Assembly: GCA_024679065.1 (NCBI GenBank)
Contig: JAGIQG010000002.1
Span: forward strand, 96,348,001 to 96,412,000
DNA from: Sphyrna mokarran
Lineage: Eukaryota
DNA: 64,000 nt
Direction: 5' to 3'
The notes beneath the pieces are model-generated. The model did not search any database. It worked only from the letters and a program-made list of their open reading frames with translations, and was not told where the DNA came from. The position numbers and the translations under genes were made by a program. Positions 1 to 64,000 of this stretch are shown piece after piece (position 1 is the stretch's first letter; every line of letters begins with the position of its first letter).

Positions 1-1309
1 TCAGCTTGCAGCTTTACTGTGCTACCTCCTAATAGTGATAATTGCTCTCACATTCAGAATCAGTGGGGTAATTTTTATCCCCCAATAATGGGTGAATTGG
101 GGACACGTAGGGAGTAAAAGTATTAAATCTTCAAAAAGGACTGCAAGTCAGCTTCAACACATTTTCAGACATGTTAGAAAGGTGGCAAACTGGGGATTTA
201 ATTATTGCAAGAGGGCAGGTAGTTAGTGGTGCAATTAAGGGCTTTAAGAGATATTAATGACATCTTTGTAAATTGATTTTAACAGCATTCTAAATTTAAC
301 ATGTACTGCATGGGGATCCTAGAGTTTAGGATACCAACTAATGAAGCAGAAGGGATTGAATTGTCATTCGAGTGGCTATTTAAACTTGTCGTTGCCCCAT
401 TTGAATAAAAACTCATTTATTGTAGCTGCTGTCTCTGTTCACCCTGGCAATCATTTTGCAAAAAGTATTTAAGGAGATATAGCATTTTTCAATCTTTCAA
501 ATCGATAGAATCAGGGAGGGAGTTGTGTTTAATGTATTTGATAGCAAAGGTATGGTGGCAGAACGGTATGTTACTGGACTAGTAATCCAGAGAACTGGAC
601 TAATGATCTAGATATGGTGCACTGGAATTTTGCCAATTTAGGAGCCCTTTAAAAATAGCTGGCAGGTCCCAACTCTGAGATTTCCAACCCATTCTCGAGC
701 TTTCTGACTTTCATGGGTGCGGCTAGTTTAGTTTGCTAGCCTGCACCTTGAAATCCTGACTTGACTGGCTCCCTTATGGGGATGGACGTGTCCATAGTTT
801 TCACAACTATGGCCATCTTTTCAAAGATTCATGGCTAATGGCAGCTTGGAGATGTTGTAAACTATAGTCTGAGAGAATCTGTGGAAAGGTAAGTTCTAAA
901 GGACCTCATCATGTTGTGTTTGGCAGGCTATGCCTCTCCACCCATCCCCATGACTCTCACACACCCATGCCAAACTGAAGCAATTCCATGTCATTGATTC
1001 TCTATACACTATATAGAATCAAATAACTTAATAACAACTACAGGATGTATAGGAAGCTGGCATTCATTCATAACTTTCCATTATGTTAAAGAGGAAGTTA
1101 GTTTACTACAGGGCAATAAAACTATCAAGTGTGCCTTCTGAAACAATTTAACAAGTCACTCAGTTGTATCAAACTGTATTGCTGAAGTAAAAAAATAGAT
1201 AATAAGATTAGACAATAATGACCTTGCCACCAGATACAACAAAGAAGCAGCCAGTTCAGTTGACCCTGCAAAGTCCTCCTCACTAACAACAAACACAAGC
1301 CCTGAGGAC

Positions 1310-1585
1310 AAGGAGCAAAAGTAGGTCATTCAATCCCTCAAGCCTGTTCCACCATTCAACAAGATTCTGGCTGATCTCACAGGAAGCTCAAATCTGCATC
1401 CCGCTACCACAATAACCTATCAACCATTTGTTTATCAAGAATCTATCTACCACTATCTTAAAAATATTCAAAAACTCTGCTTGCATCACCTTTTCAGGGT
1501 GAGCGTTCCAAAGATTCATAACCCTCAGAGAAAAATATTTGTCTTAACTCCTTTTTAAATGGGTAACCTGTTGATTTTAAATCAT
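1310..1585 (-). mobile_element. CR1 LINE 3' end fragment
   Basis: Reverse of a typical CR1 3' tail (ggagcaaaagtaggtcattcaatccctcaagcctgttccaccattcaa...gctgatct); same pattern as the copy at 6945 and the reverse of 42840-42915. Confidence 0.65.
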
Positions 1586-1924
1586 GATGTGATGCAGAAT
1601 TTTATCATTTTTGAATCAAATGCTGGCTCAGATGAAAAAATCAGCACACAGCTTGCCAGCTGCATAGCTGGCATTATCCATCAGATAAATCAGCACTTGG
1701 TGCAAAAAGATTAGAAGCATGCCCCATGGTGTCACACTGGAGGGGCAGAGCCAGAAAATCTGACAACATCAGGACTCCCAACTTTTAGGGCACTCTCATC
1801 TCCAATGTCAAAAAAAAAAGTCCCCAAGCAAACAGAGACCCTTCCATACATGTTAATGGACAATCACCAACCCCCCTCATGCCCAATGTCTCTTCCTGTG
1901 AGCCCGCCCTCACAGACACAGGAA

Positions 1925-1950
1925 CCCCCCCCCCCCCCCCCCCCCCCCCC
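1925..1950. repeat. poly-C tract (26 C) inside a degenerate MITE-like element
   Basis: Seen directly; flanked by a short direct repeat cagacacaggaac (1913-1925, 1961-1973). Confidence 0.9.
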
Positions 1951-2269
1951 AATCCCCCGACAGACACAGGAACTACTGCCACCCCAGACAGCTTTGGTAT
2001 TCTCCTTCTGAATGATAACCACCAGAGTTCTGGGTCCAGCTGAAGATAGATTGGAGTGGTTTGTGCCTCCTAATGTGGAATCACTAAAGCTGTCCCTGTC
2101 ACTTCTGAAGACTGTGTCACCAGATGAAAGCTCAATACTTGGCACTGATGGAAGGCTGGACATTGCAGAGACATTCCATCCTCAGAAACATCGGCTTTTC
2201 TCAGGAATTGTCCCCCATCAGAGACTGCTGAAGTCCCAGTCCATGAAATTGAAGGCAAATTATTCATCT

Positions 2270-3580
2270 GATTAGGAAATTGGCTGAACAGTAGTATGCC
2301 AATCAGAAAAATTTAACTCAGAGTGTCCCGCAAGGATCTATGAAGGGACCTCAACTACTCATCATATTTATTAATCCAGATGATAACATTTGATTAAATT
2401 TGCTGGTAACACAAAACATAGACAACATTACATGTTGTGTAGATGGAAGCATAATATTACAAAGAGATAGAAATAGACAGATGAGGATAAAAAGGAGATT
2501 TCAATGTCAGCAAGTACAGGAATCTATACAGTGCAGAAGGAGGCCATTCAGCATATCCAGTCTGCATCGACCATAATTCCACTCAGGCCCTATTTGCGTA
2601 ACCCCATATATTTACCCCACTGACACTACTGTCAATTTAGCAAGGCCAATCAACCTAACCTGCGCATCTTCGGACTGTGGGAGAAAACTGAAGCACTTGG
2701 AAGAAACTCACACAGACACAGGGAGAATATACAAACTCCACACAGACAGTGACGCGAGGCCAGAATTGAACCCAGGTCCCTAGTGCTGTGAGGTAGCAGT
2801 GCTAACACTGTGTCACCGTGCCACAGTACAAGGGAGCAGAAATTCTGCTCCCACTTTGCAAAGCCTTGCTTAGACAATGCCTGGAGTATTCCAAGTGGTT
2901 CTGGGCACGATATATTGGTCTTCAAGAGAGTGCTGTATAGATTTCGGGGTATGATATTTGGATTCCCATAATTAAATTATGAGGAGCTATTATACAAACT
3001 AGAGTTGTATTTCCTACAATGCAGGGTTAATTTGGCAAAAACTTTCACAATATTTAGGAAGTCATGAGACTTATTTGAGGGAAAGTATTGCCTCTATTTG
3101 TGGACCTAGGCGGAGGGGACAAAGTCTAAAATTTAGAGCCAGACCTTTCAGGAGTAAAATTAGGAAGTACCTACAGACACAAAGGATGGAGGAAAAAATG
3201 CTTATAAACTGCACGTGCATGCAGAATGGTGCCATGTAGGGAAACAGCAGGCTCCATACATGCAACATTCCCTGTAAGACACATGCTTGGTCCATGTCAA
3301 TTTCAAAAGGGTTGCAAAGTACAACAAATGACCTATTCACGACAAAATTAGAGGGAATATTGGTAGAAATAGTTTGGAATTTTCTTCTACAAATGACAAT
3401 TGGTGCTAGATCAACTTAAATTTTAAAACGAAGATTCAAAACATTTTGTTACCTAATGTATTGAGAGGTATAGGGAAAAGACAGGGAAATGGATTTAGTT
3501 TTGAGACCAGCCATGATCTCATTGGATGACAGAACAGGAATGTTAAATGGACTATCCTGATCCTATGCCCAATGTTCTGA
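2270..3580 (+). mobile_element. Degenerate CR1 LINE 3' RT region, interrupted by a SINE
   Basis: gtcccgcaaggatct (VPQGS), taaatttgctggtaacacaaaa (KFAGNTK, from KFADDTK), and a CR1 3' tail near 3500-3580. Confidence 0.65.
2519..2824 (-). mobile_element. HE1-type tRNA-derived V-SINE
   Basis: Reverse complement begins ggcacggtgacacagtgttagcactgctacctcacagc with B box gggttcaattc, then the V-domain (gtgtggagtttgtatattctccc...). Possible TSD agtaca at 2513-2518 and 2825-2830. Confidence 0.85.
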
Positions 3581-4681
3581 TGCAACGAAAAGGATTTGAT
3601 ATATCAGAGGACCATGCCACTTTAAATGTCAAAAGCACCCTGACACCCAATGACTACTGACCTCAGTTATGCTGTCCTGAGCATGCAAATCTATCGGAAG
3701 AAAGAGTTCGATCTTTTGGTCTTGCCTATAATTTGTGCAGCATAAATGCAGGCAGGAGTCAGCTGGGACTCTTTAACGACAGCACTGTCTATAATAGTAT
3801 CATCAAGCAGGACATTGGCATAAATCATTTGGCACTTTGCAAAGTGTCACTACTGTCAGCCTCCTTGTGATGTGATCTTTAGTCTTTCAGATCTATAGAC
3901 TGGCATTTGGATCAGCTAAGCACCTTGCACAATGCTTTGCATTTTAAAATCACTTCAGCCAATATGTAAACTTGATTGTAAATATTTGCAAAGCGTTGAC
4001 GTTAAATACTTTAACTATTCAAACATTTACTCTAGCATATCAGCAAAGCAAACTTCCACAACATTACTGTCTAATAAGGTTCATATACCACTTGTAAAAT
4101 GTTTTATCTTGTTGAATCTTATCTACTCAGAAATTCATTATAGAGCCAAAGAGTTTAACTCCTAAAATACTGAATGATAAAATAATTTAAAATCCCTCAA
4201 AATATTTCATTTGATTGGAACAAATGCACAACTTGTTATATTTTCTGAATAGATTTCAAACAATAATCTTCAACATTTTATATTTGTGAAATTAATATTA
4301 AGTTTGTCTTCCTCCTGTGTATTTTTTTTGATTGTTGTTTTGTAAGAAACCATCACAAATAATTTTCAACGTGTAGGGCTTTGAAATGTTGCAACATTGT
4401 AATTTGTTATATAAATGCAGGTATTATTTATTAGCATTGAAGCAGAAGTGTTTGCTAATCTATACTGAATAGCATTCAAATCATTTCATTAACCTTTTGT
4501 TAAAAGCACAATGGGACTGTCCATTTATACACAATAGGACATTGAGAACAAGCAAATAAATGTGAATGTGCGTGTCCTTTGTAAACTTTGCAACAAAGAT
4601 ATGCTATTACAGAAGCAGAATGTTGCAGATGCTGGAAATCTTAAATAAAAATAGATAATACTCAGCAAGTCAGGCAACAAT

Positions 4682-5468
4682 TTGATTTTCAAGTTTGCTG
4701 AAGACACATGGGTCGGATCTCAAACAATGACAAGACAGAGTACAGGAATGAGATAGAAAACCTGATGAACTGGTGCGGCAACAATAATCTCTCCTTCAAT
4801 GTCAACAAAATGAAGGAGATTGTCATCGACTTTAGGAAGTGTAAAGAAGAACATGCCCCTGTCTACATCAATGGGAACGAAGTAGAAAGGGCCAAGAGCT
4901 TCAGATTTTTAGGTGTCCAGATCATCAACAATCCGCCCTGGGCCCTCATGTCGACAGTCGAGTTAAGAAAGCCCACGAACTCCTTTACTTTCTCAGAAGA
5001 CTAAGGAAATTTGGCATGTCAACTATGATTCTCACCAATCTTTACAAATGCACTATAGAAAACATTCTTTCTAGTTGTATCACAGCTTAGTATGGCTCCT
5101 GCTCTGCAAGGAACTACAAAAGATCGTGAATAGAGCTCAATCCATCACACAAACCAGTCTCCCATCCATTGACTTTGTCTAGACTTCCTGTTGCCTCGGC
5201 AAAACAGCCAACATAATTAAGGACCTCATGCACCCTGAACATTCTCTCTTCCATCTTCTTCCATCTGGAACAAGATGGAAAAGTCTGAGGTCACGTACTA
5301 ACCGACTCAAGAACAACATCTTCCCTGCTGCTATCAGATTTTGAATGGACTTACCTTGCATTAAGGTGATCTTTCTCTATACCCTAGCTATGACTGTAAC
5401 ACTACATTCTGCACTCCCTCTGTCTGTATAGCGCGATAGAAATAACACTTTTCACTTTATGTTAATAA
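4682..5468 (+). mobile_element. Rex1/Babar LINE, 5'-truncated RT 3' fragment
   Basis: KFAEDT followed by ORF 4708-5004 GRISNNDKTEYRNEIENLMNWCGNNNLSFNVNKMKEIVIDFRK, a Rex1 RT C-terminal signature. Inserted into a short Penelope-related repeat (4610-4680 and 5470-5510). Confidence 0.85.
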
Positions 5469-5475
5469 GATGCAG

Positions 5476-5510
5476 AATTAACATTTCAAATCAATGGCCC
5501 CTCATCAGAA
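5476..5510 (-). ncRNA. Degenerate minimal hammerhead ribozyme motif (Penelope-related short repeat)
   Basis: Minus strand reads ttCTGATGAggggccattgatttGAAAtgTTaat; core boxes are present but helix II and III are decayed. Confidence 0.4.
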
Positions 5511-6944
5511 TATATTATCAATTCTGTGTCCACAATTCTTTTGTCAAATTGAACTTCTCAAAAGTTATATCTCTGTAATCAATGCCAGAACTTTATAAGA
5601 ATGAGCACATTATTTTCATGTAATTCTGCACCTCCAACATTAGATATACATTGTGTTACTGCACCTCAGGTATTGCATAGCTATTGTTCTACGTTAGAAG
5701 TAGTCTTTTCACATGTGCTATTCAGTTCTTCCTGATAAAAGCTGGTAATTTTTCCTGAAAAGTGGTCAGCATAATGGTATATATGATCCACAACAATATA
5801 TGGTTGGGGGTGAAATATAGACAAGAATTCAGACTCTTGTTGGCAGGGACTATGTATACAAATAATAACTAACTGACAAAAATTCCTTGTGGATATCTAG
5901 AAAGAAGGTGAAAAATGGTAATATAAACAAGAGGAAAAACACATCATATACTAGAAGTCCATAATTCTAAGGTCAGAATTTTCCATTTAAACTGTATTGA
6001 GCTAGATAATAAAACTAACTCAAAGTCTTAACTTGTTTTGTAATGTTGTCATAGAATTATACTGTTAAAATTACTGTACAATTTTTCTTCAAGTAGAAAA
6101 GATTAGAACTTACATGGATATTTCATTCTGTCTATCAATATATTCAAACTTAATTTTTAGGCTTGCAGTTGGTGATGGCTTTTTCAGTACTATCTCATTT
6201 CATTACAGAGGTGAAGGAGTTTTAAGGTTTGCAGCATTTTAGTCAAATTGATGATACTCTTTTCATCATTATTTTATCTCAACCTTAACTTTTGACCTCT
6301 CTACCACAATTATTTTCTCTATATATTTCTCTCTCACTACAGTATTTCTCTTTTCTACACGTTATTCTCTCACAGATTGAAACCTTTCACCATAAACTAT
6401 TTTCTGGTTCTTTTTGACTCATCCTCCTTTTGCTCCAATTCCTTACCCAGACATGTTTACCTTGCTTCTTTCTCATTATCCCGGAATCTTTTTAAATTTT
6501 CTTTCTTTTCTGAATTATTTTCATTTTTATCTTCCTCGGTATACTTTTGTGACTCTTCCACTATGGTTATTTCTGTGCCCTCTTTCATGCTTCATCTTTT
6601 TAATTCTGTAACCATTCAAACACAACAGCCATTTCATATGAACATAAAAGAGAGACTTTTTCACAAATTGTACAACTTATCGCTAAGACATTCACATTCT
6701 TTTCTCCTTCTGTTTGCCTGAACGCCATGTAATTTGGGTTCTGCTGAGAACTGAGATTTGCTGTAACCATGTGTCCAGGCCAGATTTCAGGTCTTGCACT
6801 ATTTGACAGTTTTGTTGAATTCTACAAAGAGAATGAGCATTTGGCAAAACTTGCTTTTCTTCCCTCCATAAAATTCCTCATTCAAATCTGAGGAATGCAA
6901 TGGGAATGCCCTTAGTGATAGTTAACCTGCTGCAGGAAATATAA

Positions 6945-7560
6945 GGGCACAGGAACAACAGTAGAACATTTCAGTCCTTTTAACCTGCTCCAATATTCTA
7001 TGAGATTACATCTAATCTGTATCTTTCTGTACATCTACTCTATTTATCCTCCATTGTTCCATATCCCTACCCTTAACTAACAAAAGTCTATCAATTTAAG
7101 TCTTGAAAATTTCAATTGATCCAGTATGCACAACCTTTCCATTACCTTGCTGTGAAAAAAAAGCTTCTTGATTTCACTTCTGAATGGTCTGGCTCAAATT
7201 TTAGGGCTGTGCCTTTGGCTCTAGAGTGCTCCAACAGAGGAAATAGTTGCTCTGAATATACACTATCAAATCTCTTTATTAATTTAAACATCTTAATTAC
7301 ATCATCCCTTGCTTCCATACTCAAAGGAATATAACCAACTTGAATAAATGGTTGTAACACTATATTTTACACCCTCTCCTTTCCTTCTCCTCATATACTC
7401 TATGAAAGGTATGCTCTGTATAACATGCGAGAAACAATACTTTTCACTATAACTAATATGACAATAATAAATCAAATAAATCAAACTGTCCTTATAATTT
7501 GATCCTTTAAATCCTGTGGTATCATTCTGGTGATGTCACCAAGACTTGTAGTATTGATTT
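6945..7560 (-). mobile_element. CR1 LINE 3' fragment with a nested Rex1 3' tail (about 7350-7486, +)
   Basis: ORF 7142-7360 has RDDVIKMFKLIKRFDSVYSEQLFPL...SRSFFFTAR (CR1 C-terminus). The nested piece ends aataataaatcaaataaatcaaa, like the Rex1 copy at 38860. Confidence 0.75.
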
Positions 7561-10500
7561 TGAGAAAAATAATGGTATAATGTAATGTTTCCAAGAAATA
7601 TGATAACTTTGTCTCACTGAATTCATGTGTGTTTGGCATGTCTGCCTAAATCAGCACGGTGTACTCCTAAATGCATAGTGTACTCAGAAGGGCATTCAAT
7701 CTAATGCTTTAAAACTTCACAAAGCTGTTCCCTTCTTACAAATGCAATGTAGCAAGTGATGATCCAGTTTTTTTAACTATAATTTTTAAGTGAATTAAAC
7801 CCACTCTTTTTATTAAGATCACTATGAGGGAAATTTATAAATCCTATTGGCCACCCATTCACTTACCTCAATAAACTGATAAACTGCTCTTAATACAAGC
7901 ACAAAGCATGTATGATAGATGAGAGAAAGTTTAGTTAAGCAAATTGAGGTGTTATGCCACTTTTAGGTTCCCAAATGCAAATTTTAAACAAAGATAGATA
8001 GAACAAGAGAGGCATATGTCAATCCTGTTTCTCTCTGCATTGAAAAGCCTGATCAATCCTTAAAGGAATCACTTGAATTTCTAGTTTTTATAAAAAATAT
8101 TGTTGTGAGACTAGGAAGATTGTTTCCCTGAGCATCATAGAAATCTTCTAACTGATAGTTTGTTCCCAAAACAATCTTCCTCTCTGCGATACACTAACCT
8201 GCACTCTCCAGCAGATCTTATCCACCTGCTGACCGTCTGCTACACCTGGCTGATTTTCCACCAGCAAGCTGCAGCAGGGCTCTGATGCTCGTTGAATGCT
8301 CAGAGTTTGGTGGTGTTATGTTAATGAAACCCTTATCTGAAGCCCTGACCTTTCAGACTCAGAGGAGGGAATGCTATAATTAAAAGGCTCACTCCCACAT
8401 AGATTGGGATAGAAACAGAAAATACTGGAAACACTCAACAAGTCAGACAATATCTGTGAAGAAACATGGGAGTTAATGTTTCATGCAAAGATCCTGTGTC
8501 AAAACAACAGGCTAGCAGTTGTAATTGGAACAGATGACCATTAAGAATGCCCTGTGGGGCATTCTCCATTGTACACACAACAGAAGCTACACGTAGATGG
8601 AGCACCTTAAACATTTTGATCTCAGTGGTTTAAAGGTTCTCCTCTTGAACCAATTCTGAGGATTATACATAATAAATCACTGGGATTACACCATTACTAT
8701 TTCTTATTATTTACTCACCTTTGAATGCTGTTTGTTAATCATACCATGTGTAGGCTGAGAAAATTACGGGTTCTACAACAGTAAGTTAATGAATGTGTTT
8801 TATGAATGCCAAATAGCAGATATCAGGAAACAAGAGCAGCCCTGGTCATTTAACTGATGCTACTCATATGTAAAACAACACCACACTGCATTTGTTTTAA
8901 TCTTTTAGTTTTGTGATCTAAGCACATCTTCTTATTCCAATGCATTCAAAAGCTGTGAAATTCAAGCTGCTAAATCCTCCGGGGCTTTGGATCAGACAAG
9001 GAACATTAAGGGAAACTATTTCCTTGCGAATGATTATTCCTCCTCATGAGAAAAAACAGCAATCAGAATAGGTATTGATTCACATGCATATTGAAAGATG
9101 CGAAAAGTAGAAAAAAGATTACAAGGAAAAACTTGTTTGGTAGAATTGCATCCTGAATTATTTCATTAGCCTGTAATTTTCACAATTTTGACCATGTTTG
9201 GAGTCATGACTCCACCATCCCAGGTTCAGGTGTCATTGATTGGCTGTCGACAGATAAACCAGCAGACTTTGGCAGACAGGCGGCCAATTGCCATATCACT
9301 CAACAAGCACTAACGGCAGATTATTTGGACACCCACTTGCCCTCTATTTATAGTTTAAATACAGATTCTATTTTAACATAAAAATAACCAATAAACCTAT
9401 TGATTATTTTTAAATGCAAACTTAATGGTCAAAACATTTGATGCTGATGTTTCTCTTTAAAAAACACATTCTGTAGGCCAGTACACAATAAGGAAAATCA
9501 GGTGGGGGTTCCTGGGTGTGAGTTGAGAAAATGACAAAAAGCTGAAAACCCCATTAAAGCCACTTGGCCTTTCTGATAATTTAAAATTAATGAACTGAGA
9601 ATTTCAGTTCCATTATGAGCACATGTTGCTGAAGTGTGAATCCAAGAGTTGCATTGATAAGGTGCAAGTATAAACTAGAAATTATTAGCTACTCAAGTGT
9701 ATTATTAGAAGGGCAAGGATGCCACAGATGTCACAGAAAAATTTCATATGAAAGTGGAAGTCAATTTGATTGTCAGCCTGTGCCTTGAATTTGAGTTAGA
9801 TCATATTCTAAGCTGTAAAAGAATATCTAGTGTTACACCTACTGTTTAGTACATTAGGAGTTTTGTGGTGAAAAATTCCAGAATGCCACCCCTATTGTGG
9901 TTTTGTGAGCCTGTTCCGAGTTCATCTTCATTCACAATACACCAAACTTCAGCTGCATCCAACTCAGAATCCTCTGAATCTGCTAACCCACAACCCTGGC
10001 AACATTGTTTTTTTCCCACAGGTGTTCTGGTACATACAATGTCATGTCAGCCTGAAGCTTTCCCACAATCTCTGCCTTATTTACTTACCACCCATGATGT
10101 TCTGGTCTAAGTGATGAAGGAAAGCAAAGAGAAATTGAGAGAGAGAAAAACCAAGAGAAGGGAACCACTTAGAGAGAAAAAGAATGAAGAAAAACAAAGG
10201 GACAGAATAACACAAAGGAAGGAAGGGAATTAGGAGTACAAAGGTGAAAGGGAGGTAGAGCAACACAGAAAAACAGAGGAAACTGAAATAGAAGATAGCA
10301 AAATGCAGAACATCAGGTAAAAAGAGAAAAGAGCAGCACTCTGAAAATGCCACAGTTGAAAGGAAGATACCTCCAATTTGTTTTGGCAGTGCTATTGAAA
10401 ATTCATTAGTGTATATGTAAATATATATCTATAATCAAATAAATATGTGAGCCTTGCATTTCTTTGACAAATGCGTGGAACCATTTCAACTGGGATTTTT

Positions 10501-11619
10501 ATGTTGAAACAACTACAAGTAGCTGTGGCATTTTCCTGTGCTACTACATTATGGTCCATCAGTAATTGACACTCTCATGGGAATCTCCAGACTAATTTTG
10601 ATACTTAAGTAATGCCTGTTAATTCTTCCTGTTGAAGCAAATTATCTTTCACCCATTCAGATCTAGCCTCTTCTTTGTCCAATCGTCCATTTTGAGGCAT
10701 TATTGATCTTTCTTTATGTTATCAGTTCTGCTCTCTCATGCCCCAGGCCTTCATTGTCGGATCAAATTCTTGCTCATCTCAGCTACGTTTCATGAGCAAG
10801 CTCTCTCCCAGGCTTCACTTTTCTCTTCAGTGTATTGATGTCGTCAATTACATCAGTGCAGATGCATTTCTGGACTCTAGTTCTACTCCAGAAATGTTTG
10901 ATTCTCTTCTCCACCAACATCCTTTTGATCCCTGGTACCCCTCCACCAACCCGGCCCCTAATTCTCCTTTGTACTGCATTCCCCCTTTCCTCTCCTTGAC
11001 CTTTATTCCTACTTTACTGACTCCATGCCCTTCCCTCTCCTATCATCTTGTTTAGTTCTCTGTCATCAATGTTTTCCCTTCATCTTAGTTCAATTATTCT
11101 TTACCCCTATAAATGTTCTTTGAGAATAAAATCCAGTCATAAAAGACCTTGCATTTATATAATACCATTAACAACCTCATGAAATCCCCAATTACTTCAC
11201 AGCCTATGAAATCCACCTGAAACCTACACCTGACCATCACACCCCATTTGCGATGCCACGATAGATGAAATATTCACATATTAAATCTTGCATTTGGCTC
11301 GCACTTCCACTTTTTCATGTTTACTGCAATAGCATCAAGCTTTTAGTATCATGCATTCACTTGTAAATTTTGTTGAGTAGCCAAAAGCAAAATAATTACT
11401 GAAATCAGAAAACTATCAATACAAAATCATTAAGATCCTTTGAAATCAAATAATTCTGAATATTCAAACAATGAAACTCACTAATAAACATTGTGCATTG
11501 ATAAATGAATTGAATTGGATATTATCTCTCCAGAATTGGCACAAACATGCATGTGATTCAAAGGGACCACAGGTAGTTTGGGTTCCATTCTCTCATGAGT
11601 CCTCTCTCCCGCAGGTTTT

Positions 11620-12300
11620 AGCACCAGCCTTGGTTCATTGATAGTGCTCTTACCTCTGAGTCAGTAAATCGTGTTCAGACTCTGCTCGAGACATTCAACC
11701 ATAAAATTTAGGTTGATACTTTTAGTCCAATACTCAGGGAATGCTACACTGTCAGAGCTGGCATCCTTTCTATGAGAAAAATTAATTTATTTGTTGTTGT
11801 GTTGGAAGAAATACTGGTGTTCTTAGCTCTTAATCAACACCACCAAAACCTGATCATAAGGGGCAGCATGGTGGCACAGTGGTTAGCACTCCTGCCTCAC
11901 AATGCCAGAACCTCAGGTTCAGTTCTGGCCTTGGGTAACTGTCTGTGTGGAGTTTGCATATTCCACCCCTACCTGGGTTTCCTTCAGGTGCCCCAGTTTC
12001 CTCACAAGTCCAAAGATGTGTGGATTAGATTAATTGATCATGCTAAATTGACCTTGCTGTCAAGGGGATTAGGACTGTAAATATGTGGGGCTAAGGGGCT
12101 GGAATCTGGATGGGATTGTTGTCGGCACAGACTCAATGGGCCAAATGCCGCCTTCTGCACTGCAGATTCTACGATTCAGAGGGCAAACTTTTAGAACAAT
12201 AAGAATCTATCCTCTCTATGATTTGTATGCCTGTTGCTTGGAGGATCTTGCTGTATGAAAATTGGTTCCTGCATCTGACTCCACAACATTGGGGATTATT
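11620..12300 (+). mobile_element. Old Deu-type/L2-partner tRNA SINE relic split by an HE1 SINE
   Basis: Head ttggttcattgatagtgctcttacctctgagtcag and core tccaatactcagggaatgctacactgtcagagctggcatcctttc; resumes near 12235 (ggaggatcttgctgtatgaaaattggt). Confidence 0.5.
11861..12177 (+). mobile_element. HE1-type V-SINE, full length
   Basis: gggcagcatggtggcacagtggttagcact (A box), ggttcagttc (B box), V-domain, and CR1-like tail ccttctgcactgcagattctacgattc. Confidence 0.9.
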
Positions 12301-12415
12301 GTGCCTTTAATAAATATATTTTCAATCATGTTCTCTGCAGTTTGTACGTAGGCCTTTTTTTTGGTATTGGCCCTGCGCTATCTGAACTGATGTCCTTTTA
12401 TTGTTGCTAAGGTAA

Positions 12416-13386
12416 TATAATGGGCATTTTGTTTATTTTTAACCTGGGCCTAATGCAGTGTCCTGGAATTTTATGACCCTTCTTGAATTGTTGGGGGGAG
12501 GGGGGAGAATGATTGGCAGGTTAAGTAGGACAGTTTTTTCATAGGGAAAAATCCAGTGATTTCTTTCAGTTTGGCAGAAGCTTGTTAGATTTCTAGGCTG
12601 AAAGTAGCATATTGTGTTTCTCCCTGGTATTGGAAATTCTGCTGACTAGTTAGAAGTTGTTTGGCTATATACTGGAAGCAGTCTTTTTTGTCTCTCTTGA
12701 GTGAAAATTTTGCTATCGGTGGTTTTGCTAGCTAGAATGCAGATGGGGATGTCTTCCGAGTCTGAAAGAAGTACTAGTTAGGTGCATTAGTCATGCTAAA
12801 TTCTCCCTCAGTGTACCCGAACAGGCATAAAAGTGTAGGGACTAGGGGATTTTCACAATAACTTCATTGCAGTGTTAATGTAAACCTACTTGTGACACTA
12901 ATAAACTTTACCGTTATTTTACCATTAGAAGCTAGACATAAGCAGTGGCTCTATTTCTTCCTCAAGTTGTGCTGGGAGCTCCAGGATGGGAAAGTCAGAG
13001 TTTTAATTCTCCATCCAAAGGACTAATTCATAGCAAGGGTTGCAAATTTGCAATACCCAGCATCATACGAGCATATTATCAATGCCAACCCTAGAACAGG
13101 GCATATACGTTTGTAGGGTGTTAGCATTGGAACAATATATTTAACTGTTAAGATATACACGATATCTTTTTTTATTGATTTGAATTTGTGAAAATTATTG
13201 CTAATTGTCTTATTATATGCGAACTGTATTCTTAAATAAACTTTGTTTGATAAAGGTTCTCTAGTGATTCATTTGAATCATACCTGAAGTGAAACATCTA
13301 ATGGTTATCTATGCCAAATTCAAATTCCAAATATATGATCTAGACTGACTTCATGAAAAAGCTTGGAGTTTCTGACCTGCTTTACA
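12416..13386 (+). mobile_element. Probable degenerate solo LTR with a nested SINE 3' piece
   Basis: AATAAA at about 13236 followed by a U5-like tract ending gacctgctttaca; left boundary is uncertain and I see no clear TSD. Confidence 0.4.
12777..12910 (+). mobile_element. 5'-truncated V-SINE subfamily fragment
   Basis: gttaggtgcattagtcatgctaaattctccctcagtgtacccgaacagg...cctacttgtgacactaataaacttta. Confidence 0.7.
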
Positions 13387-13914
13387 TCAGGCTACACGGA
13401 GGCTTGCAGCCTTGTGGCTGCAATCAGCTCCCAAGAACGGTCTGGAACAGAAACAAGAGCTCATGAGGCTGATCTCCACCCTGTTCTCCAATTAGTTCCC
13501 ATGTCATGTGACTCTTATTCGGTAGATTGATCCTTAAAAGGACAACAATCACAGGTATGCACCAATTTGAAAAAAAGGTTAATTTTTCTTTATTTAAAAT
13601 GGCATGGAAAATTTATTAATTAGCACCATTTTCACATCTCATCCATTGTGACTCAAGTGCCAACATGCACTTTCAGTTCTTTCATGATGAATGTTAATAC
13701 ATGGCACCATTTGGGCTGATGTGAAAGGGGTGTATTCTTGGTTTAGTGTAAAGGGAGGAATGGTGTTTGGTCTTGTTGGTGACTTTTAGTTATTATTGGT
13801 TACAATTGGAATAATTAATTCAATCTCTTAGCTAAGAGGATATCCTTGGCACCTGGGCTGGCATGTATACAGCTGGTCTGGTGATGGATGTCCCATCTTT
13901 ATCTCTCTCCCTCC

Positions 13915-14680
13915 TCTTCTTCCATGTCTACCTCATCTTAAGATGCCTAATAAGTACCTTGGTCATCCTCCATCTGTAATTCTCTGCTGCGTAAACTTGT
14001 GTGGAATATAGTAGATCATTGTTATTTTTGACACCGTCACTGGTGACTACTGAAGGGTACCTCCAAACCTGGCTTGGAAACTGAATAGCAAATTCACCAC
14101 GCCAATTGTGTGCTCTATGACACATTTGGTGATCATGTGGATCTCACTGTGGCTTTTCTGTGCCTCATTGATGAGGCTCCTCAAATGTTTCATCAGCCAA
14201 GTTGTAAAAGGGTATCTTTTGCTTCCTTAAGTCTGATTCCTGGAATGAAAAGATATGGAATATCCCCACATGAAACCATCATGACAGCCTCCAGGGAATC
14301 GACACGTATCTATATAGACCTCTTCTTGTGCTTACATACCAGCTGTGCATAGATGGAATAAAATCCCTTGCAACTTGTAAAAAGACTTGCATTTTGTTCT
14401 GGCCTTCAGATTTCCACACCCTGTACTCCAGGAATTTAGCCTTAGAGGCAAATCTGAGTGTTGACTTGTTCTATTATTATTGCAGGAAATATTGACATCA
14501 ATCAGCAGCCTAGCAATCAATCCATCCATTACCTGCCTTATGCACAAATAAAGCAGCTAACTGGGAGAACCTGAAAAGAATGAGACGCAAAGGAATTGAG
14601 GGCAGAGGTGACTTTGAGTAACAGTAACATGTCCAGCAGAGAGCTGCTCTTCTTGAAAGACATTGTGCCTGCTATGTCAA
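13915..14680 (-). pseudogene. PIF/Harbinger (HARBI1-like, DDE_Tnp_4) transposase relic
   Basis: Minus-strand motifs in the correct order: LLKVTSALNSFASHSFQ (14571-14621), CIRQVMDGL, KGFYSIYAQLVCK, RFPGGCHD (about 14280-14370), GSKRYPFTTWLM (14191-14226); broken by frameshifts and stops. Confidence 0.85.
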
Positions 14681-17110
14681 TCTGTGCCTATGGGAGAACT
14701 ACCCTTCATATAATTTGAGGGAGCTGACCACTTGCTGCTACCCTTTCTTATTTGGGTAGAATCACCTGGAACCTTAGTTTCCCTGATCTCCTTTCTGCCA
14801 TGCTGTACCTCTCTTCTGTGCATCTCTTTTCCATGCATCAATAACCCCTCTCCAATGTACTCCTCTCCAGTGTACCTTTCTCTACTGTGCATTTCTCTCT
14901 TGAGAAAATCTCCCATGAGTATCTCTCATCTATATACCTCTGTTTGGTGGATCTTTATTCTTTGCACTTTTCTCTTGTGCACCTGCTGATTTCACTACAG
15001 CAAATTGTCACTACCATGGATAACATACGACATTCATGTCTGATATAGTGTTGAGAACATCTATAATGCCTCCCATTCTGCTGGTGTCTATTGGAAAGAC
15101 TCTCAAGACCTATTCTCTGGATTCTCTGCAAAACATTTGCTGGGGGAACTGACAAAGCAGATGAAAGAATGGAACCTTTGTTGAGATTGGACAATCTGAA
15201 ATTTAAAAACCTTCATAAAATGTATTTCAAACTCACCTTCTTTTCTCTAGTGAGTTTCTTGAGCCCCGGAAAACCATGCTGGAGGCGTTTAATTAAAATG
15301 CCTGTTTTAATTCAATTGAAAATCTTCTTATGTCGACATAATTATGATGTTAAATACAATGTTAATTGATGACTTGCCCGCACTAAAAACCTGGCTGATT
15401 CCAATGAACAGGTACTTGCATGCATATAAGCCTGCTTAAAGCAGAAAGTGGATATGCTAGGGTTATTTTTTCATTGTTCCGTGAGATCCAATTGCAATTG
15501 TGATTTAAATTTCTTAGAATTCTGTTTCCTACCTGGCCTTAACTCACAATTCCTTGGGAGTTAAAATTCCACTCTGTGTACAGAAAAGAGTAAAAACATT
15601 TAAACTTGAAAAACTGTATTAAATACATACCTATTTATGTTCCAGTTATAAACAACCTATTATTCATGTCTTTCAGTTGAATTGTCAGAATCCCTGACTA
15701 TATGTGACAAGATTTTCATTTTTGAGTATGATTTTAATATAAATTGCACAATTAAGGTAATTAGTAATTCAACAAAATATTTGAATATAAATTATTTGAA
15801 TTGTGTTATTTCAAATAATGTTTTAAGTTGAAAGAGGAACATATCAGTAAATATTAGGCTACAAATTCTTTTACTGCATTTCAGGCAACCAAAGATTGTA
15901 TGTAGCCTTAATCTGGAGATCCATGTTTATGATTGTGACAAGAGCCAATAAGATAAAGAGAAAAGTATTCCTTGTAATTTTTAGATATGCTTCAGTTACT
16001 TGAGGCAATAAAGTTGTTTCTGGAAAGATTGGAAGCCCTGATGCTCTTTGGCTGGCACAATTTCACCACTGTTGTGGTCTCTCAGCAGTACAAGAGCATC
16101 CAGGAGGTGCCACAAATGAAACAAGCGCCTTGAAAAATCCTTTAAATTCAGGAAACTCCCTCACATCTTACAACCTTTAGTATAGGTCAGTGACAGAAAT
16201 TCCAGCAGAATCTCTTCATCTCTCCTATCACTTCAACTCTAAAGTCTTCATCTTAATTTGAAGTTTTTTTCTTTTATCAAAATAAAGAACAAATTAATGA
16301 TGCTACACATGGAGATAGAACAGCTCAATCATCAATGCTTTATTGTTAGTTAAAAAAGATAACTATATTAATTAGTAACTGCTATTAGAGTCAGCAGCAA
16401 CTTTCACTTTTCACGTAAATGGATAACTGACAGTTGTGCAGTTGCTGACCAAATTCTCATTATACATCCTGCCTGATTTTCCTTTCCATTGACTTCAAAT
16501 AATAGTCAGTTTTGTGAACGCTATTGAGTTAAACAGTTGTACTTAGCTGCTTTTGTCCTTAAGAAACATAAGTTCATTACTGTGGTTTCTTTTCATTTCT
16601 ATTGCTTTTATATAGGTAGCAACAAAAACTAAATGGAATTATATCAAAAGAAAATATCTAAAATATTTCCCTGCCTGCTATTTTAATGGAGGCAATAACA
16701 CCTTAAATCAAAGAGCATTAGTGAAATTAACCCTCTCTTATATTCGTGCCCTATGGAAAGAAATCAAAACTGATTTCTTTTTTGTTCTCCACAAAACATT
16801 AATTTAGCAACTCATCCTTTTGCTGATATTTCTTTAACATTTTCTATATTTACTACAGATTTCTATTATTTCCCAGATTTATTATTTAGCATTGTGCTAA
16901 TGGTCAAAGGCTGAATAATTAATATATGGCCCATAGATTACTGTAATAAAACAAATTAGTTTATGATTCCCAATTAATTTTATAATAATGAGTGTTAATA
17001 TCATGTCCTTTATTATTTATGATGTAGAGATGCCGGCGTTGGACTGGGGTAAACTCAGTAAAGTTTTGCAACACCAATTTTAATTCCAACCAATTTATTT
17101 GATAGTAAAT

Positions 17111-17150
17111 CCGCGAGCTTTCGACACTATGTTGTGCCTTCGTCAGGCAA
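17111..17150 (-). ncRNA. Minimal hammerhead ribozyme in Penelope pLTR
   Basis: Minus strand: ttgc-CTGACGA-a-ggcac-aacata-gtgtc-GAAA-gc-TC-gcgg; intact core, helix II ggcac/gtgtc, palindromic AGCT helix III. Confidence 0.75.
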
Positions 17151-17366
17151 ATGCAGTGTTCTGATCTGAAGAGGCACTCATATCCACACAGACAGTTACA
17201 GATTGCTGATTAGAATGCGAATCCTTACATCTAACCTGCTATTCAAGTGTTAAAGTGGCTAACAATGTGTGTGAAGGGAATCCTGAGCATTGGTTAGAGA
17301 ATTGTGTATTTTCTCCAGACAGCACAGTAAGTGAAGTTTTTTGCTAACCCAGGCAAGTTACAGGGG

Positions 17367-18050
17367 TTACAGATAGTGTGACATGAAGCCAAGATCCCTG
17401 TTAAGACCGTCCTCATGTGTGCGGAAATTGGCTATCAGTCTCTGCTCAGCAACTCTGCGCCGTCGTGTGTCACCAAGGCCCCCTTGAAGAACATTTACCC
17501 GCAGGTCGGAGGCCGAATGCCCATGACTGCTGAAGTGTTCGCCCACAGGAAGGGAACTGTTTTGCCTGGTGATTGCTGAGCGATGCTCATTCATCCGCTG
17601 TCGTAGTGTCTGCATGGTCTCCCCAATTTACCATGCTTCGGGACATCCTTTCTTGCAACGTATTAGGTAGACAACGTTGGCCGAGTTGCAAGAGTATGTA
17701 CCGTGTACCTGGTGAATGGTATCCTCACGTTTGATTATGTCGTCCATGTCTATGTTCTGGCATGTCTTGCAGAGGTTGCTGTGACAGGGTTGTGTGGTAT
17801 TGTGGTCACCGTTCTCCTGAAGGTTGGGTAGTTTGCTGCGAACAATGATCTGTTTAAGGTTGTGCGGTTGTCTGAAAGCAAGAAGTGGGGGGGTGGGGAT
17901 GGCCCTAGCGAGATGTTCATCGTCATCGATGACATGTTGAAGACTCCGGAGAAGATGTCGTAGCTTCTCCGTTCTGGGGAAGTACTGGACAACAAAGGGT
18001 ACTCTGTCCACCTTGTCCCGTGTTCGTCTTCTGAGGAGGTCAGTGCGGTT
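17367..18050 (-). pseudogene. Penelope C-terminal linker and GIY-YIG endonuclease with a single nonsense codon
   Basis: ORFs 17628-18011 and 17367-17615 are in frame: PCHSNLCKTC...NVVYLIRCKKGCPEAW*IGETMQTLRQRMNEHR...VGEHF...AEQRLI...GLNRD. Confidence 0.9.
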
Positions 18051-18254
18051 TATCGCACTGGATTAGCCTGGATTAGCAAAAAACCTCACTTACTGTGCTG
18101 TCTGGAGAAAATACACAATTCTCTAACCAATGCTCAGGATTTCCTTCACACACATTGTTAGCCACTTTAACACTTGAATAGCAGAACTTTGCAAAACTTT
18201 ACTGACTTTATTATTTAACCATGTTAGCCATATCATGTAAACATATTGCATAAT

Positions 18255-19480
18255 ACCTACTGATTGTCTCCAGCAGGGAAAAGTGGAGCACAAACAGGGG
18301 CAGCAGGAACTAACAGAAGAAAGAGTCATATCAGCATGTTCTCGTTCCCATGAAATGTTACTGGTCATTAAAGAAAGGGCCATTGGTGAGGCTATGGCTG
18401 CTGGCTTCATTGAAGTTGGAAGATGAAGAGTCCTCCTTCTCACATCCATTCCTCCCTCATCCTATAATCTTTTCTGATTTAGTACCTGCTGATTTTGTTA
18501 GCATGCATTTCTTACTTGCTCTTTTCCCTTCACCACAACATTGCCCTTTTCTCTTTCAGATACCCAAGAACTGTTCAGACAATAGAGGAAGAGAATAAAG
18601 ACAAATATAATGAAGACATACCATCACTCAATTTCAACTTGCAGCCACAAGCACAGATACTGATACTGCAAACAGGATAGCACAGAGGTAAGGTCAGTGC
18701 ATGGAGAGACACTAGGGGCAAGGATGGTACCACTTAGCAGAAGGTAAGATCATACATAAGTTCTGCAGCAGGAATCTTAAATGAGGCCTTCAGTGGGCCA
18801 GGCTGCAGGAAAATGTTGATGGACATTAACTTCAAAATGTGTGCTGCATTGGGAAACCTGCCTGACAGCCTGTGATCAATGCCAAGGAGTATGGAGGGAT
18901 CTAGCACCAACCTAGTATAGGGATTTGTTAAGAGCTTGGAACCATTGTTCCAGCATAGAACTGATGGCTAACTTCATCATCATACTTGTGGGACCAACTA
19001 TGATGTGGTAACTATAATGTTGACCAATGGCTCAGCTTCCGACTACAACACAATCAGCAACCAGCCAATGGGGATTTAGAACATACCTTCCTTGGCTCTA
19101 GGTACTAGTTTAAATAGGATTGCAGAGAGTCAGAAGAATACAGAAATCTATCCTCCAACATGAAAGCAGGATAGTTGAAGTGCCACCCCATGGGAGTAGA
19201 AGTGGCACTATGGACAACAAATCTACTCTCTCAGGATGTCAGCATTTCTCTACCTATCAATGCAGCTCTGCCACTTCTCTGGATGTTGCCCCAGGTTGCT
19301 GCTGAACATGTTGAGATGATGCACTCTGAAAACAGGCCTTCTTAGTCATCTTTAGTCTCCTTCCCTGTCAGTCAGCAGCTTTCCATTTGTCACACCAAAT
19401 CATAGGGTAGTACTGCACAGGAGATGTAGCCTAGAGCCACAAAGACAGGAACTAAGGGGAATACACAAGGATAATTAGTT
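18255..19480 (+). pseudogene. Harbinger Myb/SANT (ORF2) gene relic, downstream exons
   Basis: Homologous by eye to 30250-30900: acceptor-like ctccagcag|ggaaaagtgg and ctctttcag|atacccaagaactg versus ccctttcag|tatccaagaactg. Confidence 0.5.
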
Positions 19481-19796
19481 TAATTTTGCATACAATATAG
19501 CATCATTCAATTTAGAAAAAAATGTGTATTCCATTTTTGTTTTAGCACTGTGACAAGAGCACAATGCAATTGTCAATGACAGAAGGAAGTTAAAGAAAGT
19601 TGGACTTCTAGGGAATTGGGGTTGAGTTTACTGGTTTTGTATATGAATGTCTCCTTCATATCTAGTTCAATCAGAAAATGTCTGCTTAGACTGCACCCCT
19701 CTCTCCTCTTTCTTTTCATCCTCTTCCACATCTTCTCCCCCTCCCTTATTTCTTTTTTCTTGTGTTCCTACTTCCTAAATTCACAGCTGACAATGG

Positions 19797-20584
19797 AGCC
19801 ATGTTTATTCCCTGACGGTGGCAAGACTTTGCAATATGCAGCATCTGGAGGTACTCTAATAAAGTTTGCACGGCAATTACCCAGAAGTGCAAACTTTCTA
19901 TTTCAGAAATGTGATTTAAATTGCAATCTAACTGGGTTATGCCAATAGTTACCCAGAAAAAGGTTTAAAAAATTTAAAACTCTTCCAATTTATGGGTAAC
20001 TATTGTACAAATCCACACTTGACCCCACGGCTCCCCCCAACAACCCTAAACCCTCCACTACCTGACTGTTCCTCGCCATGTGATTCCCCCACCCCCATTC
20101 CCAGGGGTCTCCCCCATACTCTAACTACTCTCTCCATCATATGCCCATAGGACTCCCCTCATTAACTGTTGAGAATATTTCAATCCATGGGTTCCCCCAA
20201 CTCCTGCGGGGGCACTTTGTCAACTCACCCACCCCTTCTACCCCACCAGGCCTGATTCTCTCTCTCTGCAAGGATAAACCAACCAGTCCAACCCCCTGAA
20301 CCAAATTCTATCCAGTTATCTTCACCATGGCCTGCCAACGATCTTCAAACTTCATTGCATCTTTAGCTTAACTAGTTGACAACAAAATTGTGCCATAAAA
20401 AGGGGACATGGCCTCCTTGCATTCAGCTGAGTTGCCCTCTGATGCTCACTGCACTGTACGATTAGCATCTCACCCAGCCTTAGTCGGAAGGATGGGCAAG
20501 GCAAGAAAGGAAAGAAATGAAGGTAAAAAGCTGGGAACGCAGTAGCAATCTGACTCTTACTGCCACTCTGAGGAAGTTCAGGCC
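19797..20584. mobile_element. Degenerate MITE-like non-autonomous DNA element
   Basis: Right end ctgaggaagttcaggcc is the reverse of ggcctgaactt(t)cctc also seen at 24852; C-rich interior; left TIR decayed. Confidence 0.35.
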
Positions 20585-21065
20585 TTTACATGTTTGGTGT
20601 GTCTCACATCAGAAGTGTGTATGCGCACAATCCTGATTTACCTCTACAGTGTTTACACAAGGAAAATCCTTTGAGAGAAAAGACTACAAAATCTCCAACA
20701 GAATGATTTCCTATGTAAGTAAAACATTTCAATGTGACTTAACTTGTGTGATTGTAAATTGAAAGAAAAAAATTAAGATAACGCTCCAAATAAAAACCAC
20801 ATTGTAGAATATAGAATAGAATATTTTTTCCATGTGTCCTTTGTTAAAATGTCCAAATTTTTTTCAATGTTTTACTGATGCTATGTGACCAGATAATATC
20901 TAGTCTGAAGCTGATACCACTAATTATACTAATTAAAAGCTATAATGTAGTTTCGCAAAAAGGGATAGATAGTGTAATGGAAGTCACTTATTTTAACAAA
21001 GGATATCTATAGATGAATACAACAACCTGACAATCCCTCTTTTTATGCCCTGTAACAATGTTGCT

Positions 21066-21290
21066 TAAATCAAAGCTTCATTAATTGACCTTGATTAAAT
21101 AAGGTCAGCTGGACAACTTTTGATTACAGCAGCAGATTTGAGGCTTGTTACTGTCCTACAGCTGTGACAGTTCAATGGAAAATTGTTCTTCAAACAGCGT
21201 AAGTGTCTGATTGTGCAATACCTAAATCAGCCTCATTGATTATTCACACACCAATGGGCTGCTTAGAGCTAGTGAAGTAATTAGTTTTTT
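21066..21290. promoter_or_regulatory. Candidate developmental enhancer / conserved non-coding element
   Basis: Non-repetitive-looking cluster: ATCAAAG (TCF, 21069), TGACCTTGA (NR5A/ERR, 21086), TGATTAAAT (21092), AGGTCA (21102), CAGCTG x2, TGACAG (Meis, 21165). Motifs only, no conservation data. Confidence 0.3.
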
Positions 21291-22389
21291 TTGTGGATTA
21301 TCCAGTGAGGAAAGGTCAAATAACTACAAATAGTGGCAGAAAACAAGAGTCGCCAAGGACTTTAGCATTCTGATTAGTTAAGAAATGCTATAGCAGGGTC
21401 TGATAATGATGTGCTTATACCAGGTTCTCCCAGGTTTGATTGTTCTGTCATAGGAATCCAATGAAAGGTGAGTGATGACTTTGTTTTTCTTTGCAGCTTT
21501 CAGTAAGTCCCTGATGTCTTTTGAGCAGAGAGATTGGCCAAGGAATTTAGAATGAGAAGAATGTAAAATCATATTTTTCCTAGCAGTTGGTTTCATTCCA
21601 CAAGACTCTATTTCACAATGCTTTGTTCAGATAGGGTTTACATTGTTTAAACAGAAATGTAACCCTGACTTAGAATAGAACGCTACAGACTGCACTGGGG
21701 CATGGTCGTTCTTCTGAGCTGTTCCCACTCTGCAATTGTAATTTCCCTATAACAGATACTAAGGGCAGAATTTTGTACTCTGGGTTGGCACCCTGATATC
21801 ATGGTAAAAGTTGGGGGGCAGGGGGTGGGGGTGGTGTGGGGGGGGGGGGGGAGTGGGAAGACAGTCACAGCTCCTTAATGTCAGGAAAAGGCATCAGCAG
21901 AGATTTTTGCCTGAATTTGCCAATCTGTTGCCAGAGGTTGAGCACACAATCTAGGAAAGGGGAGTGGACTGACTCATAAAATGGGAGGGCCAACAAGAAA
22001 CCATCCAACACTCGAGCATTGAAGGAACTGCAGCCTTGCGTTGCAAGTAAGGGAGAGAGAGGGCATCTTCACCTTGAAGCATCCCTCAATAATTTTAAAG
22101 CTCTTTAAGTGAAAAATGGCCACAGCTGCCATTCTTCACAGTGGAGATGGAACTCAGGCTGCCTGTAGCTGTAGCCAGCATATAGATGATGGTCTGGCTT
22201 GGTGGAGGAAAGTGCAGTGCAGGAGGAACCTGAAAGTCTGCCTTGGGAGTCTGTCTTCAGGTCGCTTCCTCCTTTGTGGTGTGCAGAGGCCGACAGGCCA
22301 TCAGAACACTCAGCCTAATGAGATATTGTGGTGATTGTCCCTTTAAGACCCATGCACACAGCAACTCAAACTAGACAATGCTTCCTGAG

Positions 22390-23395
22390 GTTATGTTATG
22401 ATTTATACACACACCAGACCTGCCTTTTGGTGTGCCTTCAGCATGTTCAATTTTCCAGAGGACAATGGAGATTCTGCTGCAGGGCTGCCACGAGCTGTGT
22501 AGTATACCTTGATGATCTTGTAACTGGATCGACAGGAACTGAGCATCTCGTTAATTTAGAGGAGGTGCTGAAAAGATTTCAAGAAGCTGGAGTTTGCCTT
22601 AAGAAGGATTAGTGTACTTTTCAAACCACTGAGTTAAGCTACCTTGGGTACCATCTAGATGCACAAGGAATACAGCTGATAGAAAAGTAGTTCAAGGCAG
22701 AAAAGACACAAAGTCCTCAAAACATATCTGAGCTCAAGTCCTTTTTGGGAATGGTAAATGCTGCATTTTTCAAACTTGTTGGTATATTTCAACCAAGGAA
22801 CTGGTGCTGTCCTGTGATGCTTCTTGGTGAGGTGTTATCGCAAGTGCAAGGTTGATAGGTATGTATCAAGATTCCTCTCAGAGGCTAAAAAAAGCCACTC
22901 AAATTGAGAAAGAAGAATTATCAACATCTTCTGGTATTAAGAAATTTCACCAGTACTTACCTGGTGGCATTTTACCATCATTTGCAAACACAAACAGCTC
23001 TTGGGGCTTTTTTTTTAAAAAAACAAGGCTATTCCTGCAATCACATCAATTCAATGTTGTACATTAATTCTGCCCACTTATGAATATATGTTCAAGCATT
23101 AATTTGGAACACATAGCAAATACGGGATTGAATATAACCATCCATTTCTACAAGGAAGTATTACAGCTGTTGCAGTTCCACAGGAAGCTGTCATAACATT
23201 AAATTTTTTGGACATGTTGCCAGTCCTGGCAAAATAAATCAGGACCAATCGAGATCCATTTTTGTCTAAGGTGAGACACAGGAGATTTACAGGTTGGGCA
23301 AATGAGCCAGTTTCTGAAGAAATGAACCATTTGTTACTGGCAAGGATAAATTGAGTTGCTAAAAAGGCATCATACTCTGGGGAGCAAGAGTTGCC
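22390..23395 (+). mobile_element. Ty3/Gypsy pol relic (RT and RNase H)
   Basis: VVYLDDLVTGSTGTEHLVNLEEVLKRFQEAG, ELKSFLGMVN, ELVLSCDAS, QIEKEELS...GIKKFHQYL in order, with frameshifts. Confidence 0.88.
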
Positions 23396-23631
23396 ACCCC
23401 TGTACCAGGCAGGTTGAGCTGAGTATTCACTTTGAAATTGATTTAACAGGTAATGTTCAGAATTTCAGCCAATTTGCATTTGTTAATCCATATTCTGTAA
23501 CTGCAATCAAAATGAATGTTTTATTTTCAATCTTGATGTACATAAAGTTACAATCCTTGAGAAATGAAAAATATGACTAAATGTCATGAAGGAGAATAAT
23601 GCATTAGCAACTTGTTAAAGCACTTGTTGCT

Positions 23632-24005
23632 AACTTTAGCTCAGTGGCCTCATTTTCACCTCAATTTGTTGTTTACAAGATTATGGCACTGCCAAAAAGA
23701 TTTGCTCCATAGTCTAGACTGATTCTGCTGTGAAATACTGAATGAGTGCTGTTGTGCTCGAGATGCTGCTTTCTGTAAGAGGCATTAACTATGGCCCTAC
23801 TTTCCACATAAAAGAAATCATGGTACAATTTAAAGAAAAGCAGAGAAACTGTCCTGAACAACCACTTTTATCCCTCAAGCAATATTAGCTACAGATTGTT
23901 TCAACATTATCTCATTGCTTTATGTCAGACCTTGCTGTTTGCATATTCATTAGTGTTTCCCTATATTACCACAGCGACTACAAGTCATTGGCTTTGAACC
24001 ATTTT
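23632..24005 (+). mobile_element. Old Deu-type tRNA SINE relic
   Basis: tagctcagtgg head; core aatactgaatgagtgctgttgtgctcgagatgctgctttc; similar to 11620-12300. Confidence 0.5.
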
Positions 24006-24935
24006 TAGATATAAAGGTAAAGTCCCCTAGTCCCAGATGACAGAATGCATATGCATTCCAACATGAGACTACAAGGCTATCAAAAACTCCCCCAAAATGC
24101 ATTACTCAGTCCACTATTGAAACTATGACGATAAACGTTCCACCCAGTCAATGAACAAAATAAATCATACACAGATGCAAGGTCCACCCTCCAAGCTACA
24201 AAGGTATAAAGGCACTGATATCATGAGAGATAAATTCATCTTTACAATTTTTACTGTACCAAATGGCTGCTACACATGGCAACAGAGTTGAGGGGACTGT
24301 GATAAGAGACAAATTAGTGAAAGGAGTGTAGCCATGTGCTGGCAAGATCACTTGCATAGGAAAGCTGTTGCAAGCAAATGTCCAACAAAACAGTTGATTT
24401 ACTATACAAGTGATTAAAAAGGCTGCTTGTTTGCTTATATTTTGTATGCCTAAACATTGCCACATAGTCACTACATTTCCAAGTAATTCATTATATCTGA
24501 AGTATTTGAGATGTTTCCTGAGGCATAATAAAATGTTTTATAAATGCACACTTTACCTCCTTTCATCCCTCTACGCCTGCTAAAGAGATGACTGCACATT
24601 CACCATCAGATATTTGTCACCATATTGCCAGGGAATGGATGGTCCCATTACTTCACAATGAGACTCTCCAATCTGATTGGATTATCATGAAATATGGATG
24701 TAAGCTTACAGTTCCATGTCACTACAAGGGGCTAAAATTCCAATTCTGTCTCCAAATTTGGGCAGTTGGATGGCTTTGATTCTGTGATTCCTTTACCAAA
24801 ATAAATGAGCCACAAATATTTTTACAAGAACAAGAACTTTTCAAAGTTTTGGGCCTGAACTTTCCTCTAAATTTGGAATAGTCACAAGAAGACCATTCTT
24901 CCTCATTGTGGTCAATTGTACAGTCTAGCAATTGA

Positions 24936-25132
24936 TCCAAAGATGTGGCAGTTAGGTGGATTGGCTATGCTAAATTGTCTGGTGTCCCAAGATGTGTAGG
25001 TTGGAAGATTAGTGAAGTAAATACATGAAATTATGAGGATGGGGTCGGAATAGTATGCTGTTCTGAAAGATCAGTGCAGACTCAATGGGCTGAATGGCCT
25101 CCATCTTCACTCTAGGGAGTCTATGATTCTAT
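24936..25132 (+). mobile_element. 5'-truncated HE1-type V-SINE
   Basis: tccaaagatgtggcagttaggtggattggctatgctaaattg...ctatgattctatga. Confidence 0.8.
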
Positions 25133-27068
25133 GAATTGCTTTGCTCTACATAAGGAATGTGTCACTGCACAGCTGAATAACCCAACAGTTACACAACACT
25201 CAAAAGAAGGCAGAGCTGAAGTTCTCTGACAAAAAAAAGTGAAATCACTCTGCTTAAGACTTAGGATAAAGAAAAGTAGTAAGGGCCAGGTCCTCTTCCT
25301 CCTTCAATGTCTTTAGCACTCTTCCTGCCAGTGCAATATCACCATTCCTGTTCCATTGTAATAAGTCAGTATATTGTAGAAAAGCAGAGAAATTGCCATT
25401 TTCCTATAAACTTGCCATCATTTAATTACAATGCCTCAGAACTCTTCTTCAGGACATAAGGGTCGATGCAAATTTCAAAGACAAGATAAAGAACTCATGT
25501 TTTGGCCCAGATCCTTGCTGTCCCATCTTCCTTTCCGCACTAGTGGCATATTTCCCAAAATTAGACAATACGCACAAGGAAATGCTTGTGAATTCTGAGA
25601 ACGTGATTTATGAAATAGCAACTGATCAATAAAAGTCCTGCAACAATGTTTCTTTAATGCTTCGCACACAACTAAAAGAGGCTTAAGTGCAATTGTTAGT
25701 TCCACTATGGAGTGCACAACTGTAGGAAATGATTGAGTGGAATAGAGCCTCCATCCTATTGTCAAAATATATTTCTTTTGTGGGTGAAGTACCTTATTTT
25801 CCTTGTGCATGGTTGATTCAGTCTAAACATCCCAACCCCAACATATCATAAATCAAGAGGCAAATACTTAAAAATCGAAAGATTTGGTATAATAGTCGTG
25901 AATTGCTTTTTTTTTGAACATAAACAAATATAGATTTACAGTTGGTTTATAAGTCTCATTAATGGCTTAAATTCTTATGTTCTGAGCTCCTTACAAAACG
26001 ATATTACAGCATCTGAAAATGATTTACAAAAATCTTTTTAAAAAGCCTGACCTGTTATGAGTTATCTTAAGAGAAAGGAGGATATTTCACCAGCTTTATA
26101 CTTACAGTTTGTGCAGCTGGTGGAATGGATGGGTCTCTGAGCATTATTTTATTTTGATTGACATTCTTAAACCTTTCTTAAGCTGGTGTTATAAACAGGG
26201 AGAGGGAGGAGGGAGTGGTTAACTTAAACAGCATTTATTTCTCCACTCACCATCTGTCTGTAAGTAGAAAGGAGTTTCTATTTGCTTCCCTTGGTGGCAT
26301 ATTTGCCAACTCTCAGTTTTGGTGTGATACAAATTTTTATTCATTCAGCAAACTTGAGACAGATGAATTCAAAGGGTTACTTCATCTGCATATGTGCACA
26401 TGTTCAAACTGCAAAAAGAAGGTTCACAAAATCTCTGCCCTTGCAATCATATAGTAAAAGAGGGAAAGCAGAAGGAAAGATTCAGAGACCACAGTCAGCA
26501 GAAATATTGTTTGATGTGGTTCTACAGTCCTAAGTCAAAGTCTAATGAAGTCTTCATTCGCAGTGGTCAATTAGCTAAAAACTGATGTTGGGTAATTCAC
26601 TTTCCTGGTAGTATTGACTTCACAAGATGAGAGAGATATACAGAAATGAATCAGTCTTGTACATGATGATACAGAATTTTCAGAAGAAGCAATGTAATTG
26701 GGGCAAGGTGTCCAACCTGAGCCTGAGTGCCTTATCTGTAAGGCTGCTAATTAGATGATAAATGCAGACTGAGACTTTCAGTTCAGCAAGGTAATATTAC
26801 TCGTTCCAAATACTAGAGTCCAATGTCACATGACTCCCACATCTCCACATTGTATAAATGATGATGTGGGCCCAAAATCCTGCGAGAGTGGGGAAAAGAG
26901 ATCCTTGTCAGTGGGATCTTGTTTCTCCAATTTTCCTTGCCCCTTGCCAGCAATGTAATGACGTTCCGGCAAGTGCCCCCAATTCCATAGTGGTGGTGGA
27001 GAATGCCCCTGATACCTCTGTGATGGGGGAGGGGATGGAGGAGAATACTCCCAATACTTACATGGAGG

Positions 27069-27154
27069 AAATATGCTCTACCTATCTTCCCACACATATG
27101 GAGAACCCTTGTGGGGGTTCTCCATATGTGTGGCAAGATAGGTAGAACGTATTT
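27069..27154. repeat. 40-bp-arm inverted repeat (hairpin)
   Basis: 27069-27108 pairs with 27115-27154 with 3 differences; 6-nt loop. Confidence 0.92.
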
Positions 27155-28599
27155 TTAGTGTAGATTGCGATGCCCTTTAAAGATGGCATCCTGATCACTG
27201 TGGAGCTGGCCTTGTCAGTTCTATCAGGCCCTGCCCAATCAGAATGATGGAACACAGTTGGAGAAATGCATACCAGTTTTCAGTCAGAAAACCCTTACAA
27301 ATGTCTACCCATTAACTTTGACAAAAGACATATAAACCTTGTCTGGGTCCCTAAGATTGTTAATGTTTCAACCATTAAGAACTGAAAAGAAGGTTCCAGG
27401 CTCTTTGTCTTAGCAGATGAGCAGGCTGTTGTGTATGTTATGTAATAGAGTTATGTAATTGGGTTATGTAATAGAGATGATCTTTGTATAGTTCTTTTGA
27501 AATTGCTCAGTGCAGCCTTCAGGGGGTCAACAACATCTCTTCAGTGGTAAATATTGAGTTTCCCCAATACTGCCTGATTTTTTTGTTTGGGATCACAGAC
27601 AGAAATAGATTCAGCCATTTTAGGTCTTTTTCCCCTTGTCCGGTTTGAAATTTTTAGCGATATCAATGAGTATATCTCCATTTATTTTATTAAAAATATA
27701 CATATGGTGAAGTCTTAGTCCCTCATACTGCAGTGCAATTACTTGCAAGGTGCATCGGTCCTTCTATATGTGTAGCAGTTTCAGATTGTGCATTCAATCA
27801 GCTGTATCTTCCTGAATGCATCTAGCTTCTGTAAGGCAACTGCAGTGGAACTGGAAATCAGAAGCAGGATCTGTCCAAGCAGGTTGCTTTACTGAATGTG
27901 GAACCTGAAACCTTCGGGGCCTAAAGCTGTTTGCTGCCTGCCTTGTCTGTCTCTTACGCAGAGTAGGAACACTGTAGTGCAAGTATTTGGAAGCCACAAA
28001 TCACTGCGATTGAAGTGGTAATCTGTTTGCAATAGACTCAAATTGCAAGCAAACAGCTCAACAACTGCCCTAGCTAGTATCTTCAGATTATTATTAGCTC
28101 TTGATATACTCAGAAAATATTACCATGATTAAAACAGCCATCAATCAAGAATTGAAGTACAAGCAGTGAATTTTGACAACACTACTACTATTGAGGTTAG
28201 CAGTTAAAATAACAACATTACTAATCGTTATTGAAATTAACAATACAACAAACTACAGCCAAAGGTACCAGAATCCAAGCAACTTCAGAGAACAGCACAC
28301 CTGCAGTTCAGAATCTAAGCTTCGCTATTTCAGACAGCAACAAGCCAAGGGGGCAGCAAAGTAGCTCCAGGCTCATGACAGCATATTCAGAAGGACTTAT
28401 AAAAAAAATCCCCAAATTTTACAGTTCTCTCTTAAGTTTGCAAGTTAAGCTGAGTTTAACTTGGAAATTATGTCTTGCAATCAATTCACAAGAGTTGGAA
28501 TGTATGTGGATCAGCCTTTGGGGCTGGGAGGAGTGAAGAACAGCGAAGAAGATTGGAGTGAGTTGGAGCAGCTGGGAGAAAGGAGGGAACATTGCACAG

Positions 28600-29420
28600 A
28601 TGTTCCTACTATCAAGGTCTTCAGGCAACACTTTATAAACATCAACCTGACAGAGGATCAGTGCTTCAGGTGCCTGAGCTCAGCTGAGAGGCTGTAACAG
28701 ATTTGTGCTGTTGAACTATTTCCTGAATTGCACTGAAATCCTGGGACTGGGAAGACTTCACTCCTCAAATGATGGCTTGAACTACTTCTTCCTCTGTTTG
28801 CATATCCAGGGGCAGCACAGTGGTTAGCACTGCTGCCTCACAGCACAGGGACCTGTGTTTCATTTTTGGCTTGGGTGACTGTGTGGATTTGTACGTTCTT
28901 CCTGTGTCTACATGAGTTTCCTCTGGGTGCTCTGGTTTCTTCTCAGTCCAAAAATGTGCAGGTTAGGTTGATTGCCCATGCTAAATTGCTCCTTAGTGTT
29001 AAAGGGGTTAATAGGGTAAATATATGAGTTATGGGGATAGAGCCTGGGTAGGAGTATTGTCAATGCAGACCGAATGGCCTCCTTCTGCACTGTAGGTATT
29101 CTATGATTCTATTGCATTCAGTTCTCTGGCCTCCAAAAGGGAAATAGGGTCTTTACCCTACTGCCAACAGCCTGGACAAGTGTATCCAAAGCTGCCCCTG
29201 AAAATCTAATGGAGCTAGCTGTGTTTTCCAAGCAGCCACTGACTGCCTGCAAAGACAACACCTTAGAGATGCAGGTTGTCTTTAAATGGGACCAGAGATG
29301 CCCAATTTTCTGGCTCTAAAACAAGTTCTCAGCCAATATGTAGTAGTACGTAGCCCTCATGGCATCTCTGTAGCATAGAGCAAGAATTTCTGATGATCCC
29401 TGTGACCACATTGGTAGGCA
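28600..29420 (+). pseudogene. Harbinger transposase relic split by an HE1 SINE
   Basis: KVFRQHFININLTEDQCFRCL (HARBI1-like N-terminus) in ORF 28461-28697; after the SINE, LEMQVV...AQFSGS resembles LNVQLVCD...ARFPGS. Confidence 0.55.
28809..29111 (+). mobile_element. HE1-type V-SINE
   Basis: ggggcagcacagtggttagcactgctgcctcacagc...ctgtaggtattctatgattcta; imperfect TSD ttgcat(a)t(c)cag. Confidence 0.88.
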
Positions 29421-30922
29421 CTTGCAGCTTAATTCCTCCCATCTCAGTGCTGCTTAACATACAATCACATTTCTGGACCAATATTTAGCGCTCACAGATC
29501 TTATAGTAAGTTTCAAAAACAAGTACGGGATATCACAACGCACAATAAATCCTTGTCCGTTCGTTGTACAGCAAACAAACGTGCTGATTGTCCATTACAA
29601 TATTCATCATTCATCCATTGTGAAATGTACTGTTAAATGGCTGAAATACCCAAGTATGAGGTGCAAAGTTTTGAGAGGCTAGCACAAGTTTGTCTGCACT
29701 CTTTAAAGCAAGCCCTTAAAAGCAAGGTACACTCTAACTGGACTAGTTGTTGGAAGTGGTTATAGAAGTGACTTGGACTGAAAGAGTTACAGGAATGCCT
29801 CAATGTTTCAGTGGGTTTCGATGCAATTCCAGAGACGATGCTGCAAGAGATAGGCTTTGGCCATCCTCACGGAGCCAGCAGGCCCTCCAGGCAAATTCTT
29901 GAGAAGACGAAGGGAGCAGATAACCATACAGGTCAACGCCAGCAGCACAGTCCCAAGGAGTTGGATATACTATAAAACCATAATAACTTCATACAAGTTT
30001 TCAAGATTAGTGAATGCATTTTCAGATGCCACATTTCATATAGTGCATTATTAACTTCACACACTGCTCAATGCATCATCCCTATTATTTACCTACGCAC
30101 AATTTTCTTCAATCACAACTCATTCCATACATTCATAGCTTCACTTCATTCTCACCCACTTAACTTATTACAAGTCTCGCACCCATATTTCATGGCTTGC
30201 ATACACTGCCACATAGCTAACCATGACAAACACATACAATACACTCATTCTCTCCTTGCGAGACAAGGTGGGATGTAATTGAAGACTGCATTGTCTAACT
30301 GTTTGGGAATAGGTGCTTCTGATTTCCTTGTCCTGAATGTTGCTCACAATTATTGGAGCCACCATGACTAAGGCTGTAGCCAGCAGAGAGGCTGAAACAA
30401 TCCAAGATGTCAGCACGTTCCTCCTTCTTGTTTCCCATTACTTCATCTTCCACCACTCTCTTATGATTCTAACTTGCACCTGTTATAAGTGTGCCCATCT
30501 TGCATTATCCTGTATCCCTCCATTATAGCACTTCCCTTTCAGTATCCAAGAACTGCCATCTGAGAAGGCAGTGGCACAGGAGCATTAAGAATAAATGGAA
30601 GAAGAGACTGATGATGATGTAACACTGTCAGTCAGTCTCACATAGCATCACCAGTGCTGAAGCTGGTGTTGTGTGAACTTTAGAGGGTAACTAAGAGGTG
30701 AGATCTGAAGTGGGAAGTCACTGAGAGATCCATTATTACAATAGGGGAAATAGCAATTTCTTGCTCCTTGGTGGGGGCAAGTTGCACACAAATTGTTCTG
30801 CAGAGGATCCAGATGGGGATTTTGAAGGGGCTGCATCCATAAAATCAATATGAGATTGCACAATGAAATGCCTGATGCAATGTCAGGCCTATGAGGATGC
30901 CTGTTGTCAATGTGTAGGAGCA

Positions 30923-32486
30923 TCACAGCACCAGATTAAAGTCCAACAAGTTTATTTGGTAGCAAAATCCATCAGCTTTCAGAGCGCTTGCTGCTCCTTC
31001 ATCAGGTGAGTGTGAGTTCTATTCACAAACAGGGTATATAAAGACATAAACTCAATTTACAAAATAATTGTTGGAATGTGAGCCTTTACAGGTAATCAAG
31101 TCTCTAAGAAAGACAATGTGAGTAGAGAGAGGGTTAAGCACAGGTTAAAGAGATGTGTATTGTCTCCAGGTAGGACAGTTAGTGAGATTTTGCAAGTCCA
31201 GGCAAGTTAAGGGGGCTACAGATAGTGTAACATGAACCCAAGATTCCAGTTGAGGCCATCCTCATGTGCGGAACTTGGCTATCAGTCTCTGCTCAGCGAT
31301 TCTGCGCTGTCGTGTCATGAAGGCTGCCTTGGAGAATGCTTACCCAAAGATCAGAGGCCAAATGCCCGTGACCACTGAAGTGTTCCCCAACAGGAAGAGA
31401 ACACTCTTGCCTGGTGATTGTTCAGCGGTGTTCATTCATTCACTATTGTAGCATCTGCATGGTCTCCACAATGTACCATTCCTCAGGACATCCTTTCCTG
31501 CAGTGTATCAGGTAGACAACGTTGGCCGAATTGCAAGAGTATGTACTTGGTGGATGGTGTTCTCATGTGAGATGATGGGATCCGTGTCGATGATCCGGCA
31601 TGTCTTGCAGAGCTTGCTGTGGCAGAGTTGTGTGGTGTTGTGGTTACTGTTCTCCTGAAGGCTGGATATTTTGCAATGGACAATAGTCTGTTTAAGGTTG
31701 TGCAGTTGTTTGAAAGCAAGAAGTGTTAGGATAATGTATTTGCTACTATATAGTATGACGGCGGCGCGGGCTCGTTGGGCCGAAGGGCCTGTTTCCCGTG
31801 CTGTGTTGCTTTAAAAAAAAAGTGGGGGTGTGGGGATGGCCTTGGCAAGATGTTCATCTTTATCAATGACATGTTGAAGGCTCCGGAGAAGACTTCATAC
31901 TTCTCCTCCCGGGGAAGTACTGGATGACGAAGGGTATTCTTTCCGCCATCTCCTGTGTTTGTCTTCTGAGGAGGCTGGTGCCGTTTTTCGTGTGACACAT
32001 TGGAACTGTCAATCAATGAATCAAGCCCCAAATTCTATTCTTATGAAGGTATCTTTCAGCATCTGGAGTGTCTGTTGCGATCCTCCTCATCCAAACAGAT
32101 CCTATCTATACAGAAGGCTTGTCCATAGGGGATGGCTTCTTTAACGTATTTAGGGTGAAAGCTGGGGAAGTGGAGCATCGTAAAGTTCATGCATTGTGTC
32201 AATACACTTCTCTTTAACCTGTGCTTAACGCTTTCTCCATTCACATTGTCTGTACCTTTGAGACTTGATTACCTGTTAAAACTCACATTCCAACCATTAT
32301 TTTGTAAACTGAGTTTCTGTCTTTATGTGCCCTGTTTGAGAATAGAACTTCAACTCACTTGACAAAGGAGCAGCAAGCGCTCCGAAAGCTAATGGATTTT
32401 GCTACCAAATAAACCTGTTGGACTTTAATCTGATGCTATGAGACTTCTTACTGTGTTTACCCCAGTCCAACACCGCATCTCCACAT
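30923..32486 (-). mobile_element. Penelope-like element with ~240-bp inverted pLTRs
   Basis: 30923-31162 is inverted at 32200-32441; decayed RT-thumb/GIY-YIG region (FPSFHPKYVKEAIPYGQA) homologous to 17367-18050; 14-bp TSD aatgtgtaggagca at 30909-30922 and 32487-32500. Confidence 0.93.
31726..31816 (+). mobile_element. Young, very short CR1-tail retro-insertion nested in Penelope
   Basis: CpG-rich ggcgcgggctcgttgggccgaagggcctgtttcccgtgctgt plus A-run; TSD aagaagtg (31718-31725) and aaaaagtg (31817-31824); absent from the homologous position in the 17-kb copy. Confidence 0.75.
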
Positions 32487-33149
32487 AATGTGTAGGAGCA
32501 CAGAGGAGGTTGGCACTGACCTGTTACACAGCTTTGCATAGAACTTGGAGCCCATTCTTTCCAACATGGAAATAGTAGCCAACACCATGAGAGCATTTAC
32601 AAATCTAACCATCTTGTACTACCTGTTGGCCTCTGTATCAACATCCAAAGAGAAGCCATCCACTGTCTGAGTGTCACAGTGGAAGCTCAGATTGAACTTG
32701 TGTATGGTTCCGGCTGGACACTAGTGATCAAATGAGGATTGAAGGATCTCACAGCAATCTGCTCTCCAATTTACTGGTATTGTTGAGGTGTTATCCTGTG
32801 GAATGGTAGAGGCTCTGAGTAGCATGAATCTGCTAAGTTAGTACAGAGGGAGCTACATGAGTTCATCCAACAAGACCAACTGCAGTCACCCTTATTACAG
32901 TCACTGGGACAGCATGTGCATGTAGTCAATGGTATTCTGCATGATAGGAAAACCTGCAAATCCTCACAAATCCACTTCATCCTGCCTGCTTCTCTGTGGC
33001 AAAACAGAATCACATATAATCAACTCCCTTGAAATTTGGAACCTAGAGATTTTAACAGTTCGTGGCAAATAGGGAAGTGATGCAAGGATTACCAGTTTTG
33101 AAGGAGCCCTAAGCATAAAGGTCCACGATCATTGTCACTTTGCTACCAT

Positions 33150-33400
33150 TGGTAATGCTATCCTCATCCTGATCAGATTTTACAGCTGATAGATTTCATT
33201 AGTGAAGTGTAATCATCTGACGCACTGTTGTTGTGACATTCAGACTGGTGAATTGATTGCTAATTATCCTGGACACAGATGACCTCCCTTTTCAGACTCC
33301 ATCTTCTAGCAGCTTGTCCTGCTTTGTGTTACCTCTGATCATTCTTATTGTCATGCTCTAGTTCCTGAGAATGCATACCCCTGCACCTATGTTCAGAAGC
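33150..33400 (-). pseudogene. Harbinger transposase N-terminal relic, convergent with the Myb relic
   Basis: Minus strand QFTSLNV..QQCVR*LHFTNE resembles the HARBI1-like LNLSEEQCxRRLRFTKE. Confidence 0.4.
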
Positions 33401-34189
33401 AAGTGTAAATTACTTAGGATGTGCCATATCATTCCCGCAGACTGCCCCACCTTTAAATAAAAAACCCCAGATATTTCTTTAATTGCAACAACAACCAGTA
33501 TTAGTCAACAACTCATCTGTAAAGAGTGATGATCCCATTAAATAGTATTCATAAGGGTCATTCTGACTGAACATTTGTTCAGCTGTAGATGTTTAAGGAT
33601 GGCATTTAACTGGAGCATTCAATTCCGAAGTGGCAACACTGGTGTCAGTTACATATTGACTGATACCACAATCTGCCTACTCTGCAGATTTCCATTGGAT
33701 ACAGTTGCATGCATGCTAATGTCCACAACAAATTAGCATTGAATGTGGTTCACATCAGAAAGGTAAATGCATGTACAAATTGGATTGAAAATGGCCCTGG
33801 TATAACCAAAAATATCACTGTTAAGGAGTAAAATTTTACCAAAAAACATTTAAACTGACATGTTCTGTCTTCCTAGACAGCGGCAGGCACAATAATAAGC
33901 TTCCTGCATTTATTATTACACCTTGAAGAGTGTTGGCCATGCACTTAGCCTGCTGCTGAGTTGAATATGCAGTGGAAGATTACTCAGCCATGACAACTTG
34001 AAGTCATACACTTGCATTAAAAGTGTGAATGCAATTTATAAAGAAGGAAAGACTTATATTTAGATAGCACTTTTCATGACTTTAGATGTTCCCATTACAC
34101 TTGACAGTCAATTAAGCACTATTCAAGTGGAGCTCTGTTGTAATGTAAAGTGGGGGAGTTGCACTGTTGGTTAAGGAAAACATGATTAA

Positions 34190-34315
34190 GCATAAGCATA
34201 CTGGTTAAGCAGAACATCTCATTTACCTGACGATGAGCATAGCCTTGAAAGCTTGTGAGTTTACTATCAAATAAATCGGTTGGACTTAAACCTGGTGTTG
34301 TCAGACTTTTTACTA
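34190..34315 (+). mobile_element. Penelope pLTR fragment with hammerhead core (34223-34258)
   Basis: ttac-CTGACGA-tgagcatagcctt-GAAA-gc-TT-gtga, then tactatcaaataaatcggttgga, shared with 59398-59419. Confidence 0.8.
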
Positions 34316-34324
34316 AGAAAAATA

Positions 34325-35340
34325 TCACAGCTGTGCTGTGGGAGAACACCTCGGAGGTCTTATACAGAAAGGCAACATGGCGAGAGGTTAGAAATAGGAA
34401 GGGTGTAGTCACAATGTTGGGAGTTTAATATAGGCCTCCCAACAGCCAGCAGGAGACAGAGGAACAGATACGTAGGCAGATTTTGGCGAGGTGTAAAAAT
34501 AACAGGGTTGTTGTGGTGGGAGATTTTAACTTAACCTATATTGACTGGGACTCACTTAGCGGTAAGGGTGTGGATGGGGCAGAGTTTGTAAGGAGCAGCC
34601 AGGACGGCTTCTTGGAACAGTATGTAGATAATCCAACTATGAAAGGGGCCAAACTGGACCTGTATTGGGGAATGAATCTGGTCAGGTGGTCAACGTTTCA
34701 GTTCTGGAAAAGTGACCACAATTCAGTAAGCTTTAAGGTACTGATGGATAAAAATAAACACAATCCTCAAATGAAGGCGCTAAATTGGGAGAAGGCTAAT
34801 TCCAACAATATTAGACAGGAACTAAAAAATGTAGACTGGGGGCAGGTATTTGAGGGCAAATCAACAATTGGCATATGGGAGGCTTTCAGTGTAAGTTGAT
34901 AGAAATTCAGGTACATTCCTGCAAGGCTGAAAGCTATGGCAAGTTTTGGGAACCTCAGGTAATGAGAGATACTATGGGTTTCATCAGAGAAAAAGGAAGC
35001 AGTTATCAAGGATAGGAGGCTGAAAACACACAAAGCAAGTAGAAGTAGAAAGAAACTTAAGCAAGGAGTAAGGACTTCTAAAAGGGACATGAAAAGTCAT
35101 TTGCCAGTGAGATTAAGGAAAATCTCGTCTTTTATACATAAAGAGTAAGAAGACAGCCAGGGAGAAGGTTAGCCCATTCAAAGACAGGAGAGAGAATCTA
35201 TGCGCACACCGGAGGAAATGGGCGAAATACTAAATGAAACTTTGTGTCAGTATTCACTAAAGAGAACTTGGTGGATGAGTCTGGGGAAGGGTGTAGATAG
35301 TTTGAGTCATGTTGTGATCAAAAAGAAGGTGGTATTAGGG
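34325..35340 (+). mobile_element. CR1 ORF2 internal fragment (APE endonuclease and linker)
   Basis: (Y)RPPNS at about 34430; ORF 34483-34899 VVVVGDFNLTYIDWD...LDL...SDHNSVSF. Confidence 0.88.
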
Positions 35341-35660
35341 TACATAGGAAAGGAAAGGAGAGTGCAAAATGTAGTGCTGGTCATAGGTAAGGTGGAGAAA
35401 AAGATCAATTTAATGTGAGCTAAGTTCAGTGAAAAGATGGCAACAGGGAAGAAACTGTTTTTGAGTCAGTTGGTATGTGATTTCAGGCTTTTATATCATT
35501 TTCCTGACAGAAGAAGGTGGAAGAGAGTATGTCCAGGATACGTGGGATCCTTGATTGTGCTGGCTGCTTTTCCGAGGCAGCAAGAAGTATATACAGAGTC
35601 AATGGACGGGAGGCTGGTTTGAGTGATGGACTGGGCTTTATTCATGACCCTTTGTAGTTT
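35340..35660 (-). mobile_element. Rex1/Babar 3' fragment
   Basis: Reverse complement of the 5110-5420 region; ORF 35437-35622 is near-identical to ORF 5179-5361. Confidence 0.85.
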
Positions 35661-35979
35661 CAGCCCAGATCATCTAAGCATTTTCTGTAGGAAGGAAGCA
35701 TAGCTGCTCAAAGGCTTTGTCCACACCGGGGATGATACTCTCTTGTCAAATAGCATTCCTATCAAAGCAGCAATAGATGACCTTCTGGACGCACAGTTTA
35801 AAGTGTTATCATTTTATACAATGTACAGGGAGGAAAACAGTAGGAAGACCCCCACGTGACCCACAAATGCTTTGTGTGATGTTGTCGGCTCTGTGATCGC
35901 CCCTCATGTAACCCTTTTATAACCTCAGATGAGCTAAAGACAGTCTGTTCAGTTGCCCTATGTTCTGGCTGAGATGCAT

Positions 35980-36322
35980 GTGGCAGTCACACAATGGCAG
36001 CAGTGTGCACCAGTTACAAGATGTATGGCAGCAATAACTTCCAAACACACCATCTAGAACAACCAGGGCAACAGACACACGGGCACACCACCAACTATAA
36101 ACCACAACCATTCTGACCTGGAAATATATTGCTGATCCTTCATTGTTGACGGGTCAGAATCCTCCCCTGACATCATTGGATTGCAGCAGTTTAAGAAGGC
36201 AGATGTGCACTTACGCATGGGAATTCCTTGAGGCACCACTGTTTTTTTTAAGGGCAATTAGGGATGGGTAGTAAATGCTGTCCTAGTCAGTGACACCCAT
36301 ATCTTAAGAATGAATTAAAAAG
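35980..36322 (+). mobile_element. CR1/L2-group LINE 3' end (same family as 50510-51410)
   Basis: Ends gtaaatgctgtcctagtcagtgacacccatatcttaagaatgaattaaaaa; reverse-homologous to 50510-50850. Confidence 0.65.
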
Positions 36323-36379
36323 AAACAGGGCCGCCTCTATTACTTTGTCCTGCTCCACAGATGATACCTCAACCAGTGG

Positions 36380-37030
36380 GAATTTGAAAACGATTTGGCA
36401 TCCTGATTTGATCACCCTCCTCCAGGGCATCCTCAGCCCTTGTCAGAGGCACTGATACCTGGTGGAGAATACCTTCTGGGACAACTGGTTTCCCTTCCAA
36501 AGATCTTTATGCAACCAGTGCCACTGATTGGTCCACACAATCCACTATCTTCTAAATCCTGGACCTCAGTGAGTTTCTTCTGCATCCAACGAAAGTGATG
36601 TCATATTTGGCTCTTGAAGAGGCTACCCACACATTCTATGCAAATATTCTGCTGAAAAGTCTGAACCATTGTGGCACATGTAATCTAGTTAGACTCCTCC
36701 ACTCTCAGCCCACGACCATTCAGTGCTTCAGGGAACTCCAATATGCAAGTGCACATCTGCTGTTGCTGGTCTGGGTATAGTCTCCCCGTCGATGAATCCT
36801 GACACCCTGCATCTGTGTCCAGCTGTGCAGGACTGTTTCTGTTCTCTCACCTTTGAGGGGGACTTACCACAGCTCTCTCTGCCCATAGCACTTCTTCCTG
36901 AATACTAGTGCATGATTATTACTCTGTGTCACCATAACAACACATGGGTGAGGACCCACTGAGATGAGAGTGTGAAGTGCAACATTTCTTCTTCTTCTCC
37001 TCCTTTGTTTCCTTCTTCCTTGTGGAGCTT
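36380..37030 (-). pseudogene. Possible highly decayed Harbinger transposase 5' half
   Basis: Weak minus-strand resemblance to the other transposase relics in this window; no clean motif. Confidence 0.25.
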
Positions 37031-37899
37031 AAGTCTTATGGAAGTAGAAAGAGAGGGTGCCTTGGGTTAGTTGTCTGTATCTGTGGGAAACACAGTAAGT
37101 GATGAGCTGGCTAAAACTGTGTTGAGGTTACCCAATGTCACCCAGTGTCTGACTTGCTATTGGACAAATGAAATTTCTGCATCCCATTAATGACCACTTT
37201 GCTCGCTGAAATCAGTTGGTGTACTCAGCGTTGCTGTTTCATGAGAACCTAATTAACTCCTCTGACCTACCCTGGCTATGTTCAAGATCTCGTACTCCAT
37301 GAAAAGTAATTTAATAGAGGAAAGACACCTCTCCTCCCATTTGGGCTCCTCCCTCACATTGTATGTGTATTTCTCAGGCAAGGACAGAGAATAAGGCACT
37401 GCTCTCCTGTGTTTAACATCATCTGCCCCTATCTATTAGGAGCTGTGTATTGTAGTGATAATAGTGGTTTATATACAGCAAACGGTTTGTGAAAGAGTGT
37501 TTACACAATCTTCTTCTGATGCAGATTGGTTTGTTGCGTGCATGATTGGCTTTTGGTTGTTTAGCGTATTACCAAATGTCCTCCATGAACTTAGCTATAT
37601 AAGGAGTTCTGTCCATCCTGAGGTGGTTACCTGTCTGTTCAAACAGTCTCCACAGATTCCAACCAGTTTGCTATGATTTGCTATTTAATTCAAATGATTC
37701 TATTCAATTCAGCAGTACCATTGCAATTAACAAGTATTAACAAGTAATTAGCATGTATCATACCTATCTAGCTTTAACACGACAAACACTGCTCTGAACA
37801 TATAACCAGCCTGTTAACCCTTTCTTTACACTTCATAATTGCATGCTGTAGCTGCATCATAAAATTTTGCAATTCATGTACAATAGCTAGAATATCATT

Positions 37900-38190
37900 A
37901 TTGCATTCTGCACTCTATCCATTTAAATAACTTGCTTTTCTGTTTTTCCAACCAAAGTGGACAACCTCTTATTTCCCCACATTATACTGTATCTGCTAAA
38001 TTTTTGCCCATTCATTTAATTTATTCACATCCCTTTACATACTCTTTGCAGCCACCCCATGACTTGCTTTCTTACCTAATCTTATATTATTAACAGATTT
38101 AGTTATAATACAATCAGTTCCTTCATTCTAGCCATTAATATAGGTCACAAATAACAGTGCAAGGATCCCTGTGTACTCCACCAGTTATTC
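37900..38190 (-). mobile_element. Decayed CR1 RT fragment
   Basis: ggatccctgtgtactccacc is the reverse of GGVHRD/GVPQGS-like; ccaaagtggacaacctc is the reverse of EVVHFG. Confidence 0.55.
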
Positions 38191-38354
38191 AGTGAAGAAA
38201 AATCATGTCTCTACCAGCAGTACCATCAAATTCAGAAAAAAGGGAATAAAACTACTTGAAAGTAAATGGCAATAAATAGATGTTTTAAACTTTACTTCTG
38301 AAATAACTGTGCTCGCAAAAATAACAACCACACAGACCCAGTTTTATTTATTTC

Positions 38355-38876
38355 ATTTTGGCATGTCAGCTATGACTCTCACCAACTTTTACAGCTGCAC
38401 CATAGAAAGCATTCTTTCTGGTCATTTCTCAGCTTGGTATGGCTCCTGCTCTGCCCAAGATAGCCAGAAACTACAGAAGATCATGAACGTAGCCCAATTC
38501 ATCACGCAAACCAACTTCCCATCCATTCACTTCTGTTTACACTTCCCGCTGCCTCAGCAAAGCAATCAGCATAAGGGCCCCATGCATCCTGGATGTTTTC
38601 TCTTCCACCTTCTTCTGTCGGGAAAAAGATAGAAAAGTCTGAGGTCATGTACCAATTGACTCAAGAACAGTTTCTTCCCTGCTGCCATCGGACTTTTGAA
38701 TAAACCTACTTTGCATTAAGCTGATCTTTCTCTATTCCCTAGCTATGACTGTAGCGCTACATTCTGCATTCTTTCGTTTCCTACTCGATGAATGGTATGC
38801 TTTCCTTGTGTAGCCCACAAGAAACAATATTTTCACTGTATACTAATATATGTGACGATAATAAATCAAATCAAAC
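38355..38876 (+). mobile_element. Rex1/Babar 3' fragment
   Basis: FGMSAMTLTNFYSCTIESILSG..AWYGSCS; tail ataaatcaaatcaaa; homologous to 5010-5460. Confidence 0.88.
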
Positions 38877-39306
38877 TATGCTGCTTAACTTTGTGTGCTT
38901 GCAAAAATAACAATTACAAAGAACTAGCTTTATTGACATTTGAAACGAGTTATTCATCATTGCTACTGTTGTTGAATTTGGCAACCTCCAGCTGAAACAT
39001 TAATATGTTAACCAGTTAACCAATATGTATTATCAATGTGGTCCTCACTTGGTTAAATTTGATTCAATTATACTGTAGGTAAAATGCACAGGGTTAAGGG
39101 GATTGATGTTCTTTCTGAGAGTCAGTGATGGACCTGATGGACACTGTAGGAGGTTCTATGGTTACAAAATAATACTGCAGTTGAAGCTACTTCTAAACCC
39201 TCTGCAGCTTTTGAAATTCTAAAATCAGTAATTTACATGCGACAAATTAGTTACTTAGAGTCTTATATATTACATTTCTTCAAACTGCCTATGCATTGTT
39301 GAAAAC

Positions 39307-39361
39307 TTTACCTTTCAAACGTTCTTAACTATAGTGCAGTTTAGAATGTTTGAAAGGTAAA
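39307..39361. repeat. 24-bp-arm hairpin
   Basis: tttacctttcaaacgttcttaact pairs with agtttagaatgtttgaaaggtaaa; one mismatch, one G:U, 7-nt loop. Confidence 0.88.
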
Positions 39362-41911
39362 TTAATTTCACTTTTTTAACAAAACACATGAACAGAAACC
39401 TGGAAGGAGAGCATTCCAAACAGGTTGATCCATGATGCTTAATTTTGTGATCAGTTACATCTTGGATAAGATTAATTGTTGAAGCAAGGAATCTCTAAAA
39501 GACCCAGCAGCAAAAAAATTGTTGAAAATGAGGTTAAAGCATTTGCAAGTCTCTACAGGCAATTAGGGAGAAAGAACCAGCATCTATAAAGGTCAATAAA
39601 ACAGTATTAAACAGCAAAAGAAATTGGAACAGCTTTGGAACTCTCAAGGAAGACTGAGAAAAAAGAGACACATTTTCATTTACAAGGTACAAACTATCCC
39701 CACAAAAACATCCAAAGACAGGTTCCAAAAGGATTTCTTTCTTTTTGTAATCATTGTGGTGTTGACCAGCCTCATCTAACAGCTTAATTGAGTTATGTTC
39801 ATTTGCACTGTTTAGTTTTCTGCATACCACAGAAGAAATGAAGGATATCAAAGAATGTTCTTTAGAAGGCTGTTGGAAAATTTTGGCCTCATAATTGGTA
39901 ATATTGATCTGTCTGACAAGGCACTTGAAATTCGTACAGACATTGACATTTTTCCAGTAAAGCTTTCCTCATCACCTATTGATAATGTCTGATTATATTT
40001 CTAAAGAAAGACTTCTAGACCTTTATTCTAACCTCTGTATTATATTCAGATTGCTGCTAATGATGCCTGTGACAGTTTCACCAGGCAAAAGAAGCTTGTC
40101 TTGACTGAAATTGATAAAGAATTATTTAAATCGCCTACTTTGCAAAAGCATCTAAGTGACTAGGCAGAGATCTCAAATGAATTTTGTGGTTATTCAGATA
40201 TTATAGAAAATTCCACATAGCTAAATCACAAACACCCATTCCTGCAGCTCATGTACTAAAATATCATTGATGTCCCAAGACTAATCTGTTCATCTATTGT
40301 TTCTCTTAGTTCAATTATTTTTACATTATCTATTGCAATTTTTCACCATCAAATATGTTTTGATTTGACACCACTGTCAGTAGTTGCTGTCGGTAGGCAC
40401 TATTGACACAATATATCCGTCTACAGTTCGTACTTTAAGAAGATAATTGATGCCATCTTTGAAAACATTTTCATAACTTTTCCCATGGATTTTTAGAAGC
40501 AATAGAATAGTACTTTGTCTAGATTGCTGGCTTTCCCCATGCACAGACCTTATTGATTGCACTCACATCACCCACTTAAACATTGTTAGCCAACCCTGTA
40601 GCTTTAAAGACTCATAAGGACTTCCATTGCATTGACCTGCAGCTGTTGTGTAGTCACCATCAGCATACCATGCAAATCTGTGCCTGTTTTCCTGGTAGTT
40701 GCTATAGCAGTATTATATTGCACTAATCCACCACCTCTTCTATTTAACCCTGCACAAATTTTTTGCAGTCAAGTATCCCGCATTTGAGGACATCGCTGGC
40801 GTCAGCACACTTGGAGTGCAATGGGGTAGCCTCGTCCTGGGTGAACCATCTGCTTGATCATGGTTTCACCCCTGCCAGGTAAGTACAATAAATAAAAAAC
40901 TGGCAGTTTGATGACAAGAGCTATCCCCTCACATTCAGCACGTAAGTCCTTGAAGAATCCAAGTATCCTACAATTAGATCCACAAGTCAATCAGAATCTT
41001 AATTGAGCATACCATTCCTCAAATTCTTAACTTATGATTCCAGTGGCTGGACAGGTCTTCCTGCAATACATAGTGTCCCATATAACACAAGCTTCCTTTT
41101 GCTTGTTATAATTTTTGCTCTGCAAGAGGGACAACAAATGGAACCACCACTGAACAAGTATGTTATGATAATGAGACCGACAACACTGATGACATCGGAT
41201 GTTGATGAAGTAAGAGGTTCTGTTAGGTGTTTACAGCTGAGGCTGTGTGGCAGCTGTGCATTGAAAAATGCTTCAGCTGAACAATTCATTGTTTTCTGCA
41301 TTGCAATTGGCTCTAACATCTCTCTTAGTCATTCTGCCCTTGAATAAATTGCTTCTTCTCAAAGACTATATTAATATTCAGAACTGCCAATATTATAGGA
41401 TCCTTACCTACCAGAGGGACACAAAAATATTTTGAAAAATCAGCATTTTATTGGTTTGTGCAAATACATGAATATAGTTATCATCTTGATATAAAGTCAT
41501 TGTGTCCATCTCAAGTACTTTCTTTATGTTTGGTGTTGCTGCTCTCAAGTGGTTTCATCATGAGAACAGGGAAGCTCAGTCAAGGGCCAAATATTGGTGA
41601 ATATTTGTCATCAACAACCTCTAAAAAACTTGGACATGGCAGCAGATCTTAGCCACTCAGCAGCAATCCTGGTACAAGGGCAGGAGTGGTTGAGGACAGT
41701 AGAGATGCTGCCATCCTGAGAGTTGTTCTGCTCCTGGACTATGGCTCAGCATTCCCATTGATCTTCTGGTCAGCCCATTGTTGGCACATGTAATCCAAAC
41801 AATGTCCTTATCCAAGGCCAAAAAGATGCCAAAAAAGCCAAGACCAGTGTGGTATCAATATGAACATCTTTGAAAGATGTTACAGCAAGGACAATCTGAG
41901 GTGACAACATG

Positions 41912-42920
41912 CTTCTTGTGGGGTTCCACAAGGATCTATGTTAGGACTCCAACTTTTCACATCATTTATTAATGATTTGGAAGAGGGAACTAAATGTATT
42001 ATCTCCAAAGTTGCCAATGATACAAAGTTGGGTGGAGGAGGGGATAAGTCCAAGGAAGATGAGGAGTTGCTTCTGTGTGATTTGGACAGGCTGAGTGTGT
42101 GGGCATCTCATAGCAGATGCAGTGTGAATTGGCTAAACGTGAGGTTATCCACTTTGGTAGCAATAATAGGAAGACAGATTATTACTTGAATTATGTGTAA
42201 ATTGAGAGAAGAGAATACTCAATGAGACTTTGGAGTTGTCGTGCATCAGTCACTGAAAGAAAGTGCACAAGTCCAGCAGGTAGTAAAGAAGGCAAATGGC
42301 ATGTAAGCCTTCATGGCAAGAGGATTTGAATATAGGAATGAGGATGTTTTGCTGCACTTGTATAGGGCGTTGTTGAGGCAGAGTATTCTGCAGTTTTTGT
42401 GTCCTTATCTGAGGAAGAATGTCCTTACTAATAGAGGGAATACAGCGAAGATTTATGAAGCTGATTCCTGGGATGGCAGGTCTGTCATATAAGGAGATAC
42501 TAAGTCCATTAGGATTATATTCAATGGAGTTTAGAAGAATGAGAGGGGATCTCATAGAAGCTTGTAAAATTCTAACAGAGTTAGACAAGGTAGATTCAGA
42601 ACGAATGTTCCTAATGGTGGGGAAGTCCAGAACTAGGAGTCATAGCTTGATGATAAGGGGTAAACCTTTTAAAACTGAGGTGAGGAGAAATTTCTTCACA
42701 TGGAGGTAGTGAATGTGTGGAATTCACTACCACCGAATGTAGTTGAGGCCAAAACACTATCTGATTTCAAGAAGAAATTAGATATAGCTATTGGAGCTAA
42801 AGGGATCAAGGAAAATGGAGAGAGATCAGGATGTTGAATTTGATGATCAGCTATGATCAAAATGAATGATAGAACAGTCTCAAAGGGTTGAATGGGCTAT
42901 TCCTGCTTCTAGTTCCTGTG
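41912..42920 (+). mobile_element. CR1 LINE, 5'-truncated (RT C-terminal half and 3' UTR)
   Basis: GVPQGSMLGLQLFTSFINDLEEG...ISKVANDTKLGG; IEGIQRRFMKLIPGM...RRMRGDLIEACKI; CR1 3' tail. Confidence 0.92.
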
Positions 42921-44398
42921 TTGTGGACTGCAGCATGATGGTCCCATGCTCAATTTGGCCGTGGATTTCTCCATAATCTCTGACATGTGAAAGGGGTTTT
43001 TTGACAGGAGACCCAATACATTCAACATTTGTACTTTCCATTTAAATGCAGGGTCCTTAAAATTTGTATCTTTATCATCTGCAGCAGGGACTCTGCCCAC
43101 ATCCAATACAGACTTTATAACTCACTGCAGGCTGCTGATAGTGGTATTAATATTGGATGCTAAGAGCAAGGTGACAAGTGCGCCTTTAAGTGGCTTGTGT
43201 CCCTCACCTTAAGGATCTGATGTTCGGGGGAATGTGGGGTGGGGGAGGTGCGGGCATTGACTGTATTGGTGGGGGTTGGAGAAAGGGGTCCAATGTTCAA
43301 GGGTAAAATGCTGGCATTGACTCTCTGGATGGGGGGTGTGGTCAGGAGAAGGTTGGGGAGGTGCTGGCATTCCCTATGTGGGTGGGGAGATGGCTGGTGA
43401 ATGCCGGCTCTGATCATCAAGGGAAATGCTAGCTCTGATTAGGATTGAGGCTGGGATTGGCTGGCTTTCATCAAAGTGGGGTGGCCAGGGTGGGGGGTCT
43501 CTGGGACCCTTCTGGTGAGAAAAAACCTGGGTGAGAGGTTTTTTTGGTTTGACTGGAGCACGCTTGAAATATAGCTCTCTCATCTCAGTGCAGCTTTGCT
43601 GGCATGTTGAGGCTCTGCACCCTGCATGATGGTGTAAATCTTGCCCCACTCTTTTATTGTGACAGAGCATGGTGAAAACTGGAGATAAAACCAATAGGTT
43701 TCTCTGGAGAGAAATACACCATTTTTCTCACTGGAACACTGCCATCTTTTTGGGTAAGACTTCACCTGTGATGTCAGGAGTATAATTGAATGGATTTTGA
43801 GAGATGAAATTGAATGGATTTTGTTAGCCGTAAGAGAGCCAGCAGCTGAGAAAAACAGCAGCAAGTAATTAAAACTATAATCTGTAATTGTGTACAGACA
43901 GTGACTGTTGAGTGAGTCAGTGTAGAATTGAATATTCCAGTATTAGCTCCTATGGAGATGAAGGCAGATATGAAAATCAAATGGAAATTCTTCCTATCTT
44001 AATGGTTTTATCAACAATGACATTATCAATAATCCTGAACAAATAAGAGTAATACCTCTATTATCAGTGCTGGGGAAAGATCGTTACAAGCTGTATTGCA
44101 CCTTAGACCTCACTGAAGAGCAGAGAAGCCAGTCTTGTGACATTTTGGAAATACTGAAGACCCACTTTGTATGCTCCACTAATATGAATTATGAACACTG
44201 TGGAGACGATCTTACCATTTCACCCTGCTGGTGAATGGACAGGGTTAGCCGTAACATCACAAGAAAGTTGAGATATCAGGTTCATGCCCAATTTCTTACT
44301 TCCACGAACTCACCAACACCAAATATTGGGCAAGATTAGCTTCGTGCCAGGAAAATAACTACTGCAAAGTAACTAGTGTCATCATCATCATTGAGAAG

Positions 44399-44610
44399 AT
44401 GAGAAAAGAATTACTGAATTGCACTCATGCAAACCAGGAAGGAATCCAGACCAGTCTGAGGAAGGCAAGAGAAGTGTCTATTAGCCAAATATTTGCAATG
44501 AGATGAACAAGCACATTAGCCAATGCTGTGCTTGTGAGGATAATCAAGCTAAGCAAAGTCAGGAACTGGTCAAACCTCATAACATTCCAGAAAAGACTGG
44601 GGAAAAGAAT
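44399..44610 (+). mobile_element. Ty3/Gypsy integrase zinc-binding region relic
   Basis: MRKELLNCTHANQEGIQTSLRKAREV...ISQCCACE...KPHNIPEK (decayed HHCC); gag-like remnant at about 44060-44200. Confidence 0.7.
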
Positions 44611-45129
44611 GGTTCATATATGATGATTTTTATTACAGACCATGAATGTAAATAATAGTTACAATTTTTTTTCTCAATCTTTTTTCTCTTAAATGAAAAG
44701 GAGATGTTTGAAGATAAGCCTTTATTCAATGTTGCCTTTTGAGTACTGTGCCTTGCCATAGTCTCATGATCTCTGAGGTGACCTTTAGTAAAACAAAGAA
44801 TTGAGGACAGCAATTTTCATAAACTACATGGAATAAGATTCAACCATAAATCTGATTGGACCGCCTTCTGCTAGCCTACCCAACTCTTCCCCAATAAAGC
44901 TACTGCACATATATTAATCCTAATGTCCTTAGAATGCTCTTTTGTCTTTTAATCTACTGCTTCACCATGAATGTTTTGCTGCTCATTTTACTAATTATCT
45001 GCAGTAAACTCACCTTTTGCATATAATAATGAAGTAACGCAGAAATCAGACTTTTTTGATTGTCTTCAAAGTATCTAGAATTCAGGAACAGGATGGGTAT
45101 ATCAGAAAGGGTATGTGTAGTTTGGAGAT

Positions 45130-45465
45130 AGACACAGATGTCTGTCCTGTGCTCACTGAGCTGCATTGGCTCCTGCTTCAAAAATATGTTGATTTTAAAA
45201 TTCTCATCTTTGTTTTCAAATCCCTCCATGGTTCTAAACTTCAGCCCAACTGCCCGAGATCTTATCACATCACAATTTACCTCACTGCATCGTTAGCAAG
45301 CATGTCTTCAGTTGCGTAAGTCGTGGAATTCTCTCTGCTAATTGCTACTCCTTTAAGATGCTCCTTTTACCAAGCTATCCTAATATTTCTGTGTGTTTTG
45401 GTTTCAAATTCTATTGAAATGCCTTGGAATATTTTTGTGTCATAAATGCAAATTGTTGCTATTGT
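45130..45465 (+). mobile_element. L2 LINE 3' end relic
   Basis: PVLTELHWLLLQKYVDFKILIFVFKSLHG (L2 LHWLP...FKIL motif); tail ataaatgcaaattgttg. Confidence 0.75.
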
Positions 45466-45497
45466 TTGAAGCCAGAGCACATAAGAGAGAATTTATA

Positions 45498-45720
45498 AAA
45501 GGTAAAGTCACCATAGTCCCACATGGCCATACGCTGCTCATCCCTTCACAGGTCAGAGTGACTGTAGTGATTTAACGTGAGGGTCACCACACCTCAGACG
45601 AGAGGCAAGGTTGAGAAGATGGACCTTCATGACTAACCTCAGCTGGTATGGGAATTGAACCTGGACTGTTAGCATCACTCTGCATCACAAACCAGCTGCC
45701 CAGCTAACTGACTCCCAGGT
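45498..45720 (-). mobile_element. tRNA-derived SINE with TSD
   Basis: Minus strand tcagttagctgg (A box) and ggttcaattcc (B box); 8-bp TSD aatttata at 45490-45497 and 45721-45728. Confidence 0.8.
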
Positions 45721-46243
45721 AATTTATACAAATGTTGCTACCAATGATGAATTTTACTCAACAGAGTATTAATTCAGAAAATTACCATTATCTCATTTCC
45801 ATATTCATGTAATTAGTGGCAGATTTAGGGAAGACGTAGATATAACCCCTTATTAGTTTTTAAAAATATATTTTAAGAACATCTGGCATATAAATCACTT
45901 GGGTGATTTTGTTTATTAAGTTTGAAATGAAATCAAGCTCAGTTTTCTGCCTGTAGCAACTATGATCTTCACACTATATGAAACAACAGACTAGATGTTA
46001 ATGTGTAGCGACACTGGGAATAGTTGGGTTAATGGGAAACAGTCTAATAGCGCGTGGAAAACCTGGAAATATGGTAAGCATGTCTGTCAGTGACTTTTTA
46101 CTCAGTCCCCTCATCATAATTTTCAATTGGACTGGGTTTCCAGTCCAATTGAGATATGCACCCACATGGCACAATTTCAACTCCAGTGTTTAAAGGGACA
46201 GTCCAAACATGGAAGTTGAAGGAGCTGGAATATCCTATCAGGG

Positions 46244-46702
46244 AACTGTGTGTCGAAATATTTTGGTGCACCTGAGAGACCAATGCCATTCACCCCATTT
46301 TTCTCGCTGAAATGTTTTGGGGGCAATTCTGCCCTATACCTTTAGGAAGCCTCAATCCTGATGCAAAGGATGCTATCCGTTTGTCTAATTATTGAAATCC
46401 TTTTAATTACCACAATAAGCTTTCCTCCTCCTCCTCCCCTCTTTGGAAACTCTCCTTGTCCAGGGTACAAGTTATCTTTTTTTTATTCTCATGTTCACAG
46501 GTAGCAAATACACTGCAGCTGTTGGATCAAATCAGTTTCAGTGGATCCTCATTCTCTGGCATCTCATTGTTTTGTATACTGTTAATCACACCAAACCTAT
46601 TCTGAATTTTTGCCACTCAACGAGTTGGGAATGAATTCTGATGCAAACTGTGCAGATACGCTTCTCCTTCCATTATTGAGCTAGAGTGACTGCAACTCAC
46701 TC
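46244..46702 (+). repeat. Local duplication, copy 1 (of 47862-48312)
   Basis: Colinear direct repeat from aactgtgtgtcgaa to tgcaactcactc, moderately diverged. Confidence 0.92.
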
Positions 46703-46850
46703 TAGGCTGTCTAGGCAGGCAAAGGTTGTGCCTGGCTTCATGGATGCATCCATTAATATCCTGCTGAGGACAGTGATGAGACAGAGGGAGATACCTTTCC
46801 TTAGCAACAAAAGAAGCAAGCCTGCTACTAAAAGAATGTATAAGTGGACT
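46703..46850 (+). pseudogene. Harbinger Myb/SANT N-terminal relic
   Basis: KVVPGFMDASINILLRTVMRQREIPFLSNKRSKP resembles APRFSDAxLExLLxxVxxRRxVLFP. Confidence 0.6.
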
Positions 46851-47861
46851 TTATCGAGGAGGTCAGAAACAAAATTATGATATCACACTCCTGATTCAAT
46901 GGAGAGGGAGACTGGAAAGCTGAGCACCTGTATGCAGCAATGTATTCCCTTCCTCTGTCTTCTCAAGCCTACTCCATCATATGACTCCTCACATCCACTT
47001 AACTTGCAAATATGCCCATTCTTCACTTTGCATTCACTTCCTCACACCCATACCTTTCCAAATGCCATGCCCACTCACTTTCAATCTCATGATAACTCTC
47101 ACTTTTGTTGGGTTTCAGTGGTCTGGTTTCTGATTCCATCAGTCAAGTTTGCAGAAGTATTTTTGTTGCCTAGCAGCCACAGTGTGTTTCCAGGTGCAAG
47201 GAGATCAGGAAGGTTGGACTGTTGTAGAACAAAAGCATCGTAGCAGTTGCCTGGGAATTTTGTGTGCATATCTTATTGTGGTTGCATACCAAATGCACAT
47301 TGGAAGCCTTTGTGACCCATGAATAGTCCTGAGTTGTTCTGGCTGATTAGCATATTTAAAGTTGTATTTAAATATGCATAGCCCATTCACATCTCGGCGC
47401 ATGGAATCTTTTGACCTTTGGCTGCGGTGCCATAATGATGAGAATCAGACTGATCTCTACTCATGCAGACCTAGTGCAATGGTGAGGTTTGGAAGCCATT
47501 GAAGACCCTGGGTGATTGGGGGCATGGCCAGGCTGTATCCACAGGACACCCTGGTGGTGTCCATCAGGCACCTTGGTGGTGCTAGTTGGGCATGTCGGGG
47601 GCTATGATGTAGGGACTTGTGGGATGTCCAGCAGAAACACCCTTCAGGAGGGCCTTTACTACCTGATGTGGGCAACTTGTGTTGGGATGGGGGGAGAAGT
47701 AGAAAGCATGCCACCAATGGTTGGGAGGTCCTAATGTCTATGGGAGTAGGGGGGGGTCTCTCAGTGCGCTGTGAAGTCAGGCAGCCTTGCAAAATGGCGC
47801 TCAATCTTTCTGCAGCTGGTTCACCAACCTCTTTAGGTACTCCCCCATCCTCCAAAGAAGT

Positions 47862-48312
47862 AACTGTGTGTCGAATGATTATGGTGCACCTGAGAGACCA
47901 ATGCTGTTTAACCCATTTTTCTCGCTGAAATAGTCGGGAACAATTCTGCCCCATACCGTTAGGAAGCCTCAATCCTGATTGCAAAGGATGCTATCGATTC
48001 GTCTAATTATTGAAATCCTTTTAATTACCACAGTAAGCTTTCCTCTTCCTTTTCCCCTCTTTGGAAACTCTCCTCGTCCAAAGCACCAGTTATCCTTTTT
48101 TTATCCTCATGTTCACAGTAGCAAATACACTGCAGCTGTTGAATCAAATCAGTTTCAGTGGATCTTCATTCTCTGGGATTCCATTGTTTTACTGTTAATC
48201 ACACCAAACCTATTCTGAATTTTTCACTCAACAAGGTGGGAATGAATTCTGATACAAACTGTCCAGATACACTTCTTCTTCCATTACGAGATGGAGTGTC
48301 TGCAACTCACTC
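47862..48312 (+). repeat. Local duplication, copy 2 (MITE right end plus unique flank)
   Basis: See copy 1; contains the TIR-like end caattctgccc at about 47941-47951. Confidence 0.92.
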
Positions 48313-50509
48313 CAGCTTAATGAATCTGAGACAAAGAGCAAATGGAGACGGGAACTTTGACTTCAAATGTATCTGCTTGGGATAGTCTTACTCATCACTA
48401 CATATACTGCAATTCAGACATATAACGTATTCTGCCATAACTTTAGTCTGAATTTTTTGTAAATTGTTTTCTCTTTCTTGCACAATTCTTGCGCTAAACA
48501 TTAAAACACTGGACAAACTGTTAAAATTTGTATTTGTCGCCTGCTTACATGAACTACAAGTATTGGTGGCAAAAAAGCAACTCCTCCAAATTCCTGCTCC
48601 CTACTTTCGTTTTAAGTCATTTTCCACCTCAATACTTCCCCTTTGCTTTCCTCCTTTAAGATGCTCTTTAAAACATATCTCTTTGCCTAAGTTTTTGTTC
48701 ATTGTGTCTAAAATCTCCTTATGTAGGTTTATGCTATTTCTTTTTAATAATGGTCCCAAGAAGCAAACACCTTGGGGCATTTTGCTACATTGAAGGCAGT
48801 ACAAAAATGCAAGTTGTTGTTCCTACTGTCACATGAAGAATGGCAATTTTATAGACTGCTGCAAAAAAATGTCAAATATATAAAGAAACTAAGTGACCAA
48901 CAGACAGGAAAACAGAAGATTCCACCTCCACTCCCCACCCTGCACCCACCCCCCACCCTCCCTTTAATGGGAGTATTTAGCCAGATGCATTTCCGGAACT
49001 CTGTGTTTCACACAGTCCACCGGGGAATTCATGTCAGTAAGGGAGAGTTGCAGTTCTAATTCACCCGAAAGGCCGGTATCAGTATGCTGAGTGGGCCACT
49101 GCACATGTGTTGATCTCTCAAGTGGGGGTATCAGAGAATGAGCACTGACCACTCCCCCACCATCACCACCCTTCTGATGTCTTCCCCAAACCTCTTCCCC
49201 ATTGTCAATGGTGAGCCTGATACCCATTCATCACCCCCACCTGCCGCTTCCAGGCTAGCGCCGATTGCCAGCCTTCGGGTCAGCCCCAACTACTCACCCC
49301 CATGGCCAGACCCGATTGCCCCTCTCCACCCCCACCAATCCTAATGCAGGGTGTGCAGAGGTTCCCCGGCCGTCACTACTGATTAGCCCACCTCCAGTAG
49401 GCCTCGCCCCCCCCCCCGAGGTCTCATCCTCTTGCTACTGCCCAGAGGATATTGCCAAGATGCCAGACTGGCAATGCCAGACTTGCATGGCCCAAGGGGC
49501 ACTATCCCTGACACTGACCTCCCGGGGGGGCATCAATGGCTGTTGTTCCCACTGGCAAGGGCAACACGCCTGATCTCCATTGCTTTATTTCCCACTGGTG
49601 GGAATTTCTCCCAGCTTGGGAGAAACATTAGCAAGCACAGAGGATATTGTCCCAGGCTCACTAATGTATTAGAATGTCAATTTCAATATGGTAATCAGCC
49701 TTGTACTGTTTTCAGGTGCAAAATTAATTATGCCATTAAAAAAAGGTTGAAGAAAGTTGCAACCTCCACCCGTTGACATTTCCAGGCCTGCTGTGTTACT
49801 CGAGCAGCACAGCAGGCTGGGAAAATCACACACGTGATGTTAAATTGTGTTTAACCTAATGTTACTAGCTTTCCAATGTAAGATAAACCAAACAGAAATA
49901 TATATGGCCACAGTTATCATTCATGATTGGAAGGTTCTTGCCAAAACAGGATTTTTAATTCCATGTATTGCACACAGAGGCTGCTGCCATTATCTCCAAA
50001 TGCATCTTGCACCTTCTTCCCAGGAAAACAATCAGAACCCCCTTAGTCCCTATCAAAATAAATCACCAAGCAAACTGTCAGACTCATTTCAGAACATATT
50101 ACATCTTAAATTTAAAGGCATAATTCCAGACATAAAACAATAGATTCCAGGTGCAGCACCTTTACCACTCTGAACAAAGTTTGGAGAGGGCTATGCCAAT
50201 TGGGATGGACTCTCCACCCTTGTGTACCATCATTGTCTATTCTTGATTACTTGTAAAGGGTGAATCACCAGATAAAAACCACTATCTATCTTATTGGTCC
50301 CGGTGAAGTATGAGTATCCAAGCTGATGTGTATTAAACATGAATCCTGTGATGTCTGCCTTTAAAAGGAATCAGGTCTTCTGAAAGTTTACCATCTGTGA
50401 AGTACATAAACTGTTGCTATAGTTATGAAGGTTATGAAGTTATGAAGATAAAAGATATGAATCAGTACTAGCAAGGTAGGATTATTGCAACTTTTTAAAT
50501 TCTATTATT

Positions 50510-51410
50510 TCACAGGGTGTAGATGTCACTGACTGAGCCACCATTAATGCTCTTGAGAAGGTGGTGGTGAGTCTCATTCTCGAACCATTGCAGTCCTTGT
50601 GGTGGAGGTACTCTCACGCACTGTTGAAAACAGAGTTCCAAGATTTTGACCCAGCCACTGTCAAAAAATGGTGATTTAGATTCAGTCAGGATGCTGTCTT
50701 TGTGATTTTTCCTAAATACTTGCTGTCTTGTTCTTCGAGATGTAGAAGTATGGTTTGAAAGATGCTGCTGAAAGACCCTTGCTGAGTTGCTGATGTGCAT
50801 CTTCTAGATGGTACACACTGTTGGAGCTATGCATTGGTGATGGAGGAAATGAATGTTTAAGATAGTGGGTGAGGTACCAATCAAACAGTTGCTTTGGCTG
50901 GATTGTGTCAAGCATTTTGAGTTTTGTTGGAGCTGCACTCATCCTAACAAGTGCAGAGTATTCCAACACACTTCTGACCTGTGCCTTGTAGATGGTGGAC
51001 AGGCTTTGGGGAGTCAGGAAGTGAGTTACTTGCCACAGGATTCCCAGCCTGTGGCCTGTTCTTGTAGCCATAGTATTTATATGGAAGCATAGAATTGCTA
51101 CAGTGCAAGGAGGCCATCTGGCCCATCTAGTCTGTCTCGACTCTCCAGAGGAGCATTCTACCCAGGCTCTCCCTTCTGCCCCATCCACATAGCCCCACTG
51201 GTTCAATTGTTTCTGGTCAATAGTAAACCACCAGGAGGTTGATAGTAATGGATCCAGTGACAGTAATGCCATCAAATGTCAAGAGGAGATGGCTTAGTCT
51301 CTTTTGTTGGAATGAATATTACCTGGCACATCACGACACAAATGTTAATTGCAATTTGTCAGGGCAATCCAAATTGTTGTCCAGGTCTTGCTGCACAGGG
51401 ACATAAAATG
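50510..51410 (-). mobile_element. CR1/L2-group LINE 3' RT fragment with a nested SINE tail (51088-51196, -)
   Basis: ATRTGHRLGILWQVTHFLTPQSLSTIYKAQVRSVLEYSAL in ORF 50712-51275; the nested piece starts catagaattgctacagtgcaaggaggcc. Confidence 0.8.
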
Positions 51411-51559
51411 ATTCTAATTATGAAGATGATCATATTTCACTCACTTTGAAATCAAATCAACATCTAAGTACCTTATGACACTGATATTTAATTGTGTTGC
51501 ATTAAAACTGAGAGCTTCCTTCTCCCACATCTTCAATGGCCAACAATGTCCAGTGTTTC

Positions 51560-52130
51560 CTCCTCTGTAGTTGTCAGCTGTGAGATCAGTGGACAGTCCA
51601 CTCTGGTTCTCCATCCCATCACCTAATTCAGTGCTCTCTTCTCCTGCAAAGCAAGAAAGAACAGACTTATGAGTGACTGTAATGGCATGTGTTTACCAGA
51701 TGGATGCCATGCATTTAATGTGGATGACTCTCAGAGAGGGGCTAATATTACGTAAGGATGACGATGAGTGGCAGTAATAGATGGAAAAGATGGTGATGGG
51801 TAGAATGCATAGGAATAGAAAGAACGGTGCACATGAAATGGATGTGAGGAATGATATTATGGGGTGACTGACAGACCATAGTGTGTATGGAATAGGTGTG
51901 TTGATGTGCACAGCAAGATGTAAGTGAATATACAACTCACGTTTCATGACATGGTTAGGTCATCAAAATACTAGCTGTACTGAATCCAGGAATACAGCAC
52001 AGTTCTTACTACTGTCTCCCTGTTGTCAACAGTTGTTTTTTTCTTTCTCTGTGTTTTCTTACTGGTCCCAGCAATAAATACTCTGTTCCAACTTCAAATT
52101 CCTCTCACTTCAATCTTTGAATTGGCCTGT
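51560..52130 (-). pseudogene. Harbinger Myb/SANT relic with an intron
   Basis: Minus strand YSWIQYS*YFDDLT..|gtgagt donor at about 51940 (cf. WxQCRKKFNDLT); acceptor tcttgctttgcag at about 51644. Confidence 0.55.
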
Positions 52131-54199
52131 AAATACAGGAGTTGAGATTGCACCATGAAGATCCTCGTCATAGCTGCTGCCATGCAACTAATGCCAAATC
52201 AAGAAGTAAAATGAGAATGCAGTGGGCACGTGAAAATGTCACAGGCAGATGGACTGAACTTATTCACAGATTTTTCACATGATATCCTTCAGCTGTCATA
52301 GAGGAAAGATCTAGATACTGTTCTAAATTACAAGCATGGGTTGCCTAAACGGATGAGCACATCATGCAAATGAGGGTAACTCCAATGATTCCTGCCCTGA
52401 ATCAGCAATAGAAAAGTGAGAGATGTTCCAAAGATCAAAGAGATGCTCTAATTAAGTCCAGCCAGAGGATACATTTTAAATTTTTGATTTGTCAGGTAAT
52501 TAATCCCCCGGGATGTTGACCGAGATTTACAGCCTTGGATAACTGTGGTTTTGGACCTTGTAGCACCATGACTACATGGTCAAACCTTTAGGCTTGAAAA
52601 GGTTTGATCATTGCCCACATCTAAGAAAAACCAGATAAATACTAAATTTATGAAGATTTTGAACAAATTATCTTGATTTATATATGTTTATATACCAAAG
52701 ACAGTGACCATCTTGATTTAGATAAAAACGTTATTTCTTATCCTCTAACAATGTTGTGTGCAGTTGTAGCCAAATACAATTTGCAGACATGATGATTTTC
52801 CTGCTTTCTTCCAACGATGTATTTTCACCCGATATAACCATTCTATAGATAATCGAATATGGAAAGAACATTTGTACTGTAGCATGCCTCGTTGTGAAAT
52901 CCCAAGTCAATGTCTCCAACGCCCATTTGGCACTAATTCCATTTCTCCCTACCTGTCGTCTCTGGTTGACAACTTCCTATTCAAATCAAACCTGATCTTT
53001 CAAACCTATGTTCCCTCCATCCCAAAAACTGCACTTCGGTGATATCAGGCACGCATCTTCAATCTGTGTGCTCATGCACAGGTCATACTGAAGCCATATA
53101 GGACCGAAGATTCATTGGGGTAATGGTGCAGGGGAAGGTTATAGCATGTTTAGTGCCAGGGAAAGTCCCTTTGGGATTGTCCCTGCACCACAACATAATC
53201 TGGTTGATGCCCAATGAGAATGTGAACCAGGTTAGAATATGTAAATCTTCATTTAAATATGCTGTCAGTTTTGAACTGAATTCTTCTTGCTCATGGGATT
53301 TGCTAACCCTCAGGACAGCAGAAACTTGACACAAGTCATTACTAGTTTCAAAAAACAGGAATCAATTGTGATGCCATGCTAGAGGGAGTGTTCCAAGGCC
53401 ATTGAAGCTCGCAAGTGGTTGGGCAAGTGGCTGAGTAGTGCCCTGGCACACCCCTTTGACACTGTGGCAGTGCCATGTGTCAGTGCCAACCTGGTTGGAA
53501 TTGCCAGGCTGGCACTGGGTATGACCAAAAGGGATACCTGACAGGGGGGTGGGACCTAAACGGAACCCCTGAAGGAGTGGGTTCTGAAGGGGATCCCTGA
53601 AGTCATGCGGCATTAGGCAACTCCATAGTAGGGTATCGCTCACTTGGAAATCGATGTCCTAAAGCCTTGATGCTGACAACAATAGATGTGGGGTGAGGGG
53701 GTTCATCCTCATGCCTGTGTGATGTGGTGGTGGTGGGGGGAGAGTGGGAGTGGTCCCAGGATATATAATGATGTGGGTAAGGTTACCCCTGCAGGATCAA
53801 GAAGTTGAGAAGTTCCCCATGACTGTGGGGGTGGTGGAGGAAGAATTTGAACTGAACTTTGAAATCAGGTAACTTTTTTGGATCTCTGAGGAGCGGGTCA
53901 TACCAATGTCTTTCAGTCACCATAAAGAATTCTCAGTCTGTGGTAATTCAATGAGAATCTGTCAGGCTCCAAATGTGGTTGAATTATAAATTAAATTGCA
54001 CCAAATCATCCAGCAGGAATCTTACTGTTTTTCCCATTGGGGACAACACTTAGAAACTTCCACCCATTGTCAGTCTCAGTTCTGCCTAAGTCCATCTGCT
54101 GCTAAAATTGTTTCCTCTTTCCCCTGTTTTCTTTTTCCTTTCTGTTATCTCCAGACTCCACTCTTCCAATACTTCCCTGGCCAATCTTCATCTTCTACA

Positions 54200-54600
54200 A
54201 AATTTCTTATCTATATCTTATCCTACATCAGATCCCACATATTCATTGTCCCTATCCTCATTGACCTATGTGGACTCAGGGTGCCTCAACGTCTCCAATT
54301 TAAAATAATGATTCTCACATTTAAATTAATTTATATCCTTCTAAACCAGCCATCTCATTTTATTCAACTCTACAATCCCCTTCTCTTTGGCCAGCCACTA
54401 GTCATGCCTTCAGTCACCGAGGCTGAATTTCCCTCCCTAAACTTCTCCACCTCCCTCTCACATTTTAAGATCCTCCTTAAAACTGATACCCATGCCTTTA
54501 GTTACCCCTGCTTATATCTGATTTTTTGGTTAGGCCTCAAATTCTTGATTACAATTCTGTGTATTTAAAGAAATTAGAGAGGTGCATGTTTGTAATTGTT
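54200..54600 (+). mobile_element. L2 LINE 3' end relic
   Basis: IVPILIDLCGLRVPQRLQFKIMILTFK in ORF 53996-54568. Confidence 0.6.
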
Positions 54601-57408
54601 CCTGTTATTGGTTTCATTTTAGTGATTTTGAATGTGTTTTGAACTTGTAGTTCAGCCTTGTAAAACTTGTCCCATAGATTTTGCCATTCCAGCATATTTA
54701 AATAATAAACATTTCACATCTTCTTATCAAAGTTCTTCCACCGTCACCACACAGAGGTTCAAGGAAGCAATTCTCAAAGGCCATTTGTGATAGGCGATAG
54801 GTCTGCGTTTATCAGTGAGTCCACACATAGTGAATGAGTTTTTAAAAACTGAACTCTCATCAACTGATGCAAGTACCTTTTCCATAAAATGCAGGAAGAC
54901 AACTTCAGTGATGAGAGTCCAGGTATTGGCTGTACCAGCAGCAGAAATGTTGCCTGAGACTGATATGATACAAAGAGTGATAACACATTAGTTGAGACTT
55001 AAATGAGTGTATATCAGCATATGAAGAAGGAAGCTACACACTTCTTCATATGGAAGCCCAGAGGGTAATTTCTTTTTGGTAAGCTTATTTTTCTGAAATT
55101 TTATGTTACAAATCTTGTGATTTAATTTCCATAGTATTTTTCCCTTTGTAACTTAATCAGATGTTTCATAAAAACATAAAGAAATAGCATTTATTCTATT
55201 TCTGCTGGGATTTGTAGAATTTATATCAAGTTATAATACTCTGCAGGTTTTCTTCCCCCATATGCAATAGTGAGGTGAATGTGGAAACAACATGCATGGT
55301 TGCTCAAAAGATGTGGGAAAAATTTAGAATGTGATTTGTCCAGTTTTTAGCAATAGGGGTTTTGATGGAATAAGTGCTTATCTTATTCTTAGTTAGTGCT
55401 TTGCATTGGATGTAAAATTTCAACCTATCACCATGCTTGGCAATGAATTTGAGCATCAGCATTTTAACACCTCTTTTGTATGCCAGGGTTTTTAATTTAC
55501 TCTCTATGCCTAAATCTGGCCCTCCTTTATCTTCTCTCTTTCTTTATGGCCTTCATTTCTTTCTTCAACTCTCCCCTTTCTTGGCAGGATACACTTCCTA
55601 GCTCATCTACCTTCTTGAATACAGGAAGATAAGCTAAAAACACCTGGGATATGTGCTCAGGTGTTTTTAAAACAGGTGACCATGAGGGTTTTGTACAAGG
55701 CAGGCAAGCACAGAAATTCACAAGACAGGCAGGGGAACAAAATTATAGAACATTAGCATGAAATGTTTAGGACGGCATTGTGCCTGGTTCCAGGATTTAA
55801 AAGGGATAAAAACACAAAGAGAGGTAAATCACAATTTCTTAAATGTGAGTACTATATTACAGATTTGTTATGGTTGAATTTAATCTTAGTTATACGCAGA
55901 AAGACACAGCAAATTTCCTGGCTAATGCACCAGGAAGCACAAAGGCAGTTGCAGGAAGACTCCCTTCCTGAGCCACTTTCCACAGGCCCCTCCCTTCATC
56001 TAGACAATCTGATCAAGAATGACAAACTCGCCCCCTAGGGGAAGCCCAAGTGTGAATGTCAAGCAAGATTAGGATTCAGTTTAATGTGGTTACTTGGTTG
56101 ACAAGCAGCTCTGATGATGAAAGTATCAAAAATCCCTACACTTTCCTAAACAATCCATACAATTTCACTGTTTTATTTTGCATCACTTATACTATATTAG
56201 AAATTGATTTAGGAGATTCTTTCTGAAGAAATTCTTGCAGAAATTCCATAGAGGAAATGCTGTGTGTGCCAGCTGAACTAATGGCTACAAAACACTGCTG
56301 TGAGGAACATCAAGCAGTGCTTTCCGTTATGTGCACAGCATTCATCTGAATCCTGATTCACATGAACAAATTAAAGAAGCCTGTGATGCAATACTAATGA
56401 TCTCTCATGGGATTACCTTTCAGTGATACATTCAAACTGGAAACAGACCCAAGACTGATCAGTTACAGACTTCGGAAATAATCTGTACAGGTAGCATCAT
56501 TTTGTCATTGGGCTTCTATATTCTTGGGGCTTTGCTTCATCTTTGAGAGGTGTGCTCTAAGAACTTTGATATATCATTCCATGAAAGCTATACCGTAAGA
56601 CAAACTGGTCCATGCAGTCAGCAGGCAGGGCAGGAAACCAAATGCTGACTGAAATGGTCAAATCCTGTCAAGGATCAGTGAACTGATTAATGAAGCAATA
56701 CGAAGAAAAGTGGCCCTTATTATATGACCTTACACATTTCAATTAAATGGATTGCACACTTGAAAAATGACAGAATGAGTATAGCAGTCCCTTACAGCTA
56801 ATTACATGAAAAATACTTTATGTATAGTCTTGCAGACTACTCTAGCCTCAGCAATAAGAGTCTGTCAAATACAACCGTTTTTTTCTTACTTGCCAATGGC
56901 CTGAGGCAGAGAATGAGTCAAATGACTGTTAGTGGAGATCAAGAATATGGCACTTAAAAAGTGACTGAATCAATTTTGTTCTTTCATATATTCACCTATA
57001 ACATTTTAACAGTCGCAAGCAATTCAGAATGAAATGTTCAGCTATATTTCATTGAAAGAAGAAGGGAAAATAATGGGCATAATGAAAACAACAACTGGTT
57101 GTGAAAACTAATAAACTTCATAGTTTCAGTATTGTGCAAAAATATGAGTGAAAGTACCACAAACAAAACAAATGATTAGTACGCACATGAAAGATGCAGA
57201 GAGTCATTTGGCTGCATTCTGAATAATGCTTGAAAAACTAATCAGTGACTTGGTGATCTTCAAATTTTTACATCATATTTCCCTTTATAACTGCTGTAAA
57301 ACTTTCCTATCCAAATAGTTTTATTATCTTCAGGGCGACAATAGTCTTGTTTTGACATATATTATGAAAGTGGCAGAAACTTCATTCCCATAGTTGAGTA
57401 TATAGATT

Positions 57409-57983
57409 TGTTGTGGGAAGTTTACCACTTCAGAGTCAGACTTGGAGGTTTCAACAATACAGTTTTATTTCAGACACAAAGCTGCGGGAAAAAGCACCGG
57501 TACTCCGCAGTACTTTGTAGCCACCTTCTCAATTGTTGATCATTTTTATACTTTTTAGACAATAGGCAGTACAGGCATTAGCAGTTAACACATAGTTACA
57601 AGTTGAGTAGGCAGACATGGACATCGATAGTTAACACATCGTACAAGCAGACGAATATGGACGTGGACAGTTAACATATCATTGTTCATAGAATGGATAC
57701 ATTTATGCAGTTATGTCCTCTAACAATGACTGGTTTTGATCTATTCAGTGGCTGATCTTGTTACATTTATGTATCTATGTTCCCATTTGTAGTTGACCCT
57801 CAGACTCATTGTTCTGGGTCTGCCCTTATTAAAGTGCCTCAAGCTCTGACCAGCTTCCTGCAGCATTTCAGATCCTGCATGTTTTAATTTCTAGGTAACT
57901 GTCTGTACTAAAAGCCAATGCCTGCTAATGTCTCTTCCTGGACAACCATTTTTTTTGTCCATCACTTTAATTCCCTCACAACA
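57409..57983 (-). mobile_element. Solo LTR (575 bp), probably Gypsy-type
   Basis: Termini TGTTGTG...CACAACA; 4-bp TSD gatt at 57405-57408 and 57984-57987; AATAAA on minus at about 57464-57469; internal imperfect agttaaca repeats at 57583-57680. Confidence 0.88.
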
Positions 57984-59202
57984 GATTTGTTTTCCAGCCT
58001 TTTTAGCTGTCAGAATCTCCCAGTTCCGCCAAAGTCCCCCCAATGACAGTTACCCTGCGGCACAGCCAGCAAGCAACACAAATGACCATTGACTTCAGCA
58101 GCACTAGGTGATCTTGCCAGTGGTCAATGGCGAGTCGCCTCTGCTGCCAAAGATCCCATTGTGGGGAGGCCAGAAGATCTCAGTCTATGTCTTAATTTGA
58201 GTTTAATTTTACATATTCACAATCCATCAACCAGTGTCCTAGGGCAAAGTTAGAATAGCTTTATGCAATAAAACCTGATTTTTTTTAATAAAGCTAATGA
58301 TAAACAGAAATGAACACTACTATTTTAAATATTATATAAACCATAAAATAATTCATTTGTTTGAAGTTACAATATTTAAACATTTGCTGTAATACTCATT
58401 AAACCTATATTTTCAAATATTCTGTTTCCAAATGCATAATCAGACAATGCTATTTAAAAGCTGAGTGCAAAAGCAAGCCTCAGGAAAAGGAGTATTGCAA
58501 CTTTAAACTGCTCACAAATTGATAAATCTAATGCACTTATTTCTCTTGATTCTCTGCTTTAGTTCTCTATTTCTGCTCTGTGTTTAATATTACTCAACTC
58601 ATTCACATAAATCCTCATTTTGTGTTACTTTAATACAAGTTAAAAGCATAACAATTTGTTTTTAATTTTGCTATTTTAGAAAAGAACAACTGATGTTACC
58701 TGTTCTGGTTTCTTAATTACTTCCTTCGATCATTTTGAACTCAGATTGATTTTTCTCTCTAAACTGTTGCTTTACATATCAGGGGAGCACCACACCAATG
58801 GGCTTCAGGAACAAGCTTGAGATACAGATGGCCATGGTTGGAATATTCAGAGTATGGCCCAGTCACAGAGGGCAATTAAGAGGGATTCCTGAACTTGGTG
58901 CAGTTGCTGAGGTCCACTGTTGAGGGCTGTCATGCCATAGTGCAGACAATGTTGGGCCTCCAGGACTGCCAGCACCAAGTGACACAAGAGTTCACTTCCA
59001 CTGCCCCTCCATCCCATGAAATGTCCCAGGAGCCCACGAGCACCCTGAAAAATGAGGCAGCACTAGAGGTATTCTGGGGCTTTGCATCCAGGAGACTCTA
59101 GCAGTCTCTAGCCCTTCTGAATCCCCCCATCCTGACACTGGTGCATCTCGGGTTGCAGGTTGAACAGGGTGCTATGGCCACATCCATGACACCTGGAAGT
59201 GA

Positions 59203-59457
59203 TGGTGTAAAGATGCTGGCGTTGGACTGGGGTAGTAAGAACTCAGTAAGAATTTAGCAACACCAATTTTAAATCCAACCGATTTATTTGATAGTAAAAT
59301 TGCGAGCTTTCAACACTCTGTGTCTTCGTCAGGCAAATGCAGTGTTCTGGTCTGCAATAGCACACATCAGCCTGAAGTGTTGAAAGCTCGCAATTTTACT
59401 ATCAAATAAATCGGTTGGATTTAAAATTGGTATTGCTAAATTCTTACTCGTTCTTAC
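59203..59457 (-). mobile_element. Non-coding fold-back Penelope mini-element
   Basis: Homologous to 17020-17165; arms 59235-59317 and 59376-59457 are near-perfect inverted repeats; TSD acctggaa at 59191-59198 and 59456-59463. Confidence 0.9.
59300..59336 (-). ncRNA. Minimal hammerhead ribozyme
   Basis: Minus strand: ttgc-CTGACGA-a-gacac-aga-gtgtt-GAAA-gc-TC-gcaa; helix I ttgc/gcaa is perfect. Confidence 0.8.
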
Positions 59458-59869
59458 CTGGAATGAGCCAGGCTATTCCAGGTCCCAACCTACCAAAGGA
59501 CACCTGCCAAGGACATCAAAGACCATAGGGTATAGAACAGAGCAGGTGGCCTCCACCTCTGATGCACATCCTGATGGGTCAACTAGGTGCAGCGCTAGGT
59601 CATGCAAGACTAAAAAGATTTAGAAGCACTGAAAGGGCACAGGTGAAGGCAAACTTTGTAGTTAGGGATAGGTAATAGGCACTGTAAATAATCAGCATTA
59701 AAGAATATTGCATCTCAAAGCCGCAACTCATCCATCTTTGTCCCATTTCTCAGAAGGATTTTGTCTCCCCAAAGGTACTCAGAATCTCCTACTAGCCCCC
59801 TAAACAATCCCACAGTGAGAGCCATGGAGACCCATGGTGACAGACATCCTGGAGTGACAGCCTTGTCAC

Positions 59870-60200
59870 TCACTGAACCCTTAACCATGATATGGAGGTG
59901 CTCTGGGGGCCATTCTGAAGAATGCTGCCAGAGCAGTCTATGCACCAGCACTACATCTTGAGCATATCAATATACTTTTCAATGACAGATGGGATGGCAG
60001 CTGGGCCTTATTGTAGCAGGTTTCCACCTCAGTCACAGGCCTGCGTACTGGTGCCATCAGCCATGACCTCAGCAAATAGTTCTTGTCTTCTTTAAGTCAT
60101 CCCAGTAGCCTGGGATAGATTTCAAAGACCTCGAGTGTCCCAGGATGAAATTGTCATGCTATCATACTCACTGCACCTGGGCAGTCAGTGCATGAACTAT
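59870..60200 (-). pseudogene. Harbinger (HARBI1-like) transposase catalytic C-terminal relic
   Basis: HDNFILGHS...G*LKEDKNYLLRSWLMAPVRRPVTEVETCYNKA...VIEKYIDMLKM*CWCIDCSGSILQN (cf. LGDKGYPL..WLMTP, IERxIGxLKMRFRCLD). Confidence 0.88.
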
Positions 60201-60202
60201 GA

Positions 60203-60300
60203 ATAAAAAATAGAAAATGCTGAAAAATCTCAGCAGGTCTGACAGCATCTGTGGAGCCAGAATAGAGCCAAGATTTCAGTCTTGAGCTCTTAGTCAGAGT
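60203..60300. mobile_element. Short Penelope-related repeat (also 8413-8503 and 4610-4680)
   Basis: aaaaatagaaaatgctgaaaaatctcagcaggtctgacagcatctgtggag, shared with the two other copies in the window. Confidence 0.55.
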
Positions 60301-61170
60301 TCTGTTTGTAGAGTTCAAAAGTGATTCTTGCTGGGTTCTCGTTGCGCCCAAGCGTTGTAATATCCCAGGAGCAGGGAAAAAAAAACAGCCTCAAATAGAC
60401 TCAGCGTATTTAAATTCTTAGTTAAAAATGCTAATCTGGTCCCTGCCCTTACTGGGAGCAGTGGCTGGGAGAATTGCAGTGGCGTTTCATTCCAGCACTG
60501 AATGTGCTAAACACTTCACCCGCAATTCTCTGGCTCCGCTGGATGCAAGGCGGTTGGAAGATTGCAGCCAATGTTTTGGGTAATTTTGGGAAAGGAGTAA
60601 TTGGTGACCTGCTTGATGTAGCTGTGCACTCAAATCTGGAAGATGTTGGTGATGCCCCATCATAACATGAAATGAGGCGATAGAAGTATTGGATGAGTGA
60701 CTTTGACAACTACTGGCAAAATATTGTCCCTAGTCTAACAGGGAGCCGGTTTTGTTTCATACAGTGCTACAAAGATGAATAACATCTCTAGTGCAGTGTA
60801 CCTTAGAGACTTAAGGGGAACTGTCTTAGCTTATAGACCCCAATGGGCTGAGTAATTCCTTTGACAACTGAATGTCCCATAACCTGCTGTGTTCTAAAAG
60901 GCCCACTTGGAACTGTTTGTTTGTTGCTGTGCCTCCCACATCCACAATTCCTCCATCAAAAGCAACAAAAAAAAGGCATTGCTGACGAGCAGAGTGCTTC
61001 GTCAGATTGAGTAAGGCAAAAAAAAAAATCAGACACAAGTCATAAATTGCTTTGATCTGAATTGCCTGTAACTGAATGGCCCATTTAATAGAGCTTCCAG
61101 TTATGGCACTCAATTTATGAAATCAAACTCACAAGATTTTATTCAATGGGATTGCCCATTGGTAGCACCT

Positions 61171-61369
61171 ATGACTCACCCAGTTATAATCACATTTAGA
61201 TTGTAACGATACCAGAGGGTGTTGATTTCCATTTATTAATGAGTCCTCTGGGAGCATTTTCCACATGAGTCGGCTCCCAAATTAAAATAGTGATCAGAGA
61301 GTTTCATGTGGGAATGGGCCAGAAGTCAATTTTCGCTAACCAGATCACCAGCTGCATTGCTGTTTGGCA
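61171..61369 (+). repeat. 199-bp source segment duplicated at 62547-62745
   Basis: Three mismatches over 199 bp, two of them within the first 10 bp. Confidence 0.95.
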
Positions 61370-62007
61370 GCAGAGTTTAAATTCATCCCTTAATGCTAGT
61401 TAATATACAAATAAAACTCATCGTAGTCATAATAAAAACATAATTAGAAGTATTATACCATCTCAGTAATGGCTGGGGTTCACTTAGGAAGAGCAAAACA
61501 CTCCATCTGTAAGAATATTTGGTATATCTTTCTTAGAGATTTTCAGGTTTTTGGTTTTTACTTCTAAGTTTTTTTTATGTAAGGACATTGCTTTCTTTTT
61601 GATGTAAGGGTGTTGGACTGTTAGAGTAGACACAGCAGGTTTTATGTATTGAAACTGGATTTCTTTTATATGCATTGGAATTTTAATGTGTTTTAATTTA
61701 ACAAGTTTTTTTTATTTACATTTTATATAGCACATTTATAAAGAAAAATGTCCCAATATGCTTCAACAGGACATAATCAAAAAATTGGATCCCAACTCAA
61801 AGATGATGTGATGAAAAGCTTGGTCAAGGCAATGTACTTGAGGGAGGTGGAAAGATGAAAGTGGAAGCAGAGTGTGAAGTCACAGCCACTGAATGTATTG
61901 CCACCAGTATTAGGGTGTAGAATGCGGCACTCAAAGCAACAGTCAGAGGCATGGGGGTGGCGGTGGTATGGTTGAGGATGTATGCGGCTAGCAGGGATGA
62001 AACTAAA

Positions 62008-62120
62008 GGTGGGATTTTCTGGCCCCATCTGGAACTGGGATTTTGCGATCCCACTGAAAATCAGTGCACTTTTGGCTGGGCTGTCATATCCCACCATAGC
62101 AGCACCAGAAAATCCTGACC
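62008..62120. mobile_element. 113-bp MITE
   Basis: TIRs ggtgggattttctgg and ccagaaaatcctgacc. Confidence 0.65.
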
Positions 62121-62779
62121 AAGATCTTTCGACACTAGGATGAGAATTTTAAATACAGTGTTGGGGAAAGGGGAAACAATAGCAAGGAAATGGATTCAGA
62201 ATTCACAATACATGATAATGGATGGGAAATGGGTATAGTTTAAGGGAAACTAAAGTTTGTGTTGCACTAAATATGGGAAATTGTTGAGAATGGTGATGGA
62301 ATAATTGAGTCTGAAGGTGATAGAGGAATAGTAGTGCATGGAGGTGGATATCACAGAGATGGAAATAAGCAGTCTGTTTCATAGAGGGAACATCAGATTT
62401 GAAAGCTCAGCACTGATATCAAAACTAGTGTACTTCAGCCTGAGAGATTGGACTTGAGGAAAGTGGCTGGGTGGAAGTTGAGTGGGCGGGGGGAGGGGAA
62501 GAGGGAAGAGGAGGATGGAATTGATTGTGTATGGAGCCCAAAAACAATGGCTCATCCAGTTATAATCACATTTAGATTGTAACGATACCAGAGGGTGTTG
62601 ATTTCCATTTATTAATGAGTCCTCTGGGAGCATTTTCCACACGAGTCGGCTCCCAAATTAAAATAGTGATCAGAGAGTTTCATGTGGGAATGGGCCAGAA
62701 GTCAATTTTCGCTAACCAGATCACCAGCTGCATTGCTGTTTGGCAAATGACATTGACCACTGACCAATGACACTACCAC

Positions 62780-63024
62780 TGACATTTCGGGTAGTGGCAG
62801 GCAATCGAGTGGAACTCACCGGGCTTACCGCAACGAGAACATTTGGTCACGATGTTCTTGGTCCTGTGCACTGTCTTGAAATGATCTCTGAAAGCTCCAA
62901 CTGTGGGGAGTATGGAATTGCAGGGCTTGCAATACAATGCATCAGTGGGATAATGGATCACCACTTCCTTAACCTCTGAACGGTCTTCCGTAGGTGTTAT
63001 TGTAACTGTCTCGATGAAGGTGCC
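62780..63024 (-). pseudogene. Double zinc-finger fragment resembling the N-terminus of an RLE-type (R2/NeSL/Utopia group) retrotransposon
   Basis: YCKPCNSILPTVGAFRDHFKTVH (C2H2) and CSRCGKPGEFHSIACHYPKC (C2HC); no stop codons, CpGs retained. Confidence 0.7.
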
Positions 63025-64000
63025 TTTTAACAGAAGAAAATTATGGCACATCCAAGAATGAAAGTTTGACAACATAGATGCAGTGGAGTGGGTGAGAGGT
63101 AGAGCACAGTGTTATTTATTTGCATGGAAAACAGTTGTTTGTAAATTATGACCCATTATTAGTGAAAAATGTCACCAAAGGGGAAGCATTTAGTGAGGTG
63201 AGGGTTGGACCAAGAATCAACTCATGCGTACTCCAGAGATAACAATCTCCAGAGATAATTGATGGAAAGAAGAGCCACTGATGGAGATGGTCTTTCTGCG
63301 ATTACATAGGTTAGAATGAAACTCAGTAAGTATCCTATTGAGCTGAACCACTGAGAAGAAGCGTTGAAGCAAAATCCCACCATCCAAATCAAAGGATTCA
63401 GAAATGTCAAGGAGCATGAAGAGGGATAAGGCACCAATCAGCATGGAAGGCATTTATTAGAGTCCTCAGATATTCCTCAGTTCCTAAGATAAAGGATTAA
63501 AAAACTTCAAATGACAGGCAAGGAATGTATGTATTCTTATGTATTGAGTTCGGATTTTAAAATGGAGTTGGATTATTGATATTTGGTAACTACATTTTTA
63601 CACTACAAGCATTTAATAGTTTTTATGTATTGTGTACTGTTTAACTACGAACATTAGATTTTTATGCACACGACACTGAACTTCTAATGTATGGCCATTT
63701 GAATTTCTAATAATAACTATTTTGCCTTTATGTAATACTTTTTATTTTTTTAAGATGCTCGAAAGTACTTCACAGCCAATAAATTATTTTGGAATACAAA
63801 GACCATTCTAATGTAGGATAGCATGGCAACCAATTCACACACAATTAAAGCTCCTGGGACTGTAACAACTCTTTAGTAGTGGGCAAGAAACACTGGCACT
63901 TGAAAAATCCTACCCATTAAACAGAAATATTACAGGAGTTTGAGATGGGCAAGGTTTATTTTACTCCCCCCATGTTGTTATTCTGACGTCGTTTTTACGT

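What the first reader, a model, noticed from the sequence alone, without database searches (positions are those of the whole stretch)
62553..63025. Composite templated insertion: local DNA copy fused to a retrotransposon zinc-finger fragment, splitting an L2 motif
Seen: the L2 RT motif WMxxNFLxLNxxKTEAIVFG is cut in two on the minus strand (WMCHNFLLL at 63028-63054, AIVFG at 62537-62551), with about 15-18 nt missing and no TSD. The ~470-bp filler has three parts: a near-identical copy of 61171-61369 from 1376 bp upstream (junction microhomology atggctca versus atgactca), an imperfect ~20-bp tandem (aatgacattgaccactgac / aatgacactaccactgac, 62746-62783), and a stop-free C2H2+C2HC coding fragment. 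Established: a small deletion, microhomology and a locally templated patchwork are hallmarks of polymerase-theta/synthesis-dependent break repair, whereas target-primed retrotransposition leaves 3' ends with TSDs. Inference: a recent germline break was repaired by switching between neighbouring DNA and a retroelement RNA, cDNA or DNA template.
Basis: partly seen in the sequence, partly recalled or inferred. Interest (0 to 1): 0.72.

Follow-up and report, generated by a model that had tools for sequence, protein, structure and literature searches.

The report
Stranded R2 fragment in repair scar
A short piece of the jumping gene R2 and a copy of nearby DNA sit together at one spot that is empty in two related species; it is likely the inert scar of an R2 insertion that broke half-way and was patched by DNA repair.

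Summary
Real, single-copy, young, probably inert. Contigs of two related organisms show the empty site: 467 nt were added and only 2 nt lost, not 15-18. The insert is 187 nt copied from 1,376 nt away (primed on a pre-existing 10/12 match), a 33-nt patch, and nt ~675-922 of a ~4.95-kb lineage-A R2 retrotransposon dispersed outside rDNA. Of 100 zinc-finger-bearing R2 places examined, only this one is a short, doubly truncated piece. The patch is built from repeats of the R2 end and parses far better as growth from the R2 sense strand, against one strand switching from local DNA onto RNA. Best reading (0.5): R2 cut the site, made a 5'-truncated insertion, second-strand synthesis stopped after 248 nt, replication broke the gap, and theta-type joining closed it, as proposed for L1 in a 2026 preprint. 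The 2-nt loss fits R2 nicking, but the site reads TGG, not the usual TAG, so capture at an unrelated break stays open. Short-read contigs support the middle and right junctions weakly; the left is uncovered. The scan noted this dispersed R2 family before on other DNA, not this locus. Known kind of event, new element family.

The parts
61171..61182 (+). Landing site in the donor: 10 of 12 letters match the left end of the target (62547-62558)
   Evidence: chance of at least 10/12 in register 8e-5; such a match somewhere within about 3 kb is common, 92 of 400 random 12-mers
61183..61369 (+). Donor of the local copy (187 nt), single-copy DNA; it gained one C>T change (61266) after the copy was made
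   Evidence: donors of X2, X4 and X9 carry C, as the copy does
62547..62558 (+). Old target sequence left of the insert; inferred primer end; downstream flank in R2 orientation (reads TGGAT)
   Evidence: present in the empty-site contigs of X3 and X4
62559..62745 (+). Local templated copy, 187 nt, 1 mismatch to the donor
62746..62778 (-). 33-nt patch of short direct and inverted repeats of the R2 end and of itself
   Evidence: 33 of 33 letters covered by repeats of at least 6 nt, 0 of 1500 shuffles; parse cost 17 from the R2 sense end, 0 of 1000 shuffles; one place in G000; inside a 93-nt X1 contig with no difference
62779..63026 (-). R2 fragment, nt about 675-922 of a 4.95-kb element, coding the first two N-terminal zinc fingers; 63026 is a 1-nt overlap with the target
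   Evidence: 98.4% to L002; matches R2Tg residues 219-283, E 3.1e-6
63026..63429 (-).
   Evidence: no Pfam hit; single copy at DNA level; X3 orthologous contig

Best explanation
The 467-nt insert joins a 187-nt copy of nearby DNA, a 33-nt repeat patch and an internal 248-nt R2 piece at a site that lost 2 nt, and it is likely the product of an R2 insertion that broke during second-strand synthesis and was closed by templated end joining. Shown: the parts, their sources, the empty site, the 2-nt loss, the 0-1-nt overlap at the R2 5' junction, and the better parse of the patch from the R2 sense strand. Inferred steps: (1) R2 protein nicked a loosely matching site, bottom strand at 62558/9 and top strand 2 nt upstream; (2) a 5'-truncated cDNA was joined to the upstream flank at R2 nt 675; (3) the second (sense) strand stopped after 248 nt; (4) replication through the gap, or loss of the single-stranded cDNA, gave two DNA ends, one ending at R2 nt 922 and one at the nick with no R2 on it; (5) the nick-side end annealed on a 10/12 match 1.4 kb away and copied 187 nt, the R2-side end went through about nine rounds of short snap-back and slippage synthesis, and the two were joined, probably by polymerase theta. 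No function is expected.
For: Empty site with 2 nt lost in 2 organisms; R2 proteins nick the second strand 2 bp upstream of the first, with frequent 2-bp deletions (PMC13486585, passages). In this family 13 of 51 copies could be compared with a paralogous empty site and lost 0-22 nt, median 3. All disorder lies on the 3' side of the R2 piece; the 5' junction is clean with 0-1 nt overlap, as in 5'-truncated R2 junctions (PMC2718515, passages); 11 of 52 copies are 5'-truncated. The patch parses at cost 11/17/28/35 from the sense end against 19/32/39/44 from the local-copy end even with R2 RNA allowed as template. The fragment belongs to the L002-L007 subfamily and lacks the private letters of any one copy among 42 compared, as expected from a then-active source. 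Of 99 other places, 95 keep the 3' end; the 2 resolvable 3'-less copies (L190, L212) also lost or rearranged their flank, unlike this site. The same route to 3'-truncated insertions is proposed for L1 (10.1101/2024.12.14.628481, section 11 read).
Against: The downstream flank reads TGG; the family has TAG in 57 of 95 flanks and TGG in 1 of 95, no more than the 1.8% background. A weight matrix puts the site in the top 3.0-3.5% of window positions, but that matrix holds some mis-registered ends. No second clean example was found among 99 places; my one candidate (L190) failed. A 2-nt loss is also ordinary for end joining. A 187-nt tract from 1.4 kb away is longer and farther than typical theta insertions (PMC7165422, passages). 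The parse uses my own cost rule. The left junction is not covered by any X1 contig.
Confidence: 0.5

Rival explanations
1. Endonuclease-independent capture: an unrelated double-strand break picked up a piece of R2 cDNA or DNA on its right end, and both ends were then extended and joined as above (an R2 counterpart of non-classical Alu/L1 insertions).
For: Both ends truncated, no tail, no target duplication, small deletion and extra non-element DNA match the description of non-classical Alu insertions (PMC5402677, passages). The site is not a typical R2 site (TGG 1 of 95). Patch polarity is compatible if the captured piece was DNA.
Against: Does not predict a loss of exactly 2 nt, nor that the clean junction is the R2 5' one. 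A 0-1-nt overlap is too little for invasion of a genomic copy, and no copy among 42 shares its private letters.
Confidence: 0.22
2. Two steps: an ordinary 5'-truncated R2 insertion (nt 675 to the 3' end), later a 4-kb deletion filled with the patch and the local copy.
For: Large deletions occur in this family: L087, L107, L193 and L213 lack 1.4-4.1 kb inside, L190 and L212 lack the 3' end. Patch polarity fits a break inside a finished copy.
Against: The deletion would have to end exactly at the old 3' junction, leaving no R2 tail and removing no flank; the 2 resolvable 3'-less copies did lose flank.
Confidence: 0.13
3. One nascent plus strand: the left end copied local DNA, then a reverse transcriptase (R2's own, by template jump) continued on a broken R2 RNA from nt 922 to 675 (closest to the first reader's picture).
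For: The plus strand is antisense to R2, as cDNA would be; the R2 5' junction looks like a cDNA join; R2 proteins jump templates (PMC11371274, passages); the plus-direction parse beats most shuffles (14 of 1000 reach it).
Against: It leaves 13 of 33 patch letters untemplated against 5 in the other direction at the same setting, and cannot explain the inverted 7-nt block. PMC11371274 reports that synthesis needs the template 3' module and R2's own nick.
Confidence: 0.1
4. Assembly artefact or chimeric read.
For: No X1 contig covers the left junction, and X1's donor contig is not broken at the start of the repeat. The X1 contigs over the middle and right junctions reach only about 30 letters past them, under the tool's 31-letter rule. 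X1 may be the assembly's own sample.
Against: An independent contig assembly of raw reads holds the unique patch between copy and R2 without a difference, forks at the end of the repeat, and shows no empty-site joint in X1. The copy keeps the ancestral C that the donor has lost, which a copying artefact of this genome cannot give. The G-rich stretch left of the junction also breaks the X3 and X4 contigs.
Confidence: 0.04

Closest known systems
3'-truncated L1 insertions from incomplete second-strand synthesis (bioRxiv 10.1101/2024.12.14.628481; passages and section 11 read)
   Same: Element piece truncated at both ends, clean 5' junction, 3' tail lost, break inferred from a gap on the second strand.
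   Different: Described for L1 in cancer genomes and cell models, with the sister insertion seen; here R2, germline, fixed in an assembly, with a local templated copy and a repeat patch, and no sister product to see.
Non-classical Alu/L1 insertions (as described in PMC5402677; passages)
   Same: 3'-truncated, no tail, no target duplication, target deletion, extra non-element DNA.
   Different: Element is R2; the deletion is only 2 nt; whether an endonuclease site is absent is unresolved here.
Polymerase-theta templated insertions, TINS (PMC7165422; passages); SD-MMEJ (PMC5728401, PMC2943611; search listing only)
   Same: Patch made of short direct and inverted copies of flanking DNA, several rounds, 2-3-nt priming.
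   Different: The 187-nt tract from 1.4 kb away exceeds typical tracts; enzyme identity cannot be tested from sequence.
Lineage-A R2: R2Tg and turtle R2 (PDB 9dou, 9nl3, 9nl2); shark R2s of PMC13188248 (passages); non-specific R2NS families of PMC5035012 (passages)
   Same: Three N-terminal zinc fingers, RT, 28S-derived 5' end; one copy (L208) sits between the two 28S flanks.
   Different: Most copies of this family lie outside rDNA at loose TAG sites; the passages read describe non-specific R2 only in flatworms. I did not compare the family with the shark sequences in the supplements of PMC13188248, which may hold it.
Snap-back and extra-template junctions of R2-mediated transgene insertion (PMC11371274; passages)
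   Same: R2 insertions finished by extra local synthesis; rare reads fuse internal transgene sequence to a genomic site.
   Different: There the extra synthesis is at the 5' junction from the cDNA end; here it is at the 3' side from the sense strand.

Membership tests
Lineage-A R2 (donor family of the fragment) | RT of R2 type | tested here: met
   1147-aa frame of L028 matches R2Tg at E 2.4e-211, R2Bm-type chains 1.6e-77, L1 ORF2 1e-29; Pfam RVT_1
Lineage-A R2 (donor family of the fragment) | Three N-terminal zinc fingers | tested here: met
   Fragment aligns to R2Tg 219-283; a third finger follows in L028/L031 (Pfam hit below cut-off). The Myb and nuclease motifs were read by eye from recall.
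Lineage-A R2 (donor family of the fragment) | 5' end carries 28S sequence upstream of the target | tested here: met
   20 of 20 letters match the genome's own 28S (L129); 39 of 52 copies are 5'-complete
Lineage-A R2 (donor family of the fragment) | Site-specific insertion in 28S rDNA | tested here: not met
   1 of 95 3' flanks is 28S (L208); the rest are other DNA, 57 of 95 starting TAG. rDNA is poorly represented in the assembly, so rDNA copies may be missed.
Lineage-A R2 (donor family of the fragment) | 5' HDV-like ribozyme | tested here: inconclusive
   No Rfam match in L031:900-1900 at E up to 1; not folded by hand
Canonical target-primed R2 insertion | Element 3' end joined to the downstream flank | tested here: not met
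   Only nt about 675-922 are present
Canonical target-primed R2 insertion | Downstream flank matches the family's nick motif | tested here: inconclusive
   TGG, 1 of 95 flanks; top 3.0-3.5% by weight matrix; background 1.8%
Canonical target-primed R2 insertion | Small upstream target loss, short overlap at the 5' junction | tested here: met
   2 nt lost, 0-1 nt overlap; family median 3 nt in 13 of 51
Non-classical (3'-truncated) retroelement insertion | 3'-truncated, no tail, no target duplication, target deletion, extra DNA | tested here: met
   definition from PMC5402677
Non-classical (3'-truncated) retroelement insertion | No endonuclease site at the insertion point | tested here: inconclusive
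Polymerase-theta templated insertion | Insert made of direct or inverted repeats of flanking DNA, at least 5 nt, in short rounds | tested here: met
   33 of 33 letters, 0 of 1500 shuffles at 6 nt; 31 of 33 at 7 nt; 13 of 33 at 8 nt, 18 of 1500
Polymerase-theta templated insertion | Template within about 30 bp, tracts rarely over 10 bp | tested here: not met
   True for the patch, not for the 187-nt tract 1,376 nt away
Polymerase-theta templated insertion | Dependence on POLQ | not testable with these tools
   needs cells
L2 LINE (host sequence) | Alignment to an L2 ORF2 reference across both flanks | tested here: inconclusive
   No Pfam hit in 3 of 3 pieces; only a repeat-protein artefact among representatives; weak matches to 3 other decayed loci

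The most novel reading that the evidence does not exclude
A germline fossil of an R2 integration intermediate: the 248 nt measure how far second-strand synthesis had gone when the gap was replicated, so R2 can leave 3'-less pieces with locally copied DNA at its own off-target cut sites, a class that assays anchored on the template 3' end would miss; the copies whose 5' part jumps to within 55-280 nt of the 3' end (L087, L193, L213) may be milder members of the same class.
Probability: 0.4. Interest if true: 0.5.

Novelty: new member of a known kind. Interest (0 to 1): 0.3.

Why it matters
As one inert scar in a dead LINE it changes nothing in the organism. Its value is as a natural record: R2 proteins are being developed for gene insertion, and how the second strand is made and what happens when it fails is an open question in the papers read. 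If the best reading holds, a failure mode proposed for L1 also acts on R2 in a vertebrate-type germline, and a genome with about a hundred dispersed R2 copies plus sister genomes with empty sites gives a way to count such outcomes.

Tried and rejected
Multi-copy composite element: rejected. 15-18-nt deletion: rejected. A specific decayed genomic copy as donor: not supported; L002 is closest (4 differences in 247) but its private letters are absent, no near-identical sister of L002 turned up (best 96%, 40 of 174 candidates scored), and none of 56 more loci exceeded 95.2%; 8 of 108 places were not listed and copies with more than 1 mismatch to the probe were not seen. A third template for the patch: none in G000. 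L190 as a second clean case (3'-less, 11-nt repeated filler, then TAG): rejected, its upstream repeat does not resume downstream. An extended motif (A at -4, purine at -1, T-G at +1/+3; 0.8% background) fits the site but was drawn after the fact from three target classes, so it is not counted. Locally templated filler at 5' junctions of other copies: 2 of 48 show short ones (L025, L030), 1 further hit looks like a neighbouring repeat; none like this one. Confirming L2: failed. Ribozyme by Rfam: no match. An exact intact 28S target pattern: 0 matches. No RNA holder listed. X2, X5 and X9 do not cover the site, so they say nothing on presence. One search crashed after 12 rows and was replaced. 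Earlier notes near this place or like this sequence: none. A printed report of a 3'-less natural R2 piece with local templated DNA, or of a dispersed shark R2 family: not seen in the listings; the library lacks most subscription papers, and McIntyre et al. (Science 391, eadz3121) was seen only as a reference line.

Full report
Observation. The window holds a 199-nt direct repeat (61171-61369 and 62547-62745, spacing 1,376) with three mismatches, two of them in the first 12 letters, followed by a short imperfect tandem and a stop-free zinc-finger frame on the minus strand. The repeat occurs at 2 places in G000, both in the window. The patch occurs once with up to 2 mismatches. The zinc-finger piece, 62779-63026, matched 39 other places among the 40 scored of 150 candidates, and those copies run on past both of its ends. 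The fusion is therefore unique.

Empty site. Contigs of public runs were laid on the locus. Run X3 (organism C) has one contig that joins 62558 to 63026 with TG between; run X4 (organism D) has one that leaves the window at 62558 and continues TG plus the right flank. So 467 nt (62559-63025) were added and 2 nt lost. The letters 62547-62558 are old target, matching the donor at 10 of 12 (chance in register 8e-5; a match of this quality somewhere nearby is common, 92 of 400). X2, X5 and X9 do not cover the site. In X1, which may be the assembly's own sample, a 93-nt contig covers the end of the copy, the patch and the start of R2 with no difference, and another covers the right junction from 62997; both reach only about 30 letters beyond a junction, under the tool's 31-letter rule, which is what a 31-letter graph gives between repeats (my inference). 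No X1 contig covers the left junction, and none shows the empty form.

Age. Copy and donor differ at 1 of 187 letters (0.5%, 95% range 0.01-3%); X2, X4 and X9 show that the donor changed, not the copy. An X3 contig over the donor region differs at 57 of 1,224 (4.7%); one difference or fewer would have probability 0.0016 at that rate. The event is much younger than the split from organisms C and D. No absolute date is given.

The donor element. Twelve fetched copies define a 4.95-kb element with one long frame. It matches R2Tg at E 2.4e-211, the window's piece aligns to R2Tg residues 219-283, and its 5' end matches the genome's own 28S at 20 of 20 letters. A 20-letter probe from the piece finds 108 places; I examined all 100 listed, the window included. 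Of the 99 others, 95 keep the 3' end; L190 and L212 lack it and have lost or rearranged the flank; L170 and L187 end at other inserted sequence and are unresolved. None is a short doubly truncated piece. Of 95 3' flanks scored (this set includes copies first found by their 3' end), 57 start TAG and 1 starts TGG; one (L208) has 28S on both sides. For 13 of 51 copies a paralogous repeat gave an approximate empty site; target loss was 0-22 nt, median 3. The window's piece shares the diagnostic letters of the older subfamily L002-L007, differs from L002 at 4 of 247, has about 2-3 changes of its own and does not carry L002's private letters. That the genome is a shark or ray comes from earlier notes of the scan and was not tested.

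The patch. All 33 letters are covered by direct or inverted repeats of at least 6 nt of the junction region (0 of 1,500 shuffles). I parsed it as rounds of primed synthesis from either end. Growth from the R2 sense end cost 11, 17, 28 and 35 in four settings; growth from the local-copy end cost 19, 32, 39 and 44 with R2 RNA allowed as template, and more without. At the setting used for controls, 0 of 1,000 shuffles reached the sense-end cost and 14 of 1,000 the other. The cost rule is mine. The result suggests a free 3' end of R2 sense DNA at nt 922, while the local copy is best primed from the left target end: two ends, each extended, then joined.

Mechanism. In R2 orientation the order is upstream flank, R2 nt 675-922, patch, local copy, downstream flank. 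The 5' junction is clean (0-1 nt overlap) and 2 nt are lost. R2 proteins nick the second strand 2 bp upstream of the first (PMC13486585, passages), and 5'-truncated R2 junctions commonly show 1-5 nt overlaps (PMC2718515, passages). For L1, replication through a gap left by incomplete second-strand synthesis is proposed to give two ends whose joining yields a 3'-truncated insertion (10.1101/2024.12.14.628481, section 11). Applied here it predicts what is seen: an R2 piece attached by its 5' end, a free sense-strand end, no R2 tail, and a flank intact up to the nick. Patches of short direct and inverted repeats are characteristic of polymerase theta (PMC7165422, passages), though the 187-nt tract is longer and more distant than typical. 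Against R2 cutting: the flank reads TGG, no more frequent among real sites (1 of 95) than in background (1.8%), although a weight matrix ranks it in the top 3.0-3.5%. My one candidate for a second case, L190, failed. I put this reading at 0.5, capture at an unrelated break at 0.22, a later deletion at 0.13, a single strand jumping onto RNA at 0.10 and artefact at 0.04; these are judgements, not computed values.

Comparison and novelty. The structure meets the description of non-classical, 3'-truncated insertions (PMC5402677, passages) and fails that of a canonical target-primed insertion. Snap-back and extra-template junctions are known for R2 in cells, at the 5' junction (PMC11371274, passages). 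Non-specific R2 families are known from flatworms (PMC5035012, passages) and shark R2s are catalogued (PMC13188248, passages; supplements not read, and they may bear on the family's name). The review PMC13580325 (passages) also notes generalist R2s in a few species. I saw no printed natural R2 case like this in the listings. The scan noted the dispersed family before on other DNA, not this locus. Verdict: a real, well-resolved but ordinary kind of scar, new for this element family; interest 0.3.

Noticed in passing
G000, 108 places; L022-L035, L068-L107, L165-L220: A lineage-A R2 family dispersed outside rDNA, with 28S-derived 5' ends and loose TAG targets; two sites in other repeats are hit again and again (L070, L076, L096, L097, L099; L027, L031, L072, L073, L085, L086 and more). 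The label CR1 for those repeats is recalled.
   Followed up: partly
L208 (G000:C882:97489000-97496800): A full-length copy with 28S sequence on both sides, inside what looks like a short stranded 28S piece; it shows the family can still use the canonical site.
   Followed up: partly
L087, L107, L193, L213: Copies whose 5' part jumps to near the 3' end (581 to 4698, 1946 to 3386, 837 to 4867, 1529 to about 4925); three of four land within 280 nt of the end, two with short fillers; may be made during integration.
   Followed up: partly
L190 (G000:C1:68401000-68408800) and L225: 3'-less R2 (nt 1-3358) ending in an 11-nt repeated filler; the upstream repeat does not resume; 280 nt of its downstream flank recur at 96% on another contig.
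   Followed up: yes
L171, L172 (G000:C738:41143700-41156400): Head-to-tail tandem R2 copies, apparently three or more.
   Followed up: no
L025, L030, L071, L072: Junction oddities: 146-nt duplication of the R2 5' end (L025), a 31-nt duplication of flank on both sides (L030), tandem 3' tail (L071), internal 210-nt duplication (L072).
   Followed up: no
L206 and L223; L101: Copies in which an internal or 5' piece appears inverted against the rest; joins not resolved.
   Followed up: no
window 59245-59448: Inverted repeat with 73-nt arms, 99% complementary, 58 nt apart; looks like another young fold-back scar 1.7 kb from the donor.
   Followed up: no
window 63026-63054 and 62779-63025, minus strand: The host LINE motif and the R2 zinc-finger frame are fused in frame; a one-in-three coincidence, with no sign of a start or of expression.
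   Followed up: no
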